64,000 nt of DNA from an uncultured Methanomicrobiales archaeon (lineage in GTDB: Archaea; Halobacteriota; Methanomicrobia; Methanomicrobiales; Methanospirillaceae), in the NCBI GenBank assembly GCA_963697895.1, contig OY969100.1, positions 864,001-928,000 of the forward strand. The letters are read 5' to 3'. The notes below the pieces were generated by a model that was not told the DNA's origin, ran no database searches, and saw nothing but the letters and a program-made list of their open reading frames with translations. Shown here piece by piece: positions 1 through 64,000 of this stretch (positions are counted from its first letter, which is position 1; the number at the start of each line of letters is the position of its first letter). Both the position numbers and the translations under genes were made by a program.

Positions 1-1
1 G

Positions 2-715
2 GACGTCATCGAGAAGATCCAGAAAACGAACCATGACGGATTCCCGGTTGTCAACGAGGAAGAAGTTGTCGGTTATATTTCGGCCCGTGATCTTCTCTTT
101 GTCCCACCGGGTACGCCGGTCGAAAACGTAATGTCCGATCATCTGATCGTCGCCGATCCGGATATGAGCATCAATGATGCAGCAAGGGTAATCTTCCGCT
201 CGGGGATCCAGAAACTGCCGGTGGTGGATGAGAAAAACCATCTGCTCGGAATTATCTCCAACACCGATGTGATTCGTTCCCAGATAGAGCACGTCTCCCC
301 GGAGAAGGTATTTAATTTCATGACGACACTGAAGAAACTCTATGGTGTCGAGCCTTCCCTGAAACGGGAGACCGTCTCGATCTCCGCCCTTCTCCCTACC
401 CAGTCAAGAATTTATGAAGATGAGCTTGAAGGGAGAATGTATGAGATCAAAAAGGGGCTTGCAGAACCTCTGATCGTAGTCAGAAGACCTGGTAAGCTTA
501 TCCTTGTGGATGGTCACCACCGGGCCATCGCCGCAAAAAAACTAGGCATACTCTCACTCGATGCATATGTGATCGAGATCGATGAGGAGATCGAACTCGG
601 AATGGAACGGACCGCCCGCGCAATGAACCTCAAAACACTGGATGATATCCAGGTACTGGATTACGCACGGCATCCGCTCGTCGCCATCACTCACCGCCTG
701 GTTCGCCGGGCCTAA
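2..715 (+). CDS. CBS-pair + ParB/Srx-fold domain protein (5' truncated by window edge)
   Basis: Frame is open from base 2 (DVIEKIQKTNHDGFPVV...GYISARDLL, a CBS motif), followed by a second CBS (SGIQKLPVVDEKNHLLGIIS) and the ParB/Srx signature LLPTQ...PLIV...LVDGHHR. Confidence 0.85.
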   Translation, partial: DVIEKIQKTNHDGFPVVNEEEVVGYISARDLLFVPPGTPVENVMSDHLIVADPDMSINDAARVIFRSGIQKLPVVDEKNHLLGIISNTDVIRSQIEHVSPEKVFNFMTTLKKLYGVEPSLKRETVSISALLPTQSRIYEDELEGRMYEIKKGLAEPLIVVRRPGKLILVDGHHRAIAAKKLGILSLDAYVIEIDEEIELGMERTARAMNLKTLDDIQVLDYARHPLVAITHRLVRRA

Positions 716-1890
716 GATCCTTCGCACCGGATATCGAACTTGTCGTTCAGAACGTGCTCTTTCACTACCGCCCGTTCCGGAACGACCACCTCGGGCCAGA
801 TCCGGGTCTTCGAATGAACGACAACCCCGTCACGGAGAACAACACGGGGACCGATCACGGTATCGTTTTCTATGCTGCACCGGTCACCGATTATTGTATC
901 ATTGTCAATGATACTCCCGCTTATCGTGGTATCCCGGCCGATAATCACCCGGTTGTAGATCGATGAGGAGAAGATCTTCGTGTGATTTTTTATCCGGCAA
1001 TTCTCACCGATGGTCGTATAGGGCCCGATGAGTACATTATCCCCGATACTCGTGCCCGCCCCTACCGCCACCGGACCGATCAATCGTGAATTCACGCCCA
1101 TAGAAACGGCATCTCCGAGCCAGACCGGCCCCTGGATGAGAGCCGCCTTGATGGTCAGGTCTCCGCTGATATGCGTGTACGGGAGATCCTGCAGTTTCCA
1201 GCGTTCTGCCTGGCGAAGGGAGGCGGGGCTTCCCACGTCCGTCCAGTTGCCCCGGGCAAGCCATCCCTTCAGGGTATACCCTTCGTTCATCAGGTGAGGA
1301 AAGAGGTCGCGGGCAAAATCGAACTTTTTCCCGGGGGGAATATGATCGAAGATCTCAGGACTACAGACATAAATGCCCGTGCTGGCGAGGTTCGAAAAGA
1401 TCTCTCCGGGCGCAGGCTTCTCCTTGAACCGCTTGATCTCGTAGTTTACGTCGATTTCCGCTATCCCGTATTCCTGCGGTTCGTCGATGCTGATCAACCC
1501 GATGGAGGTGATGGTCTGCCCCGACCGGTGTTCACGATAAAACTCGAGCAGATTCAGATCGGTCACATGGTCCCCACCGACGACGAGGAAGTCCTGTTCA
1601 TCAAGGTGTGACTGGGCGTTCTTGACGCTTCCTGCGGTACCCAGCTTTGTCTTTTCATGAACATAGGTGATCTCCACCCCGAACAGGGATCCGTCTCCCA
1701 GCGCATCCTCTATCGTTTCCGCCATGTAACCGAGGGTGACGATCACCTCGCGGAATCCGAGGTTGGAAAGATGTGATACCAGGTGCTGGATGGACGGCTG
1801 GTTGACGATCGGGATACAGGGTTTTGGGCGTTCGAAGGTAAGAGGCCGGAGCCTGGTCCCTTCACCCCCGCACATCACGCACACCTTCAT
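712..1890 (-). CDS. NDP-sugar pyrophosphorylase (mannose-1-phosphate guanylyltransferase-like) with left-handed beta-helix
   Basis: GGEGTRLRPLTFERPKP nucleotidyltransferase motif, LGTAGSV, FKEKP, W-DVG and C-terminal hexapeptide repeats; start moved to MKVCVM (1890). Confidence 0.9.
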   Translation of the reverse strand: MKVCVMCGGEGTRLRPLTFERPKPCIPIVNQPSIQHLVSHLSNLGFREVIVTLGYMAETIEDALGDGSLFGVEITYVHEKTKLGTAGSVKNAQSHLDEQDFLVVGGDHVTDLNLLEFYREHRSGQTITSIGLISIDEPQEYGIAEIDVNYEIKRFKEKPAPGEIFSNLASTGIYVCSPEIFDHIPPGKKFDFARDLFPHLMNEGYTLKGWLARGNWTDVGSPASLRQAERWKLQDLPYTHISGDLTIKAALIQGPVWLGDAVSMGVNSRLIGPVAVGAGTSIGDNVLIGPYTTIGENCRIKNHTKIFSSSIYNRVIIGRDTTISGSIIDNDTIIGDRCSIENDTVIGPRVVLRDGVVVHSKTRIWPEVVVPERAVVKEHVLNDKFDIRCEGS

Positions 1891-2002
1891 GATGATGCAT
1901 ATGTACCGATCCCTTTTAACCGTAACGAGGTCCGGCATTCGCCATCCCCGGTGTCCGGAGGGGCAATGCTCATCTTCCCTGCTCTCTTATGTACTGTAAC
2001 CG

Positions 2003-2851
2003 ATGACCTCTTCCGATGGCACACCCCCGCCCAACAAACTCCATCTCTACCTTGCGATTTCTATTCCCGCGGTTTCTTTCGGCGGAATTTTGGTCGCCAT
2101 TGCACTCCAGCAGGGCGGCCAGATACCCGATGCCGGAAAGTTCGCTTGGGGATGTGTTGCAGGTTCCATCCTGCTCGCCTATCTTGCCTACATTAAACCC
2201 CGGAGAGATATCGTATCGCTCTGCGCTCCGCTGTATGCGCTCCTGATGTTTATTGCGCCTCTTGAGATCCAACCAAACCTGATTCTACAGGCGCTTTTTG
2301 CCGCAAGCCTTACCATTCTCGCAGTGCGGCTGCAATTGCGGTTTAGCACGCCTCCGCCTGATGAAGGAGATGAAGACCCCATGATACCGTTCCTCGATCA
2401 GTATATAGAACGAATCCGTCCCTTGTACCGGGACATGAAATCCGGGACCGCCCATGAGATCGCCACTGCCGTCCTCTCATTCAAGTTCGGCCTCCATAAC
2501 ATGGCAGCATCGGCAGCCGATACCGCTGCGCATGAGATGGGTGAAACGGAACCGGAACAGGTGCTCAAAAAAGCCCTTATGATCGTTCATGACAGGGCGA
2601 CAAACCTCGAGAATGCCGATGTGAGTACCCATACGAATATCTCTTTCGATCCATCGGAAGAGGCATATCTCGCGATCGTGCTCCCGCCCGAGAGGGTCGA
2701 GGACCCGGATACACTCAAGATCGAGAATGCGCTGTTGCTCCTCTATGCGGTCGCCTATACAACATCCCCCGAGGATGAACAGGCCCTTGACGAACATCAG
2801 AATTATGTCATCCAGATCATTCAGAATTATAAAGATGTCCTGAAATTATAA
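2003..2851 (+). CDS. Hypothetical membrane protein (about 4 TM N-terminus, helical soluble C-terminus)
   Basis: 282-aa ORF with hydrophobic N-terminal segments, followed by a T-rich stretch. Confidence 0.7.
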   Translation: MTSSDGTPPPNKLHLYLAISIPAVSFGGILVAIALQQGGQIPDAGKFAWGCVAGSILLAYLAYIKPRRDIVSLCAPLYALLMFIAPLEIQPNLILQALFAASLTILAVRLQLRFSTPPPDEGDEDPMIPFLDQYIERIRPLYRDMKSGTAHEIATAVLSFKFGLHNMAASAADTAAHEMGETEPEQVLKKALMIVHDRATNLENADVSTHTNISFDPSEEAYLAIVLPPERVEDPDTLKIENALLLLYAVAYTTSPEDEQALDEHQNYVIQIIQNYKDVLKL

Positions 2852-2912
2852 CCCGGAAAGAACACTCTTTTTCTCCCAGATTTGACAAAAACGGGATGTA
2901 GCGGGGAGTTAT

Positions 2913-3233
2913 TTAGAGCGTGTCCAGACTCACACCGGTGAAGTCCTGCATGACTTCTCCGATCGTCTTTACGCCAAACGCCGTCTGAACCGTGTTCATA
3001 TCGAGCTGGATCGCCACATCACACATATAGTCGATGATATCGACGGAAAGTTCACGCTGTTGTTTGCTCTTCCTCAGCTGATCCACGAGAAAACTCTGCT
3101 TCTCAGGGGACTCCATCCGGAGTTTCGCGAGGCTGATCACACACATGTAGATGCGCGACAGGTTCCGGTCCGTTCCCGTGATGGTATCGAAGAAATTCCT
3201 GAGTACCTGGGCCTGAAAGACCTCTCCACTCAT
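2913..3233 (-). CDS. Hypothetical protein
   Basis: 106-aa ORF filling the gap, protein-like composition, TTTAAATA TATA-like box upstream. Confidence 0.7.
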   Translation of the reverse strand: MSGEVFQAQVLRNFFDTITGTDRNLSRIYMCVISLAKLRMESPEKQSFLVDQLRKSKQQRELSVDIIDYMCDVAIQLDMNTVQTAFGVKTIGEVMQDFTGVSLDTL

Positions 3234-3297
3234 ATTACTCAGCGTTATTAGTCTTGCTATTTAAATATTTCGCACTTTTCGGAATTTTAAACCCTGA

Positions 3298-4467
3298 TTA
3301 TTTGGCGGTACTGACAATCCTGATGATATCGCCGTCCTTAAGGGCATGGTTGTCCTTGACCCGCATCTTTGTGCGGGCATCAACGGCGTAGAGAAAACCC
3401 TTCCCGATATCCGTGTGTACCATAAACGCGAGGTCACGGGGTGTCGTACCCCTCTTCATCAGGAATGCATCCGGCAGGATCCTCCCCCGACTATCACTGA
3501 ACCGGTGCTCGTCCTCCACCGGATATACCACGATCTGATCCAGGAGGGTGAATACTGCGTGGTTGATCGCCTGTTGAACACCCGTTCCTCCATACCGGTG
3601 CATCAGATCCGCGATCTTCTGAAGACCAGCCCGCTGTGCATTGTTCAACACATCCTCCTTTTTAAGTGAAAATCCGGAATCCCCGGGTTCGTACGCGATC
3701 AGGCCTGTTTTGTCTGCATTCCGGAGGGCAAGTTCGCCCGCAGCACTGGCAAACAGGATTCCTCTTTGTTTCAGCTCTCCTGCCAGGGTTTCAGGGGCCT
3801 GGTCGATCTTGTTCCCGATGGTGATCATGGGTTTACTCATCGCGACGATCTGGGCAGAGAATTTTACCAGGTCTTCCGGTGACCCCCGAATAAGGTCGAT
3901 TCCACTCACGATCTCTGCATCCCTGACATCCTCCGGCGAGATCCCGAGTCCCGTAAAGGTCTCTGCCACCCCCTGATGTATGGAGTACGTTTTTGACTGC
4001 GCCTGTCGGAGGAGTTTCGCCCAGTGCTTTTCGAGGATTCCAAATATCCACATGGTCATCTCGAACGTGAGAAACGCAACGTCAACCATAGGGTCATGGG
4101 AACCGATCTCCACCGGATTTCCCTCGGTATCCGTGGATCCGCTCGCATCCACGATATGGAGGATGGCATCTGCCTGTCTTAAATGGTCGAGGAACTGGTT
4201 TCCGAGTCCTCTTCCCTTATGAGCGTCCGGGACAAGTCCCGCGACATCGATCATGTTCACCGGGACATAGCGGTTCCCATCCCGGCACTCGGTGCAGACC
4301 AGCCCGAGTTCCCGGCATGGACAGCGGCTGCGGACAAAGGCGACACCAAAGTTTGCATCGATCGTGGTGAACGGATAATTCGCTATCTCCGCATGGGCCA
4401 TCGTCGCCGCCCTGAAAAATGTCGATTTTCCGCAATTGGGTTTTCCTGCAAGGGCAAGCGTAATCAT
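3298..4467 (-). CDS. ychF: Obg-family ATPase/GTPase YchF with TGS domain
   Basis: GKPNCGKST P-loop, YPFTT, DVAGLV...GLGNQFL, NKID, C-terminal TGS (LAFMVHTDIGKGF...LKDGDII). Confidence 0.93.
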   Translation of the reverse strand: MITLALAGKPNCGKSTFFRAATMAHAEIANYPFTTIDANFGVAFVRSRCPCRELGLVCTECRDGNRYVPVNMIDVAGLVPDAHKGRGLGNQFLDHLRQADAILHIVDASGSTDTEGNPVEIGSHDPMVDVAFLTFEMTMWIFGILEKHWAKLLRQAQSKTYSIHQGVAETFTGLGISPEDVRDAEIVSGIDLIRGSPEDLVKFSAQIVAMSKPMITIGNKIDQAPETLAGELKQRGILFASAAGELALRNADKTGLIAYEPGDSGFSLKKEDVLNNAQRAGLQKIADLMHRYGGTGVQQAINHAVFTLLDQIVVYPVEDEHRFSDSRGRILPDAFLMKRGTTPRDLAFMVHTDIGKGFLYAVDARTKMRVKDNHALKDGDIIRIVSTAK

Positions 4468-4508
4468 AACAATTCCCTTAAATGATAGGACTCTATTAAA
4501 ATGTTATT

Positions 4509-5099
4509 ATGTCATTTGTCAAAAGAATTACCTACTATTTTGATACGCCGGGACCGGGAAATACCGAAGATGCTGCCCGGTTTGCAGTGGATCGCGCCCG
4601 GGAGCTCGGGATACAGACGATCGTCGTGGCCAGTACGTCGGGGGAAACAGCGCTGAAATTTCTTGACGCCATATCCGGGACCGGTCTTCATCTCGTGGTG
4701 GTAACTCATGTCGTGGGATTTTCGAAACCCGGTGTATGGGAATTTTCTCAGGCAACCGCAGGAACGCTCCGGAACGCCGGGGCGGTGATCGTTACCGGAA
4801 CGCATACGCTCTCCGGGCTGGAACGTGCCATGTCCCGGTCGCCAAGGATCGGCGGGGGCTCCCGCACCGAAGCCATCGCGGAAGCCCTTCGCCGTGTCGT
4901 TGCCGTCGGGCTGAAGGTCGCGATCGAATGCGTATTGATTGCGACGGACCAGGGAGTTCTCCCGATCGACAAGGAAGTTGTGGCTGCAGGCGGTACGGGA
5001 AGCGGTACAGATACTATATGCGTTATCCGCCCATCCTATACCGCGTCCTTCTTTGACCTCCAGGTCCGGGAGATCGTGGCGATGCCGCGGGAACGATAG
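4509..5099 (+). CDS. Pyruvate kinase C-terminal (PK_C)-like stand-alone protein (COG1751-type)
   Basis: YFDTPGPGNT, IVVASTSGETA, VVTH, GTHTLSGLER, GLKVAIEC, GTGSGTDT, VREIVAMPR. Confidence 0.8.
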   Translation: MSFVKRITYYFDTPGPGNTEDAARFAVDRARELGIQTIVVASTSGETALKFLDAISGTGLHLVVVTHVVGFSKPGVWEFSQATAGTLRNAGAVIVTGTHTLSGLERAMSRSPRIGGGSRTEAIAEALRRVVAVGLKVAIECVLIATDQGVLPIDKEVVAAGGTGSGTDTICVIRPSYTASFFDLQVREIVAMPRER

Positions 5100-5100
5100 G

Positions 5101-5941
5101 ATGCTCTTCGAAGCACTCCGTAACGCGCTCTCCGGCATGATCCGGATGCCAGTACTCTGGCTGGCCGGACTCTTCCTCGGGTTCTTCGTTATGGGCGATC
5201 TGATGCTGGAATATTACAGCGGGTTCTTCCTGGCAGGAAAACTCTGGATCATAGGAATCATCATTCTTCCCCTGTTCATCGCCGGAATGCTCCATTCTAT
5301 CAAATCGGGTGACCCGGGATTCGGGCCATTCTTCAGGGAAGGGATGAAGAGATACTTCCGTGTCCTTCTTCCCGGCCTTATCATCCTGTTTGTGGCTTTG
5401 GTCACTATAGGACTCATCATTCTCGGCCTTACCCTGATAGGAATAGGGCCCGGAAGCGGCGTGACGATCATCCCTATCGCCGGAGTGATCATACCATTCA
5501 TTTTCTTTACGATCTTTTACGATACTGTTGCCGTCTTTGAGGATAAACCGGCATTCGAGTCGATCAGAAGAAGCGTTGAGATCGTTCTCTCTCGTCCGGG
5601 GCCGGTTCTGGTCTTCTTTATCTCCATCCTGATCGTCGTATTCGGCGTCACTTTTTTACTCCTGATTATATGGAGACTCCCTTCTCTTCACGCGGCTCGA
5701 GCTGCTTACGACCTGGAACACAACCCAGATCGAAGCACTGACCCCCGATGCATTCATCGGTCTCCTCGGGACAGATGGGATATGGATCACCGCAATCCTG
5801 GTCGCAGTGGGGCTTATCCTGCTGGTCACCTTCTGTTATGTATTCAAAGCATACGTATACCGGGCAATAGCTCCCGCTACGGTCGTTCCGGAACAGGAAG
5901 CCGGAGAATATGACAGCAAAGGCCGCTGGTACAAATATTAA
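5101..5941 (+). CDS. Polytopic membrane protein with a one-base frameshift near 5674
   Basis: Hydrophobic ORF from ATG 5101; after ...LLIIW the +1 frame continues DSLLFTRLELLTTWNTTQIEALTP...GIWITAILVAVGLILLVTFCYVFKAY...GEYDSKGRWYKY* (TAA 5939-5941), while the track frame becomes junk. Confidence 0.75.
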
Positions 5942-6073
5942 TATTTTTTCCCGGGACGGAATAAGGCGGGTTTTCGCACAGGTAAAAAAAGATGCGTTAG
6001 AGTATCGAGATTTTCGGATCCCGTTTTTTACGGTAATCATCACCCGAATAGGTGAATAACCAACCCGAATTTC

Positions 6074-7282
6074 TCAGAAGAACATAAAAATCGCCATCGC
6101 AAACAGACCCCCGCCAAGGGTCGCCAGCACATTTGTACCGGCATTCCCGATCCATCCCCTGTTTTCGATCACTGCCCCGATCAGGCTGTCGATGTTTGTC
6201 CCGACGAACCCGGCTGCGATACCTATACCAATCATGAACGGGCTGATTACCCCGAGATAGTAGGCCACGACCGTGACGATTATGGCACTGATCAGGGCAG
6301 ACATCTCTCCCAGCACGGTTATCCCACCATTGGTTCCTGCAGGAACCCGTTTCAGGGTTGTGATCATGTAGGGTGTTCCTCCCGTAACACCGATCTCGCT
6401 TGCTACCGTATCAGCGGTAGCAGTTGCGACACTTCCCATGAAAAGAGCGATGAAGAGTGGGGAAGCGGTCAGCCCATATAACACGGCGGCAGACGCGGAA
6501 ACGATCCCGTTTGCAAATACGTTCCGGTAACCACGGGCGCCCCCATGTGATTGTTCCACGCCCATATGCTCCTTTTCGAAAAAACGATATCTCGTGGCAG
6601 CTGATCCGAGGATGAAGAACGTAAGCATTACCAGGAACCACTGAACACTCGCAAACACGATCAGGATAATTCCAATCAATGCTGCGGAGAATAGCCCGGA
6701 GAGATCGGCTGTCCGCATTTTGTAAGAAAAATAGCCAAAGCCAAATGCGATGACAACGGCAACTGCGATCAGGATCAGTTCGGCCTGATAATTCAGTTCT
6801 TCGATCAGAAACATGATCATCGCCACCCCCAGCGCCTCGATCATCAGCGCGTCATCCCGTTCCCGAAGGATGGCTTTCAGCATGACCGCAACAACGATAC
6901 CGAGCAGGATTGCGAGGGGAGCCGGATGATTGAGATAAATCGTGATAAGGCCGCAACTCACCGCAGCGGCAGCGATGTATGCGATATAGGAGTATGGTTC
7001 CCCGCCGGTCATCCGGAAGGCAAGCTCGCCGAATATGATGATTGCCAGTGTGCAGGAGAATACGAGGAGCGGAAGAAATGCGAAGGCATAGAGAATAGCG
7101 ATGACGGCCATTGCATATGATATATACTTTGTTTTTTCGAACGAATAGAGGAGGATCGAGAAGACCAGGACCACGATCGAGAGGAACCAGGGAGGCTGGA
7201 TAAAGGGCGCAATTAATATAAACGCAAGTGCGAGGACTGCGGCAAGCCAGAGACCTGGTTGGGCCTTCATGTGGATCATCAT
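6074..7282 (-). CDS. DUF92 / TIGR00297-type integral membrane protein
   Basis: FFILGSAATRY, GARGYRNVFANG, ATADTVASEIG, VPAGTNGGIT, DSLIGA...N..N motifs. Confidence 0.85.
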   Translation of the reverse strand: MMIHMKAQPGLWLAAVLALAFILIAPFIQPPWFLSIVVLVFSILLYSFEKTKYISYAMAVIAILYAFAFLPLLVFSCTLAIIIFGELAFRMTGGEPYSYIAYIAAAAVSCGLITIYLNHPAPLAILLGIVVAVMLKAILRERDDALMIEALGVAMIMFLIEELNYQAELILIAVAVVIAFGFGYFSYKMRTADLSGLFSAALIGIILIVFASVQWFLVMLTFFILGSAATRYRFFEKEHMGVEQSHGGARGYRNVFANGIVSASAAVLYGLTASPLFIALFMGSVATATADTVASEIGVTGGTPYMITTLKRVPAGTNGGITVLGEMSALISAIIVTVVAYYLGVISPFMIGIGIAAGFVGTNIDSLIGAVIENRGWIGNAGTNVLATLGGGLFAMAIFMFF

Positions 7283-7407
7283 CTGTTTTTTCTCTGGAAG
7301 AAGTTTCTTGTTTCATTTGTTCAGAAAGGAACCGGCCTGTTTCACGAATTTGAACCCTGTTACCGGACTCGAACAGTATATCTGATGAAAAAACAAACAG
7401 ATAATGA

Positions 7408-10002
7408 ATGTCATCATCACCGGAACTCCCGAAGACCTATGATTTTGCTGAGGTCGAGCGGCGGTGGCAGCACACATGGCGCGATCGGGATAATTATTTC
7501 GATCAGAATTCTTCCAGACCACGGTTCATCATTGATACCCCTCCACCGTACCCGACAGGGAACTTCCACATCGGCAACGCTCTCAATTGGTGTTATATCG
7601 ATTTTATTGCGCGATACAAACGGATGAACGGATATAATGTGATGTTTCCCCAGGGATGGGACTGTCACGGGCTCCCGACCGAGGTGAAAGTGGAGGAGAT
7701 CCACGGGATCACCAAGAATGATCTCCCGCGGGAACAGTTCCGACAGATGTGCCGGGATCTGACACTCGGGAACATCGAGAAGATGCGGAGGACGCTCCGG
7801 CAACTTGGGTTCTCGGTAGACTGGTCCAACGAATACATCACAATGATGCCGCAATATTACAAAAAGACCCAGCTCTCTTTTCTCCGTATGCTCGCCGACG
7901 GCTATATCTATCAGAGTGAACATCCGGTTAACTTCTGTACCCGGTGCGAGACTGCGATCGCCTTTGCGGAAGTCGCGTATGACGACCGGGAAACGAAACT
8001 GAATTATTTTGACTTTGACGGCCTTGAGATCGCAACCACCCGCCCCGAGCTCCTCGCCGCGTGTGTGGCGGTTGCGGTGCACCCGGAGGACCCGCGATAC
8101 CGGGATCTGAAGGGGAAGACTCTGCAGGTCCCTATCTTCCAACATCGGGTGCCGGTCATAACTGATACAGCCGTAGATCCGGCTTTCGGGTCAGGGGCGG
8201 TGATGATCTGCACGTTTGGGGATAAACAGGATGTCCACTGGTGGAAACAGCATAACCTCGAGCTCCGGAAAGCGGTCGACCGCGGTGGGAGGATGACATC
8301 AATCGCGGGCAGGTATACGGGGCTTCGTTCCGATGAGTGCCGTGCGGCCATCCTGGCAGATATGGAAATGGCAGGGACCCTGAAACGGCAGGAACCCCTC
8401 GGGCAACGGGTAGGCGCCTGCTGGCGATGCAGGACGCCGATCGAGATTATGAGCGAGCGGCAATGGTTTGTCAGGATAAAACCGCAGGAGATTCTGGATG
8501 CTGCGCAGGATATCCACTGGACGCCTGACCATATGCTCCTCCGGATGGAGAATTGGGTGGAGCAGATGGAATGGGACTGGTGCATCTCCCGGCAGCGGAT
8601 CTTTGCCACGCCCATCCCGGTCTGGTTCTGCAGCCGGTGCGGAGGGATGGTACTTCCCGCTGAGGAGGAACTGCCCGTCGATCCGACGGTCGACCGGCCA
8701 AAACGACCTTGTCCGGCATGCGGATCGGACCAGTTCACCGGGGAGGAGGATGTTTTGGATACATGGATGGACTCCTCCATCTCGGTCCTCAATGTGACCG
8801 GGTGGGACGGAAACGGGGTAACTCCTCTCCTCCCGGCCCAGCTCCGGCCGCAGGGTCACGACATAATCCGGACCTGGGCATTTTACACCATCCTCCGCTC
8901 GGTTGCGCTCACCGGGAAGAAACCCTGGGATGAGATCCTGGTCAACGGTATGGTCCTCGGGGAGGACGGGTACAAGATGAGCAAGAGCCGGGGAAACATC
9001 ATTGCTCCGGAGGAGATCGTGGTAAAATATGGTGCAGATGCGTTCCGACAGTGGGGAGCTTCCGGGGCCGCAACCGGTTCGGACATCATGTTCAACTGGA
9101 ACGATGTCATCTCCGCCTCCCGTTTTGAGACAAAGATGTGGAACATTGCACGGTTTGTCCTCCTTCAGCTGGAAAAGCGGGAGTTTTCCCCCGATGCACC
9201 GGTCACCGCCCTTGCCGACCGCTGGCTGAAGGAGCGACTCTCAACGACCATATCCGAGGTGACCACTGCAATGGAGAGCTACCAGTTTGACCGGTCCCTC
9301 AAGGCGATCCGGGAATTTGCATGGGATATATTCGCCGACAACTACATCGAGCTTGTTAAGGGAAGGCTCTATTCCGACGATGAAGGAAGGGATGGCGCAT
9401 GCCGTGTGCTCGCTGATGCATACGATGCGCTCTGCCGGATGCTTGCACCATTCACCCCGTATTTTGCCGAAGAATGTTATTCGTACCTGAACAAGGGGAG
9501 TGTCCATGCACAGTCCTGGCCGCAGCCAACCGGAAGGGATGAAACGGCGATGCGTGAAGGGGATATGCTCACTCAGGTGGTGGCGGAGGTGCGGCGGTAC
9601 AAACATGAACAGGGTCTTGCGCTCAATGCTCCGCTCGGCAGGGTAACGATCTTTGTGCCACACACGATCGATGACAAAGGGGATGCATCGAGAACACTGA
9701 ATGCAGAGGTACGCTGGCGTTCCGATACCGCACGCCTCGATCGGGTCGCGCGGGACATCTCGTTCGATATGTCGGTGATCGGGCCTTCCCTTCGAAACCG
9801 GGCGCAGGGTTTCATGGCCGCGGTCCGCGCCTTACCGCCGGAAGAGCTGGAGAATCCACCGGATACCGTGACCGTAGACGGCGAGAAGATTGGGGTGCCT
9901 CCCGGGGCATTCTACCCGGTCTTTTCCTATATGGAAGAAGGATCGCTGGTCGATCTGATTATGGTCGGTGACGTGATCGTGACGATTCAGAAAGTGTCCT
10001 GA
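7408..10002 (+). CDS. valS: Valine--tRNA ligase
   Basis: [15 protein letters not shown] (HIGH), [30 protein letters not shown]. Confidence 0.97.
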
Positions 10003-10576
10003 TTGTGTCGGCAGTGAACCGGTGAATCTCTGCTTCTTCTTTTAACGCATCCACGATGATGAACCGGCCCGGTTCACGGGCAGCAAGGTTCAGATATGCA
10101 TCCTGTACCCGTTTGAGTATATCCGCCCGCTCAAAGTGCTCGAGCGGGGTGGGTTTGTGCAGCCGCGAGAGCGCCACCTCGATCGGGAGCACCAGAAGGA
10201 ATGTATGATCCGGGGGGATTGTCCATCCGTTATGGAGCGCCCGGAGCCATAAGAGGGGGTCGGGGAGTTGCCCTTCGAGCGTGACGGACTGGTATGCATA
10301 CCGGCTGTCGGAGTACCGGTCGGATATGATCAGGTCGCCACGGGCGATCCCGGGACGGATGATCGAAGCGACATGGGCTGCATGATCTGCGGTGAAAAGG
10401 AGCGCTTCGGTGATCGGGTCCATCTCCTGGGCAATAGCCCTCCGGACCTGGTCCCCGACCCATGTCGCTCCCGGTTCGCGGGTGATGACCGGGTGGAGAT
10501 CTGCAAGAAGCGGCCCGAGAGAACTGACAAGACTTGATTTGCCACTCCCGTCGATTCCCTCTATGGTGATCAGCAC
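9959..10576 (-). CDS. tmk: Thymidylate (dTMP) kinase
   Basis: [35 protein letters not shown]. Confidence 0.95.
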
Positions 10577-11241
10577 ACGAATCCTCTCCGTATGGCATCC
10601 AGCGGAATCGCGCCGGTATGGACACCAGTGGCGATGATCGCCCCGTCAAAGCCGGCATCTGCGAGGGCTTCGATATCGTGCATCGTAGCCACTCCCCCTC
10701 CGTAGAAAAGAGGTTTGCGGTATGCTCTCCTCAACTCCCCGAGCCGTTCTCCTCCAACACCGCTTCCGGTGCCGACGGCACTGATATTAAGGATTATACA
10801 GCCGTTGAATCCCATTTTTTCCACCAATTCAAGGGACCTGACTGGATCTTCCCCGGTGGGGATAATATGGCCGCCTTTCACATCGAGACTCAGGTATCCG
10901 CCGGTATAGGCCGAAAGGTCTGTTCCTCCGGTCTCTGTCCCGATGACATTGATTACCCGGTCGTTGGTAAGGAGATCAGAAGGAGATCTGCTCCCCCGGT
11001 CCACATAGCATTGTTCGACAAGCCGTGAGCATGCGATGATCTCCCGGATATTATCTCCTGTTCCTTCTATCCGGTCGAGGTCGGCGATATAGAGGAACCG
11101 GGGACGGATATGGTTGATAAATGCATCCGGAACCGCTGAAGGTGCCGCCCCCCAGACGAGGGGACGGTAGCCGGCCCGCTCACCACGGCTCCCATGCACA
11201 ACAGTCCCTGATTTCAAATCCATTGCAAGAATCAGCTGCAT
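10570..11241 (-). CDS. HisA/HisF-related TIM-barrel protein (methanogen HisAF-related family)
   Basis: ILAMDLKSGTVVHG..GER..Y, LYIADLDRI, VIGTETG, LSLDVKGG, YGGGV, GAIIATGVH; start moved to MQLILAM. Confidence 0.85.
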   Translation of the reverse strand: MQLILAMDLKSGTVVHGSRGERAGYRPLVWGAAPSAVPDAFINHIRPRFLYIADLDRIEGTGDNIREIIACSRLVEQCYVDRGSRSPSDLLTNDRVINVIGTETGGTDLSAYTGGYLSLDVKGGHIIPTGEDPVRSLELVEKMGFNGCIILNISAVGTGSGVGGERLGELRRAYRKPLFYGGGVATMHDIEALADAGFDGAIIATGVHTGAIPLDAIRRGFVC

Positions 11242-11285
11242 CTCTCTAACGTAATCACTATTAGGATAAAAGATCATTAAGTTTT

Positions 11286-11972
11286 ATGCAGTTATTGGTC
11301 AGCCCGCAGAGTATCGAGGAGGCGAGGAATGCTCTGGCAGCTGATATCATCGATGTAAAAAAACCGTCCGAAGGGTCACTCGGTGCCAATTTTCCGTGGG
11401 TGGTCCGGGCAATCAGTGAAATTTCTCCAAAACCGGTGAGCGCCGCTATCGGTGACTTCGATTTCAAACCCGGAGGAGCAGCAATGGCCGCGTACGGGGC
11501 TGCCTGTGCCGGTGCACAATATATCAAGGTCGGACTGATGTTTGATGGAGCGGACCGTGCCCGCGAACTGATTGACGCAGTGGTAAAGGCAGTGAAGGAC
11601 GAATTTCCCGGGAAACAGGTGGTTATCGCCGCATATGGGGATCATAAACGACTGGGGACCATCTCCCCGTTTGCGATGGCGCCGCTTGCCGCCCGTGCCG
11701 GTGCCGATATCGCGATGATCGATACTGGAATAAAAGACGGGAAAAGTCTCTTCTCATTCATGGACGAGACGATGCTATCCTCATTTACCCGGACAAACAT
11801 GGCGCTCGGGATCGGGACGGCCCTCGCCGGTTCCCTAACCTTCGATGACATCCAGCCACTTCGTCGGATTGCTCCCGATATCATCGGGGTTCGGGGAATG
11901 GTCTGTGGTGGAGACAGGAATGCCATGATACAGGAAGATCTGGTTACTGCGGCGATCAGGATGGTCAGGTGA
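11286..11972 (+). CDS. mfnB: (5-formylfuran-3-yl)methyl phosphate synthase (methanofuran biosynthesis)
   Basis: LLVSP..EEA, ADIIDVKKPSEGSLGANFPW, VSAAIGD, YIKVGL, MIDTGIKDG, ALAGSL, IIGVRGMVC. Confidence 0.93.
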   Translation: MQLLVSPQSIEEARNALAADIIDVKKPSEGSLGANFPWVVRAISEISPKPVSAAIGDFDFKPGGAAMAAYGAACAGAQYIKVGLMFDGADRARELIDAVVKAVKDEFPGKQVVIAAYGDHKRLGTISPFAMAPLAARAGADIAMIDTGIKDGKSLFSFMDETMLSSFTRTNMALGIGTALAGSLTFDDIQPLRRIAPDIIGVRGMVCGGDRNAMIQEDLVTAAIRMVR

Positions 11973-11976
11973 CAAG

Positions 11977-13443
11977 ATGTTTGTTGAAAAATTTGATGTA
12001 CCGTTATCGCTCACCTTCGATGACGTACTGCTCGAACCTGCGGAATCAGTAATCGAGCCGGATGAAGCAGACACGAGGTCGCGGTTCTCCCGGAACATTC
12101 CCCTGAATATCCCCCTGGTCAGCTCTGCGATGGATACGGTTACCGAGGCCCCAATGGCCATCGCCCTCGCGCGGGAAGGAGGGATTGGGGTCATTCACCG
12201 GAATCTCTCTCCGGAACAGGAGATAGACGAGGTCAGGGCCGTGAGGCGTGCAGAGGAACTGATCGAACGAAAAGTTGTCTCGGTCGGACCGGATGCAACC
12301 GTCTCTGATGTTGAGCGGCTGATGATCGAGCATGGCATCGGGGGTGTCCCGGTCGTCCAGGAAGGGAAGATCGTAGGGATTGTCAGCCGCCGGGATGTCC
12401 GGGCGATCGTCTCCCGCAGGGGCGGAGAGAATATCCAGACCATAATGACAAGGCGGCCGATCACCGCGGAAGAGAACATCACGATGGACCGGGCGCTTGA
12501 GGTGATGTATACGAACAAGGTAGAGCGGCTCCCGGTTGTGAATGCCGAAGGGAAGCTGCTCGGCATCATCACCATGCAGGATCTCCTCGAAAAGCGCCAA
12601 TATCCGCAGGCAACCCGGGACAGCACCGGGAACCTCCGGGTCGCGGCCGCTGTCGGTCCGTTTGATTTTGAACGTGCGATGAACCTCGATGCTGCCGGTG
12701 TCGATGCAATTGTCGTCGACTGTGCCCACGGGCATAATATGAAGGTGGTCAGATCGGTCGGGGAGATCAAGGGAAGCGTAAAGGCAGATGTGATCGCGGG
12801 AAATATCGCGACCGGGAAGGCGGCAAAGGAATATATAGACATCGTCGATGGTATCAAGGTCGGGATCGGACCCGGATCGATCTGCACGACCCGGATCGTG
12901 GCAGGTGTCGGAGTCCCGCAGATCACGGCGATCGCCCAGGTTGCGGAGGTTGTGTCCCCGGCAGGAATCCCCCTGATAGCCGACGGGGGTATTCGTTTCA
13001 GCGGCGATGTTGCCAAGGCGCTTGCGGCAGGTGCAGACTCCGTGATGATCGGGAGCCTCTTTGCAGGGACCGATGAATCTCCCGGCCGTGTCATAACGAT
13101 GAAAGGCAGGCGGTACAAACAATACCGGGGCATGGGATCCCTGGGGGTCATGAGTGGGGGGATCTCGAGTGACCGGTACTTCCAGAAGAAGGATATCGGG
13201 AAGACAAAATTCGTCCCTGAGGGGGTAGAGGGGGTAACCCCCTATGTCGGCAGGGTCTCGGACGTGATATACCAGCTCATCGGTGGCCTGAAGTCCTCGA
13301 TGGGATACACGGGTTCGCGAACGGTGGAAGACATGCGGATGAAGACACGATTTGTCCGGATCACCCATTCCGGGTATATCGAGAGCCACCCCCACAATAT
13401 CCTGATAACTGACGAGGCCCCGAATTACCGGTTACCTGAGTAA
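11977..13443 (+). CDS. guaB: IMP dehydrogenase with CBS pair
   Basis: LTFDDVLLEP, SSAMDTVTE, KVGIGPGSICTTR, ADGGIR, YRGMGS, PEGVEG. Confidence 0.97.
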   Translation: MFVEKFDVPLSLTFDDVLLEPAESVIEPDEADTRSRFSRNIPLNIPLVSSAMDTVTEAPMAIALAREGGIGVIHRNLSPEQEIDEVRAVRRAEELIERKVVSVGPDATVSDVERLMIEHGIGGVPVVQEGKIVGIVSRRDVRAIVSRRGGENIQTIMTRRPITAEENITMDRALEVMYTNKVERLPVVNAEGKLLGIITMQDLLEKRQYPQATRDSTGNLRVAAAVGPFDFERAMNLDAAGVDAIVVDCAHGHNMKVVRSVGEIKGSVKADVIAGNIATGKAAKEYIDIVDGIKVGIGPGSICTTRIVAGVGVPQITAIAQVAEVVSPAGIPLIADGGIRFSGDVAKALAAGADSVMIGSLFAGTDESPGRVITMKGRRYKQYRGMGSLGVMSGGISSDRYFQKKDIGKTKFVPEGVEGVTPYVGRVSDVIYQLIGGLKSSMGYTGSRTVEDMRMKTRFVRITHSGYIESHPHNILITDEAPNYRLPE

Positions 13444-13551
13444 GAAGCAGAGACTCCTCCCCCAGCATCAATTTTACCGGTCACGATCTGTCTCGGGAAA
13501 ACTGAACCGATATCCTTTTAAATCTCTGTTCTGCTAAATGATATTTATCGT

Positions 13552-14526
13552 ATGAAAAGCGTCATTATCTCCTCTAAAAAAGAGGAGACGCCGAATATTA
13601 CCCAGTTTCTGAGGACAATTCCTTTCATACAGGAAGATTTTCCGACCATCACCCGGATCACCATCTCCATCCCGGACGAGGAGCTGGATGCCCTCCTGTC
13701 GAATATCCAGGAAGCACTCCGGTTCATGGATAAATCGACCCTAGTAGAGGTATATTCCCCGGAATTTGTAATATCACGCCAGATCGATGAGTGGAAAGAG
13801 GCAAAGACAGAAAAGAAAAAAGGGGCAAGGACAGCGGTTGAAAAGCTCCTCGATTCGGCCGAATCACAGGCGAGACCCAACTGGGATACCCTCATGTTTG
13901 CGATCATCGGAACCGAGGTTGCACTCATGGGGTTGTTTATCAACAGCATCGGGGTGATCATCGGGACGATGCTCATTTCTCCGCTCCTTGGACCCATCTC
14001 CGCGTTCGCGGTTACCACCTCGGCCGGATACACCCGGCTGGTGATATCGAGCGTCCGGACGCTGATGATCTACATCTTTGCCATCATCATCATCGCGTTC
14101 GTCACCACCTTCATCCTGTCGCTCTTTATGGAACTCCCAATCACCCCCGAGATACTGAGCCGGACCACTTCCAGTCCCATTTATATCGCGATGGCGATCA
14201 TGCTCGGAATAGCAGCGATAATCGCCCTCTCAAAAGAGATCCCGGACGCGATAACGGGGGTGGCAATCGGGGCGGCCCTGCTCCCCCCCGCAGTCGGTAC
14301 TGGGAATCACCGGGGCGATCTATCCCGAAGGAGTGGTCGGTGCATTTCTCCTCACCTTCGAGAACATTGTCGGTCTGATGATCGGGAGTGTCTCGGAGCC
14401 CTCATTCTTCGGATCGTTCCCCGTGGGTACCGGGAACAGATCGCCGCGAGAAAGATCATCGGGCGCACGCTCATTGTCCTTGTGATCCTCATACTGGCAC
14501 TGCTGGCACTGGTGCTGCTGACATGA
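13552..14526 (+). CDS. TIGR00341/DUF389 family membrane protein (internal compensating frameshift pair, about 14305-14396)
   Basis: IIGTMLISPLLGP, EILSRT, GVAIGAALLPP motifs; the alternative frame between the two indels reads GITGAIYPEGVVGAFLLTFENIVGLMIGS, the expected TM helix. Confidence 0.85.
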   Translation: MKSVIISSKKEETPNITQFLRTIPFIQEDFPTITRITISIPDEELDALLSNIQEALRFMDKSTLVEVYSPEFVISRQIDEWKEAKTEKKKGARTAVEKLLDSAESQARPNWDTLMFAIIGTEVALMGLFINSIGVIIGTMLISPLLGPISAFAVTTSAGYTRLVISSVRTLMIYIFAIIIIAFVTTFILSLFMELPITPEILSRTTSSPIYIAMAIMLGIAAIIALSKEIPDAITGVAIGAALLPPAVGTGNHRGDLSRRSGRCISPHLREHCRSDDRECLGALILRIVPRGYREQIAARKIIGRTLIVLVILILALLALVLLT

Positions 14527-14618
14527 AAGGAAAATACGATCCCCGTGTATGCGGATAGAATTTTCAGGTTTTTGATAATTTATTTCGATTCTCAGATATT
14601 GAGACCCCAAAACAATAC

Positions 14619-14650
14619 TATAAATGTCACCCAACCTAACATTATGTAAA
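14619..14650 (+). promoter_or_regulatory. TATA box (TATAAA 14619-14624) and candidate CTAAC-N5-GTAAA operator
   Basis: Read directly upstream of ATG 14654; resembles the Archaeoglobus HSR1 motif CTAAC-N5-GTTAG. Confidence 0.4.
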
Positions 14651-14653
14651 TAT

Positions 14654-15271
14654 ATGTTGGATCCTGTAGAGGTTTCACGTCTGCTCGATATCCTTGGCAA
14701 CCGGAACCGCAGACGTATCATCGAACTATTGCGACAGAAACCCTGTTTTGTTACCGAGATCTCTGACCGGCTGACGCTCTCCCCGAAGGCGGTCATCGAA
14801 CATCTCCAGATGATGGAGCGGGAAGAGATACTCTCGTTCCGTCTCGATGAACGGCGGCGGAAATATTACTATCTGGCAAACGATATCAGCATCATGTTAA
14901 GCCTCGAGAGGCAGGAGAACATCAAGATTATCCCGGTCACGGACCAGATGACCCGTTTCCGGACCTCCCTGCATATGCTCAACAGGATGGTTGCTGTCCG
15001 CGAGGACATAGCCTCCAGCCTGAAGTACCTTGATGCAGATATCGACCGCAAGATCCGGGAGATCATCGAGAGTGGGAACGAGATCCTCGGCAGCGAGAAG
15101 GAGACGGACCTTATCATAGCGCTTTCTCATTATCGCCTCGGGATAGATGACCTTCACGAATTAACCGGAATTCCGGTTGACGAGGTGCAGAAAGAACTTA
15201 AACTCCTGGTAGAGAAGAATATCGTCGAAAAAGACGGACCCGTGTTCAAATTACGAGGCATCCATGCCTGA
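14654..15271 (+). CDS. ArsR-family winged-HTH regulator (HSR1-like heat-shock regulator candidate)
   Basis: LLDILGNRNRRRIIELL..KPCFVTEIS..L.LSPKAVIEHL...RKYY, a coiled coil and a second wHTH at the C-terminus. Confidence 0.85.
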   Translation: MLDPVEVSRLLDILGNRNRRRIIELLRQKPCFVTEISDRLTLSPKAVIEHLQMMEREEILSFRLDERRRKYYYLANDISIMLSLERQENIKIIPVTDQMTRFRTSLHMLNRMVAVREDIASSLKYLDADIDRKIREIIESGNEILGSEKETDLIIALSHYRLGIDDLHELTGIPVDEVQKELKLLVEKNIVEKDGPVFKLRGIHA

Positions 15272-15695
15272 TAAAACCGATGAAAACCCCTATGAAGAGT
15301 TGATGAGACAGATCGCCCGGATTGTGGAAGATATCGTGAAAAGTCTCCCAGACCAGAAGAACGCCCGGTTCATCGGGTGTACCATCATATCGGGCACGAA
15401 CTCCGATGCGCCGAAGGTCTTTCATGTCAGAAGTGAGAAGCCGCCGGAGATCTCGTATGAAGTGATCGAAGCGGAAGACCGGATCTTCATCACCGCCCTG
15501 ATACCACCCGAGGTGCCCGCCCTTGCTTATGCCGATATAAGGCCGGATGCGGTCCATATCCGGGCAGGCAACCTGCAGGCCAGCATCACGCTCCAGAAAC
15601 CGATAGATGTCATCCACAGCTTCTACCGGGTGCGGCATGGAGTCATGGATATCGTCCTCTCAAAACCGAGGGTACGTGTCTCGGATGCCCGTTAA
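15264..15695 (+). CDS. Hsp20/alpha-crystallin-like (CS) domain protein
   Basis: Overlaps the regulator stop; YEVIE...IFITALIP...ITL..PID.....VRHGVMDIVL is alpha-crystallin-like. Confidence 0.7.
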   Translation: MPDKTDENPYEELMRQIARIVEDIVKSLPDQKNARFIGCTIISGTNSDAPKVFHVRSEKPPEISYEVIEAEDRIFITALIPPEVPALAYADIRPDAVHIRAGNLQASITLQKPIDVIHSFYRVRHGVMDIVLSKPRVRVSDAR

Positions 15696-15934
15696 ACGGA
15701 AAGAAAAGATACCAGATAATTCCCCCCCTTGAAAATGGAATTAAGTCTTTTCCTCAAATGAGAGGAGTACATCTCTCCAGTTTGGCATGCGATTTAGTCC
15801 ATAAGATGATGTAATAACCCTCCCATTCTTTTTATGTCCAGGGAAACACCAGCATCAAGGAAGTCCCTGACACACTGTGGTTTTGTGGGATCTGAAAAGT
15901 AAGGAAAAAGAATTTAATCTTTATATCGGGCCCG

Positions 15935-16414
15935 TCATGGCCCGGTAACATTGCACCACAGGACGTACGTCGTCTCGTTCCCGGTCACATTCTCGAAAGG
16001 CCGCCGGTAGATTCCGGAGAACTCCTGCAAGCCATTCTTTACGGTGAGGACTTCCCATGTATGAATTCCCCCGGCGCCGATAAGCCCTGATGTGGGTGGT
16101 ATGAAGGTGTCATTTGTAATCTGCAGCCCGTCGGTTACCGTAATGTTCCATGAATAGCCGGTTGTCGGGTTTTCCTGGAGCCATACGGTGAAGGTACTCC
16201 CGAGGGGAACTGCCACGGTCGTCCCGTTGGCGGATTCGTTGTACACATACATGATGGGCGTTGTAGTCGGCATCGGGGTCATGGTTGCAATCGTCGTCGC
16301 CGTAGTTGTCGGAGTCGGAGTTACCGGCGGGGTCACCGGCTGGGTACATCCCGCAACGAGGATGGCAGCAAGACAAAGAATTGCAACAGCGCCAAAAATC
16401 TTTAATTTTTGCAT
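15935..16414 (-). CDS. Chagasin / I42-family protease inhibitor lipoprotein
   Basis: Lipobox VAGC, Thr/Pro linker, LQENPTTGYSW, GAGG, YRRPF. Confidence 0.9.
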   Translation of the reverse strand: MQKLKIFGAVAILCLAAILVAGCTQPVTPPVTPTPTTTATTIATMTPMPTTTPIMYVYNESANGTTVAVPLGSTFTVWLQENPTTGYSWNITVTDGLQITNDTFIPPTSGLIGAGGIHTWEVLTVKNGLQEFSGIYRRPFENVTGNETTYVLWCNVTGP

Positions 16415-16756
16415 TTTCTACCTCAGGGAAATTTGGGCGGGATGAGGAAATATACGTTTCGAGATGCGATCTAAAAGAAATTTTGGAGGATACCTGTCCG
16501 GACACTAACTTGGAACTGCCAAACGCGATATGATGATGAATGGGTGAACGATCAGCTATGTACAGATGGCATCATCGATCCGATCCCGAAGGGATTTTTA
16601 AGCGCCAAAAGTTCTGGGAGAGTAGATTCAGGAAGAAAAGAGCCCGTTAGAATCCCTCCCTTCTGTTCAGGAATGTCCCGATACCCCCCTTCAGACGGAA
16701 TTTTTTTGAACCAGTTATTTTATCGTAACCAGATTTTTTTTCTGAAAAAAACCAGA

Positions 16757-18943
16757 TTACCCTGGTACATGTGTTTCCGGGGCAATCCACTCTGATATCT
16801 GTCGCTTTGCCGGTTTGTATTCACTGAACTGACGGAGGGGAACTGTCAGGTCTCGGGTGAATGCAAAATACCCAATCTGTGTATTTTTACAGAGTCTGCA
16901 TTGCCATATCCATCAGCCCCCGCGGGTCGGGACGGGATTCACCGAGCCAGATATGGAATATGTTACCACCATCGACAATCGGGAAAAAGACGTGTTCTAT
17001 GGCCATCCGCCTCGCAAGCGGGATGTTGGCGGAAGGGGCGACATGCGTGCCATTCGTATAGTAGACCGGGAGGTCCCTCGTAGTCCCGAGCTTCTCAAGC
17101 CCACACCTGAGATCTCCTTTGATAACCTTCCGCGCCGGATCCCGGAACTCCTTGTTCAGCAGGTCAGAGACCGCAAACCGCTGTCCGGTCGTCTCAGCGG
17201 GTGTCCGGGCAAGGGCAATCGTCATATGGTGACGCTTGGAGAGCTCCCGGGCATAGAACTCCATCTCGGTCATTGCCCGAACAGCGAGCCTGAATGCCTC
17301 CGGGGACTCGTGGAGCTGCATGCCGGTATGTGTCTGGACCATTTCGTTTACCCCGACAATCCCGATCGTGTAGACCAGGCTGTCGAGATCAACCCCTACA
17401 GCACCTCGTTCTCCGGTTATCGGATCTTTCGGGCGCTGCATAGCAAATGGCATCCGACCATGCGCCCGGATCAGATCCATCCAGCGGCGCTTGATCCGGA
17501 AGACTTCCACGCAGACATCCATGAGCGACTTCGAGCTCGGAAAAGAGACGTTCTGATCATCACCGTTCGCCCGGTATGCGGCTCGGGGGCAGTTAAGGGA
17601 GACCACCTGCCAGGAACCCATGCTGAAGTGCATCCCGTCTTTGAACCGGAGTTTCTCCTCGAATCCTTCATCCTCCTCCGCGACGGCAGAGAACTGGTAG
17701 GCACAACACTGGTAGCAGGAGATCCCTTTCCCCGCTCCCCGATATTCCGGCATCTGGTTGTCATAATACGGGGTTCCGAACTTGGATGCCAGCTCGAATG
17801 TCATGAGATAGAGATCACGGTACGTGGGAAGATCGGGGTGCTCCTGGTTGAACGCTTCATCCTCCTGCATGAAATCCGGCTCGATGCTGATCTCAGGCTT
17901 CGGGAAACTGAACGGCTTTCCCCAGTAGTCTCCCTCGAGCATCACCTCCATCAGCGCCTTGAAGAGGAGCCGCACCTCGCTTTCGAACTCTTTGTAGGTG
18001 CGGAGCGGTGCCGCTTCCCCGTCCCAGATCTTCCCCTTATATATGCAGGGTTTGTCTTTCCAGAGCGCCGGCACCCCGGGGCTGAGCTGTACAGATGAAA
18101 AGACGAGCTGGCCGCCACGGGCGACCATCATCTGGGTCATCTCGTAGACAAACATCTGCATCAGCTGCCGGATCTCATCATATGCCATTCCCTCGAAGAA
18201 CGGGGCGATGAAGGTGAGGAAATTATAATACCCCTGACCGCCGGCAAAATTTGTCTGTGCACTCCCGAGCGCCTTCACCGCGTGGAGAACCGCGACTTCA
18301 GCCCGCTTTGCCGGGCCGGCGACCGATGCCTTGGTGCCGTTTCCATCCGGCATCAGCCCGTAGTAAAAGAAATACCTGAGATCCCAGTCCTGGCAGAAGG
18401 GCCGGGTGCCAAAGTATTCGAGATCGTGGATATGGATATCCCCGGAGAGATGCCGGTCCGCAAGCGGCGGCGGGAGCTGGAGCAGGTACTGTTCCTTGCT
18501 GATCTTGTCTGCCTTTTTTTTATGCGAGGTCTCGGCATTTTCCTGGAGATTTGCATTATCCTTTGCCTCAAAGCCCCTCCCGACGTCGATCAGGTGTGCA
18601 TCATAGACCGGTGTTCCGACCCGGGTGCAGACGTTCCGGTACTGGACCATAGACTGTTCCAGGAGGGTGATATTGACGATCTCCCTTATGAGGGGACCAG
18701 AAAGGGAATGGAGGCCCATACGGAGGATCCGCTGTTCAACCAGCCGCGCGATCTCCTGGGCCGTCGCCTCATCTGCCCCGTCATGCCCATAGAAGATCCC
18801 GACGAGCTGGGTCTCCTCCAAAATCTGGCGTACTATCTGCTGGCGGTCCCATTCAACGATATGACCGTCCGTCGTCCGTACCGGGGGGACTGCGGGATGA
18901 ATAAACCATCAAGCGTTGTCTGTTTTGCCGAGCGGACCACCAT
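16757..18943 (-). CDS. nrdD: Class III (anaerobic) ribonucleoside-triphosphate reductase; frameshifted near 18885 and 16897; no glycyl-radical C-terminus
   Basis: ATP cone (VRTTDGHIVEWDRQQIVRQILEET...LSGPLIREIVN), GDIHIHDL, AQTNFAGGQG, FSFPKP, YQCC, TPAETT, YYTNG; ATG at 18943 overlaps the glutaredoxin TGA; the repaired C-terminus ends ...GYFAFTRDLTVPLRQFSEYKPAKRQISEWIAPETHVPG*. Confidence 0.9.
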
Positions 18944-19215
18944 CAAACACCCTTCATCAGCTGGTTCATCCGATCTTCCCGGACCTGCCCTCCCGAAAAA
19001 AGATCATTCGATATCAGAAATACAGACCGGTTCTGCAGGACCGGGGCTTCCTGTACGAAAACCCCGTTGATCCGGAGTTCGGTGAGGGATTCAGGGGTCG
19101 CCATATCCCGTTCAGAATAGGAAATGCCGTGTTCCGTCAGGAATCTTTTTAACAATTCGCAATTCGGGCAATCCTCAAGCGTGTATACGATCAGCTGCGG
19201 TGTATTATCTGTCAT
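18943..19215 (-). CDS. nrdH: NrdH-like glutaredoxin/thioredoxin
   Basis: IVYT...CPNC..LK.FL...GISY.ERDM...EAPVL; translationally coupled to nrdD; start moved to MTDNTP. Confidence 0.85.
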   Translation of the reverse strand: MTDNTPQLIVYTLEDCPNCELLKRFLTEHGISYSERDMATPESLTELRINGVFVQEAPVLQNRSVFLISNDLFSGGQVREDRMNQLMKGV

Positions 19216-19408
19216 GGTGTATCCCCCCGGATGTATGGTTATCTGTTCGTTCTGCTCCTCAAAAAAAATTTCTTCTTTTGATTCGGTCTGCACAGTGATA
19301 CAGGAATCTATCATTGCAGATCTCATCTGTCCGGTGGATATGATCATTGAGGATATTATAATCTCTGATAGCCTCCTGATCTGAAGAGAGAGAAGGAGAC
19401 GATATTCT

Positions 19409-19948
19409 GTGGTAAGGACATTCATTGCAATCGATCTGGCTCCCGAGGTCCGTGAACGGCTTTCGGAATCACAGGATACCCTGAAACAGTGCAGCGCCCG
19501 GCTTACCCTCGTCGATCCGGAAAACATCCATCTCACGCTCAAATTTCTCGGGGAGGTCTCCCCGGCCCAGATTGAACAAATAACGGGGGTGCTGCGGGAG
19601 ATAGCGGGGACTCCTTTCGATATCTCACTCGATTGCATTGTCGGGAATACCTCGTCGCGTCCCCGTGTCATCTGGTGTACCATTTCAGACGAGGGAGCGT
19701 GCACCTCCCTTGCGGGCCGGATCGAAGAGGCCCTCGCCCCCCTCGGGTTCAGGCGTGAAGATCGTCCCTTTACTCCGCACGTGACGGTGGCACGGGTCAG
19801 GAATTACGATCCCTCACTATCGCGGGCCCTGAAAGAAGTGGGAGCCCGGCGGCACGGTACCTGCAGGATAACCGGATTTTCCCTGAAAAAGAGCACCCTG
19901 ACCCCCCAGGGACCGATATATGAGGATATCGAGAAGGTGACCTGGTGA
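19409..19948 (+). CDS. thpR: RNA 2',3'-cyclic phosphodiesterase (LigT/2H family)
   Basis: RTFIAI, ENIHLTLKFLGE, PRVIW, RPFTPHVTVAR, STLTPQGPIY (two HxT motifs). Confidence 0.93.
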   Translation: MVRTFIAIDLAPEVRERLSESQDTLKQCSARLTLVDPENIHLTLKFLGEVSPAQIEQITGVLREIAGTPFDISLDCIVGNTSSRPRVIWCTISDEGACTSLAGRIEEALAPLGFRREDRPFTPHVTVARVRNYDPSLSRALKEVGARRHGTCRITGFSLKKSTLTPQGPIYEDIEKVTW

Positions 19949-21342
19949 ACCGGTCTCCGCTTGAGCAGCAGGTGCTCGAAAGGATACGACCTTCACCTGC
20001 GGAGAGAAAACACGTCGAGGTGATTGCCGGCCGGATCATCCAGATAATTGAGGGGCGGGGTGTTCCGGCGATGGTCGTCGGTTCCGTCGCGCGGCATACC
20101 TGGGTCTCCGGTGACAGAGATCTGGATATTTTTATGCTGTTTGATCCCGGACTCCCGCGGGAAGAGCTGGAGAGACAGGGGCTCTCACTCGCCCGTGAAG
20201 TCACTACACTATTCGGAGCTGTCTACCGAGAGAAATATGCCGAACACCCTTATATCAACGCATGTATCGAAGAGATCGATGTAGACCTGGTACCTTGTTA
20301 CCTGCTGGAAAATGCCCGGACGATCCAGTCGGCAGTAGATCGCACGCCATTTCATACCCGGTATATCCAGGAGCGAATTGAACCGTATATCGATGATGTG
20401 CTGCTCCTAAAGCAGTTCTCGAAAGCGGGAGGCGTCTACGGATCGGATCAGATGACAGAGGGGTTTTCCGGGTATCTCACTGAACTTCTGATCCTCATGT
20501 ACGGGGGGTTTATCCCGGTTCTTGAAGCCGCCTCACAATGGCGACCCGGCACGATCATCGATCCTGAGAAACACCGCGCAAAGGAGTTCGGTGAACCGCT
20601 CGTGGTGGTGGACCCGGTCGATCCGGAGCGGAACGTATCGGCATCGGTTTCGCTGACACGGATGTACGAATTCGTGGAGCTGGCACGGGGATACCTCTCT
20701 TCACCGTCGCGGTCATTTTTCTTCCCACCGGACCAGGCACCCGGCGACTACGGCGAATTCAGGGCTGAACGAGCCCGGCGGGGCACCCCGCTCTATGCTC
20801 TTCGGTTTGCTACGCCACCCTATATCGAGGATATCGTAGTGCCGCAGCTCAGGAAGAGTACCGAGGCGGTCTGTGATCTCCTGGGACGTCACGGGTTCAG
20901 CGTCAATCGGGCCGACTATTGCATGGGATCTGATGAGTGTATGCTCATCTTCGAGCTTCTGGTCGACCGGCTTCCCACCGTAAAGAGGCATGCAGGGCCT
21001 CCCCTCTGGAACCGGGGCAATGCTGAAAAATTTGCGGCTAAATATCAGGATAACCGGATCCCTTCCCAATATTCAGGTCCATACATCGAAGATGGGTGTT
21101 ACATGGTCGAGATCTCCCGACGATTCATTTGTGCAGGCGATCTCCTTCGTTCCCATGAGGTGCTGGATGTGGGACTCGGGAAACACGTGAAACAGAGTAT
21201 GAGAGAACGATGGGATCTGGACGAGGGCGATGGATGCTGGCATGAGCAGTACCGTACGTTTTTGAGCGAATTCTTCGTGAAATCTTCACCCCTCGTTCGC
21301 ATACGCAGATTGGATCGGATTGATACAGGAGATCCCATCTGA
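19945..21342 (+). CDS. cca: Archaeal CCA-adding enzyme (class I)
   Basis: VGSVARHTW...DRDLDIF, YAEHPY, DLVPCY, SAVDRTPFH, GFSGY, DPVDPERNV. Confidence 0.95.
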   Translation: MNRSPLEQQVLERIRPSPAERKHVEVIAGRIIQIIEGRGVPAMVVGSVARHTWVSGDRDLDIFMLFDPGLPREELERQGLSLAREVTTLFGAVYREKYAEHPYINACIEEIDVDLVPCYLLENARTIQSAVDRTPFHTRYIQERIEPYIDDVLLLKQFSKAGGVYGSDQMTEGFSGYLTELLILMYGGFIPVLEAASQWRPGTIIDPEKHRAKEFGEPLVVVDPVDPERNVSASVSLTRMYEFVELARGYLSSPSRSFFFPPDQAPGDYGEFRAERARRGTPLYALRFATPPYIEDIVVPQLRKSTEAVCDLLGRHGFSVNRADYCMGSDECMLIFELLVDRLPTVKRHAGPPLWNRGNAEKFAAKYQDNRIPSQYSGPYIEDGCYMVEISRRFICAGDLLRSHEVLDVGLGKHVKQSMRERWDLDEGDGCWHEQYRTFLSEFFVKSSPLVRIRRLDRIDTGDPI

Positions 21343-21496
21343 TCTGAATTTCCGGCTATCTTTTCATGTGGTGGAGAATAACACGATAGGATACGCTATC
21401 TTCATAAGTTTGCACAGAAAAGACACAGTATAACAGGATTTATACCAATATCACTCCTGGTATCACCTGATTGAATAGTTCAGGGAAGAATGAAAG

Positions 21497-21895
21497 ATGG
21501 ATCGGGATGCTGCGTTATCGAAACATATTCTGCTGATCGTCATTGTAGCAATGGTCGTTATCGGAATTATTACTATATTTATATTTTTAATTCAGCCTGC
21601 GCAGGAGACGAACCCTCGTTTCAATGCTACGATTGAATCATCGGGAAAGACTGTGTACCTCTATCATGACGGAGGCGATCCGGTCAGTAAAGGCACGATC
21701 GCCATCCGGATAAACGGGGAAGAAGTCCCGCAATCGGCAATCAGCTTCCTGCACTCCCAGGATTGGCCATGGTCGGTCGGAAAAACCCTCAAAGTGGATT
21801 ATTCCGGAAGTGATCTTCCCCGGGATGTACAGATTATCGTAGTGAATGGACAGTCGAGGACGGTAATCTCCCGATCACTCTCGAATAGCCGGTGA
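21497..21895 (+). CDS. Archaeal type IV pilin-like N-terminal domain protein (possibly truncated)
   Basis: D-A-A followed by a hydrophobic helix (class III signal-like); YLYHDGGDP and WSVGKTL motifs. Confidence 0.65.
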   Translation: MDRDAALSKHILLIVIVAMVVIGIITIFIFLIQPAQETNPRFNATIESSGKTVYLYHDGGDPVSKGTIAIRINGEEVPQSAISFLHSQDWPWSVGKTLKVDYSGSDLPRDVQIIVVNGQSRTVISRSLSNSR

Positions 21896-22350
21896 CCCTG
21901 TTACCCATTCTGAGATATCGGAGGCATTCATTGGAATCGATAATTATCCCGCTATCGCTCATGTACTATATCCCAGACGAAACGTGACTACAGTTATGAC
22001 GCCGATAACGAAGGGGGTGACCGGAAATCAACAGAACCGAAACCTCCGGTCGCCAAAGGGAACCAGAGTTTCACCGCGTTCAACTTAAAACCCGATTCAT
22101 CGGGAAAATGTATCTATTCCCCGTATTTGAAAGTCTCAATTATGATGGAGGAGCAGACGGGTACATATCCCAGTAATGTCCAATTTCTCATTTTAATCAA
22201 GGATTCCTTCTTTCCGCAATTCATTGCAAGAGAAATAACGGGAGGATTTCTTGAACACGTGTTCATTTCTTACCCGATATCTCTAAAACCGGATATCGCA
22301 AACTATTTTATGAAAGGGAGCGAATACGAGCGGTTAAGGATTGAGATCTT

Positions 22351-22929
22351 ATGGAAGACATGCACGCCCCCTGGTACGGATATATCGGAATAACGGTGTT
22401 CCTCGTTATCATCATTGCATTGCTCTCCGCCTTTGCAATCATCCCCGCTCCCACTCTGCCGGGGGTCTCCGCGCTCTATATTGCGGTCGGTTTCATGATC
22501 GCGTTCACGCTCTGGTTCGGGGACTGGGGTGCAATCGCCACCTATGCCGGCGGTCTGATCGGAACGGCAATGACTTCGGGAATTCCCCTGTTCATCCTCT
22601 TTTATGTCCTCCTGGCCAACCTCTGGCAGGTCATGATCCCCCTGACGGCGTTTCGGTATTTTAATGCAGATCCCGGACTCGTTACCCGGTATGACTGGAA
22701 GATATACCTGATCTTCGGCCTGCTCCTCAATAATCTGGTCGGGGCGATATGGGGCGCAGGGACCCTGCTCCTGGGCGGGATTATCAGCACAGATCAGGTA
22801 TGGTTAACATTCTCCGTCTGGTTTGGAGGAAATCTTCTGGTCACCCTGGTGATCACGACGCTGTTGCTCCTGTTTGTCACTCCGCGGTTGAGGCATTCCC
22901 CCTATCTGGTTAAAAAGTGGTGGTGCTGA
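22351..22929 (+). CDS. Multi-TM membrane protein (MASE1-like)
   Basis: About 6 hydrophobic helices; LWFG.WG and W..GN motifs. Confidence 0.65.
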   Translation: MEDMHAPWYGYIGITVFLVIIIALLSAFAIIPAPTLPGVSALYIAVGFMIAFTLWFGDWGAIATYAGGLIGTAMTSGIPLFILFYVLLANLWQVMIPLTAFRYFNADPGLVTRYDWKIYLIFGLLLNNLVGAIWGAGTLLLGGIISTDQVWLTFSVWFGGNLLVTLVITTLLLLFVTPRLRHSPYLVKKWWC

Positions 22930-23099
22930 AAGAAGATTTATTTAGAAAAATAGGATTTATTTTTTGGAATCAAACCCTTTCATGTTCCATCCATTTATAT
23001 TACATCGATTCAAATCATCATGGATTTGCAGTGTACTGCATCAGGAAGGCAAAAAATTGATGGTGAAGACCGGTGATATATGAGGATTTATCCCCTTTG

Positions 23100-24215
23100 T
23101 CAGCCATTCTTCCGTGCGATGAAAACGACTGCTGCCAGTGCCGCTATGGCAATGAATCCCGGGAGACCGGTGGTGGTCGGGGGAGAAGAGGGAGGGTGTG
23201 TTGGGGAAGCGGTCACTGGCACGAGAGCGAATGGGGACATAGTCACCTGGCCTGCCTGGACCTGCACGGTCGTTGTGAAATCCTGATACCCCGGAAGTTT
23301 CAGGGCGAGGGTATGCGATCCGGCGGATACGTCAGGGATGGTGATCGGTGCGATGCCCTGGAACCGGTCATCGAGGTAGACCTGCGCCCCGGCAGGGTCG
23401 GATGTGACCAGTATCGTCCCGCTTAGTGGTGGTTGCGGAAGCGGGACAAGGATCGGTGAACTGAACGTACTCTCACCTACATTCACCTGTACCGTAGTCT
23501 GATAATCCTCAAACCCGTTTAACCTGAATTCAAGGACATGGCTACCGGAAGGTACGCCAATAATGTCGATGATGCTATTCTGGACGGTGAATCCCTCGTA
23601 TGCCCCGTCCAGATAGATCGAGGCCCCGGGTGGCTGGGTGGAGACTCCGATCGTTCCCATTCCCCGGGAAGGACCCTGCACGAGCGTCGCGGAGAGGGTG
23701 GTCGTCTGCCCGGCCTGGACAGAGACCATACTCGAATACGGTTCATACCCGATGAAAAAGAGATTAACCTGATGGGTTCCCGGTGCAAGACCCCCCACGG
23801 TGACCGGTGCGTCCCCTTCGAAATTTCCGTCCACGTATACATCAGCGCCTCTCGGGCTCGAATCGACATATATGAGGCCCGGGTTGGGGATGGGGGCCAG
23901 TTCTGCGACGACTGGAATCGTGCTGCCGGAGGTCACATTGACCAATGTCACAAAGACCTGGTACCCGGGATAAGAGACTTCTATCTGGTGTGATCCGACC
24001 GGCACACCCGCGTATGTCCAGGGCGTGGTCCGGGCACCATTCCCGTCCAGGCTGACATATGCGACGGGCAGATTGGATGTCACGGTTATCGAACCGGTCA
24101 TTCCTCCCGTTTCGATGGTCGCTGTTATCGGAGACGGGACGGCAAGAGTATAACATTGAATACATAATATCGCAAATGCCAAGGCAATGGCTGTGGTCAT
24201 GCTAGAAGATCTCAT
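23100..24215 (-). CDS. PEGA-repeat surface protein with PGF-CTERM
   Basis: Four PEGA repeats (S.P.GA.VY.DG...G..P.....G.H......GY), Thr-rich linker, C-terminal LPGF-TM-RK. Confidence 0.9.
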   Translation of the reverse strand: MRSSSMTTAIALAFAILCIQCYTLAVPSPITATIETGGMTGSITVTSNLPVAYVSLDGNGARTTPWTYAGVPVGSHQIEVSYPGYQVFVTLVNVTSGSTIPVVAELAPIPNPGLIYVDSSPRGADVYVDGNFEGDAPVTVGGLAPGTHQVNLFFIGYEPYSSMVSVQAGQTTTLSATLVQGPSRGMGTIGVSTQPPGASIYLDGAYEGFTVQNSIIDIIGVPSGSHVLEFRLNGFEDYQTTVQVNVGESTFSSPILVPLPQPPLSGTILVTSDPAGAQVYLDDRFQGIAPITIPDVSAGSHTLALKLPGYQDFTTTVQVQAGQVTMSPFALVPVTASPTHPPSSPPTTTGLPGFIAIAALAAVVFIARKNG

Positions 24216-24371
24216 TCTGAAACTCACCTTCTCGAATGGTACCAATCCGTCTATAATCACTTAACCATTTCCCGCCCCGGGTTACGTAAAGGGCGCGGAT
24301 AGGAGCCCATTCGATCGACAATGGGAACGATTAACACATGAATTTTTTTTAATGAAACCGGGTACGGTTTG

Positions 24372-24851
24372 CTACTTTCGGACGATATAGCCAGCATTCA
24401 TCAGAAGACGGGCTGTCTCGTCGATCCACTTCAGCTCATCCAGCTCCCGCAGATTCGTTACCTGTGCGTTCCAGAGTTTGCGCAACCAGGTATCTTCAGT
24501 ACAGAGGTGTCTGCTCCCCATAACCCGTCCCAACTTTTTCCCACCGGCAAAGATATGAATCCGGCTGCAATAAAACTCGGAACAGACTTCCGGGCGGGTC
24601 AGGTAAATGATACAGCACGTCTTCCCGGACCCATGGTCGAACCGGAGAAACGGGCACTGCTCCAATGATCGAGGTGCTCCATCAGCTTCGAAGAGATGGA
24701 TCTTGTCGGGATCGACGGTTACCGTAGATGTTTCACCCGTATACCGGTTCGTTAGTGAAAATTCGTAGGGAGAACCCTTGCGTCGGATCTGATAAACAAG
24801 CCCCATCTGACTGCAACATTCACCGCACTGATCACACCACATGAAAGGCAA
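24372..24851 (-). CDS. YkgJ/CxxCxxCC cysteine-cluster protein
   Basis: CDQCGECC...CPFL...C.IY..RPEVC..F. Confidence 0.85.
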   Translation of the reverse strand: MPFMWCDQCGECCSQMGLVYQIRRKGSPYEFSLTNRYTGETSTVTVDPDKIHLFEADGAPRSLEQCPFLRFDHGSGKTCCIIYLTRPEVCSEFYCSRIHIFAGGKKLGRVMGSRHLCTEDTWLRKLWNAQVTNLRELDELKWIDETARLLMNAGYIVRK

Positions 24852-24863
24852 GCGATAGTATCT

Positions 24864-25511
24864 TCACTTCCTCCGGATGCAGAAAACAATGACAGAAAAC
24901 AATGCAGCAATCACGACCATCCCTCCCAGTGAGGTTGTTGTCGGAGGCGGAGTGGTCGGGCTCGTGGACGGAATGGTGGTCGGAGCAGAAGTCGGAACCG
25001 AGGTCGCCGGTACAGTCGTCATCGTGGGGGTAGCCGCAACGACGCTGAAATTCGTGGAGCTGGTAACGGATACCGTTATCCCCGTGACCAGGACGACATA
25101 GTCATCCGGGATCCAGCCGGTGGTATCCACCGGGAACTGCCAGGTATTCACGCTTCCGGTGCCTTCCTTCACGATGACGACTCCGGATACGCCGGAGAAT
25201 CCACCGCCTTCCCCTTTCGGGGTCGGCCCGAACGAGGAAGATGTTATCTCCACCTGTAACTGGTCCCCGGGCGCGAGGTTCGTCGTCCCGGAGAGGATAA
25301 ACGATTGCCCGACGGTTATCGTCCCGATCGGGGCGATCATCAGCTGAGGGTCTCCAGCAGCTTCGGTGGCCGCAATGACGGGAGCGATCAGGAAACAAAG
25401 TGCCAACGCGATCGCATAGTGAGCGAGTCTTCTCTTGTTTAGACGGGTTATTCCGCCGCGATAGGGGGTATTATTTCTTAAATGTGCGTAGGTTTTGAAC
25501 ATCGTGTACAC
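24864..25511 (-). CDS. S-layer-associated Ig-like surface protein with C-terminal sorting TM (start uncertain)
   Basis: Signal peptide, F.LSGTTNL.PG...VE...SF.P module, Thr/Pro linker, TM followed by RRK. Confidence 0.75.
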   Translation of the reverse strand: MYTMFKTYAHLRNNTPYRGGITRLNKRRLAHYAIALALCFLIAPVIAATEAAGDPQLMIAPIGTITVGQSFILSGTTNLAPGDQLQVEITSSSFGPTPKGEGGGFSGVSGVVIVKEGTGSVNTWQFPVDTTGWIPDDYVVLVTGITVSVTSSTNFSVVAATPTMTTVPATSVPTSAPTTIPSTSPTTPPPTTTSLGGMVVIAALFSVIVFCIRRK

Positions 25512-25658
25512 CCCACGGAGTTGATCAGGATCTTACCTCAACGTTTGTTGGATGATTGAGACAATGGTATATGAGGTTGTCTATTAAAATATTCTCAAAA
25601 ACCAGGAGATCACCGTGGGAGACTTTTTCGGTAATGTTTCACCCGGGGTCGTGTTCGG

Positions 25659-26471
25659 TTATTGTTCGATTAATTGAGATCGATCCCTATAATAGTTGAA
25701 AAGACCCTCCCCCCATTCTATCGCTTTTTTCTCTCCTGAGAAAAGATCTGAGGAACTATCGTACAATTTCCCATCGATCTTGAAGAGTCCCAGGGAGAGA
25801 TATTTATCGGTAACGGTGAGGCCTACTTTCAAAGGTCCCTTCGTTACCCATATCTTGAAGTTAGGGTAAGGAGCAACGATCTTCGAAAATTCCCTGTACG
25901 GCTCCTGGTTCAGGTAGGGAATCACATCCTCACTCACCACCAACTCGACAGGTGTTCCGGCAATAATCCTTTCAGTAAGTACTTCTACCAGCCCCGGGCT
26001 CATCACTGATGAAATGCCGTGAATATATGCAGCTTCTTTGACGATCTTCAGATAATGCGAAAAAACGAGGTGGATATCCACTTGGGTATCCAGTTTTATT
26101 TCAGCCTCCTGAAGGTCTCCAATACATGCAAGGAATTCCTCTGGCAGGCCGGTGAGATCATGCGAACTCCAGAACTCCCGGTGTCGTTCGATTCCCCCCA
26201 TGATCATGACAAAACCCGAAACCCTGGTCGCCACTATCTTTCCGAGTGGTGTCAGGGAGTATTCATAATTCCGGGCCTCGATCAGCATCTGCGATTCAAG
26301 ATTCCGAATCTTCGGGATGAGCGCCTGCGAAGTGCTGCCGGTCACTTCCCTCAGTTTCGATAAGGAAGTATTACCCGAGAGGAGAGAGAGGAGGATCTGA
26401 ATTTTTAGCCGCGAGCTATAGATAGAGTGAATGAATTTGTGATGCTGGTCATAGCTGTCAAGCGGCGTCAT
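25659..26471 (-). CDS. Winged-HTH transcriptional regulator with DUF1724-type C-terminal domain
   Basis: S.LK..ILLSL...L..LR..TG.TSQAL.P.IR.LE...Y.LT.LG; FW..HD...LP..F...IG.L; LTVTD...SLGL....G.YD; A..WG..LF.YY. Confidence 0.85.
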   Translation of the reverse strand: MTPLDSYDQHHKFIHSIYSSRLKIQILLSLLSGNTSLSKLREVTGSTSQALIPKIRNLESQMLIEARNYEYSLTPLGKIVATRVSGFVMIMGGIERHREFWSSHDLTGLPEEFLACIGDLQEAEIKLDTQVDIHLVFSHYLKIVKEAAYIHGISSVMSPGLVEVLTERIIAGTPVELVVSEDVIPYLNQEPYREFSKIVAPYPNFKIWVTKGPLKVGLTVTDKYLSLGLFKIDGKLYDSSSDLFSGEKKAIEWGEGLFNYYRDRSQLIEQ

Positions 26472-26505
26472 GGCTTATTCAGGCACTAACAATAATCTTG
26501 CAAAT

Positions 26506-26524
26506 GAATGAATATATTTCATTC
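26506..26524. promoter_or_regulatory. GAATGAA-TATAT-TTCATTC inverted repeat over the regulator's TATA region
   Basis: Perfect 7-bp arms about 35-50 bp upstream of ATG 26471. Confidence 0.45.
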
Positions 26525-26602
26525 GGTTCTTTTTTTTAAGCCGAAAAAAAAGGTTTTCCGGAATTTTGTGAAGAGGAATAATTATTGTAAAAAGTATATG
26601 TA

Positions 26603-27574
26603 TTAGAGAATTCCACCGATTGCAGAAATGATGGCAATACCACCGCCGAAAAGGATGAACTGGCCGTCTGACATAAAATCACAAATGACATTCGTTGGTA
26701 TCAGGCGTCCCATCGACCAGATACAAAATTGGGTGTATAGGACTGCAGTAAGGAGGAGGGTTGTAACTGCTACCGGAAGAGTACGGATACCGAAGAAAAC
26801 GACCAGACACCCAAAGACAACGTTAACTCCGATGAGCAGTACTTTTGTTAATTTTACCCCTATCGTAACGGGAATAGTTCGTACGCCGGTAATGGCATCG
26901 CCTTCGCGGTCGCGAATATCGGGAAGGATAGAGGCGATGAATACATAGCTTCCAAAGAAAAGCAATGCAATACCCGTGCTGAATCCTATGGAAGCTCCGG
27001 TCATATATACAGGAAGAAGGGAAAGCGGCAAAGACCATGCAAGGGCGACAACAAGATTTTTTACCACGGGAATTTCCTTCAATCTTCGATACCCCCACTG
27101 TGCCGGCAGAAGAGGGACGCTATAGAGGATTCCACTGATCAGTGGGATAGTTATGATAATGAGGGATGGTAATCCGTAAAATGCACCAATTATCAGCGCA
27201 AATCCATATGCGGCCAGTGCCGAATAGAAAAGGGGTTTTTCAAATTTTTTTGTAAAGACAAACCGCTCCTGATGATTAATCTCATCCTCCTGCTCGTCCG
27301 TTTTTCGATTCATGTTGTAGACAGAGAATGATACAAGTGCCATTACCATCAGGATGGGAACATTCCAGTCGATTCCCTGGATGAAACACGACGTGTATAC
27401 CATTCCAGCCGCGGCAATAGCAACATAGATCGAACTGAACATGATGAAATCGAGGATCAACCGTAGTCGCCGGACAATACTATCCCTGAGATCATTCCCG
27501 TACCAGGGAAAGATAATTGACTTCTCCTCGAATGAATACGCCATGGTGAAAATAGTACCGTCAAACATTAACAT
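26603..27574 (-). CDS. UbiA-family prenyltransferase
   Basis: YNMNRKTDEQEDEINHQER, YS.P, RLKEIP..KN, DIRDREGD...GVRTIPV. Confidence 0.88.
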   Translation of the reverse strand: MLMFDGTIFTMAYSFEEKSIIFPWYGNDLRDSIVRRLRLILDFIMFSSIYVAIAAAGMVYTSCFIQGIDWNVPILMVMALVSFSVYNMNRKTDEQEDEINHQERFVFTKKFEKPLFYSALAAYGFALIIGAFYGLPSLIIITIPLISGILYSVPLLPAQWGYRRLKEIPVVKNLVVALAWSLPLSLLPVYMTGASIGFSTGIALLFFGSYVFIASILPDIRDREGDAITGVRTIPVTIGVKLTKVLLIGVNVVFGCLVVFFGIRTLPVAVTTLLLTAVLYTQFCIWSMGRLIPTNVICDFMSDGQFILFGGGIAIISAIGGIL

Positions 27575-27616
27575 TCATTATGCTGATGAAGAGTGCTCAG
27601 GCTGATGAATGTTAAT
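27567..27616. repeat. 12-bp perfect inverted repeat (ATTAACATTCAT / ATGAATGTTAAT) with GCTGATGAA direct repeats
   Basis: Arms at 27567-27578 and 27605-27616; GCTGATGAA at 27582 and 27601, GCGATGAA at 27621. Confidence 0.6.
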
Positions 27617-27805
27617 CGCAGCGATGAATCTACAACGTCGTGATAAATAAATCAATACAGGGATAAGGTTAATCTCGGTGGCAAAAGGTGTTGAAAGGAA
27701 AGAATGTTTCCCACCATTTACCTGGGTTTAAGGGGAATTATACCTTCATAGCGATAAACCTTTCTCCGGACCTTTTGCCGCCAGAAGATGGGTGGGGAAT
27801 GACAA

Positions 27806-28243
27806 ATGGAGTATGAGCGGGCATCACGCGTCGGCGAACTGTTTCTGGAGTTGCTCCTCGCAACGCAGGTATTGGCGCCAGGAGAGGCGGAATCAGAAGA
27901 AGTCTTCATGATGAACAAACATCTGCTGAAACAATACGGTATTGTGGTGAATGACCTCTCGACCACGATCCTTGAGTGCAGCAAGATTGGATCGAACATC
28001 ATTCTCATCGGGAAATTCTCCTTTGATATCGAAAAAATGCTGGATGGGCGACTGGAGCGGATGAAATCAGAGGGCATTATTACCGGAAAGATCAATGATA
28101 TCGGCGAAGTTTATATAAAATTTATGGGAAACCACTTTAAATTTGATATAAAAATCGCCAGTATCAAAGAGATCCCGGGGGCGATCCCGATCTACAATGC
28201 CAAAATGGAGAGAAATATCTCCGGGATCGGCGAGGTGTTTTGA
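27806..28243 (+). CDS. Hypothetical protein
   Basis: 145-aa ORF with a purine-rich RBS region and protein-like composition. Confidence 0.7.
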   Translation: MEYERASRVGELFLELLLATQVLAPGEAESEEVFMMNKHLLKQYGIVVNDLSTTILECSKIGSNIILIGKFSFDIEKMLDGRLERMKSEGIITGKINDIGEVYIKFMGNHFKFDIKIASIKEIPGAIPIYNAKMERNISGIGEVF

Positions 28244-28570
28244 AAGTCACGTCAGGTCAGGTACGAAGATAACTCTGTTCTTCTTTCAGTTATCAGCATT
28301 GTGGTCCCGCACCATGATGCGCCCCATAACATCTTCTTTTCTCAAAAGGGGGTCCTGATTACAAACCAGAAGTTTTTCCGGATTCATTTGTTCAGCATGT
28401 AATCTCCAGCTCATCTGAATGTCCTTGAGGAAATAGTTATAGGCGCCCGGATACCATTTCTGTCATACGCGGGTCTGAGGAAAACCGATCGGGTTCTTTT
28501 TTGCAGTATGGTTCGCCCGCTGCAATTATCGATCAGCCCTGACCCGTTAACGCAGGAGGAGAAACAAGTG

Positions 28571-29467
28571 ATGCACCGGAGGATTATGCTGGCAGGGATC
28601 CTGATCTGTATGTGTTTTATCATCCCGATCCAGGCCGAATTATCCGAGAAAATAAGCATATACCAGACGGACTTTTCCACGAATCCCAATTGGACGACGA
28701 ATAATCCTACCCGTTACTACTGGAACAGCACGAACGAAATGTATCATTATTTTGTCGAGGGAGGTACGGGGGGATACACAAATGTTCCGGTACCGCATGA
28801 TGAAAACTTCTCTTTGCTCGTCCTCGAATATGACATCATCCCCATCAGAACCGACATCGATAGTGCATTCCGGCTCGATCTCACCGGGACCGACATGAAT
28901 ATCAACAAAGGGCCATCGATAATTTCTGAGTTCTCGAACAAAAGGGATCTCCATACAATGTGGCTTCGTGTAATCACGCAGAACAGCAATTTAAAGGAGG
29001 TTGGAAGCCTTACATCGGCATATCCGGGAGAGACGAAGACATTTGAGGATAATACGACCTACCATGTAACCGTCCGATATAACAAGGATTCCGGTTCTGC
29101 AGATATAAAGATAGAGAGTAACAATACTCCTGTATGGGGGTATTTCCTTAGTACCGATCAGGAACTGCTCTTCCTGGATGTGCTCGCGATCACTTCCGTC
29201 GGTGATTACGGCAACATCGGCCATTCCGCGGAGGGATATATAGATAACGTGGATCTCTATATGTATCAGCAGGTAGAACCGACACCGGCAGAAACCACGA
29301 TTTCATCGACACCAATCCCTTCTCTGACAATAGTCACAACGAGTGTTCCCCAGACGGCGATCCCAACCACTACCCAGGCAGCCTCCGGTCTCTGGATTCC
29401 GGTTACGGCAGGGTTGATCATCGGTCTGCTCTCGGTATTATGGAGAACCGGTGGAAAGAACCATTAA
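28571..29467 (+). CDS. Secreted beta-rich (lectin/LamG-like) surface protein with Thr-rich linker and C-terminal TM
   Basis: GGAGG upstream of MHRRIML signal peptide; Y.TDF...P.W.TNN, GYIDNV.L; C-terminal TM with basic tail. Confidence 0.75.
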   Translation: MHRRIMLAGILICMCFIIPIQAELSEKISIYQTDFSTNPNWTTNNPTRYYWNSTNEMYHYFVEGGTGGYTNVPVPHDENFSLLVLEYDIIPIRTDIDSAFRLDLTGTDMNINKGPSIISEFSNKRDLHTMWLRVITQNSNLKEVGSLTSAYPGETKTFEDNTTYHVTVRYNKDSGSADIKIESNNTPVWGYFLSTDQELLFLDVLAITSVGDYGNIGHSAEGYIDNVDLYMYQQVEPTPAETTISSTPIPSLTIVTTSVPQTAIPTTTQAASGLWIPVTAGLIIGLLSVLWRTGGKNH

Positions 29468-29614
29468 CCGATTCGGTATCACAATGGCTTTGTCGGGGGA
29501 TAACTGGATTTTTCGGGGAAATAGCGGGAAGAGGATCCTGAACCGCTCTGACGATCGGGTTATTCCGTCGTCTGTCCGGCGTGAAAATTAAGAAAAATAA
29601 CACAATCTCCGAGA

Positions 29615-29699
29615 TGCGAGGGATGGGATTTGAACCCAAGAACTCCTTCGAGACAAGGCCCTCAACCTTGCGCCTTTGACCTGGCTCGGCAACCCTCGC
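29615..29699 (-). tRNA. trnL: tRNA-Leu(GAG), 85 nt, no encoded CCA, no intron
   Basis: Reverse complement GCGAGGGTTGCCGAGCCAGGTCAAAGGCGCAAGGTT-GAG-GGCCTTG...GGTTCAAATCCCATCCCTCGCA: acceptor stem, D arm, anticodon arm, long variable arm, T loop. Confidence 0.95.
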
Positions 29700-29863
29700 A
29701 CACGCCATATGAATGAGGATGTCTATCTAAAATAAGGTATCTCTTCTTTCCCCCACCAGATCGGGGGGTCCGGGAAGGCAGTTGCAATTTAATAGATTTC
29801 GTCCATCAGCGGGTAAAATGCATCATCGATGTCTATAAATATACATCTTCCCACTTCTCTGTC

Positions 29864-30364
29864 ATGTGGTCAGAGATCATGCGGGAGTTTAATGATTCAC
29901 CCACGCAGGCCCGGGTCGTCCGGTTTCTCCTTGATAACGGGTTCGGCGTCAATGAGGAAGGACGTATAATGTGTAACGGGATAGAAATTCCGGCCACCCA
30001 GCTCGCCCGGGCCATTGGCTCGGACCGGCGGGTTATCGATGCCACTGCACGCCATATCCTTTCATCCCCTTCACTTCGGGATATCTTCATGCAGATGCGG
30101 GTAACACCAGACCTCTCCCGGGTTGCGTTATCCCTTGGACTCTCTGTGATTACCATTCTGCCGAAAAATGCGCAGGAGAAGGGAATCGTCGGATCAGCAG
30201 TCCGTCTTCTGACCGATCATGACCTCTCCATCCGGCAGATATTTGTGACAGACCCCTATTTCAGCGAGGAGCCGAAACTCGTCATCATCGTCGACGGACC
30301 CCTTCCAGCCGGTGTCGTCGAGAGGATCCGGGCATTGTCCCAGGTAAAACAGGTTATCCTTTAG
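29864..30364 (+). CDS. ACT-domain regulator of amino-acid metabolism (COG2150-like)
   Basis: P.Q..V.R.LL.NG, IA...G.DRRV.D.T, GI...V......SIRQ....DP. Confidence 0.85.
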   Translation: MWSEIMREFNDSPTQARVVRFLLDNGFGVNEEGRIMCNGIEIPATQLARAIGSDRRVIDATARHILSSPSLRDIFMQMRVTPDLSRVALSLGLSVITILPKNAQEKGIVGSAVRLLTDHDLSIRQIFVTDPYFSEEPKLVIIVDGPLPAGVVERIRALSQVKQVIL

Positions 30365-30376
30365 GACATTCCCTCT

Positions 30377-30871
30377 TTACCCGGGAAACTGTTCCATCTC
30401 GATCCAGAGTCGATACATCCGGCCCCGGTTCCGGGAAGGGAGGTTTGCCGAGATCAACAGGCGCTCGTAAATAGAGATGATACGGTCTCCACGCACCAGA
30501 TTGTCGGCATTCGCCACCAGACGCTCCTCGAGTGATATGGGTATACAATCCCGCGGCTTAAGGCCGAGAAGCGTGCATTCATCCGCTGTCAGGCCTGCTC
30601 CGAGATGCCGCTCCACAATACGTGCGACCGGCTCCGGGACACCCTTTGTGCGGCAGATATCTGCACCTTCCTGAGCGTGCCGCACCGAGTGCGTCCGCGA
30701 CCTCCCGATGTCATGGAGAAGGGCACCGGCAATGACACATGCCCGGTCTACATAATCAATACCTGCTGCATACGAGTTTGCAACCCGGCAGACCGTCTCG
30801 CTGTGCCGGAGAACCTCGTCGCTGCACCCTGCCTCCACTAGCAGCGCACGGGCTTCCCGGGCAGTGATCAT
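30377..30871 (-). CDS. HDIG-domain metal-dependent phosphohydrolase (TIGR00295-like)
   Basis: H...V, GALLHDIGRS.TH...H, IVERH.GAG, EE.LVANADNL. Confidence 0.9.
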   Translation of the reverse strand: MITAREARALLVEAGCSDEVLRHSETVCRVANSYAAGIDYVDRACVIAGALLHDIGRSRTHSVRHAQEGADICRTKGVPEPVARIVERHLGAGLTADECTLLGLKPRDCIPISLEERLVANADNLVRGDRIISIYERLLISANLPSRNRGRMYRLWIEMEQFPG

Positions 30872-31392
30872 GCCAAGCCGAGAGAGTCCCGGATCCCGTG
30901 GATTCGCCGCTTCAGTGCCTTCAGGAGAATTTCATTATCAAAATGCTCCATCTGCTCATCACATTGTGGGCATGCAAACCCGCGGTCCACCGCCTGGTTG
31001 AACGTGAATATAATCCCGCATTTCTTGCAGATGTAAAAATCATTCTCTTCTTCAAATTTCTCACGAACTTCCAGTTTCTCCAGTATCTGCACCAGATCCT
31101 CCTTGATCACATCATAGATCTGATCCATGCGGAGTCTCCAGAGATATGTGAGCCATCCGGTCTCGTTATTCTTTATCCTGCGGTATTCCGCCAGTCTCTT
31201 CTCATAGAGAGTATACAGGGTATGCCTGACGGTGTTGAGATTTATTCCCGTCTGGGCAGCGAGGTCTTCATCGCTGAATTCTCCTTCTTCGGGGAATTTT
31301 TCAAGGAGCGAGATCCCATCTTCTCCGATCAGCCGGATCAGGTATGCCCGGATCGCGGGGTTGGTCATCTGTTCTTCCATGGCGGCCATCAC
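30868..31392 (-). CDS. tfe: Transcription factor E (TFIIE-alpha homologue)
   Basis: DEDLA..TGINLN.VR..LY.LYE..LA.YRR.....GW.TY.W; C-terminal Zn ribbon CKKC...F.CPQC. Confidence 0.93.
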   Translation of the reverse strand: MMAAMEEQMTNPAIRAYLIRLIGEDGISLLEKFPEEGEFSDEDLAAQTGINLNTVRHTLYTLYEKRLAEYRRIKNNETGWLTYLWRLRMDQIYDVIKEDLVQILEKLEVREKFEEENDFYICKKCGIIFTFNQAVDRGFACPQCDEQMEHFDNEILLKALKRRIHGIRDSLGLA

Positions 31393-32465
31393 CCCATATA
31401 TTGTCGTACCGTGCTTATATTCTTCTCCAGCATACCGATCGCCCCCGCCCGGCTCATTCCCTCGCCGTATACACTTACAATCGCCATTCCCTCCTCGAAA
31501 TACGTCCCCGGCCAGGGGATATCCGCGACGATGGGGGTGAGATGGGAGAGGTCTGCCGGGATATAGCGGTCACGGTCCGCAAAGAGGATCCCCCGGGCTG
31601 CGAACCGTTTTAGTGGTGCAGCGGTATCCGGCAGTATGCCCCTGCAGGCAGCGGCATGACGGGAAAACAGGTTCCAGCCCGTTGCCATCTCGACCGTATC
31701 GACGGTTGCCTGGAACCGCGGGTTGATCTCGATCACGGAAGTCCGGTCCCCCACCACGAAATCCACACCGATCGTGCCTTTGCACCCGCTCGCCGCACAA
31801 GCCCGTTCGGCCATGCGGATCATCTCCACTTTTTCCGGAGGCTCAAAGGGGGTGATCGAACCTGAGAACCCGTAGGGTGCATCCGGGGTACCCCGGAGGA
31901 GCTGTTCATTAACCGCGATCGCGCGTGCCCGGGTACCGTCGGCAACACAGCATACCGAAGCAGGAATCCCCTCGGCCAGCTCCTGTGCGATATAAGGGAT
32001 CCCCTCCATCGCCTTGCCCCATGAGATACGTTCTGTTTCGCTCGAGATCACGATATTCCTCCATCCGCCAGCCCCTGTCCGCGGTTTCAGGAAGGCGGGG
32101 TATGAACCCTCTGCGGCGATCCTCGGCACGGGGAGATCCAAGTCCTCAAAGAAGTGCTGAAGAAAGAGCTTGTCCAGGAATGGTGCCACTTTTTCGGGGC
32201 TGGTCCCACAGACTGGAATCGGGGTTGCAAGCGTTTCGGCTCCCGATGTGGCGACAAGCATGTCTATCCGGTGTCGCCCGCTCATCTCCGCAACCGCATC
32301 GGGGAGTTCTTCAAGCTCCTCGAATTGCAGGGAATCCGCGGCATACCAGCCCAGATCCTGGTCACAGAAGTGATCTATCGCATAAACGGTATACCCTGCC
32401 CGGCTGGCCGACTGTGCTACGTGGCGTGTAGCAAACCCGACCACAAGAACGGATGGTTTCACCAC
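31389..32465 (-). CDS. ATP-grasp protein (COG2232-like, methanogen/C1-associated)
   Basis: V.G..TR..A.SA...GY.V...D.F.D.D, KP..GAGG, QE...G...[14 protein letters not shown]. Confidence 0.85.
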
Positions 32466-32983
32466 TCCTCGGTTGTTTTTCCCGCTTTCGTCGGGATCAC
32501 CCGGATCCGCGACCCGGGAAATTCATGGGCCAGTTCTCTCCCCTCGTACAGGTGGTCGAGGAAGACGGCGAGGCTCGAGATCTCGGAGTGCGGCTGGTTT
32601 GTGACCGCCACATTGTAGTCTGCAAGGCCGAAGAGTTCCCCGGGTACTTTTTCGGCACCGACCACCACCAGGATGCGTTCCTCCGCCCGGATCTCCCTCT
32701 CCCGGTCGCGGAGGCGCTCGCCATACATTGTCAGGTGAACAACGACTCCCCCGGTTTCCTTCCATTTCCGGATACAGCCGCGCCATTTCACCTCGTCCCT
32801 GATGAAGAATTCTCCCCCCCACCGTGTAACCACATCCGTGATACTCTGGACTACCCCTTTGTCTGCCGCTGCGAGATACATGCCCTCGGCGCCCAGCGCC
32901 CTGGCGGTAAGACCGACGTGGGTGGTCACCCGCTGGTCCCGTTCGGGCCGGTGCCCCAGACGGAGAATGGCGACCTCTTGCAT
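32459..32983 (-). CDS. trm56: tRNA (cytidine(56)-2'-O)-methyltransferase (SPOUT)
   Basis: [51 protein letters not shown]; start moved to MQEVAIL. Confidence 0.95.
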
Positions 32984-32984
32984 C

Positions 32985-33266
32985 TCACGGCCCTTCCTTC
33001 TTTTTTGACCGGATAATGCCGCCCTCGATGGTAAAGGGGAGTTCCCGGTCATGCCTGCAGTGACATTTTACCAGCATCTCCTGGAATGCCAGCGTCCGGT
33101 ATCCCGTTTCACCGGCCTCTATCAGCAAATAATTGGCAAGCCGGGAGAGAGAGGCTTCTATTTCAGCTTCTGGACAAGGTACGGCCTGAGAAAGTTCCCC
33201 TGCAGTTCTGCCGGTTCCCTGGAGGATCAGGTGATATACCAGCCAGTCCAGATCGGCATCGTTCAC
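32985..33266 (-). CDS. Small winged-HTH protein
   Basis: Probable GTG start ([14 protein letters not shown]...ELS......EIEASLSRL...LLIE); coupled to trm56. Confidence 0.65.
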
Positions 33267-33378
33267 CTGTACTGATGATTCAGGTGCGGGAATATAGCTT
33301 ACCACCCGTACTGGTTCGTAGTCACCTAAGGAACCGGTTTCCCCGAGGCAGCGGTGAACTTTTCCCCTTGGGAGGCAA

Positions 33379-33798
33379 GTGGTGATGATGACAGCCGGCG
33401 AGCCGATCCCGACGTACCAGGATCTCGGAGATATTGCAGAAGAACTGTTCGAGGAGAGCAATGATGACCCCGTGAAACTCGCCGGACTTATCGACCGCCT
33501 CGATCCCCTCATCCGGAACGAACTTCTGATATCCGACTTCCTCAATGCATACCAGACTTTTTATTATTTTTTCCGTGAAGAGCCCGGTGATCTTGAGAAA
33601 GACCGGATGATCCTGGAACCCGCATCGTCGCTCGAGCAGGGGATCCTGATTCATGAGATCGATCTTTTTGAAGTCATATTCCGGGTGGAGGATGCGGAGC
33701 CGGTCGTCTCGGTCGGCGACGGGGAGCAGATCCTTGCCAATTATCATGGTACCGATGCGTATCGCCGGGCAATCCGGTTCATCGACGAAAATCTCTGA
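33379..33798 (+). CDS. Acidic hypothetical protein
   Basis: 139-aa ORF with GGAGG RBS. Confidence 0.75.
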   Translation: MVMMTAGEPIPTYQDLGDIAEELFEESNDDPVKLAGLIDRLDPLIRNELLISDFLNAYQTFYYFFREEPGDLEKDRMILEPASSLEQGILIHEIDLFEVIFRVEDAEPVVSVGDGEQILANYHGTDAYRRAIRFIDENL

Positions 33799-33927
33799 AT
33801 TGAATAGTCCCGCCATGAACCTCCCCGGAGAGGGAACCGGACCGTGCAACCGTATCGGATAATAAAAGATGTATGAAATTCCTGATTCAGGAGTTTTTTT
33901 AACTCCCAAGATCTCGAAAAAATGCAT

Positions 33928-34650
33928 CTAATGACCGGTAAGCGATCTCCCTGCGGTGATCAGCCCCTCGTCTACCCGGGCCCGATTCAGGCGCGGGATC
34001 TTTCCCCATGAAGTAATATAATCACCGATGACTACCCAGACGCCACAGACCGATTTCGGGTCCAGGGTGTTGAAGACCTGTGTCTCTCCCGGCCTTACCG
34101 TATTGCAGATCGCTGTGGCAAACGCATCAGCGATCGCGACATCCCGGGAGAACACCGTGACCGCATCGGCAATACCGAACGATATGGATGGGCCGACCGT
34201 CGCCGACGAGGTGCAGCATCCGAGGATCTTCCGCTGGGGGGGGATTTCAAAAGCATACCGGTTGCTGACCGGAGCATCTCCCGCATGCACCCCGATACGT
34301 ACCTCCCGGTCGCTTATGATTGCAATGTCGCCTCCGTTATCGATGATGCCGAAGGCTGCCCCTTCCTCCGCCATTGCTTCCACTCCCGCCCAGGCGATTG
34401 CCCCTGCCACCGCCGCCATCGGACCGACTCCTGCTGCCTTCCCGGCATAGGCCATCCGCCGTACGATCAGGTCTTCACATTCGGGTGAATATGGTTCGAG
34501 AGTTGCGCCAAAGAACGGATCTCTGGCAATACACCGCTCAACCGCCTGACGGGCGGCGATCAGCCCCCGGCATGCTGCATCGATCGCTGTCTGTTCGTCT
34601 GCCAGGATCGTTGCGATCGTCTCACGGAGCTCGAAATGGTGCCTGATCAT
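33928..34650 (-). CDS. UPF0280 / ApbE-superfamily protein (COG2122)
   Basis: ET...I.AD, F...LEP, GVGPMAAVAG, DNGGDI, CTSSATVGPSISFG.ADAVTV; start moved to MIRHHF. Confidence 0.9.
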   Translation of the reverse strand: MIRHHFELRETIATILADEQTAIDAACRGLIAARQAVERCIARDPFFGATLEPYSPECEDLIVRRMAYAGKAAGVGPMAAVAGAIAWAGVEAMAEEGAAFGIIDNGGDIAIISDREVRIGVHAGDAPVSNRYAFEIPPQRKILGCCTSSATVGPSISFGIADAVTVFSRDVAIADAFATAICNTVRPGETQVFNTLDPKSVCGVWVVIGDYITSWGKIPRLNRARVDEGLITAGRSLTGH

Positions 34651-34922
34651 CACTCTCACCCTCTTCACAGGTGAATAATCGAAAGAAAAGGTGCTCCCTC
34701 CCTGCTCATAAGGGTAGGGGGTAGACCGGATCATCATCAAACAGGCCTTCATGGAGCACCGCGGCAAGCAGGAGAGGGTCTTCCCGCACACACCATCTGC
34801 AGAGACGGTCACCGGGGGCGGCGATGTTCATCGCAGCAGAATTGCTAATTCTGAAGCATTTGGCGGCTTTTTTGGTCACCCACTATCTATTTATCATCAG
34901 GAAAAAGAGCGATGATGAGAAT

Positions 34923-36242
34923 ATGCATCGGGATCCCAGATTCAGCCACCGTTCCCGTCACCGGACAGGTACACCCCCGGATGAACGGTACCTGATCATG
35001 ATCCGGGTGAACGACTGGCAGATATCCCGGCTCACCGGGGAGATTTCCCGGCTGTTCCTGAAACGCGGCGATATTTCCCGGTTTCCGCATGTCACCCTGT
35101 ACGGCACTTTCCGGCTGACGACCGGAATGGGACCCGGGATACTCCGGGATCTCATCGAACAGGCCGCATCTCATGCCCATCACCTCCCGTTTACCATCTC
35201 AGAATGGACACGGATGCAGGGGAGGAAAGGGGAAGCTGTCGGATACCATGTAGACCCTTCTCCGGGTCTTGATATGTTCTACCGTCATCTGACCGCGTCC
35301 CTTATCCCTGCGACTGAGAGCCGGATCTGGATTGACCGTGCCCCGGAAAAACGGCGGATGCACATCACATTTGCGTTCAACCTGGCCGAGGCGGATGCTG
35401 AACGGATATGGGAGTTTCTTCACCAGGTCACCCCATCTGCGGAAGGGGAAACCGGCGGGCAATACCGGCATCTGGGGCAAGCGGGTAAACAGGGGAAAGG
35501 TGAATGTACCGATCTTGAGGGGTTACGGGTTGCACTCTTCCGGAACGGCGCCCTTATGGCTGAATATGATCTCCCGACCCGGCAGTGGCTCGACCGGGCG
35601 GGCTGTTTCAGTCCCACTGCCTGGAGGAACACGCTCGCGCACTTCCGCAGGCTCCAGGGATACGAACGGGATCTCCCCCAGTATGCCCGGGACCCCGAGA
35701 CCTATCTCATCTCCGATCTTCATCTCGACCATGAGAACATCATCCGGTACTGCCGGCGACCCTTCGCCGATGCCCATGAGATGAGCCGGATTCTGATTAG
35801 AAACTGGAACTGTACCGTCCGCCCGGATGAGACCATATACCACCTCGGGGACTTGCGGTACTCTTCCGGAAAGAGCATGCCCGGGATCTCCGGCCCTGCA
35901 CCAGATCTCCGGGGAAAAGTATGCCTGGTCCGGGGAAACCATGATAACGATCTCCCCAATACCGCCACGGCCCTCGAGATCTCCTGCGGCGGTGAACAAT
36001 TTCTCCTGATTCACAATCCCGACAATGCACCGGCCGGGTTCCCGGGATGGGTGATCCATGGGCATACGCACAATCACGATCTCTGCACATACCCGTTTTT
36101 TAATAGGAAATGCAGGAGAATCAACGTCAGCGCAGAAGTGATAGGGTATCTCCCTGTCGGCACGATGCAGGTGCTGGCGTTAATCCATTCCGGCGTGGAT
36201 ATCCTCCGGACCCTGCCGCGGGAAAAAGAGCCGGAGCCTTAA
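34923..36242 (+). CDS. Fusion of a 2H phosphoesterase and a calcineurin-like metallophosphoesterase (COG4186-type)
   Basis: N-terminal PHVTLYG and HITFAF (two HxT motifs); C-terminal SDLHLDH.NII.YC.RPF, WN..V, HLGD, RGNHD, IHGHTH, INVS. Confidence 0.88.
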   Translation: MHRDPRFSHRSRHRTGTPPDERYLIMIRVNDWQISRLTGEISRLFLKRGDISRFPHVTLYGTFRLTTGMGPGILRDLIEQAASHAHHLPFTISEWTRMQGRKGEAVGYHVDPSPGLDMFYRHLTASLIPATESRIWIDRAPEKRRMHITFAFNLAEADAERIWEFLHQVTPSAEGETGGQYRHLGQAGKQGKGECTDLEGLRVALFRNGALMAEYDLPTRQWLDRAGCFSPTAWRNTLAHFRRLQGYERDLPQYARDPETYLISDLHLDHENIIRYCRRPFADAHEMSRILIRNWNCTVRPDETIYHLGDLRYSSGKSMPGISGPAPDLRGKVCLVRGNHDNDLPNTATALEISCGGEQFLLIHNPDNAPAGFPGWVIHGHTHNHDLCTYPFFNRKCRRINVSAEVIGYLPVGTMQVLALIHSGVDILRTLPREKEPEP

Positions 36243-36640
36243 TATTCTTCCTTCTGAACAAGTGCCCCGTGCGGGCATACATCGACACACCTGCCGCAGA
36301 GAACACATCGCTCTTCGACGAGCCGGAGCTTCCAGTCTTCATCAAAGTAGAATACCTCCTGCGGGCAGATACTGATGCATGCGCCACAGTCGACGCACTC
36401 GCTCTCGTCCAGGCTGATGCTGTGTTCCAGCACCCTGACCGTGGCCCCGAGTCTCGCAAGTTCCTCCTTTACGAGCTGACACGTATCATCCGGGATGTCG
36501 ATCAGGGCTTCGCCTTCTGACGAGTCTATGAGGGCGCGTTCCACATTGACGAGCACTCCGGTATTTTTCACAACCTGCGCAATGATCGGTTTTTTCCCCG
36601 TTTTTCGTGAGAATGTGACCAGGAGCTTCATTTGAGCCAT
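36239..36640 (-). CDS. NIL-domain ferredoxin (homocysteine-biosynthesis partner)
   Basis: NIL domain (KPII......GV.VN..RA) plus two CxxCxxCxxxCP motifs; directly downstream of the DUF39-CBS gene. Confidence 0.9.
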   Translation of the reverse strand: MAQMKLLVTFSRKTGKKPIIAQVVKNTGVLVNVERALIDSSEGEALIDIPDDTCQLVKEELARLGATVRVLEHSISLDESECVDCGACISICPQEVFYFDEDWKLRLVEERCVLCGRCVDVCPHGALVQKEEY

Positions 36641-38136
36641 CTCCCGCCGACCAGCTTGGACAGGTCCATTGCCGTCAGCAATGCGAGAACATGGTTCTCA
36701 CGGTCGATCACCGGAAGCGCACTGATATTATGCCGTTCGAGTTTCTGAACGGCGATGTCGACCGGTTCATCCGGGGTCGTGGTGACGACTTTCTTCTTCA
36801 TGATATCCTTCACATGTGAAGCCTTCCCCGGATTTACCACCGCTTTGGAGATATCATAGGTGGTGACTATCCCCACCAGTTCTCCATCCCGGTTGAGTAC
36901 CGGGAGGTGATTGGACTCTCCCTTCAGGAGTGTGCGGGCTGCCGTCCGGATATCCTCGTCTTCCCCGATGCTGACGAACCGGCGGTCCATGATATCGATG
37001 ACCCTCGGCACGTGAATGGTTTCATGCATCGGTTTTGCCCCCTTTTTCGTATCTATTCTCCGGGCCGGGGCGACCATCTGCATCTTCCCCTGTTCCACCC
37101 AGTCTTTCAGCAAAACAGCCACTTCCCTTGCCTTCCGGAAACTGGAGAGAGAGGAGGTCCGGACTTCTTCTCCCCCGATCTCGATAATTCCTTTCCTGAG
37201 TTCTGCATAACTTACCTTCCGGAGGGATGGCCGGTTCCTGCTCGGCACTCCGTAGTCCATCAGATCCACAAGGATATCCTCATCACGGACCGCAGTGCTT
37301 CTCACCATGCCGATATTGGTGATCGGGAGCGGGATTCCAAGCCCAACGTAGAGCGTCACACCATATTCGGTCATCGTTGCCGCCCGGATAAAATCACGCG
37401 ACATTCCCTGCATCTCACCGGTCACCATCAGGGTGCCAAACCCACCCGCGGGTGAAGCCTGCGTTCCTTCACCGATCACCATCCCCGGACCACCCCCGAG
37501 GAAGAGGGGGACACCGCCCCCGATTGCGGTGAATGACGGATCGTTCATGATCGGGTTTAAAAGTCCTGCCCCCGAGTACGTGACATTTCCGCAGCCCGGC
37601 AGCAGGGTGCCCATGTAGGTGTGCAGTACACGGTCTGTCGTGTTTGCGGCTGCATTGTACCGCTGATATCCATTCCGGGGATTGCACATGATCGCCTGGT
37701 TCAGGTCATCGAGAACCAGTTCCGTGGTGATCGTGCGCCGGGGATAACAATCGGTCCCGCGTGAGATTGCCCGGAGCTCTATCGATTTCCCCGCGATAAA
37801 ATCCTCCATTACATGGGCCCCGCCATAGTTCTCCCCCCGGGTGGTCGACTCTTGGGTCGCTCCGATATAGGCGTCCACTGCAGCGAGACCACCATACGCC
37901 TCGACATCGTTCAGCCATACCCGTTCCATCCGTATGGGAGGCTCTGCATGGCCGAAATTTAAAAAAGCGCCGGATGAACACATCGCACCGAAGGTCCCCG
38001 TCGTGACCACGTCCACCTCGCGGAGCGCTTCCTCCTCCCCGAGTTCCTGCACGATATCCGGCATCTCCTCAGCGGTAACCACGCGGGCATTTCCATCATG
38101 GATCCGCTGATTGATCAGCTCGATGGACTTGTTCAT
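36628..38136 (-). CDS. L-aspartate semialdehyde sulfurtransferase (DUF39-CBS homocysteine biosynthesis protein)
   Basis: EIN..I..G.A.V.TAEE, VDVVTTGTFGAMCSSGA..NFGH..PP, YGGAHV, RN.YQ.Y, TYMG.LLP; C-terminal CBS pair. Confidence 0.92.
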   Translation of the reverse strand: MNKSIELINQRIHDGNARVVTAEEMPDIVQELGEEEALREVDVVTTGTFGAMCSSGAFLNFGHAEPPIRMERVWLNDVEAYGGLAAVDAYIGATQESTTRGENYGGAHVMEDFIAGKSIELRAISRGTDCYPRRTITTELVLDDLNQAIMCNPRNGYQRYNAAANTTDRVLHTYMGTLLPGCGNVTYSGAGLLNPIMNDPSFTAIGGGVPLFLGGGPGMVIGEGTQASPAGGFGTLMVTGEMQGMSRDFIRAATMTEYGVTLYVGLGIPLPITNIGMVRSTAVRDEDILVDLMDYGVPSRNRPSLRKVSYAELRKGIIEIGGEEVRTSSLSSFRKAREVAVLLKDWVEQGKMQMVAPARRIDTKKGAKPMHETIHVPRVIDIMDRRFVSIGEDEDIRTAARTLLKGESNHLPVLNRDGELVGIVTTYDISKAVVNPGKASHVKDIMKKKVVTTTPDEPVDIAVQKLERHNISALPVIDRENHVLALLTAMDLSKLVGGRWLK

Positions 38137-38230
38137 TCAGGCGAGATATGTTTTTAAGAATATTTATAGATACTGGTTATTACTGGTGTTAATAAATTCT
38201 CTTATAACATATTCGGGCATATCAGTGAGT

Positions 38231-38938
38231 ATGGACTTGGGTGCATTCATCCGCGAGATGGAGCTGATTGCGCCTCCGGAACTGGCGGAACCCTGGGATA
38301 CGAATCGGATCGGGCTTATCATAGAAGGAGGAGAAGATATCGGGCGGGTCTGCTCTGCACTTGATGCAACTCCAGCGGTGGTTGCCGGAGCTATTGAGCA
38401 CGATGCCGATATGATCGTCCTGCACCACACCCCCCTCTGGGATCCGGTTACCCGCCTCGGCGGTTCCCTCATGCCCATTCTCCGGTCGATCCTTGCGGCG
38501 GATATTGGTCTGTACGTCATGCACACGAACTTCGACCGGGCACCGGGAGGAGTGAATGACACCCTCGCATCGCTCCTATCGGTAACCGGTATGGAACCGA
38601 TGACGACAGGCCTGATCGGTACCTGTAACCTCTCACCGGCAGAAATCCGGGACCGGCTCGGGTCCCCGGTACAGGTATGGGGGCGTATCGACCGGATCCG
38701 GCGTATTGGCCTGGTTGCCGGGAGCGGGTTTGATCCTCGCCTGATTAGAGAAGCCTCGATGCTCGGTGCGGATGCCTTCCTCTCTGCCGAGTTGAAACAC
38801 TCGGTCTTCCGGGACTCACCCCTCCCCTGCATCGAAGCGACCCATTATGCCCTGGAGGCCCCCGGTATGCAGGCGCTGGCGGCCCGGATGGGTTGGACAT
38901 TTATCGACGACCCGCCGCTGGTCACCTGCTATGGATGA
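38231..38938 (+). CDS. Nif3/YbgI-family dinuclear metal protein
   Basis: APP..AE.WD...GL, ALDAT, HHTP, MHTNFD...GGVND.LA, HYALE; start moved to MDLGAF. Confidence 0.9.
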   Translation: MDLGAFIREMELIAPPELAEPWDTNRIGLIIEGGEDIGRVCSALDATPAVVAGAIEHDADMIVLHHTPLWDPVTRLGGSLMPILRSILAADIGLYVMHTNFDRAPGGVNDTLASLLSVTGMEPMTTGLIGTCNLSPAEIRDRLGSPVQVWGRIDRIRRIGLVAGSGFDPRLIREASMLGADAFLSAELKHSVFRDSPLPCIEATHYALEAPGMQALAARMGWTFIDDPPLVTCYG

Positions 38939-39263
38939 AGAACTCCGGGCCCTGCTCTCCCGGGAAGGATCCCTCACCCCCGCGGTGCGGGATGCCATCA
39001 TACAGGCATGCGGTGAACGGGGAAAGAAGGCGCTGAAGGCGATCGATGAACGGCGTATCAAACAGTACCGGGATTTTACCGTCGTGGTCGGCATCTCGGA
39101 TGAATACATCGTCGACGAGGAGTTCTGTACCTGCCAGGCGTCCCTGTACCGGCGTGGCCGGTGCTGGCATATTCTCGCGGTGGAGATCGCAGGCCGGGTA
39201 AACGCCTTTGAGGTCATCGATGCCTGGTACCAGGAGAACCTGAATGAAGACGGGGCCTCCTGA
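38931..39263 (+). CDS. SWIM zinc-finger protein
   Basis: VVG...EY.V...FCTC.......CWHILAV; overlaps the nif3 stop. Confidence 0.85.
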   Translation: MDEELRALLSREGSLTPAVRDAIIQACGERGKKALKAIDERRIKQYRDFTVVVGISDEYIVDEEFCTCQASLYRRGRCWHILAVEIAGRVNAFEVIDAWYQENLNEDGAS

Positions 39264-39316
39264 CAAACAATATTTATCGTTCGCAGCCGAATAAATGGAT
39301 AAGTTCGTGGTTTTTC

Positions 39317-42058
39317 ATGCTGGAAGAAGAATATCAGCTCGAATACTTCAAAACAAATGGGTTGCTGCGGAAGTCCTGCAAAAAGTGCGGGGCCGCGTTC
39401 TGGACGAGGGACCCAACCCGTGATATATGCGGCGATGCTCCCTGCGAACCCTATAATTTTATCGCCCACCCGGTCTTCCGGCGTCACAGCGTTGAAGAAA
39501 TGCGTGAAGCCTTTCTCTCTTTCTTCGAACGGAACGGCCACACAAAGATAGAGCGGTACCCCGTCGTTGCCCGCTGGAGGGATGATATATACCTGACAAT
39601 CGCATCGATCGCTGATTTCCAGCCCTTTGTAACCTCCGGGGTCGTTCCCCCGCCGGCAAATCCTCTCACCATCTCGCAGCCCTGTATCCGTCTCAACGAT
39701 CTGGATTCAGTCGGCCGGTCCGGTCGTCATCTGACAGAATTCGAGATGATGGCACATCACGCATTCAATACCGAACACGAAGAGGTGTACTGGAAGGACC
39801 GGACGGTCGAGCTCTGCGACCAGTTCATCGCGTCCATCGGGGGCGACCTGAACCGGGTCTCCTACAAGGAGCACCCGTGGATAGGCGGGGGGAACGCAGG
39901 ACCAAGCCTGGAGGTGCTTATCGGTGGTCTTGAGGTGGCCACCCTCGTATTCATGAACCTCGGGCGGGAGAAGACGGACCAGCCGGGGATCGATATCGGC
40001 GGTGAACGGTACTACCCGATGAAGACCCGGATCGTCGATACCGGGTACGGGCTCGAACGGTTCGTCTGGGCATCACGGGGTTCCCCGACGATCTATGATG
40101 CCGTTTTCCCGGAGATGGTCAGCACCGTGATGGAATCGGCGGGTATGGAACATCTCCTGAACGACCCGGAGTATACGAAGATCCTCGCATTGAATGCGAA
40201 ATTCGCGGGGCTTATGGATATAACGGGAGCGAATCTCTACCAGCTTCGCAAACGGGTTGCCTCGGCGATCGATGTCCCCCTCGAGAAGCTCGACCGGATG
40301 ATCGCACCGATCGAGAAGGTGTATGCGGTCGTCGACCATACCCGGTGCCTCGCCTATATGCTCGGGGACTGCATCGTCCCGTCCAACGTCCGTGAAGGAT
40401 ACCTTGCCCGACTCGTACTCCGGCGGACTCTCCGCATGATGAACGATCTGGGAATGAAGAGCGATATCGGGGATCTCGTCGAGCAGCAGATGCGGATCAT
40501 CGGCACAGGGACATTCCAGCAGGATGTCGTTGTTACCCGCGAGATCATTGCACGGGAGGTGGAGAAGTACGCCCAGACGCTCTCGCGGGGGACGAAAATT
40601 GTCCAGAAGATCGCACGCAGCTACAAGACGAAGAGCCAGCGTGTACCGCTCAAAGAGATCATCACGCTGTATGATTCTCATGGGATCTCCCCAGAGATAA
40701 TCCGCGATGTTGCCGCTGCAGAGGGTGCGGTTATCGAACTGCCGGATAACTTCTACTCGCTGATCGCCGATATGCATTCGGAATCGCGAAAAGAGGAGGT
40801 TCCGGATCGGTTCGGTGGGTATCGTGAACGGATCAGGGGACTGCCGCCGACCCGGAAACTCTATTATGAACAGCCCTGTGATATGGAATTCGATGCGATG
40901 GTGATCGATTCCTTCGACGGGTGGGTCGTCCTCGATCAGACCCTCTTTTATCCGGAAGGAGGGGGACAGCCGTCGGATACCGGGATGCTGATCAGTGCGG
41001 AGAACATGGCCCGGATCGACGAGGTGGTAAAGGAAGACGACGTCGTCATGCATCATATCACCGGAGGGATGCTGAAACGGGGCGAACGCCTGAAAGGCAT
41101 CGTCGATGAAGAGCGGCGCTGGTCGCTGATGCGACACCATACCGCGACCCATCTCCTTCTCCGGGCGGCAAAAGACATCCTGGGTGCCCATATTCATCAG
41201 GCCGGGGCCCAGAAAGGGGTGGAGAGCTCCCGCCTCGATATCCGGCATTTCAAGCATATCACACCGGATGAACAAAGAAAGATCGAGATCGCCGCAAATC
41301 GCATGGTCATGGCCGACCAGCCGGTGGATATCCGGTATGAGGACCGGGTCAGTGCGGAGCAGGAATTCGGGTTCGAACTCTACCAGGGAGGCGTTCCACC
41401 CGGAAGAGATATTCGGATCGTGCATGTCGGCGGGGAGGTAGAGGCATGCGCCGGTACGCACTGCCGTACAACGGGCGAGATCGGGATAATTAAGATCACC
41501 GGCATCGAGCATATTCAGGACGGGATCGAACGGGTTGAGTTCTCCTCCGGGATGGCGGCGATCGAGTATATGCATCGCCTGGAAGGAATCGTTGACCAGG
41601 CAGCGGACGTGGTCTCTGTCCAGCGTGAATACCTTCCGTCGACCGTATCCCGTTTCTTCTCAGAGTGGAAAGACCAGAAGAAAGAGATCGACCGGCTCAG
41701 CCAGAAACTGGTGGAACTGGAGATCCTGCAGATGCACCCGGAACTCGTGAACGGGGTACCGGTCATGGTCCGGCAGATCGATCTTCCTCCCCGCGATCTG
41801 GTCGAGATCGCCGGAAAGGTATCGGAACAGGGAGGGGCGGCCCTTCTCGGCAGAGGTGGCGATCGCGCCCACGTGGTGCTGCTGTCCGGCCACCCGCAGG
41901 TCAATGCCGGGGAGATCATCGGCCAGGTCTGTTCCCTGCTCGGCGGGAAGGGGGGAGGATCCGGCACGATGGCCCAGGGGGGCGGCCCGGAGACCGGTCA
42001 GCTCGAGCTGGCACTGAAAGTCGGGCGGGAACGAATCATCGCGGCTCTCCATGACTGA
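39317..42058 (+). CDS. alaS: Alanine--tRNA ligase (archaeal type)
   Basis: YPVVARWRDD..LTIASIADFQP, GRSGRH, LEVATLVFM, DTGYGLER, editing HTATH...CAGTH, C-terminal GGKGGG. Confidence 0.97.
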   Translation: MLEEEYQLEYFKTNGLLRKSCKKCGAAFWTRDPTRDICGDAPCEPYNFIAHPVFRRHSVEEMREAFLSFFERNGHTKIERYPVVARWRDDIYLTIASIADFQPFVTSGVVPPPANPLTISQPCIRLNDLDSVGRSGRHLTEFEMMAHHAFNTEHEEVYWKDRTVELCDQFIASIGGDLNRVSYKEHPWIGGGNAGPSLEVLIGGLEVATLVFMNLGREKTDQPGIDIGGERYYPMKTRIVDTGYGLERFVWASRGSPTIYDAVFPEMVSTVMESAGMEHLLNDPEYTKILALNAKFAGLMDITGANLYQLRKRVASAIDVPLEKLDRMIAPIEKVYAVVDHTRCLAYMLGDCIVPSNVREGYLARLVLRRTLRMMNDLGMKSDIGDLVEQQMRIIGTGTFQQDVVVTREIIAREVEKYAQTLSRGTKIVQKIARSYKTKSQRVPLKEIITLYDSHGISPEIIRDVAAAEGAVIELPDNFYSLIADMHSESRKEEVPDRFGGYRERIRGLPPTRKLYYEQPCDMEFDAMVIDSFDGWVVLDQTLFYPEGGGQPSDTGMLISAENMARIDEVVKEDDVVMHHITGGMLKRGERLKGIVDEERRWSLMRHHTATHLLLRAAKDILGAHIHQAGAQKGVESSRLDIRHFKHITPDEQRKIEIAANRMVMADQPVDIRYEDRVSAEQEFGFELYQGGVPPGRDIRIVHVGGEVEACAGTHCRTTGEIGIIKITGIEHIQDGIERVEFSSGMAAIEYMHRLEGIVDQAADVVSVQREYLPSTVSRFFSEWKDQKKEIDRLSQKLVELEILQMHPELVNGVPVMVRQIDLPPRDLVEIAGKVSEQGGAALLGRGGDRAHVVLLSGHPQVNAGEIIGQVCSLLGGKGGGSGTMAQGGGPETGQLELALKVGRERIIAALHD

Positions 42059-42791
42059 AGAGGTGATCCTCCTGGAACCGGGCGATGAGCGGGCCCAGAA
42101 GATAGCAAAGGCGATAGCGAGCCCTACCGCGGGGGATATTCTGCAATCCCTGAAGGACGGGCCCAAGACCTCGACGGACCTGACCGACCTGCTCCACCTC
42201 CCGATGAGCACCGTTAAGTACCACATCGAAAATCTCCTCGATGCAGGCATCGTCGAAGTGTCCGAGACCCGTTACAGCGTCAAGGGAAGGGAGGTAAAGG
42301 TGTATACCCTGCGCGATCAGCTCCTCATTGTGGCACCCCGGATGATGAGCATCCGCTCCCTCCTCCTCAAATATGCATCGATATTCGGGGTAATTCTCCT
42401 TGCGACCCTCGTGGTGATCGCGTTGACCCCGCTCTTTTCGCAGACCGCGCCCCCCGGTCAGTACACCGGAGGAGGCGTTCCGGTGACCCCGGTACCCACC
42501 GGGTCCGTGTCGTCGACGGATATGCAGAAAGAGAGCGAAGCGGGCGGAACAAGCGGTGTCACCACCACCGGAACCGGAGAACCGGCGATAACTACGGTGC
42601 CGGGAACGATGGTCCCCACAACGGAAGGAACGAGGGAGCTTACAGGGACCCCTGTGCCCTCGATCCCGGGACCGGTCACTGGTTCGTCTCCGTTCGTCCC
42701 GTTCAGCCCCGGTCTTCTCTTCTTTACGGGGGGCTTACTGGTCCTTGCGGTCGTCATCATCGCCGATGTTGTCGTCCGGTACTGGAAATAA
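42051..42791 (+). CDS. Membrane-anchored ArsR-type wHTH regulator (2 TM)
   Basis: IAKAI.SPTA..IL..L..GP.T...L...L..P..TV.YH..NL..AG......YSVKGREVK.Y, then TM, Thr/Pro/Gly loop, TM. Confidence 0.85.
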   Translation: MTEEVILLEPGDERAQKIAKAIASPTAGDILQSLKDGPKTSTDLTDLLHLPMSTVKYHIENLLDAGIVEVSETRYSVKGREVKVYTLRDQLLIVAPRMMSIRSLLLKYASIFGVILLATLVVIALTPLFSQTAPPGQYTGGGVPVTPVPTGSVSSTDMQKESEAGGTSGVTTTGTGEPAITTVPGTMVPTTEGTRELTGTPVPSIPGPVTGSSPFVPFSPGLLFFTGGLLVLAVVIIADVVVRYWK

Positions 42792-42930
42792 CTCGATGGG
42801 AGGGTATCCTCCCCGTCGCCAAATATTAAAAACAGGGGAAAATTAATTTTTTTTGAGGATCGCTCAGAGCTCTGTCGGTCTCAATCCATATTAAAATTAA
42901 AGAGGAAGGAAAATGGACCGGATAGGTCGG

Positions 42931-43734
42931 TCACTTCTTCCGCCGAAGCCCTGAACCGTATAAGATTCCCATCACACAGAGGGCACCAATTACAACAAAG
43001 ACCGAAAGGGGAACCCGTCCTCCACCCGGCATTGTTATGGGGATCCCGGTGGTCTCCGTGGTCGTCGGCTGTGTGGTGGGAGGGGCCGCTCCGGAGACGG
43101 TAAATTTGTACGTTCCAATGTATCCATCGGGGTCGGAAAACTCGACATAATAATTCCCGGGTTCTGTAACCGCGATGCTTCGGGATATATATCCATCCGT
43201 TGATCCCTGCTGCGCCGTGGTCGAGATGTAACGCGGGCCGAATACGTTGCCACTCGGACCGATGACAGAGAGCTCGATCGAAGTCACCCCTGCCCCCGGA
43301 ATATACGCATTGATCACCAATGCGTCCCCGAGGGTCTGGTTCAGGGGGGAGGTGATATGTACCTCACCCGAGCGATCGATCAGCTGAACCACCCGGATGG
43401 TCACCGACCCGGAGGAGAGCTTTGCAGCAAGATCCGGGCTCAGGACCGCTTCGACCTTGTACTGACCTCCCTCGAGTCCCTTCGTCTCGAACGGCACGGT
43501 AAAGACTTTGGTATCATCTATAACAACGAGCCGTCGTGCGACTTCAGACTGGGTGATCTGCGAACGCGAGAAGATCATGTCGAATTGCGTTCCTGTTGGA
43601 AACGTGGTGTCTCCGGTTACGATCAACGGTGCCCCTGCCTGCAGGGAGTCCGGTGCATAGATATTCAGGACATACGCCTGGGCAGAAGAGATGCAGAGCA
43701 CGATCAGGACCAGGGATAATCCGATCTTATTCAT
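42931..43734 (-). CDS. Secreted Ig-like surface protein with C-terminal TM/basic sorting tail
   Basis: Signal peptide (AQA), beta-rich body, Thr-rich linker, VPLS-TM-RRKK. Confidence 0.8.
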   Translation of the reverse strand: MNKIGLSLVLIVLCISSAQAYVLNIYAPDSLQAGAPLIVTGDTTFPTGTQFDMIFSRSQITQSEVARRLVVIDDTKVFTVPFETKGLEGGQYKVEAVLSPDLAAKLSSGSVTIRVVQLIDRSGEVHITSPLNQTLGDALVINAYIPGAGVTSIELSVIGPSGNVFGPRYISTTAQQGSTDGYISRSIAVTEPGNYYVEFSDPDGYIGTYKFTVSGAAPPTTQPTTTETTGIPITMPGGGRVPLSVFVVIGALCVMGILYGSGLRRKK

Positions 43735-44132
43735 GCAGAAGCTCTGGAGCGGATGGGGTTTATAGATATGGAGCTTTATAAATCGGGGATGGGAAACCTT
43801 TTTTTTATTGCATACATCGGTTATTTCCCTGGTTAATCCGTCTTAAGAAACTACAACGAGTTTTTTTTGCTTCGTCCTTTTCCCTTTCTGCAGCAGCAGG
43901 AAATCGTAATGAAACAATCCCGCTAAACCGCAGAAGTCTTTATCACCAGCCCGGATGAAGATTTGTCAGATAGACCGGTCTCGTTTGGAAAACCTGATCC
44001 AGGTGAATCAATGCAAGTCCTGTTCGTCCGAATGTCTTTCAATCATCCACCGGTTCGAATACCGTTGCGGAAATCAGGGAGTCATTCGAATGTCAGGATG
44101 ATCTTGGAAGCCGGGACCCCTGGAGTGAGCTT

Positions 44133-45086
44133 ATGAATCTGTATGGAAAAATCCTGATGACCATCGGGCTCATTATCGCCGCAATCGTCCTCTGGCTGGT
44201 CTCTCCGCTGTACCCGGGATTATATCTCCCGCAGATCTCCCTGAGCCTGTTTGCCATTTCCATCGGGTATCTCTTCGTCGGAATTCTGCTGGGTGATATC
44301 CTCTTCAGGCGTATTAAGGACGACAAAACGCGGTACTCCCTCAACAAGGTCAGCACGATACTTACCGCGCTGGTAATCCTGCTGCTCCTGTTATGGATAT
44401 GGGTGACCGATCTAACTGCGTTCATCGTCGCACTCGGAGTCATCGGGGCAGGCATTGCGATTGCACTCCAGGATGTCTTTAAAAATTTTGTCGGGGGAAT
44501 CCTCATCCTTGCAAACCGGATGTACGAGGTGGGGGACCGGATCGAGATCGGCGGGGAGATCGGGGATGTTATCGACATCGGGGTGATGAGCACCACGCTC
44601 CTCGAACTCGGGGCATGGGTGCATGGGGATCAGCCGACCGGGAGGGTTACCCTTCTTCCGAACGGGAAGATCCTGACCCAGCAGCTGCACAACTACACGA
44701 AAGATCACAGTTTCATCTGGGACGAGCTGACGATCCCGATCACGTACGCCTCCGATTGGGAACGGGCGAAGGATATCATCCTCACCATCGTCCGCCAGGA
44801 TACCGCGGAGACGACGAAGAGGGCAGAAGCGGATATAGAACGACTGGGCGAAAGATACTATTTCTCGAGACGGGTCGTCGAACCGATGGTCTACATCACC
44901 CCTACCGATAACTGGATCACCTTCAATGTCCGCTATGTCACCCTCGTCCGTGATCGCCGCATATTCCGTGCGAAACTCTATGAGCACATCCTCAGGGAAC
45001 TTCAAAAGGCAGAAGGAATAAGTATCTCGTCATCGACCGTCACCGTTACCGTGGTTAAGCCGCCGGAGAGTCCTGAACAGAAATAA
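44133..45086 (+). CDS. mscS: Small-conductance mechanosensitive channel
   Basis: GAGIAIALQD...NF.GG......Y.VGDRIEIGG..GDV.DI...T, LPN. Confidence 0.9.
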   Translation: MNLYGKILMTIGLIIAAIVLWLVSPLYPGLYLPQISLSLFAISIGYLFVGILLGDILFRRIKDDKTRYSLNKVSTILTALVILLLLLWIWVTDLTAFIVALGVIGAGIAIALQDVFKNFVGGILILANRMYEVGDRIEIGGEIGDVIDIGVMSTTLLELGAWVHGDQPTGRVTLLPNGKILTQQLHNYTKDHSFIWDELTIPITYASDWERAKDIILTIVRQDTAETTKRAEADIERLGERYYFSRRVVEPMVYITPTDNWITFNVRYVTLVRDRRIFRAKLYEHILRELQKAEGISISSSTVTVTVVKPPESPEQK

Positions 45087-45168
45087 GATCCGGGCTGAAG
45101 ACATCCCCGTAACTTCCGGGAAGTATCCCCTGTCAGTTCTCGGCGCAGGGGAGAAACGATCCTGAGCT

Positions 45169-45774
45169 TCATGTGAGTTCGATGAAGTTCCGGAGGAGCC
45201 GAAGACCAGAGGGGCCGCTCTTTTCCGGGTGGAACTGGACGCCATAGACCGTTCCACTTGAGATCACCGAGGAAAACCGGCAGATATAGTCCGTTGTCGC
45301 GAGGGAGTGCTCCGGCACTGTATCCGCATAGAAAGAATGGACAAAGTAGAAATAAGACCCGCTCGTAAGTCCGGTGAAGAGAGGGTCATCGGGTTGTTCC
45401 AGCACGACCGCGTTCCAGCCCATGTGAGGTACCTTGAATCCCGGGACCCTGGGAAAACTCCTGACCATCCCGGGGATTAAAGAACAACCGCGGTGAAGAC
45501 CGTGTTCCTCGCTCCATTCCATGAGCATCTGCATGCCGAGACAGATGCCCAGCACGGGCGTTCTCCGGCTTACTTCATGAAGGGCTGACTCAAGGGCTCC
45601 CAGTTGCTCCATTCCTTCATGGAATGCGCCTACTCCCGGCAGAATGATCCCGTCGGCCGACCCGATTACGGCAGGATCGCTGCTGATCTCCGTGCAGGCA
45701 CCCGCCCGCTCCAGTCCGCGGAGGACACTCCGGAGATTACCCAGCCCATAATCAACAATTACTATCCGTTTCAT
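45169..45774 (-). CDS. hisH: Imidazole glycerol phosphate synthase glutaminase subunit
   Basis: DYGLGNL.S, LPGVGAF, LGICLGMQ, PHMGWN, YFVHSF, QFHPEKS. Confidence 0.96.
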   Translation of the reverse strand: MKRIVIVDYGLGNLRSVLRGLERAGACTEISSDPAVIGSADGIILPGVGAFHEGMEQLGALESALHEVSRRTPVLGICLGMQMLMEWSEEHGLHRGCSLIPGMVRSFPRVPGFKVPHMGWNAVVLEQPDDPLFTGLTSGSYFYFVHSFYADTVPEHSLATTDYICRFSSVISSGTVYGVQFHPEKSGPSGLRLLRNFIELT

Positions 45775-47161
45775 CTGTACACGATCCCTTTATTCTCCAT
45801 CGTTCTTCGGTTACCCATTCGGCCGGGAGCTGATGGGAAGCACCCCATACTCTCAATGCTTCACCCCAGTACTCCCAGAGAACCGGGTAGCGCGCCTGGA
45901 TCATTCTGATAACGGCAATATCACTCGACGGGCACATAAAACACCCGATCCGGTCGAGACCGTTCTCATAGAGGACGTTATAGGGAGCATTCTCCCGGAA
46001 AAGGTACAGCCACACGTGAAGTGCCGTCCAGTGCTGTATCGGAGCGGCAGATACCTGATTCCGGACATGCGGGTTCTGCCACACCCGCCGGCTCTGCATC
46101 CGGCGGAACGATTCGTATTTTCGCTGGCCGATGAACGAGACGCATCTGCCCCACTCCCGGTGAATCGTCTCAGAGACCGGAGTCAGTTTGCAGACGCGGC
46201 AACACCAGCGTGCATCTACGGCGGGGGGTCCTTCGCGGGAAAACCGCTCCCAGAACGCCGCCTCCCCGGATGCCCGCACGACCGGCAGATCGTACCGGGT
46301 CGCCACTGTCTCGACGTTTTCAGAGGTCTCCGGGAATTCGAGACCGGTATCGGCGAAGAGGAGCGGTACACGGCCGAGCGCCTTCAGCACCACCAGGAGC
46401 GTGGCCAGGCTGTCTTTCCCTCCGGAATAGGAGACATTGACCGGCAGCCGGTACTGGTCGGCAACATCCTTCACGAACCGGACCGATGCTTTCTCCGTCT
46501 CGTCCAGAACCGTTGCATTCGCCCTGACCGCGTCAGCCCAGGTGGCATCTCCCGGAACCAGCCGGGAGATAACATTCTTCCGCGTACGGATGATCGCCCC
46601 CCGCGCCATTCCCTCTGCCACCGCGGCACTGACCTTTGCCCTGCCGACACCCGCGCACGTTCGTTCCGGGTCGAGTATGAAGACCTCGTCTCCCTTCCGC
46701 ACGCCCGGGTCGATCGCGAGGAGACCGGGTGCCAGTACACTCGCACCCTCGTTACGGATCGAGGCGACCGCCCCGGGGTCGACGATAACGAACCCGCGTT
46801 CAGGCCGGATCAGGGCCGCTGCTTCCGGCCGCGGGATTGGCTCCCACCGTTCTTCGTCTGCGATGAAACGGATGGATCCGATGACCGCACCACCGACAAC
46901 GATCTCTTCCATCCGGTCCCGGTCGGGGACTTTGTTGAGGAGGACGAGGGAATGCCCGGGAAGGAGCTGTGCTCCGTATGCTTCCTCGTAGATCCGGTTG
47001 ACATGAGCGATATCGGACGGGAACGCGGGACGTGCATCACCGGGAGGAGTTACCGGGACGGGACGTGTAGACGCCCCACACGAACAATGCCCGGATAATA
47101 CCGGTGTATGGCAGTGATCGCACCACCGGAGGAGCGGTTTGCCGGGATAGGGGGGACGCAT
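45752..47161 (-). CDS. PAPS-reductase-family PP-loop protein with N-terminal Cys cluster and PUA domain
   Basis: WCDHC..P....C.CG, PUA (VDPGAV....GASVLAPG.....GDEV), SYSGGKDS, DTGLEFPET, RWCC..CKL.P, GQR.YES..R, RIGCFMCP. Confidence 0.88.
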   Translation of the reverse strand: MRPPYPGKPLLRWCDHCHTPVLSGHCSCGASTRPVPVTPPGDARPAFPSDIAHVNRIYEEAYGAQLLPGHSLVLLNKVPDRDRMEEIVVGGAVIGSIRFIADEERWEPIPRPEAAALIRPERGFVIVDPGAVASIRNEGASVLAPGLLAIDPGVRKGDEVFILDPERTCAGVGRAKVSAAVAEGMARGAIIRTRKNVISRLVPGDATWADAVRANATVLDETEKASVRFVKDVADQYRLPVNVSYSGGKDSLATLLVVLKALGRVPLLFADTGLEFPETSENVETVATRYDLPVVRASGEAAFWERFSREGPPAVDARWCCRVCKLTPVSETIHREWGRCVSFIGQRKYESFRRMQSRRVWQNPHVRNQVSAAPIQHWTALHVWLYLFRENAPYNVLYENGLDRIGCFMCPSSDIAVIRMIQARYPVLWEYWGEALRVWGASHQLPAEWVTEERWRIKGSCTDETDSNC

Positions 47162-47359
47162 CAGGGTACTATCTGATAATCCCCGGATAAATAATCCTGC
47201 ATTCCGGTGAGCAGATTTTTAACTGACCTCGTGACAGAGGAATCATCAGGCGATCTATCCTGTTTAGTCCTCACGTTCTCCCAAAAAGGGGTCTTCCTCC
47301 CTGCCAGAGGCGCGGGACTTTAGTCCCTTCGCGGAGATACCTGGACCCGCTTTATCATC

Positions 47360-48589
47360 CTAGTCCTGCGATATTACTGGTTGCCCGTTTACCGGGGTTT
47401 CTCCCTTGTAAAGCCAGTTTCTGAAGAGGATAGGGGTGACGATGGTGGTAAGCAGGCTCATCAGGACAAGGGAGACGTACAGACCCTGGTCGATATACGC
47501 CTCGGTCAGGCCGATGAGTGCAACGATCATGGCCACCTCGCCCCGGGGTGACATCCCAAACCCGATGATAAGGGAATCCCTTCGAGCCCATCCCAGTAAT
47601 TTGGCCGGAATGCCGCATCCGATCACCTTGGTAAGGATCGCTACAACCGTGATCACCACGAGGAACAGGATGATCTCCGGGGTAAGGGTCCTGAAATCCG
47701 CAAGCACGCCGAGAGAGACGAAAAAGATCGCGGCAAATATGACCTGGAGATACTCCGCCCCCTCGCGGATATCCCTGCTGTGCACGAGACAGACCTCGCA
47801 GAACGAGACGCCCGCGATGAATGCACCGACGATTGCAGAGAGCCCGACGAGTTCGGCCATGAAAGCGTAGAAGAACGCGACCATCAAGGCGCTCATGAAG
47901 ACAAATTCAGGATATTTCTGTGCCAGGGGAGTTTTATCGATCTTAATGAGCACTTTGCTGATAACAAAATAACCGATCGCACCCCCGATCCCGATAAATG
48001 CGATCGCCTTGATCACCACCAGGGCGACCGACGCGATTGAAAGAACACCCGAGACGACGTCTCCCGTGATGGAGAGCGCGATCAGGCCGAGGACATCGTC
48101 GATCACGGCAGCACCGATGATCGCCTTGGCGGCTTCTGTCTGGAGCTTTCCCATCTCCTGGAGCACATTTGCAGTTATCGCGATACTGGTCGCAGTAAGA
48201 GCCGTCCCCACAAAAATGGCGCTTACGGTATTATAGCCGAAGAGGACCGAAACACCGTATCCCCCGATCCAGGGGACAATCACCCCGAGGAGGGCTATGA
48301 TCCCGTACCGAATATCGAGGAGATCCTTGGGATTGAATTCAAACCCGATCACGAAGAGGAGGATCACTGCACCGATGAGGGCCAGGCCCTGCACAAAATC
48401 GGTATACGTGATGAGTCCGAGTACGCTTGGTCCCACAATAATACCGACGAGGATCTCCCCGATCACCGCAGACTGATTGAGCCGTGATGCAATGAGATAT
48501 CCGGCAAGCGCAACGAAAAGGAGCAGGCTCATCTGGAAAACGATCGAAGCGGTCACTCCTTCCATGTCCAAAGAACAGGTACCGATCAT
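47360..48589 (-). CDS. CPA2 cation:proton antiporter (NapA/Kef-like)
   Basis: GEILVGII.GP, LLF.IG.E, LTATSIAIT, GAAVIDD, GAFIAG, PRGEVA. Confidence 0.92.
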   Translation of the reverse strand: MIGTCSLDMEGVTASIVFQMSLLLFVALAGYLIASRLNQSAVIGEILVGIIVGPSVLGLITYTDFVQGLALIGAVILLFVIGFEFNPKDLLDIRYGIIALLGVIVPWIGGYGVSVLFGYNTVSAIFVGTALTATSIAITANVLQEMGKLQTEAAKAIIGAAVIDDVLGLIALSITGDVVSGVLSIASVALVVIKAIAFIGIGGAIGYFVISKVLIKIDKTPLAQKYPEFVFMSALMVAFFYAFMAELVGLSAIVGAFIAGVSFCEVCLVHSRDIREGAEYLQVIFAAIFFVSLGVLADFRTLTPEIILFLVVITVVAILTKVIGCGIPAKLLGWARRDSLIIGFGMSPRGEVAMIVALIGLTEAYIDQGLYVSLVLMSLLTTIVTPILFRNWLYKGETPVNGQPVISQD

Positions 48590-48933
48590 ATAAAAACGTC
48601 GCGATTTTTAAGGGATTTGTCCTGGGTATGATCGGAAAATCACTGCCTGTTCATAAAGGCCATAATGATACCCGGCTCTCCGGTTATTTCAACCGTGCGC
48701 GCCAATATATCTTTGAAATTCGGTAAGAACCTATTTTTTTTGATTAAACAGGGAATTATCAAATTTAAACGTTTATTTTGTGGCCTTCGTTCTGCGTAGT
48801 TCTTTGGACCACACCTCGATTTTAAATCAGATTCTATCGACACGGGGGGCAAAACGGGCAGATTGAGCGCAATGTTTTTATTCTAAAAATAGCATAAGCT
48901 TTTTAACCCTATCCGGTGGGAGGTGTATTGCTT

Positions 48934-49017
48934 ATGGCAGAAAAGAAGAAGACCGCGGCAAAAAAGCCTGAAGCAAAGAAACCTGCGGCGAAGAAGCCGG
49001 CAGCGAAGAAGAAATAA
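48934..49017 (+). CDS. 27-aa Lys/Ala/Pro-rich histone-H1-like microprotein (MAEKKKTAAKKPEAKKPAAKKPAAKKK)
   Basis: TTTTAA box at about 48901, GGAGGTG RBS at 48919-48925, ATG 48934, TAA 49015-49017, downstream CCC-T-rich-GGGG element; the amino-acid repeat is encoded by synonymously varied codons. Confidence 0.8.
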   Translation: MAEKKKTAAKKPEAKKPAAKKPAAKKK

Positions 49018-49252
49018 AGCTGCAACAGCACCTATCCCTTTTTCTTCGGGGATCGTCCTGATCTCCGAATAATATCGTTTTCCCTCCATATCCTCTTCTC
49101 TGACCAATCCCATCCTTTACACAGGGTATTTCATTCCGGCCGAAAAACCTGTCATGCCAAAAATCGATGCCGTCAGGGAAAGCATCATTACCCATGAGGG
49201 ATGAAAAAATGGTCATCCGGGGTTTTAACGATCCCCAATTCGTGCTAAGAAC

Positions 49253-50395
49253 ATGACTGCCGGGAAAGATGACATACGAGGATCAGGACACGAATCGATT
49301 AATTCCGGGACTATTTCGTCGGAGAGAGCGAACATACCCCGTATGGTCTCCTGGAACGTGACTTCCCGCTGCCACCTCCGGTGCCCGCACTGCTACATCG
49401 CTGCCCGGAGTGATTGGCCATCCGATGAGCTCTCCGGAATTGAAGGGAGGAATCTCCTATACGAACTCGCCGGGGCGGGAACATCAGTAGTCATCCTCTC
49501 CGGCGGAGAGCCGCTCCTCCGGAAAGATATCTACAGCCTGATCGGATGGGGCACGGAACTGGGTCTCCATATGGCGATGGGCACATCCGGAACCCTGATC
49601 ACACAGGACGTCGCCGGACAACTGAAGGATGCGGGGATCGTCCGTATTGCGGTCAGCCTTGATTCCCACGAACCGAAAGCCCATGACCGGTTCCGGGGTC
49701 GGCCCGGCGCCTGGAAGCAGGCAGTGCAGGGCATTACGGCCGCACGAAAAGCGGGTATTCCCGTGCAGCTCAACATCTCCGTGACCCGGGAGAACTACAC
49801 GCATATCGACGACCTGATCTCTTTTGGCGAATCGCTCGGCATAGAAGATTTCCAGGTCTTCTTTGTGGTGCCGGTCGGGCGGGGAAAGATGGTGAAAGAT
49901 GTAAGTCCCCATCAATACGAGCACCTGATAAGAGAGATTCTGGAACGGGTTGCGGTTTCGGATCTTCGCATCCGACCGACCTGCGCCCCGCAGTTCATGC
50001 GCATTGCCCGACAGATGGGGATACGTGACCGGGGATGGGTGCGTGGGTGCATCGCGGGGATAAGCTACTGCAGGGTCGGCCCGGACGGAGAGGTCACCCC
50101 CTGCCCGTACCTTCCGGTCTCCGCCGGTAATGTTCGGAAAAATACTTTTAAGGAGATATGGTACCATTCACCGCTGTTGAACGATCTCCGGGATCCATCC
50201 CTGATCGAAGGGAAATGCGGAATCTGCGAGTACCTGGCAATCTGCGGCGGCTGCCGGGCACGGGCATACGGAATCAGTGCCCCGACTGCGGATCATTGTG
50301 GAAGCAGGGCTGTCGCAGGAGGAATGGACATTGCGAATGTCTTTGGTGAAGACCCATGGTGCCCGTACGAGCCGGAGGGAGAGATCGGTACATGA
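49253..50395 (+). CDS. ahbD: Radical SAM/SPASM protein, AhbD-like heme synthase
   Basis: WNVT.RCHLRCPHCY, SGGEPLLR, RPTCAPQFMR, RGC.AG, PCPYL, KCG.CEY...CGGCRARA, DP.C; in an operon with ahbAB. Confidence 0.75.
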   Translation: MTAGKDDIRGSGHESINSGTISSERANIPRMVSWNVTSRCHLRCPHCYIAARSDWPSDELSGIEGRNLLYELAGAGTSVVILSGGEPLLRKDIYSLIGWGTELGLHMAMGTSGTLITQDVAGQLKDAGIVRIAVSLDSHEPKAHDRFRGRPGAWKQAVQGITAARKAGIPVQLNISVTRENYTHIDDLISFGESLGIEDFQVFFVVPVGRGKMVKDVSPHQYEHLIREILERVAVSDLRIRPTCAPQFMRIARQMGIRDRGWVRGCIAGISYCRVGPDGEVTPCPYLPVSAGNVRKNTFKEIWYHSPLLNDLRDPSLIEGKCGICEYLAICGGCRARAYGISAPTADHCGSRAVAGGMDIANVFGEDPWCPYEPEGEIGT

Positions 50396-50892
50396 CCGAG
50401 CAGGCACAGATAGACGATATGGACCGGCCACTGCTTCAGCTCCTGCAGGATGATTTCCCGGTCACGGCATACCCATGGGATGAGATAGGAGAACGGTTGC
50501 ATATTCCCGCAGAAGAAGTGCTCGAACGAATTACCCGGCTCTCCCGGGATCATGCCCTCCGGAGCATCGGGCCCGTGATCGAGGCGAGTGCGATCGGGCT
50601 AACCGCATCCACTCTGATGGGGATAGAGGTTCCGGAAGAGCGGTTCTCCGAAGTCGCCCGGATCATAAATGCCTATGACGCTGTCTCCCATAACTACCGG
50701 AGAAATCACCGCATAAATCTCTGGTTCACCATTACCTGCCGGGATCGGGAAGAATTGAACCGGGTGCGGGAGGAGATCCTTGCACAATGCGATCTGAACG
50801 GAAGAGAGGTGCTGGATCTCCCGGTGAAGAAACGCTTCAAGATCGATGTCAGGTTTGCTCTCGTGAAGAAAGGAGACGCGGAAAATGGATGA
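50392..50892 (+). CDS. ahbA: Siroheme decarboxylase alpha subunit (Lrp/AsnC-like)
   Basis: D..LL..LQ.DFP....P...IG, IGP, VSHNY.R.H..NLWFT, LP..K.FKI.V.F. Confidence 0.88.
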   Translation: MTEQAQIDDMDRPLLQLLQDDFPVTAYPWDEIGERLHIPAEEVLERITRLSRDHALRSIGPVIEASAIGLTASTLMGIEVPEERFSEVARIINAYDAVSHNYRRNHRINLWFTITCRDREELNRVREEILAQCDLNGREVLDLPVKKRFKIDVRFALVKKGDAENG

Positions 50893-51373
50893 TACGGACC
50901 GGAGGGTCCTCATGGCAGTACAGGACGGCCTCCCCCTGGTAAAAGACCCGTTTGGTGCGGTCGGTTCTGTGTTGGATCTCGACCGGGACGAGGTGATCCG
51001 GAGGATACAGGCCCTCATCGGGAACGGTGTCGTGCGTCGTTTCGGCGCCCGCATCAACCACCGCCGGCTGGGTATCGTGGTCAATGCGATGGTCGGATGG
51101 AACGTGCCGGAAGACCGGGTAGAACGCATCGGGATGCAGATGGCCGGGTCCCCCGCGGTCACCCATTGTTACGAGCGGGAGGTCCGCCGGGGAGACTGGA
51201 ACTACAATCTGTTTACGGTTCACCACGGGTATAGCCGGGAGGAGGTCGAAGACCAGATCGCTTCCCTCGCAAGAGAGACGGGGATCGACGAGCACGTCGT
51301 TCTCTATAGTGTGGAAGAATGCAAACGATCTACCGCCGGCCGGTTGTATCCCAGCGGGAAGAGGAGACTATGA
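50885..51373 (+). CDS. ahbB: Siroheme decarboxylase beta subunit
   Basis: Q.GLPL...PF, G.VRRFGA..NH..LG...NAMV.W, VTHCYER....W.YNLFT.H. Confidence 0.9.
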   Translation: MDDTDRRVLMAVQDGLPLVKDPFGAVGSVLDLDRDEVIRRIQALIGNGVVRRFGARINHRRLGIVVNAMVGWNVPEDRVERIGMQMAGSPAVTHCYEREVRRGDWNYNLFTVHHGYSREEVEDQIASLARETGIDEHVVLYSVEECKRSTAGRLYPSGKRRL

Positions 51374-51495
51374 TCGGATCCGTTTCTGCCGGTCCATATC
51401 GGGGATGGGTGGGGATTCCGATAATCCCGGTTTTGACTTCACTGCCAGGCCTTGACCTGAGCTTTCCTGGAATTGCGGAGGACCTAGCCGCATGA
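51370..51495 (+). CDS. 41-aa small ORF bridging ahbB and ahbC
   Basis: GAGGAG RBS; the start overlaps the ahbB stop (ATGA) and the stop overlaps the ahbC start (ATGA); MIGSVSAGPYRGWVGIPIIPVLTSLPGLDLSFPGIAEDLAA*. Confidence 0.5.
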   Translation: MIGSVSAGPYRGWVGIPIIPVLTSLPGLDLSFPGIAEDLAA

Positions 51496-52667
51496 TACGG
51501 ATAAGCAGGTATATTCATGGTGACGAGGGGGTTTCTCCCGCGATCCGAAGTCACACCCTTCCGGTAGCGGATGCGATAACCACGGCTCCTCCAGTGATCT
51601 TCTGGAACATCACCCACCGCTGCAATCTCTTTTGCACCCATTGCTATGAAGATGCAGGACCGGATCGTTCCATCCGGGGTGAGCTCTCTACCCGTGAATC
51701 CTTCGCCCTCATCGATGACCTCGCGGAGATGCGGGTTCCGGTGATCCTCCTTACCGGGGGAGAACCCCTGTTGAGACCGGATTTTTGGGAAATCGCCGGG
51801 CATGCCACGGAACAGGGGCTGAATACTGCCCTCAGCACCAACGGGACCCTTATTGGGGAAGAGACCGTCGGGCGGCTGATCGAATCAGGTATCAGCTACG
51901 CCGGGATCTCGCTTGACAGCGCTTCTCCCGCAATTCATGACCGGATCCGCGGAATCCCGGGAAGCCATGCCCGTTCCGTGCAGGCACTCCGGCATTGTGT
52001 CGGGCGGGGACTGACCTCCGGGGTCCGGGTCACGGTAACCCGGGAAAATTACCGGGAACTCGACGAATTAATCACCCTCGCCCGGGAACTGAAGGTGCCC
52101 CGGTTCTGCGTATACTGGCTCGTGCCGAGCGGAAGGGGACGGGCCATCCATAGTAAGAGCCAGCTCTCACCCGCACAGGTCTCCAGGGCGCTGGATCTCC
52201 TCTATCGCCGGGCGAAGGAGATCGATCCCGCCGAGATGGAGTTCCTGACCGTCGATGCCCCCCAGGATTCAGCCTATTTCCTCGCAAGGATGCAAGACGA
52301 TAACGAACCCGGGTATGAACGGGCCCGTGCCCGGATCGAAGCCGCCGGGAAGGGTTGCAGTGCCGGTGTGCGGGTGGCCTGTATCGACCCTGGAGGGAAT
52401 GTATACCCCTGCCAGTTCGCCCGATATCCTGAATTCCTCATAGGAAGCATCCTGAAACGCCGGTTCTCCGAGATATGGCCTGACAACGGGAACTCCGTCC
52501 TTGCTGCCTTCCGGGAGGACGGGAGCGGGATACCTGAGGGATGCAATGGATGCCGGACGGTACAGTTCTGCGGGGGAGGATGCCGGATGCGCATATTTGC
52601 GGAATCCGGATCTCTCAAAGGAAAAGATCCCCTGCAATGTCTGCCCGGCGGACAGGATCCCCTTTGA
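51492..52667 (+). CDS. ahbC: Radical SAM/SPASM protein, AhbC-like 12,18-didecarboxysiroheme deacetylase
   Basis: MI.IS N-terminus, PVIFWN.T.RCNL.C.HCY, LSTNGTLI, YAGISLD, RFCVY.LVPSGRG, EFLTVD..D, YPCQF, CxxCxxxxxCGGGCR. Confidence 0.8.
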   Translation: MIRISRYIHGDEGVSPAIRSHTLPVADAITTAPPVIFWNITHRCNLFCTHCYEDAGPDRSIRGELSTRESFALIDDLAEMRVPVILLTGGEPLLRPDFWEIAGHATEQGLNTALSTNGTLIGEETVGRLIESGISYAGISLDSASPAIHDRIRGIPGSHARSVQALRHCVGRGLTSGVRVTVTRENYRELDELITLARELKVPRFCVYWLVPSGRGRAIHSKSQLSPAQVSRALDLLYRRAKEIDPAEMEFLTVDAPQDSAYFLARMQDDNEPGYERARARIEAAGKGCSAGVRVACIDPGGNVYPCQFARYPEFLIGSILKRRFSEIWPDNGNSVLAAFREDGSGIPEGCNGCRTVQFCGGGCRMRIFAESGSLKGKDPLQCLPGGQDPL

Positions 52668-52875
52668 TCACTCCGATGACCCGATCGCTATTCATCCGGT
52701 CATTAGGAATCTCCTTCCCTGATGCCCCGTCCTTTTCGCCTGCGGATCTCTCTTATGATCTTTTTCGTATCGTCCAAACAACCGATAACGATAATCCGGA
52801 GATAAACCTTCCTGTAACAGGTCTGTGTTGTACAATGATCTCTCAAGAGTGTAAATACAGAAAAAAAGAGATTAT

Positions 52876-54924
52876 TCAGACGTACAACGCTGCGAGCACC
52901 AGGGTCAGGGTGGCAAGAAGCTTGATGAGCACATGCAGGGACGGGCCTGCCGTATCCTTGAACGGGTCACCGACGGTATCCCCGACGACCGCCGCCTTGT
53001 GCGCCTCGCTCCCTTTCCCGCCGAGCGCCCCGTGTTCGATGTATTTCTTTGCGTTATCCCAGGCACCTCCGCTATTGTTGAGGACGAGGGCCATCAGGAC
53101 ACCCGCGATCGTGGCGACCATCAGGAATGCTGCCATCGCCTCGTATTTCAGGACGAACCCGACAAAGATCGGGAACGCAACAGCGAGCACCCCCGGGGCC
53201 ACCATGTTTCTCAGGGCGCCCTTCGTCGTGATATCGACGCAGCTCGCATAGTCGGGTTTCACGGTACCCTCGAGGATCCCCTTGTTCCGGAACTGGCGGC
53301 GCACATCCTGGATGATGTACTGGGCGGTCTTTCCGACCGCACGGATGGCTAATGAGGCAAAAAGGAAGACGAGCATTGCGCCGAGGAATGCACCGATGAA
53401 TACCGGTACGCTTGCCAGGTTCACGACGGTGAACGGGATCCCCCTGATCCGCGAGACCGTCACCAGGAATGCCGAGAAGAGCAGGAATGCCGAGAGGGCT
53501 GCGCTTCCGACCGCATATCCCTTGGTGAGCGCCTTGGTGGTGTTTCCCGCTGCGTCCAATGCGGATATCTTCTTCTGGACCTCTTCCGGCTGTCCGCTCA
53601 TCTCCACGATCCCCCCGGCATTATCGACGATCGGGCCGAAGGTGTCCATCGCGAGAATATACGCAACGCTTGCCAGCATTCCCATCGTTGCGACTGCGGT
53701 GCCGTAGAGACCCCCGTTTTCAATACCTGTCAGCGTCCCGAGGTAGTACGAGAGACCGAGTGCCACGCTGATCGCGATCGCCGGAAGTGCCGTGGTCTCC
53801 AGGCCGACCGAGAAGCCGGAGATGACATTGGTCGCGGGGCCGGTCTTCGATGCTTCGGCGATCTCCGTGACCGGCCGGTACCGGTGATCGGTATAATAGA
53901 GGGTGAGGAGGAGAAATACCAGTGAGAGGCCGATACCTACCAGTCCGGCATAGAAGAACAGGATGTTTTTGAGGAGCCATGTCACCGAGATGTATAGGAA
54001 TATCGCCACCAGAATCGCGGTGACATAGAAGCCCCGGTACATCGGTTTCATCGGGTCCTGGGTATCCGCGCTTTTTTCTGTTACGGTGAAGATCCCGATT
54101 ATCGTCGCGATCAGCCCGAGTGCCCCGATCAGGAGCGGGAAGATGACACCGGCCGCACCAAAGACGGCGAAGAGGGCCGGTGCGAACCCGATCACCATCG
54201 CCCCGATATTTTCCGCGCTGGTGGACTCGAAGAGGTCGGCACCACGACCGGCACAATCCCCGACATTGTCACCGACCAGGTCGGCGATAACCGCCGGGTT
54301 CCGGGGGTCATCCTCCGGGATACCGGCCTCGACCTTCCCGACCAGGTCAGCACCGACATCGGCTGCCTTCGTGTAGATCCCGCCCCCGAGCTGGGCAAAG
54401 AGCGCGATGAAAGAGGCCCCGAACCCGAATCCCAGGATGAGTTCTGGATTTTCCCCGAATGCGAGGTATATGGTCGTGATCCCGAGGATGGAGAGGGCAA
54501 CGATCGTCAGGCCGGATACTGCCCCGCCCCGCAGGGCGTAGATCAGTGCCCGGGCGGGGCTGGTTGTTGCCGCAACCGCTGCCCGGAGATTTGCCCGAAC
54601 CGCGATCGACATGCCGATAATGCCGGCGAGTGCGGAGAGGAACGCCCCGAAGATGAATGCGACGGCAGTATGCCATGCAATCTCGAACTGCCCGCTGATT
54701 ACGTACACTACGAAGAGAACGATAGCCAGAATTACAGCAAGGATTGCGATGGTCGTATACTGTCGTTTCAGGAATGCTTCCGCCCCTTCCCGGATCGCGT
54801 TGGCGATCTCCTGCATCTTCGCGCTGCCCGTATCTGCCGAAATTACCTGCCGGGCAAAGTACCCGGCCACGGCGAGCGCGACCAGTGAGGCCACCACGAT
54901 CACGATAAATTCATTTTGAACCAC
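52876..54924 (-). CDS. hppA: Membrane pyrophosphatase, K+-independent H+-translocating type
   Basis: GGGIYTKAADVGADLVGKVEAGIPEDDPRNPAVIADLVGDNVGD, DTFGPIVDNAGG, GNTTKA (Lys), GGAWDNAKK, GDTVGDPFKDT; probable GTG start 54924 with AGGTGA RBS. Confidence 0.95.
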   Translation of the reverse strand: MVQNEFIVIVVASLVALAVAGYFARQVISADTGSAKMQEIANAIREGAEAFLKRQYTTIAILAVILAIVLFVVYVISGQFEIAWHTAVAFIFGAFLSALAGIIGMSIAVRANLRAAVAATTSPARALIYALRGGAVSGLTIVALSILGITTIYLAFGENPELILGFGFGASFIALFAQLGGGIYTKAADVGADLVGKVEAGIPEDDPRNPAVIADLVGDNVGDCAGRGADLFESTSAENIGAMVIGFAPALFAVFGAAGVIFPLLIGALGLIATIIGIFTVTEKSADTQDPMKPMYRGFYVTAILVAIFLYISVTWLLKNILFFYAGLVGIGLSLVFLLLTLYYTDHRYRPVTEIAEASKTGPATNVISGFSVGLETTALPAIAISVALGLSYYLGTLTGIENGGLYGTAVATMGMLASVAYILAMDTFGPIVDNAGGIVEMSGQPEEVQKKISALDAAGNTTKALTKGYAVGSAALSAFLLFSAFLVTVSRIRGIPFTVVNLASVPVFIGAFLGAMLVFLFASLAIRAVGKTAQYIIQDVRRQFRNKGILEGTVKPDYASCVDITTKGALRNMVAPGVLAVAFPIFVGFVLKYEAMAAFLMVATIAGVLMALVLNNSGGAWDNAKKYIEHGALGGKGSEAHKAAVVGDTVGDPFKDTAGPSLHVLIKLLATLTLVLAALYV

Positions 54925-55402
54925 ACCTATCACCTGATTCCCGTCGCCCCGGAATATACCGGAGGACAATCTGAAAATGTTGCACATTAGTGTCCGTTCC
55001 CATTTTTAAAAAGATGCTGATTTCAATCGTCGTCGGAATGTTTTCGTCCCTTCCGTTATTCCCGGTTTTTCGAAAACCGCCGGGTTCCCATTCAGTCTCG
55101 GGGTTGGCTTGCACCTGGCTTCTGGAATCCCGCTCACCCTGGATACCCGCATTCCCGCGGGAAACGCTAATGGATCTTCGGGTGCGTGTGCCGATATCAC
55201 TTCAAAGGTCTCTTTCGACGGCACCCTCACGACCGGAATTGACGAAAAGACGGTTAACGAAGTTACCGTGATCGAATTCCGGTCCAAAAACGGGGACATC
55301 CCGGAAGATCGATCCTGATGATCCGGCCGACAAGCTCGGTCTGTCCCCCTAAGGTCCGGGAATCCCTATCAGCTTTGGGAGAGATACCCGTACATTCAGG
55401 AA

Positions 55403-56104
55403 GTGCATGCGATGAAATACGAGATCAAGTATAAACCGTCCTATGCCCTGCTCGTGGTCACCCTGGAACCCGCCGAGTCCATCACCGCCGAGGCAGGGTC
55501 AATGACCTATATGCAGCCGGCGATCGAGGTACATACCCGGAAGCGCGAGAAGAGTTTCTGGGGTACGCTCGGGCTGTCCCTTATGGGACAGAGCTTCTTT
55601 GTGAACGATTTCACCGCGGCAGGCGGCACCGGGGAAGCCGGGTTCTCCGCCGCACCGCTCGGCGACATCGAAACACTCGCAGTTGCCCCCGGCAGGGGGT
55701 TCATCATCCAGAAGTCTGCCTATATCGCATCCCAGCAGGGGATCGATCTCGACGTGAAGTGGGAGGGATTCACCAAGGGACTCTTCGGCCAGGGCCTCTT
55801 CATGATCAAGGCGACGGGGAACGGGCTTCTCTTCATCAACACCTTCGGCGCGATCGACAAACATACCCTCGCCCCGGGGGAGCGGATGATCGTAGATAAC
55901 TTCCACCTGGTCGCGTTCTCCGACAGCTGCACGTACAAGGTCACCAAGTTTGGCGGCCTGAAAGAGACGATCCTCGGCGGGGAAGGGTTCGTCACCGAGA
56001 TCACCGGGCCAGGGGAGATATATATCCAGACAAAGAACATCCGCGAATTTGCCGACTGGATCTGGACGATCATCGAGCCCCGGGTGGAGGCAAAGGCGCG
56101 TTAA
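55403..56104 (+). CDS. TIGR00266 / AIM24 family protein
   Basis: L.V.L...E...AEAGSM..M, FFVN.F, G.GLF..K..G.G, VDN.HLVAF, GGEG......GPG....QT. Confidence 0.9.
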   Translation: MHAMKYEIKYKPSYALLVVTLEPAESITAEAGSMTYMQPAIEVHTRKREKSFWGTLGLSLMGQSFFVNDFTAAGGTGEAGFSAAPLGDIETLAVAPGRGFIIQKSAYIASQQGIDLDVKWEGFTKGLFGQGLFMIKATGNGLLFINTFGAIDKHTLAPGERMIVDNFHLVAFSDSCTYKVTKFGGLKETILGGEGFVTEITGPGEIYIQTKNIREFADWIWTIIEPRVEAKAR

Positions 56105-56270
56105 GCGGAAAATCTGCACCATTTTCTGTAAATGCCTTGACTTCCTTACTAGAAAAGGGTTCTTTGTCAAACGGGGAAAAAGGGATGATAAGAAAAGCAT
56201 CCTCACGATCAATCATCCGATGACCGGGGAGAGATTGAAGTGGTAAGCGGTATCAGGTCTGAATGATACG

Positions 56271-57431
56271 GTGACGGACAGGATACCTTCCCCCGCAAGT
56301 CTTTCCGGCTTTCTCGACGCATACCCGGAACGGCTCGCCGCGCTTCAGGAGGAGAAGGCGGCAGGGAAAAAGATCATCGGGACATTCTGCCTCTTTGTAC
56401 CGGACGAGATCATCTTCGCTGCAGGGGCCGACCGCGTGATCCTCTGTGGGGGTGGCGAAGAGACGATTCCGGTCGGGGAGGAATACCTGCCGCGGAGCGT
56501 ATGCCCGCTGGTAAAATCATCTTTCGGGGCCGTTATGGATAGTTGCTGCAACGGGCAACTCTCCTGCCCCCACCTCGGGCTGGTCGATCTCGTGGTCGCG
56601 GAGGCGACCTGCGACAGCAAGAAGAAGATGTACGAGATCCTTTCCCGCTTTGTCAGGACCTACGTGATCGATCTCCCGCAAAAACCGGATACCCGGGAAG
56701 CCATGGATTATTTCACCGGAGAGCTCCACAACTTCGGGCGTTTTCTCGAAGGAATGACCGGGAACACCATCACGGATTCGGCCCTCGAACGGGAGATCAG
56801 GTCGGCGAACAAAACCCGGAGACTGCTCATGAGGCTGTACGATCTCCGGAGAAAGGACCCGCCTCCCATCCGGGGAATGGATGTTATCCGGGTGATGCAG
56901 AAGCAGTTCCTCCTTTCACCCGGGCTCTTCAGGCGTCAGCTCGAACGGCTCTGCGACGAACTGGAACAGGTCGCCCCGGAACGGGTCGGTACGAGCCCGC
57001 GGATCCTCCTCTCCGGCTGCCCGATGGCGTCAGGGAATACCAAAGTCCCTGAGATCGTGGAAGAGCGGGGAGGAGTGATCGTGGTAGAGGAGAGCTGCAC
57101 GGGCACCCGGTCTTTCTGGGAGCCAGTCGATGAAGAAATGGAACCATGGGCCGCCATTGCAGAGCGCTATATCCATATCCCCTGCTCCTGCATGACCCCG
57201 AACGAGCGCCGGGTGGACCACATCCTCGAACTGGCAGAGCGGTTCCGGATCGATGGCGTGGTCTACTATACCCTCCAGAACTGCCACGGGTACAACATCG
57301 AGAAATACCAGGTACACCAGGCCCTGAAAAAGAAAAAAATTCCCCTGCTCGCGATAGAGACCGATTACGGGGATTCTGACCGGGAACAGATCGGGACCCG
57401 GGTAGATGCGTTCCTGGAGATGATCACCTGA
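56271..57431 (+). CDS. Double-cubane-cluster / 2-hydroxyacyl-CoA dehydratase-family protein
   Basis: GTFC.FVP.E...AAG....LC.G, LPR..CPLVKSS.G, CP, TCD.KKKMYE, SGCP, EESCTG, C.C..PN, C..Y, ETDY...D..Q..TR..AF.EM. Confidence 0.88.
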   Translation: MTDRIPSPASLSGFLDAYPERLAALQEEKAAGKKIIGTFCLFVPDEIIFAAGADRVILCGGGEETIPVGEEYLPRSVCPLVKSSFGAVMDSCCNGQLSCPHLGLVDLVVAEATCDSKKKMYEILSRFVRTYVIDLPQKPDTREAMDYFTGELHNFGRFLEGMTGNTITDSALEREIRSANKTRRLLMRLYDLRRKDPPPIRGMDVIRVMQKQFLLSPGLFRRQLERLCDELEQVAPERVGTSPRILLSGCPMASGNTKVPEIVEERGGVIVVEESCTGTRSFWEPVDEEMEPWAAIAERYIHIPCSCMTPNERRVDHILELAERFRIDGVVYYTLQNCHGYNIEKYQVHQALKKKKIPLLAIETDYGDSDREQIGTRVDAFLEMIT

Positions 57432-58195
57432 TCACGGGGGGGATCGATTCCGGGGCTGCGACGACGAAGGTCGTGATCCTGAACGGTTCTGAGATCGCCG
57501 GGTACCTCATACGGCCCACCGGGTTTGACTTTCTCGCGGCTTCCCGGGATACCTACCATGAAGTCCTGTCTGCAAGCCGGCTCCGGAAGGAAGACGTTTG
57601 CGGGGTCTTTGCGACGGGGTACGGACGAAACATGATCCGCTTTGCGGACCATGCGGTGAGCGAGATCACGGCGCATGCAAAAGGAGTCTCTTTCCTCTTC
57701 CCGGAAGTGAGGGGGATCATCGATATCGGCGGCCAGGACAGCAAGATCATCGCGCTCGAAGACGGCAACGTGGCGGATTTCCTGATGAACGATAAATGCG
57801 CTGCCGGGACCGGGAAGTTTCTCGAATACACCGCAAAGGCACTTGAAGTCCCGGTGAGCGAACTCGGGGACCTTTCTCTCGCATCGGATACCCCTGCCCG
57901 CATCAGCAGCATGTGCACGGTCTTTGCCGAATCCGAGGTGATATCGCTCCGGGCGCGGGGTGTTTCGCGGGAGGATATCGCTGCCGGCCTCATCGACGGT
58001 ATCGCACGGCGGATCGTGGTGATGGCAAAACAGGTGGGATTGAAAGACCGGGTCGCGTTTGTCGGTGGGGTGGCGAAGAACCGGGGAATGGTGGCAGCTC
58101 TGGAGAAGGAACTGAAGATCTCTCTCTTTATCCCGGCTGAACCCCAGATCACCGGCGCACTGGGTGCGGCGATCCTCGCCCGATCCCATTGCTGA
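57428..58195 (+). CDS. ASKHA-type [4Fe-4S] ATP-dependent activator/reductase (HgdC/BadFG/DCCP-R-like)
   Basis: In-frame N-terminus LITGGIDSGAATTKVV from CTG 57428; TGYGR, EITAHA.G, DIGGQDSK, MNDKCAAGTG.FLE, ISSMCTVFAESE, GGVA.N, GALGAA. Confidence 0.92.
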   Translation: MITGGIDSGAATTKVVILNGSEIAGYLIRPTGFDFLAASRDTYHEVLSASRLRKEDVCGVFATGYGRNMIRFADHAVSEITAHAKGVSFLFPEVRGIIDIGGQDSKIIALEDGNVADFLMNDKCAAGTGKFLEYTAKALEVPVSELGDLSLASDTPARISSMCTVFAESEVISLRARGVSREDIAAGLIDGIARRIVVMAKQVGLKDRVAFVGGVAKNRGMVAALEKELKISLFIPAEPQITGALGAAILARSHC

Positions 58196-58397
58196 TGGAT
58201 CAAGGGTATCTTTATCCGTTTCAACCCGTTGACGGGGGAGAGATCGTGGATTGAATTAAATCCTTCTCCAACGGGAGAAAGGAGTATATAGAAGAATCGT
58301 GACAATCGGACCAGGCGGATGGTCAGCAGCCCCTATCCGGTGCTCCATACCTTTATCCATCCATCGCGAACAGAGACTGGTAGTGGAGCAATCCCGC

Positions 58398-58820
58398 ATG
58401 CATGACAATCTGTTCCCGGTTTATGGGCCGATCCTGATCGTTGTTCTCGTTCTGACCCTCATCATGGGCGGGTGCACAACCGCCCCGCAGACACCGGTTC
58501 CGTCGGTAACTCCCTCGCCGGTTACAACGACCATCCAGCCACCGGATGCGGGGGAAGTGACAATCATCATCGAAAATTATTCCTTCAATCCTCCGGAGAT
58601 TACAATTCCCCGGGGCACGATGGTCACCTGGGTGAACCAGGATCCGTTCGATCACCAGATCACCAACGATGCAACCACTTCGTATGAACTCGGGGCGATA
58701 TTCAGGAGCGATCCGCTATCGGAGGGGGAAAGTTATGCATTCACATTCAATACGTCCGGCACGTATCCGTACTATTGCGCTATTCATCCGTTTATGAAGG
58801 CAACGATTACGGTAACCTGA
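58398..58820 (+). CDS. Cupredoxin (plastocyanin/halocyanin-like) lipoprotein
   Basis: Lipobox GGC, F.P..I....G..V.W.N.D...H, type-1 Cu ligands YYCAIHPFM. Confidence 0.9.
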   Translation: MHDNLFPVYGPILIVVLVLTLIMGGCTTAPQTPVPSVTPSPVTTTIQPPDAGEVTIIIENYSFNPPEITIPRGTMVTWVNQDPFDHQITNDATTSYELGAIFRSDPLSEGESYAFTFNTSGTYPYYCAIHPFMKATITVT

Positions 58821-59004
58821 TCGCCGGTTCTCCCTTTTGCGGCTCAACAGAGCGGTACCTTCAGGGGATGCGCTCCCTCACGTATTCTGATCGAGAATTT
58901 CGCCGATAGTAATCCCTGCTTCGATCTTCCCCAGTTTATCCTCGTATTTTCCTGCCCGGAGAACTTTCTGACCCGACCGGTTGCCGACGCGATCTTCATG
59001 ATTT

Positions 59005-60300
59005 CTATTTTTCCTTCCGGGGATCGGGGTGCGGGGTTCTCATCCGGGTCGGGAGTTCCACGACCTCTCTTCTTTCCGGGGCTTCCGGGGATAGGATCGC
59101 GACTTTCCGGGCGTACCGGTCGATGAGAGGTGCAGCGCTGATTCCATGGGCAAAGACGCTGATAAGAATCGTCGTTGCGACCACCACTCCTATCGTCCCC
59201 AGACCGGGTAACTCCGGCGCCTCGTCTAATACGATGAGCAAAAGAACGATAGATGCGAGTCCCCGCGGACCAAACCAGCCGATGAAACCCACCGAAGTGC
59301 GCTGTAACCGCGTTCCGATAAGAGAGATCGCCACCGGGACCATCCGGATAACAGTAAGGCTCAATACCGCATAGAAGATTACCGCAACGGTGATCCCGGA
59401 GAGAGAGTTTGCAAAGACGATCCCGAAGATGAAGAAGACGCCGAGACTTAGGATCTGTGCCCCGGTCTCGGTGAATTCGATCACCGCCTCCCCTACATAT
59501 TTTCCCGTTGCTGCGGTAACCATACCCCCGATAAAAGCGGCGATGAAACCGCTGCCCCCGACCGCATCTGCCGCGATGAACGAGATAAGGGCGAGGGCGA
59601 GGAACCCGATCCAGGCGAATCTTCCCTTCATATACCCCCTCTGGATGGCGGCATTCACCAGGTACCCGCCGACCAGGCCCACGGCTGCCCCCACCAGAAT
59701 CCCGAGCCCGATCTGTTCGACCGCAATGACAACTCCGGTCGCGAGAGGATAGTTGAATACCTCGGTTGTTGCGATTATCAGAAAGAATGCAAAGAACGGG
59801 ATTGCTCCACCGTCATTAAGTCCGCTCTCCACGTTCAGGGCCTGGCGTATTCGAACCGGGATCTTCGGGCTGTTCACGATCGCCTGTCCAAGGCCCGCAT
59901 CCGTGGGGGCAAGAATGGCCCCGATAAGTGCGGCTTCGGCAAGGGCAATACTGGTAAAGATCGCGATTGCGGCAAGAGCACCGGCAAAGATCGTGATCGG
60001 AAGGCCGATGAGCAGCAACCGGGAGGGGAGCTGACCGTTCCCCTTCAGTGCCCGGAGATCGATACGCGCAGCATCTGAGAAGAGCACCAGGACCAGCGCG
60101 ATCTCGGCAATTACCAGGATCAACCCGCTGTTGGCACTGAGCGTGATGATATCGAATCCGTCCGGGCTGAGAAGGAGCCCGGCCGCGACAAAGACCATCG
60201 GGGCCGTAATGACGGTTCCCTCAAGACGGTTTGAGATCAGTGAGTACAGGAACATGATGATCGAGAAAAGAATAATAACGACGAGGAGGGGTGGCAGCAT
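59005..60300 (-). CDS. CPA1 (NhaP-like) cation:proton antiporter
   Basis: LVLFSDA, RLL.IGLP.T, LAPTDA.LG, LNVESGLNDG, SGFIAAF..G, GWFGPRGLAS. Confidence 0.92.
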   Translation of the reverse strand: MLPPLLVVIILFSIIMFLYSLISNRLEGTVITAPMVFVAAGLLLSPDGFDIITLSANSGLILVIAEIALVLVLFSDAARIDLRALKGNGQLPSRLLLIGLPITIFAGALAAIAIFTSIALAEAALIGAILAPTDAGLGQAIVNSPKIPVRIRQALNVESGLNDGGAIPFFAFFLIIATTEVFNYPLATGVVIAVEQIGLGILVGAAVGLVGGYLVNAAIQRGYMKGRFAWIGFLALALISFIAADAVGGSGFIAAFIGGMVTAATGKYVGEAVIEFTETGAQILSLGVFFIFGIVFANSLSGITVAVIFYAVLSLTVIRMVPVAISLIGTRLQRTSVGFIGWFGPRGLASIVLLLIVLDEAPELPGLGTIGVVVATTILISVFAHGISAAPLIDRYARKVAILSPEAPERREVVELPTRMRTPHPDPRKEK

Positions 60301-60915
60301 ATCCGGACTTCCCTGTACAGAGCATGAGGGGATATGAGGCGGAATTATTTAAAGCGTATGAAACGAGGTTTTTCCGACATTCATGGGGGTGTGAGATCGG
60401 GACAGTCAGAATTTATCACCGACCCGGGTCCCTGATGCATCCTGAAACAAGATGATTTACAAAGAGCAAATCTGCTCTGAAGTTTTACACCTTTATTTTT
60501 TTGGTCTTTTCATCCTTTTGCTTTTTATTCCTGCACGTATCTGTCGCGCTCCCGGCTGCGGATTGGTTCCCTGATTTTTTCTTAGAAATTAAACTTTTTA
60601 TATTTACTTCATTTACCCGAGGATCCCGGGCTGCATGGTTTTTTAGTCCGGCAAAACCGGGTGTAAGAAAAATTGTCCTGCCATTCCGATCGATCCGCCA
60701 GGGTTGTTTTTTGGAAAAATAGGCAGTACAAGTGCCTGAATTTAGATAAACCCCCTGCTAATTTCGATTATTTATTGACGGGAATTAATTCACCGGGCCT
60801 ATCAGGGGATGTATACCGAAGTATCTTTCGCAGTTCCCCGGACCCGGGACAAAGTGAGCCGGATTTCCGAAAGGTATATATATTCATCCGTGCACTCTTG
60901 TTTTGAGGTGGCATA

Positions 60916-61122
60916 ATGGCTGATTTACCTATTGCTGCAGTTATTAGAATTGCAAAGAAGAGTGGTGCAGAAAGAGTCGGCAGCGACGCAGCTACTGCAC
61001 TGGTTGAGAAGACCGAAGATTATATCGCAAACCTGGTCAAGGAAGCGAACCGGCTCGCGATGCATGCGGGAAGGAAGACGATCAAGGAAGAGGATGTTGA
61101 ACTTGCGGTAAAATCCGCATAA
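60916..61122 (+). CDS. Archaeal histone (HMf family)
   Basis: MADLPIAAV.RI.K..GAERV..DA...L......A.HAGRKTIK.ED; GAGGTG RBS and TATATA box upstream. Confidence 0.96.
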   Translation: MADLPIAAVIRIAKKSGAERVGSDAATALVEKTEDYIANLVKEANRLAMHAGRKTIKEEDVELAVKSA

Positions 61123-61329
61123 CTTCTTCATTTATTCTGAAAATTGTTTTTCCATTTTTCATTATATCGGAAATGTTCATTTTACCCGATCGGGAATAAC
61201 TGGTTGGGAACACAGTGGATCACCTTTCATCCGTAAATGCAGGACAGTCGCATGTCTCTGCTGTATAAATTTTCCGTAATTTTGAAAATGAAGGATAATC
61301 TTTAAATATTTACTATGCGCTGAATTTAG

Positions 61330-61923
61330 GTGGTGATGTATATGACAGAACAAATGACATCTGCCGAGATGGGAATCTGCAAAGTCAAATGGGGCGGATT
61401 CGCCTTTCTCGGAATTCTCGGTATCATATTTGGTATTCTCATGATTCTCTACCCGCAGATCACCACGCTGCTTGTCGTGGTGCTGTTCGGGGTTATTGTA
61501 TTGATCCTTTCACTTCTCGCCCTGATCGCGGTTCTTCAGGCACCCGTCGGGGCAAAAGGCACTATGTGGTTGCTCCTCGGAGCAGTGTTGGGTTTCATCA
61601 TCGGTATTGCGTGTTTCGTGGTCCCGCAGGTCATCGCAGGGGTTCTCACGATCATCATCGCCATCGCCCTCTTCATCATCGGTATTCTCTACATGATCTG
61701 GTCTATCACGGAGAAGATGATGGCACACCGCTGGCTCCTCTTCCTCATCGGTCTTCTTTCGTTCATATTCGCGATCCTGTTCCTGATCTATCCGTTAATC
61801 GGGGCGGTCATAATCTTCGGAGTACTGGTCGGCATTTACTTTGTGATCTATGGTATACTCAGCCTCATTGCAGGCCTCATGATCCGGAAGTACCAGAAAG
61901 GGTGCACGACAAAGGGCATGTAA
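61330..61923 (+). CDS. HdeD/DUF308 family membrane protein
   Basis: W.....GIL.IIFGI....P repeats; about 6 TM. Confidence 0.85.
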   Translation: MVMYMTEQMTSAEMGICKVKWGGFAFLGILGIIFGILMILYPQITTLLVVVLFGVIVLILSLLALIAVLQAPVGAKGTMWLLLGAVLGFIIGIACFVVPQVIAGVLTIIIAIALFIIGILYMIWSITEKMMAHRWLLFLIGLLSFIFAILFLIYPLIGAVIIFGVLVGIYFVIYGILSLIAGLMIRKYQKGCTTKGM

Positions 61924-62195
61924 TACCCGATTATACTTTTTTTAACTCATTTTCCGGACCACCTGAGACCAACCAAAGGGCCGCGACCTACAAGAAGGAG
62001 GTCCCTGCCTGGCTCATGGGGGATCGATCGGAGACCTGGCCAGATGTATCCTACTTCCCATTTATCATTTTTTTTCATGATCACCTAATATTCAACTTTA
62101 AATCGGGTTCATGGGTTTTTTCCGGTTAAAGCGAATCCCTTCTTTCCTCCAATCGGGATATCATATTTTAAATACCCGGTGGATGATCCTCCTCC

Positions 62196-62672
62196 ATGCA
62201 ACCATCAGTCTGGATACTGGGATGTCTCCTCATCGCGGGTGCAATTGTAATCTCGGGGTGTAGCGCATTCGTAAAGACCCCCGACGTCTCGGTGCAGCAG
62301 GTCACCCTTGCCTCGGTGAACCTGACCGATCTTTCGCTCGACGTGACGCTTGCAGTGGATAACCCGAATTCTTTCGGTATTACCCTCAAATCACTTTCAT
62401 TCGATGTATATTACCTGAAGGACAATGCCTGGGTCTACCTCACCCACGGGGAACAGGCCGGTATCCAGATCCCGCCGGGGACGAGCATGATCACGATCCC
62501 GGTTTCAATTAAAAACGCAGACCTGATCGGTTCCCTGATCAGTTTCGTCAGCCAGGGGGAGATCACGATCCAGATCCGGGGAATCGCATCGCCGGACATC
62601 TTTGGCATTGAACCATCCATCCCGTTCACCCATACTACTACCGTCCCTCTTCGTCTGGGAACGCAGGGCTAA
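62196..62672 (+). CDS. LEA type 2 / WHy-domain lipoprotein
   Basis: Lipobox SGC, P.V.V..V, L.V.NPN.F.I. Confidence 0.88.
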   Translation: MQPSVWILGCLLIAGAIVISGCSAFVKTPDVSVQQVTLASVNLTDLSLDVTLAVDNPNSFGITLKSLSFDVYYLKDNAWVYLTHGEQAGIQIPPGTSMITIPVSIKNADLIGSLISFVSQGEITIQIRGIASPDIFGIEPSIPFTHTTTVPLRLGTQG

Positions 62673-62808
62673 GCCGAAAGGGGAAATTCATCTGAAGGGT
62701 ATGCAATAGTAACATATTTAATCCATAATGTAAAATATGTTTTACAATCGGGTGCATCCGGTCCGTTGAACCGTGCCGGTGCATCCGGAATCCAACGAGG
62801 AATTATCC

Positions 62809-63213
62809 ATGAAAACAAAAATCGCACTGTTCGCTTGCGCCATGGTATGCATGGTAGGGATGCTGGTGCTCCCGGTATCGGCAGCGATCGGCCAGCCGTC
62901 CGGAAATCCGATCAACGAGAGTCTTAAAAACGATCTCTGGAACGTGCACGCACACCACCGGCTCGCCGCGTTTGAAAATAACGTGAATTCGACCGGAGGC
63001 GCGATCGCCGTTCTCAACCAGTACAATTATGATACCACCATCCTCGGGGCTATACACAAGAACATCAGCGGGAAGCATGATGCACTGCAGACAGCCCTGC
63101 AGAATGAAGACCGGGATCAACTGCGCACAATCAATACCGAGCTGAAAGGCCAGTGGAAGGACTTTGGCAAGGAGATGCGCCAGCTGATACGGAATAGCAC
63201 GCAAACCGCGTAA
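62809..63213 (+). CDS. Secreted helical hypothetical protein
   Basis: GAGG RBS, MKTK signal peptide ending PVSA; amphipathic helices. Confidence 0.75.
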   Translation: MKTKIALFACAMVCMVGMLVLPVSAAIGQPSGNPINESLKNDLWNVHAHHRLAAFENNVNSTGGAIAVLNQYNYDTTILGAIHKNISGKHDALQTALQNEDRDQLRTINTELKGQWKDFGKEMRQLIRNSTQTA

Positions 63214-63225
63214 TCCCGACAGACC

Positions 63226-63247
63226 GGAAAGGGGTGAATACCCTTCC
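63226..63247 (+). terminator. Hairpin downstream of the secreted protein (putative terminator)
   Basis: GGAAAGGGGT-GAAT-ACCCTTCC imperfect stem followed by pyrimidine/T-rich sequence. Confidence 0.35.
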
Positions 63248-63535
63248 TCCGCTTTTAAACCCTTATGTTCACCCCCATCGGGAGGATCTTTTCAGAGAAA
63301 GCCATGAGGTCCGGCGGGTTACCCGTTTCCTTGAAGACACCGGATCCGGCAGTTTGTCCGTTTCAGTGAAGAAACGGGATCGTCAGGTGCTTTTTCATTC
63401 AGATTTCCAGCTCCCGGTACTGATCCTCACGGGTTAAAGACGTTCTCCCCCGAGCCGATAACGGGGAACCGGGGAAGCCTTTTTCGTATTGGATGACGCC
63501 CGTATTTTCACGGAACTCCCGGGGGGCTGAACGGA

Positions 63536-64000
63536 TTGAACGGGCAACAGCACGATCCCGCCGGAATGGGCGGGCGACCGATGGCGGGCGGTCACCGGCA
63601 TATGCTAGAGGACTTCCGGAGACGGTTCATCGTCTCCCTGGTCCTGACCATCCCCATCCTTATTCTCTCCCCCTCTTTCCTGTCTTTCTTCGGCATAACG
63701 TTCAGCTTCCCGGGTTCGAATTTCATCCTCCTCGTCCTTTCCACTGCTATCTATGCGTACGGCGGGTACCCGTTCCTGAAGGGGTTCGTGCAGGAGATAC
63801 GGGAACGCCTGCCAGGAATGATGACCCTGATCGCAGTAGCGATCAGCGTTGCCTACTTCTTCAGTGCAGCGGTCGTTCTCGGCGCGGTCCACGGGGACCC
63901 GTTCTTCTGGGAACTGGCAACCCTGATCGACGTGATGCTCCTCGGGCACTGGCTGGAGATGCGGTCCGTGCTCGGTGCTTCCCGGGCGCTCGAGGAGCTG
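63536..64000 (+). CDS. copB: P1B-type heavy-metal (CopB-like) ATPase, 3' truncated by window edge
   Basis: His/Met-rich N-terminus, DFRRRF..SL.LTIP, YGG.PF..G...E....PGMMTLIA.AI.VAY, FFWELATLI..MLLGHWLEM; start TTG 63536 or ATG 63566/63581. Confidence 0.88.
   Translation, partial: MNGQQHDPAGMGGRPMAGGHRHMLEDFRRRFIVSLVLTIPILILSPSFLSFFGITFSFPGSNFILLVLSTAIYAYGGYPFLKGFVQEIRERLPGMMTLIAVAISVAYFFSAAVVLGAVHGDPFFWELATLIDVMLLGHWLEMRSVLGASRALEEL

Follow-up and report, generated by a model that had tools for sequence, protein, structure and literature searches.

One-chain NrdD enzymes that work with an NrdG activase, such as those of phage T4, E. coli, T. maritima and Prevotella copri (PDB 1h78, 4coi, 8p23), belong to the same Pfam/TIGR family as the protein described here. 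The characterised NrdD3/NrdDa enzyme of Methanosarcina barkeri is reportedly also a single chain. In the available text of PMC9176816, class III ribonucleotide reductase (RNR) is given as 'catalytic subunit and activase', and in the excerpted sections of PMC11226230 the authors define residues 676-739 of P. copri NrdD as the glycyl radical domain (GRD), a mobile rigid body. For pyruvate formate-lyase (PFL), the accessible part of PMC8683613 presents GrcA/YfiD and phage T4 Y06I as autonomous glycyl radical cofactors ('spare parts') that are armed by the activase of the parent enzyme and inserted in trans into a barrel without a working loop. The same part of that article counts only these two PFL spare parts as validated and leaves room for further ones among the other glycyl-radical enzymes. 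We found no description in print of a two-piece class III RNR.

The locus that we compared with these systems lies in a window (the whole 64,000-nucleotide stretch of DNA that was analysed) from an uncultured Methanomicrobiales archaeon. On the minus strand, positions 16757..18943 hold a gene for the catalytic subunit of class III RNR (Pfam NRDD, TIGR02487) that lacks the Zn-finger/glycyl-radical domain; this nrdD core spans 2187 nt in the window assembly, and its stop at 16757 comes directly after the last barrel strand. In a three-frame translation of the minus strand (16600-18960), the main frame ends at a TAA at 16887-16889 and a second frame reads through the conserved ...IGYFAFTRDLTV strand to a TAA at 16757-16759. 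The preliminary description had reported no Cys cluster and no R.xGY motif downstream in any frame, and this translation likewise contains neither a CxxC pair nor an R-x-G-Y loop after the core. Pfam NRDD (PF13597) matches over profile positions 1-491 of 562 (E = 1.7e-123), and TIGR02487 matches over positions 1-512 of 581, with 443.4 bits (cut-off 326.35), despite the missing C-terminal domain. Thus, about 70 C-terminal positions are absent from the window nrdD. (In the orthologous cores, Pfam NRDD coverage ends at positions 510-514 of 562.) Membership in class III is indicated by the family models over the barrel, the finger-loop cysteines and an NrdG in the genome; the RVxGY loop expected on the same polypeptide is absent from it and sits on a separate 120-aa protein.

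The finger loop itself, CYQCC at 17703-17717 by direct reading (minus strand), is as intact as first reported; it is a double-cysteine thiyl-radical loop, of a class described in the available portion of PMC9669993, and 20 orthologues all keep its residues C410, C413 and C414. An ATP cone had also been called intact. The domain region was found, at 18639..18881 on the minus strand; its Pfam match was not significant, since PF03477 scores 18.1 bits against a cut-off of 25.8 (18.6 bits for an intact orthologue and 22.2 for a relative with a fused GRD), and we therefore call it an ATP-cone-like N-terminal domain. At the other end, BLASTP of a core with one of the closest fused relatives (704 aa aligned at 68% identity, with the alignment stopping at the TVC..DFH motif) and a comparison of 20 orthologue tails delimit a C-terminal tail past the last barrel strand (16757..16839, minus strand), of which about 12 residues are conserved and the remainder is variable. 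The Cys at the TVC position is gone in most orthologue cores. Judged by these alignments, the tail is a degenerate remnant of the first Zn-site half of fused relatives (TVC..DFH). The T-rich DNA noted after the stop contains a T7 run that begins 5 nt past it (16745..16751, minus strand), a putative terminator resembling the archaeal oligo-T type. (Rfam gave no match in 15500-20500.)

The window copy of nrdD carries four indels. An extra base, which the preliminary description had placed near 16897 and which is present in the assembly at 16895, closes the main frame 46 codons early; all 20 extracted orthologues read straight through this site, with a single residue separating the conserved motifs MAM and LC. 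A compensating +2/+1 pair (17549/17533, within 17533..17550) garbles 5-6 residues of a conserved helix, in which L466, E469 and L470 of the affected L..EL motif are invariant in orthologues. Finally, a C6 homopolymer (18883..18889) lacks one base, which shifts the frame past the start codon and ahead of the ATP-cone-like domain; orthologues read ...PPVRT... there in one frame. (The C6 run at 18883-18888 and the 17549/17533 pair had been overlooked before.) The net indel is +3, so that the expected product is 727 aa long, as in orthologues. When contigs of four metagenome runs from three studies, mostly 95-99% alike, were compared with the window copy, the extra base at 16895 was left out in 4/4 runs, the paired indels were left out in 3/3 covering runs, and a base was added near 18889 in 4/4 runs; no near-identical contig that covers one of the four indels contains it. 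Moreover, nrdJ, the class II RNR gene of the window assembly, is also frameshifted, and five of five relatives have nrdJ in one frame. Because a second RNR gene of the same assembly is disrupted in this way, the frameshifts in nrdD are probably assembly errors.

Directly upstream of the core, at 18943..19215 on the minus strand, is a gene for an NrdH-like, glutaredoxin-fold redoxin with a CPNC motif (Pfam Glutaredoxin, E = 1e-05; the NCBIfam NrdH/YruB matches are weak and below their cut-offs). Its TGA overlaps the nrdD ATG at 18943 (TGATG), in line with the coupling first described, and all 30 core loci examined have an nrdH homologue immediately upstream. The window holds no nrdG, as had been noted: its two radical-SAM matches, at 34 and 39 bits, fall far short of the cut-off (131.15). 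An NrdG2 is encoded at genome position 189039-189839, 692 kb from the window locus, by an intact 266-aa ORF with CxxxCxxC; the TIGR02495 match (135.9 bits, cut-off 131.15) spans 189054-189578.

The preliminary description had predicted not only an nrdG but also a stand-alone ORF of roughly 80-130 aa with CxxC...CxxC-SRVTGY elsewhere in the genome. Such an ORF is present at 1859380-1859742 on the minus strand of the window genome, 976 kb from the nrdD core, between pyrF and cbiZ. It has its own start and stop and encodes 120 aa from a conserved Met, or 128 aa from the first ATG (about 14 kDa, compared to 82 kDa for the core enzyme). A TATA-like TTTAAAT lies about 26 nt upstream of the start. 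The small protein matches positions 506-562 of Pfam NRDD, and a Pfam scan returned only NRDD and Zn-ribbon models. It carries CPxC-x4-CPxC knuckles, with more conserved Cys/His upstream, followed by the SRVTGY loop and a WN.GK..EL.DR tail. Among the small proteins, R92, T94, G95 and Y96 of the Gly loop and the tail from W103 to R114 are invariant, as are C71, C74, C79, C82 and H85, which on sequence are candidate Zn ligands. The N-terminus begins with a conserved Met-x-Trp-Ser that is without counterpart in fused NrdD. An AlphaFold model of the small protein alone has a mean pLDDT of 65.4 and a pTM of 0.46, with residues 99-120 (the Gly loop and tail) below 50; Foldseek with this low-confidence model found no PDB match at E ≤ 0.001, and P. 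copri NrdD came up only at E 2.7 over 30 columns, to which we give no evidential weight. A homologue of the small protein in the ESM Atlas retrieved clusters of its own kind and an 86-aa viral cluster (score 0.87), which we regard as a lead only. Public names for the small ORFs are inconsistent and include reductase, oxidoreductase, Spt4/RPABC4, CHY Zn-finger protein and hypothetical protein.

The two proteins fit together on full-length NrdD. With hhalign, columns 4-717 of the core profile align to columns 15-729 of fused NrdD (777 columns in all), and residues 76-120 of the small protein align to columns 730-774 of the 777 (probability 99.5%, E 3.5e-23). On these profile alignments the two are exactly complementary, the one abutting the other. 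The solved P. copri NrdD gives the same boundary: alignment with the core runs as far as its residue 674, and the small protein matches residues 697-738. Profile searches of the window genome found no PFL-like scaffold, no PF01228 loop, no second NRDD and no full-length NrdD. Thus, in this genome, the nrdD core is the only plausible partner of the small protein.

Across the order, the core, the small protein and NrdG2 are each present in 56 of 61 genomes, and in the remaining five, all of genus g20, all three are absent; none of these 61 genomes has a mixed pattern. (Weak matches to the small protein inside 1142-1147-aa ORFs of g20 were ruled out as NrdD because PF13597 finds nothing in any of the five g20 genomes checked; from a weak PDB similarity they probably represent a Zn-finger region, for example that of the DNA polymerase D large subunit.) Of 121 genomes of the order, 104 encode a free-standing, full-length homologue of the small protein (63-85% identity), named isolates of Methanospirillum and Methanoculleus (locus search with a 6-sequence alignment) among them; two incomplete genomes have the core and no small gene that we could find (G073, 71% complete, and G097, 93% complete). 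Orthologues of the window core are 77-84% identical and share the same tail ending, and all 20 full-length cores extracted stop 21-33 residues past ...FTRDLTV, without CxxC or RVxGY; the preliminary description had asked whether orthologues end at the same point, and they do. Because the end point is conserved across the order, including single-contig genomes and named isolates, the truncation is neither a pseudogene nor a misassembly.

In cellular genomes the core, the small gene and nrdG are dispersed over three loci. On L173, a contig of a tailed virus, a small gene (8007-8390), a glutaredoxin-like gene (8341-8622) and a GRD-less nrdD (8616-10649; Pfam NRDD profile positions 1-513 of 562) follow one another, and an NrdG-like radical-SAM gene lies 4.7 kb beyond nrdD. 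The split into a catalytic body and a radical tip is thus common to nearly the whole order and a virus. Other methanogens have free-standing relatives of the small protein next to a full-length NrdD, and at 23 viral loci such relatives stand by themselves, so the family is not always tied to a truncated core. In a GRD tree built from 48 shared columns (66 free-standing and 14 fused rows, with fragments and small proteins without the double knuckle left out), two changes of state between fused and free-standing are needed, and an AU test does not reject a tree in which the two forms are the two sides of one branch (p = 0.494). The tree is compatible with a single origin of the free-standing form, which so short an alignment is unable to establish.

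Taken as a whole, these observations are best explained, and with good confidence, if Methanomicrobiales possess a two-polypeptide class III RNR that receives its glycyl radical in trans, the indels in the window copy being most likely assembly errors. The large subunit would be the window-encoded protein, co-transcribed with nrdH and equipped with a complete catalytic barrel, an ATP-cone-like domain and a double-Cys finger loop; the small subunit, 120 aa long and encoded about 976 kb away, would bring the all-Cys zinc knuckles and the SRVTGY loop. NrdG, from a third locus, would abstract the C-alpha hydrogen of the glycine of the small subunit, whose loop would insert into the barrel of the core and exchange the radical with the cysteine of the finger loop, just as happens in one-chain NrdD, and NrdH would re-reduce the active site. 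In the fused ancestor, binding energy and Zn ligands would have come from the covalent link and from the Cys/His of the core; the 75 extra N-terminal residues of the small subunit probably take over both roles. A likely benefit is that O2-induced cleavage at the glycyl radical would destroy a 14-kDa cartridge and not the 82-kDa enzyme. From the sequences, then, we infer activation of the small protein by NrdG, docking in trans and a replaceable oxygen-sensitive part. Note that a class II RNR is also present in all genomes checked; the class III system is thus not essential, and some decay is possible.

We entertained the idea that the window nrdD is a real pseudogene, in a strain that has lost class III and relies on its B12-dependent class II RNR while the lineage keeps the split enzyme. 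Four indel events in 2.2 kb are many given the intact neighbours, three of the four lie outside homopolymers, and nrdH, a LigT-like gene, pyrF, cbiZ and nrdG all read as intact ORFs; moreover, the window genome has a class II gene to fall back on, and loss of the class III set has a precedent in genus g20. However, a cell needs at least one working RNR, and the class II gene of this same assembly is itself frameshifted where relatives have it in one frame. The small-subunit gene and nrdG are also intact, the contigs of the four metagenome runs all carry intact copies, and this closed, single-contig genome scores only 93.85% complete compared to 96-99% for 22 relatives of its family, a low value that fits scattered indel errors. 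We therefore regard a strain-specific pseudogene as rather unlikely.

If the small protein were not a subunit of the core, it might be a spare part for another glycyl-radical enzyme or have an unrelated Zn-ribbon role, and the truncated NrdD would be inactive or draw on another radical source. The relatives beside full-length NrdD and those alone on 23 viral loci would suit such an account, as would the database names RPABC4/Spt4 and CHY Zn-finger protein, but the window genome offers the small protein no full-length NrdD, PFL-like enzyme or other glycyl loop, the small protein, core and NrdG are present or absent together, and the join with the core is exact in sequence and accompanied by adjacent genes on L173. 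The catalytic cysteines, moreover, are invariant in cores that are 75-86% identical, which argues for selection on activity. We consider this account very improbable. The halves might instead be rejoined by RNA trans-splicing or a split intein to yield one mature chain: rejoining of split genes in trans is known in some archaea, and many orthologous cores carry large, intein-like, in-frame insertions. Yet with only 21-33 residues, variable in sequence, the tail of the core leaves no room for an intein half, inspection showed no intein-type motifs at the termini, and the small protein has its own conserved Met-x-Trp-Ser start, preceded by the TATA-like element. On L173, furthermore, the order is small gene, nrdH, core, with the small gene at the upstream end. 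Split intein and trans-splicing were rejected on inspection for these reasons (tail length, own N-terminus and L173 order), and we give rejoining hardly any chance.

A broader and more tentative reading, which as a whole strikes us as possible and yet doubtful, takes the free-standing NrdD-type glycyl-radical proteins for a widespread family of exchangeable radical cartridges with three uses. They might serve as an obligatory small subunit in Methanomicrobiales, as a GrcA-like spare part in Methanococcoides-like and other methanogens with full-length NrdD, and, often alone on tailed archaeal viruses, as a means to re-arm or take over the NrdD core of the host during infection. The same reading would have the fused domain lost in an ancestor that already had a free-standing copy, and not by simple gene fission. 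By analogy, the relatives that occur beside full-length NrdD are candidates for a GrcA-like role in repair after oxygen cleavage.

If the two-polypeptide enzyme is real, it would be the first two-subunit class III RNR, with its radical on a separate 14-kDa protein, and the first glycyl-radical cartridge outside PFL, a possibility that has been raised in the field (PMC8683613, in its available part). It would offer a tractable system for asking how an activase reaches a glycine buried in a barrel, how a glycyl domain leaves and re-enters that barrel, and how anaerobes repair glycyl-radical enzymes cleaved by oxygen. Annotation would also be corrected, as the small ORFs are inconsistently named and the truncated cores could pass for pseudogenes. 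As for methanogen viruses, their copies point to auxiliary genes of a new kind.

With respect to known systems, class I RNR (R1 and R2) likewise stores its radical on a separate small subunit that docks on the catalytic subunit (available text of PMC9176816), but that subunit has an unrelated fold and cofactor (ferritin-like, metal/tyrosyl) and relies on long-range transfer without loop insertion. In the split class II enzyme NrdJa/NrdJb of Pseudomonas aeruginosa and some phages, named in a reference title of PMC9669993 and treated in the accessible part of PMC3653736, the chain is divided near its C-terminus, as here, and turnover depends on the small piece, a Zn-finger module rich in Cys; there, however, the two genes overlap or lie side by side and what the small piece passes on is electrons, whereas here the enzyme is of class III, the genes are dispersed (976 kb apart, and close together only on L173) and the small piece would hold the radical. 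GrcA/YfiD resembles the small protein in being small, free-standing and ended by a glycyl-radical loop. GrcA is of the PFL type (PF01228, IPR011140), has no Zn ribbon and serves as a back-up to an enzyme with a domain of its own, whereas the small protein matches NRDD and not PF01228, and the Methanomicrobiales core never has such a domain. With the NrdH-using NrdD3/NrdDa class III RNR of M. barkeri, also a methanogen, the window locus shares a coupled nrdH and a double-Cys finger loop (available parts of PMC9176816 and PMC4493059). One-chain NrdD in general shares the barrel, the finger-loop Cys, the RVTGY loop, the WN.GK tail, a Zn site by the loop (putative in the small protein) and an NrdG2 activase. 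It differs in having the Zn/glycyl-radical domain on the same chain, which here comes from a gene of its own at a distance of about 1 Mb. The small protein is longer than that domain by 75 N-terminal residues and adds a second CPxC knuckle, and of the first Zn-ligand pair the core keeps no more than a degenerate remnant.

The nrdD gene of the window follows an nrdH-like gene with a CPNC motif (18943–19215, minus strand), whose TGA stop overlaps the nrdD ATG at 18943. Past an extra base at 16895, nrdD shifts into another frame, in which it encodes the conserved last barrel strand and then ends at a TAA stop at 16757–16759 (minus strand), with a T7 run downstream. The Pfam NRDD match covers profile positions 1–491 of 562 and the TIGR02487 match positions 1–512 of 581 (443 bits); the approximately 70 profile positions with the Zn site and glycyl loop are missing, and no frame downstream encodes either. 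This confirms the observation in the preliminary description of an NrdD that lacks its Zn-finger/glycyl radical domain (GRD). Of the parts that had been called intact, the CPNC motif of NrdH and the thiyl-loop cysteines (CYQCC) are present, whereas the N-terminal ATP cone (18639–18881, minus strand) is a sub-threshold match only, scoring 18.1 bits in the window protein, 18.6 in an intact orthologue and 22.2 in a fused (full-length, one-chain) relative against a Pfam gathering cut-off of 25.8. NrdDs of this clade may be allosterically regulated in a different way from those studied so far. An Rfam search around nrdD gave no match. (Note that nrdD is followed by a gene for a lipoprotein-like chagasin-family peptidase inhibitor with a Thr/Pro-rich linker (15935–16414, minus strand; PF09394, E 1.6e-24), and that divergent from nrdH lies a gene for a LigT/2'-5' RNA ligase-like phosphoesterase (19409–19948, plus strand; PF02834) overlapping the beginning of an ORF of 465 aa whose product is, by appearance, a candidate CCA-adding enzyme (19945–21342, plus strand).)

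In this assembly the nrdD reading is broken at three places on the minus strand: a frameshift near the start (C6 run, 18883–18888), a +2/+1 indel pair that is in frame on balance (17549/17533), and the extra base at 16895, which had been placed near 16897. These breaks would fit a genuine pseudogene in this one strain. We compared contigs of four metagenome runs from three studies (mostly 95–99% identical to the window) over 16600–19300. In every one of the four runs the contigs are missing base 16895 and carry an additional base near 18889, and the three extra bases at 17533–17549 are missing from each of the three runs that cover that stretch. With the indels corrected, nrdD has 727 codons, the length of its orthologues, and recovers the L..EL motif that 20 orthologues share without change. 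Moreover, the class II RNR gene of the same genome (PF02867; C1:1422365–1424030, or L214:186–1851, minus strand) is frameshifted directly after its ...LRPRGD motif and in a single frame in five of five relatives, which is in keeping with assembly indel errors, and the completeness of this closed genome is 93.85% versus 96–99% in 22 family relatives. Because the metagenome contigs are intact, the class II gene is also frameshifted and completeness is below that of the relatives, we read the nrdD indels as probable assembly errors; a pseudogene confined to this strain is less likely.

The truncation itself extends across the Methanomicrobiales. A core was found in 56 of 61 genomes of the order (77–84% identity), with nrdH immediately upstream in 30 of 30 loci. 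All 20 full-length cores extracted from the loci of 29 relatives stop at the equivalent point, 21–33 residues past the ...FTRDLTV strand; none has a CxxC pair or RVxGY loop after that strand, and Pfam coverage of the orthologous cores ends at 510–514 of 562. Since several of the genomes with a truncated core are single contigs, misassembly is not the cause of the truncation. Many orthologous cores lie inside open frames of 1160–1743 aa (for example G002:C1:1764301–1767711 and G004:C1:371553–376373) in which the similarity to the window protein breaks off at query positions ~162–166 and 385–415 and then resumes, indicating one or two large in-frame insertions that are presumably inteins. One relative has a second, distant, full-length NrdD of 569 aa besides the split pair (G003:C1:590703–592373; profile 1–560), and another (G046) has two truncated cores ~15 kb apart (C1:285076–286971 and 300796–302832).

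A PF13597 scan of the window's own genome gave a second match (profile 507–562) in a 128-aa ORF at C1:1859380–1859766. Homologues begin at its ninth codon, giving a protein of 120 aa (C1:1859380–1859742) with a TATA-like TTTAAAT ~26 nt upstream of the ATG. Its Cys/His residues at 29, 32, 41, 44, 60, 62, 71, 74, 79, 82 and 85 are invariant or nearly so, as are the SRVTGY loop with Gly95 and the WN.GK..EL.DR tail. A free-standing SRVTGY protein of roughly 80–130 aa had been predicted to lie elsewhere in the genome, where nrdG was also to be sought; an intact NrdG2 activase with CxxxCxxC is present at 189039–189839 (135.9 bits, cut-off 131.15). Profile searches of this genome found neither a further NRDD match nor a PFL-like enzyme or PF01228 glycyl domain. 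(The names of the small ORFs in public records derive from homology and are inconsistent.)

The two pieces tile a fused NrdD. Among full-length NrdDs, the closest to the core come from other families of the phylum and share 68% identity with it across 704 residues. This alignment extends to a TVC..DFH motif, beyond which CxxCG and the glycyl loop follow in the fused enzymes. In profile–profile comparison, core columns 4–717 correspond to fused columns 15–729, and small-protein residues 76–120 to fused columns 730–774 of 777 (probability 99.5%, E 3.5e-23), residues 1–75 having no counterpart in fused NrdD. On the solved P. copri NrdD, the match to the core extends as far as residue 674, and the small protein matches 697–738. 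According to PMC11226230, that enzyme has its core at 123–671 and its glycyl radical domain at 676–739, the latter a mobile rigid body that becomes invisible in inhibited states; the natural break thus coincides with a known hinge. The Zn ligands of fused relatives appear to be the CxxC together with the TVC..DFH Cys and His. The first of these Cys (TVC position) is mostly Ser, Pro or Ala in the split lineage, and the small protein has an extra CPxC four residues ahead of the conserved CPxC, from which we infer that the Zn site probably moved entirely onto the small subunit. Judged by these alignments, the products of the two genes together amount to one NrdD. All catalytic and radical motifs are conserved, a cognate activase is present, and as far as profiles detect the genome offers no alternative partner.

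A full-length free-standing small gene occurs in 104 of 121 genomes of the order. The other 17 comprise one with a contig-edge piece only, five, all of one genus (g20), with only weak matches within 1142–1147-aa ORFs that are not NrdD, and eleven with nothing (nine g20 genomes and two incomplete genomes that possess a core). In a shared sample of 61 genomes, the core, NrdG2 and the small protein are each found in 56, and the same five g20 genomes are without all three; g20 genomes retain class II RNR. Because the genomes are related, this co-occurrence stands for a small number of events, far from 56 independent cases. The small gene of cellular genomes is flanked by pyrF on one side (30 of 30 loci) and by a cbiZ plus Cys-rich zf-like gene on the other (24 of 30); in the window's genome (gene with flanks, L002:602–2591) its stop overlaps the cbiZ start (ATGA), an arrangement of translational coupling. 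This locus may tie B12 salvage to a B12-independent RNR.

Among 42 IMG/VR loci (of which L173 alone was checked for viral status), 24 have a small free-standing ORF, 15 a fused NrdD, and 3 are unclassified. At 23 of the 24 small-ORF loci (L170–L194) the flanks retrieved, which for several reach 8 kb on both sides, contain neither an nrdD core nor nrdG; only at L173 does a core lie within the flank. The order there is small gene, glutaredoxin-like gene, GRD-less nrdD (677 aa, profile 1–513), family B polymerase and NrdG-like activase, and the contig also carries tail-fibre and head-morphogenesis matches. Of the contextual evidence that links the small protein to a truncated core, this adjacency on a separate replicon is the strongest.

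With the small protein as query, phmmer was run exhaustively against 1.84 billion representatives and gave 295 matches at E ≤ 0.001, of which 102 reach E ≤ 1e-10. Among the best 150, 135 are ≤250 aa, some plainly being fragments of fused genes; 123 of these 135 have the loop, and 87 of the 123 the double knuckle, which is found in none of the 15 long fused NrdDs that complete the set. In a 301-genome phylum sample, NrdD outside the order is fused (frames of 650–1250 aa), and two families include at least eight genomes that hold a free-standing protein of 118–131 aa as well, which stands alongside full-length NrdD in four of five genomes checked; such proteins may serve class III RNR as spare parts. 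Named examples are two Methanococcoides genomes, and the M. alaskense gene has no RNR neighbours. Free-standing NrdD-type proteins of 118–130 aa at L086–L089 (G327, G360, G184, G368) and at L164 and L165 (Methanococcoides), from genomes that encode full-length NrdD too, have a different N-terminal half, of CPVH.W type. A tree on the 48 columns in common would fit one origin of the free-standing form but cannot demonstrate it. As a lead only, an 86-aa ESM Atlas cluster labelled PF13597 and PF01228 (score 0.87), half of whose known-taxon members are viruses, may represent another type of small phage protein with a glycyl radical.

These independent genomic lines support the earlier proposal of a split enzyme, whose function in trans is predicted from sequence. 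NrdG would generate the radical on the small subunit, at Gly95; the N-terminal Zn ribbons would anchor this subunit, and its loop would enter the barrel next to the CYQCC finger loop. NrdH would serve as electron donor, in keeping with the double-Cys class described in PMC9669993. Oxygen-induced cleavage at the glycine would then cost the small subunit alone, the same damage-limiting logic that PMC8683613 reports for GrcA/YfiD with PFL.

Searches of open full-text literature turned up no account of a class III RNR whose glycyl radical sits on a separate subunit, nor of an NrdD-type autonomous glycyl radical protein. In the portions available, the RNR evolution papers PMC4390871 and PMC9669993 do not mention a split class III RNR; the phage RNR survey PMC3653736 lists intron- or intein-split nrdD and does not mention a separate glycyl-radical subunit; and such a system is mentioned neither in a 2026 glycyl-radical enzyme review (PMC13450708) nor in PMC8683613, PMC11226230, PMC12288474, PMC9176816 or PMC4493059. 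The enzyme belongs to the same family as one-chain class III RNR but is encoded here as two chains and, while not a member of the GrcA/YfiD family, would by analogy work as a cartridge system of that type.

Follow-up and report, generated by a model that had tools for sequence, protein, structure and literature searches.

The window, i.e. the whole 64,000-nucleotide stretch of archaeal DNA that was analysed, contains a very small protein gene that stands alone in an intergenic region and encodes a 27-residue peptide rich in lysine, alanine and proline. That this gene is real and conserved can be said with high confidence, and selection acts on the peptide. The product is perhaps best viewed as a small nucleic-acid-binding polycation with DNA as its most plausible target, a reading to which we assign a probability of about one half; expression of the gene, binding of the peptide to nucleic acid and DNA as the target are what we infer from the properties described below.

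The ORF is situated on the plus strand in a gap of 663 nt and has 27 codons, from the ATG at 48934-48936 to the stop codon TAA at 49015-49017. The gene and its two neighbours are arranged as follows:

47360-48589, minus strand: Na+/H+ exchanger gene, divergent, upstream
48934-49017, plus strand: microprotein coding sequence (CDS), stop codon included; 58 distinct homologous CDSs, pN/pS 0.23
49253-50395, plus strand: radical SAM/SPASM gene, co-directional, 236 nt downstream of the ORF

The translation, MAEKKKTAAKKPEAKKPAAKKPAAKKK, contains 12 Lys, 8 Ala, 3 Pro and 2 Glu, with a mass of 2.9 kDa, a pI of 10.5 and a net charge of about +10. The calculated mass is near 2,907 Da, and near 2,775 Da for the form that has lost the initiator Met. 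It consists of approximately four five-residue xAKKP units and has no other domain. The repeat units are only 74% alike in DNA (period 15 nt, 4.4 copies by Tandem Repeats Finder), which agrees with a claim made in an earlier note on this DNA that they use different synonymous codons. The same note had described an ORF of 27 aa with 12 Lys and a GGAGGTG 8 nt before its ATG, and the sequence matches this description. It had also reported the gene as absent from the ORF track. The 27-aa ATG form is indeed not listed, but the same frame is, solely as a GTG-extended version of 33 aa (48916-49017). The extended form was considered and rejected: the extension is not conserved, and many homologues have GTA in place of the GTG, or a stop codon right before the ATG.

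Signals for transcription and translation are found on both sides of the ORF:

48875-48882, plus strand: predicted TATA box TTTTTATT, the counterpart in the alignment of the ACCAAAATATTTAT block, which hardly varies among 23 homologous loci
48900-48909, plus strand: TTTTTAACCC, i.e. TTTTTAA (48900-48906) plus the TAACC block; transcription start region predicted from the alignment at about 48905-48906
48904-48925, plus strand: conserved 5′ UTR block TAACCCTATCCGGTGGGAGGTG, from a pattern search of relatives
48919-48925, plus strand: Shine-Dalgarno GGAGGTG, 8 nt before the ATG; the full GGAGGTG is present at every GGAGG-pattern match in 85 genomes
49036-49047, plus strand: CCCTTTTTCTTC, an oligo-T tract with T5 at 49039-49043; predicted archaeal terminator, with a T tract in homologues

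An alignment of 24 regions reveals two nearly invariant blocks upstream of the ORF, one A/T-rich (ACCAAAATATTTAT) and the other reading TAACCC(T/A)TCCGGT(G/A)GGAGGTG. Columns T52, A53, A54, C55 and C56, which form the TAACC block, are invariant in 24 of 24 aligned sequences. From the element TTTTTATT it is about 27 nt downstream to the conserved TAACCC block, and the spacing between the TATA-like block and TAACC is identical in the window and in relatives. This spacing suggests that the first block is a BRE/TATA element and that TAACCC represents the transcription start region. A TTTTAA had been pointed to as TATA-like. The motif is present, but the TATA role was probably placed about 25 nt off; the TATA box is likelier to be at 48875-48882, with TTTTAA at the predicted start/initiator. 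The alternative arrangement, in which the TATA box would lie in the second block and the mRNA would be almost leaderless, is less likely, as it would leave the invariant Shine-Dalgarno unexplained.

When relatives were searched with the pattern TAACCCTTTCCGGTRGGAGGTG, allowing up to three mismatches, micro-gene loci only were matched, one or two per genome, in four of the five relatives searched. The ATG is 5-10 nt after GGAGGTG in every match from the 85 genomes. On the 3′ side, the pyrimidine-rich terminator-like element that had been described is present as CCCTTTTTCTTC with its T5, which starts 21 nt past the stop codon, and a run of at least five T residues is found within 60 nt after the stop in all 65 distinct homologous loci (median offset 21 nt). 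A bacterial-type promoter/terminator scan of the locus, which is not designed for archaea, gave nothing relevant and no hairpin terminator. The predicted mRNA fold is no better than that of shuffled sequences (z = -0.98). A 5′ UTR hairpin that would hide the Shine-Dalgarno is possible but not supported by covariation: pairing is seen in 95.8% of cells, yet compensatory changes are absent and shuffles score alike.

The micro-gene is single-copy in the window's genome, and MAEKKKTAAKKPEAKKPAAKKPAAKKK is the sole strongly Lys/Ala/Pro-rich stretch of 20 residues in all frames of this 2.09-Mb genome. GGAGGTG occurs at 418 sites in the genome, and 26 of these precede ORFs of 20-49 aa; a Shine-Dalgarno followed by a short ORF is therefore unremarkable in itself. 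What takes the micro-gene beyond chance is its conservation. A strict DNA pattern, consisting of GGAGG, 5-12 nt, ATG, 3-4 codons and KKxAAKK, matches 85 of 401 Methanomicrobia genomes, and the reversed pattern, which served as control, matches none of the 401. Conservation of the ORF and its ribosome-binding site in relatives had been set beforehand as a check on the gene, and an intact ORF behind GGAGGTG was found in these 85 genomes.

When the 663-nt intergenic region was compared with 31 genomes, the DNA of a relative matched only at the 5′ UTR and ORF (query 312-428, 71% identity). At the loci matching in this comparison, GGGAGGTG is again present and is followed by an ORF of 27 or 31 aa. 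Matches to the strict pattern by genus are 74 of 105 genomes in g5, 5 of 11 in g13, 2 of 13 in g18 and 3 of 12 in g21, in addition to the window's own genus. The carriers thus span five of the 45 genera of the class, which is a patchy distribution, and families f2, f4, f5 and f6 of the class gave no matches to the strict pattern. Phylum-wide, the pattern is found in 16 of 401 genomes that are at least 90% complete, all within the same two families, and the remaining families in the phylum sample gave no match. Profile searches were positive in 11 of 201 genomes and then in 67 of 401, but some of these positives are Lys-rich ends of long proteins, and the whole-genome profile (HMM) search under-detects, as four of five genomes without such a hit carry the micro-gene by the 5′ UTR pattern. 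Among named public genomes, 44 of the at least 119 loci listed for the strict pattern bear Methanoregula, Methanoregulaceae or Methanomicrobiales titles; from these titles, Methanoregula is evidently the main carrier genus. In some genomes of this genus there is a second copy, tandem-expanded to 92 or 112 aa. It should be pointed out that presence in five of 45 genera is a patchiness not expected of a core chromatin component.

Loci in the class provide 58 distinct CDSs, none of them disrupted, and these encode 42 different peptides with lengths of 24-31 aa. The pN/pS test was made with the 27 CDSs of exactly 81 nt, the other 31 being left out to avoid gaps. The sense frame gives a pN/pS of 0.23, and the other five frames give 0.98, 1.20, 1.52, 0.32 and 2.06, where 0.32 is the value of the antisense frame with the same wobble column. 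The columns that vary number 12, 13 and 25 of 27 at codon positions 1, 2 and 3, respectively. When the window's genome is compared with genus g5, synonymous divergence is 0.74-0.89, i.e. near saturation, and non-synonymous divergence is 0.17-0.20. The N-terminal sequence M-A-[DE]-K-K-K-x-A-A-K-K-P-E is common to the window and to g21, which belongs to the other family, and therefore the constraint exceeds composition. The locus thus has an intact ORF, start codon and ribosome-binding site, together with purifying selection and three-base periodicity, which are the general marks of a conserved coding micro-gene. The earlier claim of a stand-alone coding micro-gene selected at the peptide level is upheld by the sense-frame value.

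The genomic surroundings are conserved in part. In both the window's genome and G004, a genome of the main genus, the micro-gene is about 1.6-1.8 kb from the same divergent gene, which encodes a PAPS_reduct+PUA protein (59% identical) and is part of a shared block of five genes. The inserts between this gene and the micro-gene differ between the two genomes. Synteny had been proposed as a check, and this common upstream neighbour answers it. The context in g21 differs and has a ZPR1-like gene and a PurM-like gene. Downstream, two NirD/L-like siroheme decarboxylase genes come after the radical SAM/SPASM gene in the window; the next downstream gene is convergent in G004, where it encodes a nitroreductase, and in G025, where it is ZPR1-like. 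Neighbours in the window, G004 and G025 give no functional hint.

Comparisons with known families were made with several collections. The sole Pfam family that scores at E values up to 10 is HC2 (PF07382; chlamydial Hc1/Hc2), with 13.5 bits and E = 0.08 against a gathering threshold of 40; the G004 homologue scores 13.8 bits, also below threshold. The match is compositional and the HC2 model has 194 positions compared with 27 in the peptide, so that the peptide is not a member. The best NCBIfam hit is a valine-tRNA ligase tail at E = 3.8, a PDB sequence search returned one irrelevant hit (E = 1.5), and the best Rfam match is the lncRNA NPPA-AS1_1, with 19.5 bits against a threshold of 45. The claim that the peptide is absent from protein collections agrees with a search of a 15-billion-protein collection, where none of ten such peptides was present, the window's included. 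The ESM Atlas contains the 31-aa G025 peptide letter for letter and returned no neighbours. The 92-aa paralogue gave no hits among proteins of 30-49 aa, and among those of 50-161 aa it gave seven compositional hits only, to Lys-rich segments that carry the Pfam label HC2 in fusions with SWIB or topoisomerase I repeat domains. By these searches, the peptide belongs to no described family. The literature searched, of incomplete coverage, yielded no description of stand-alone Lys/Ala/Pro microproteins from archaea or bacteria.

The peptide had been called histone-H1-like, and this holds for composition but not for family membership. Like the eukaryotic H1 C-terminal domain, it is Lys/Ala/Pro-rich, proline-punctuated and highly positive, and the H1 tail probably acts through charge neutralization of DNA (see also PMC9239181). 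Of the two features of linker histones H1/H5, the basic Lys/Ala/Pro tail is found, but there is no globular winged-helix domain, which is not possible in a peptide of only 27 residues. The peptide further differs from H1 in its length (27 aa compared with about 100), and in being the product of a stand-alone gene in an archaeon that has tail-less HMf-type histones. Homology to the H1 tail cannot be shown at such low sequence complexity. The likeness to H1 is compositional only, and this tells against an H1-like reading.

Other proteins have comparable repeats. The Pseudomonas proteins AlgP and PhaF resemble the peptide in having tandem short Lys/Pro/Ala units, predicted disorder and a variable repeat number, which is represented here by the 92- and 112-aa paralogues. 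According to PMC9239181, KPAA-repeat peptides from the AlgP/PhaF domains bind DNA in vitro, AlgP carries 25 perfect four-residue KPAA units on a 124-aa helical N-terminal domain, and AlgP associates with polyphosphate granules as well as with DNA. The peptide, on the other hand, has about four units of five residues (xAKKP) and no N-terminal helical domain, and is therefore not a member of this group. Mycobacterial HupB/MDP1 and HBHA, and the kinetoplast-associated proteins, have Lys/Ala/Pro tails with similar short motifs of the KKAAAKK or KKPAAKK type, whose ligands are polyanions, e.g. DNA or heparin; one paper in this field deals with the condensation of kinetoplast DNA. These motifs are appendages of folded bacterial or eukaryotic proteins, whereas here the motif is the entire protein. 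By analogy, the micro-gene product may be a minimal, stand-alone form of the H1-like Lys/Ala/Pro low-complexity binders already known.

Look-alikes exist beyond the lineage. A scan with the strict pattern, with one genome taken per prokaryote species, produced at least 119 loci, and among the matches listed, 75 have record titles that place them in a wide range of bacterial phyla or in Woesearchaeota. These 75 include 66 complete ORFs and nine that run off the locus. The complete ORFs listed are mostly very short: 41 have up to 35 aa, 12 have 36-60 aa and 13 have 61-130 aa, such that 53 do not exceed 60 aa. A lysine content of at least 35% is found in 62 of the 66 complete ORFs among the matches listed. 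As the pattern forces only M-x3-4-KKxAAKK, the remainder of each ORF is a finding. Differences at codon positions 1, 2 and 3 are 0, 0 and 6 for a cross-species pair from Nitrospirota and 3, 0 and 11 for one from Verrucomicrobiota; by these counts, the pairs keep the peptide, with the DNA changing at third codon positions. Pfam hits were obtained in 16 of 106 fragments flanking the look-alikes, and only HTH_17 and Response_reg recur, twice each, with no recurrent theme.

The host is a histone-bearing methanogenic archaeon. An HMf histone had been claimed for it at 60916, and this ORF is confirmed as one of five PF00808 matches in the genome, where no MC1 was found:

60916-61122: histone-fold ORF, PF00808 match

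HMf-type archaeal histones have no tails, and archaea are not known to have a linker histone. A polycationic, strongly signalled and conserved peptide is thus a candidate for the missing charge-neutralizing partner of tail-less histones. In the mechanism proposed, the micro-gene would be transcribed independently into a predicted monocistronic mRNA of about 140 nt, which would begin some 28 nt before the ATG, end at the T tract (about 49043) and be translated efficiently. With a proline every five residues the peptide would be disordered. It would bind nucleic acid without sequence preference, most plausibly the chromosomal DNA of its host, and would neutralize phosphate charge and promote compaction, much as H1 does with its C-terminal tail and AlgP/PhaF with their KPAA-repeat tails. 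A linker-histone role would be a reasonable extension of these analogies, with RNA or polyphosphate binding as live rivals. Tandem expansion to 92 and 112 aa is tolerated, which suits a length-scalable binder and not a fixed structural slot. Expandability and patchy spread would be less expected of a fixed ribosomal component than of a binder that takes polyanions non-specifically, and these two properties do not favour any one of DNA, RNA and polyphosphate. Lys-rich tails are also seen on proteins that have no DNA role, and some caution is appropriate here: G004 has a 529-aa ORF with a Lys-rich N-terminus that we take to be HdrA-like, presumably a protein that does not act on DNA.

Several other readings of the locus can be weighed against that of a DNA-binding polycation. 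It is rather unlikely, but deserves attention, that the peptide is RNA- or ribosome-associated, either as a basic ribosomal protein of minimal size or as an equally small RNA chaperone. In size, in charge and in having very strong signals for translation, it is similar to the tiny ribosomal proteins Thx, bS22, bL37 and eL41, which have 24-33 aa, a high pI and strong translation signals. Also in keeping with this, similar tiny Lys-rich ORFs are found, among the matches listed, in small-genome lineages (records titled WWE3, Moranbacteria and Woesearchaeota), and a polycation would be unable to tell RNA from DNA electrostatically. However, these tiny basic ribosomal proteins are typically Arg-rich and have a fixed length, whereas the micro-gene product is of Lys/Ala/Pro composition, has no sequence match to them and is patchy in distribution, being carried by only five of 45 class genera. 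Its repeats are expandable, and tandem expansion to 92-112 aa is unsuited to a fixed ribosomal site. No ribosomal family appears in Pfam or NCBIfam at E values up to 10, no ribosomal chain in PDB is matched, and of the 16 Pfam-identified fragments flanking the bacterial look-alikes (106 scanned), none is ribosomal. A target other than nucleic acid appears quite improbable, i.e. that the peptide binds polyphosphate granules or acidic lipids, or serves as a polyamine-like encoded counter-ion and not as a strict chromatin protein. This would be in line with the Lys-rich tail on the HdrA-like ORF of G004, and with two precedents: polyphosphate granules are evenly spaced only if AlgP has its KPAA domain (PMC9239181), and KKAAAKK-type repeats feature in papers on the heparin-binding adhesin HBHA. 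The locus and its neighbours, however, have no link to polyphosphate or lipid metabolism.

Two further readings deny the peptide a function of its own. That the locus is not a sense protein gene, and that its product is a small RNA or the antisense Phe/Ala/Gly-rich ORF on the minus strand (48909-49031), is very improbable. Antisense frames stay open owing to base composition, and pN/pS is also low (0.32) in the one whose wobble column coincides with that of the sense frame, but the lowest value belongs to the sense frame. Every homologue has its ATG 5-10 nt after the invariant GGAGGTG, the A/T-rich promoter blocks upstream and the oligo-T downstream are in the sense orientation, and the start codon seen for the antisense ORF is GTG in the window but TTG in G004. 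For a small RNA in particular, no Rfam family reaches its threshold and the RNA fold does not stand out from shuffled sequences. We give hardly any credence to a regulatory leader or uORF, e.g. one that senses lysyl-tRNA via its Lys codons, with the peptide as a by-product. Twelve of the 27 codons specify Lys and the radical SAM/SPASM gene downstream in the window is co-directional; nevertheless, the downstream gene varies between genera, and no conserved co-directional operon is found directly downstream across relatives. The convergent genes in G004 and G025, together with the oligo-T tract after the stop codon at all loci, argue against a leader peptide. In addition, conservation is not confined to the Lys positions but extends to those of Ala and Pro and to the KKPE motif.

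It is possible, although doubtful, that the window's gene belongs to a large class of stand-alone poly-Lys/Ala microproteins (about 13-60 aa) that extends across bacteria and archaea, lacks annotation and is probably polyphyletic. The members of this class would be minimal encoded counter-ions for nucleic acids that resemble protamines or the H1 tail. Low-complexity genes of fewer than 30 codons are missed by gene callers, which creates a blind spot, and trypsin-based proteomics would destroy such Lys-rich peptides, a caveat raised for AlgP in PMC9239181. If the bacterial look-alikes are expressed, a widespread class of nucleic-acid counter-ions would be missing from the existing inventories of what chromatin and ribosomes consist of. 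If the class exists as proposed, then in histone-bearing Methanoregulaceae the peptide could supply in trans the ‘tail’ or linker that is missing from archaeal histones.

The micro-gene, which encodes a 27-aa Lys/Ala/Pro microprotein (48934–49017, + strand), has a second copy in some Methanoregula genomes. These copies lie behind the same 5′ UTR as the micro-gene and are lengthened by tandem repeats with a unit of about 20 residues, consisting of Lys, Pro, Val and Ala. Two examples from other genomes are:

L069:1531–1806, + strand, expanded second copy, 92 aa
L152:417–752, + strand, expanded second copy, 112 aa

Sequences that resemble the microprotein are also found on longer reading frames. 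The Lys-rich tail that begins the long ORF L017:1–1587 (− strand), which we take to be HdrA-like, is one such case, and frames of 714–762 aa with a microprotein-like Lys-rich start recur in the main genus (g5). A weaker Lys-rich start is present in a 738-aa frame of the window's own genome (G000:C1 near 2042330, − strand), outside the window. In the relative G004, a 135-aa ORF (L004:1160–1567, − strand) is rich in Lys, Pro, Val and Ala at its start, which at the DNA level is 87% identical to the window's micro-gene ORF over 38 nt; the remainder looks like an ordinary folded protein.

Stand-alone Lys/Ala-rich ORFs of 13–60 aa with GGAGGTG upstream are found among at least 75 loci titled other than Methanomicrobiales (within L100–L218). 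The matches listed include records titled Verrucomicrobiota, Nitrospirota, Planctomycetota, Chloroflexota, Patescibacteria, Omnitrophota and Woesearchaeota, and pairs of these look-alike ORFs compared across species differ mostly at third codon positions.

Elsewhere in the window's genome (G000:C1 near 1034100, − strand, outside the window) there is a 33-aa ORF with an upstream GGAGGTG, a 9 nt spacer and a Lys- and Glu-rich C-terminal part (MGLAKKVVGAK...EKKKEKK).

Other genes in the window, assigned by domain matches (PF00808 for the histone fold), are:

49253–51373, + strand, radical SAM/SPASM gene, then two NirD/L-like siroheme decarboxylase genes
60916–61122, + strand, histone-fold (HMf-type) gene

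The two NirD/L-like genes overlap at their ends and, together with the radical SAM/SPASM gene, look like a portion of the alternative haem pathway, presumably AhbD with AhbA/B. The window's genome has five PF00808 matches, of which this histone-fold gene is one, and a search for an MC1 homologue there found none.

On the strand opposite the micro-gene (48883–49216, − strand) there are three ORFs, 40, 76 and 94 aa long, that overlap it. They are open only because reverse-complemented Lys/Ala/Pro codons contain no stop codons, and a gene caller could wrongly choose one of them.
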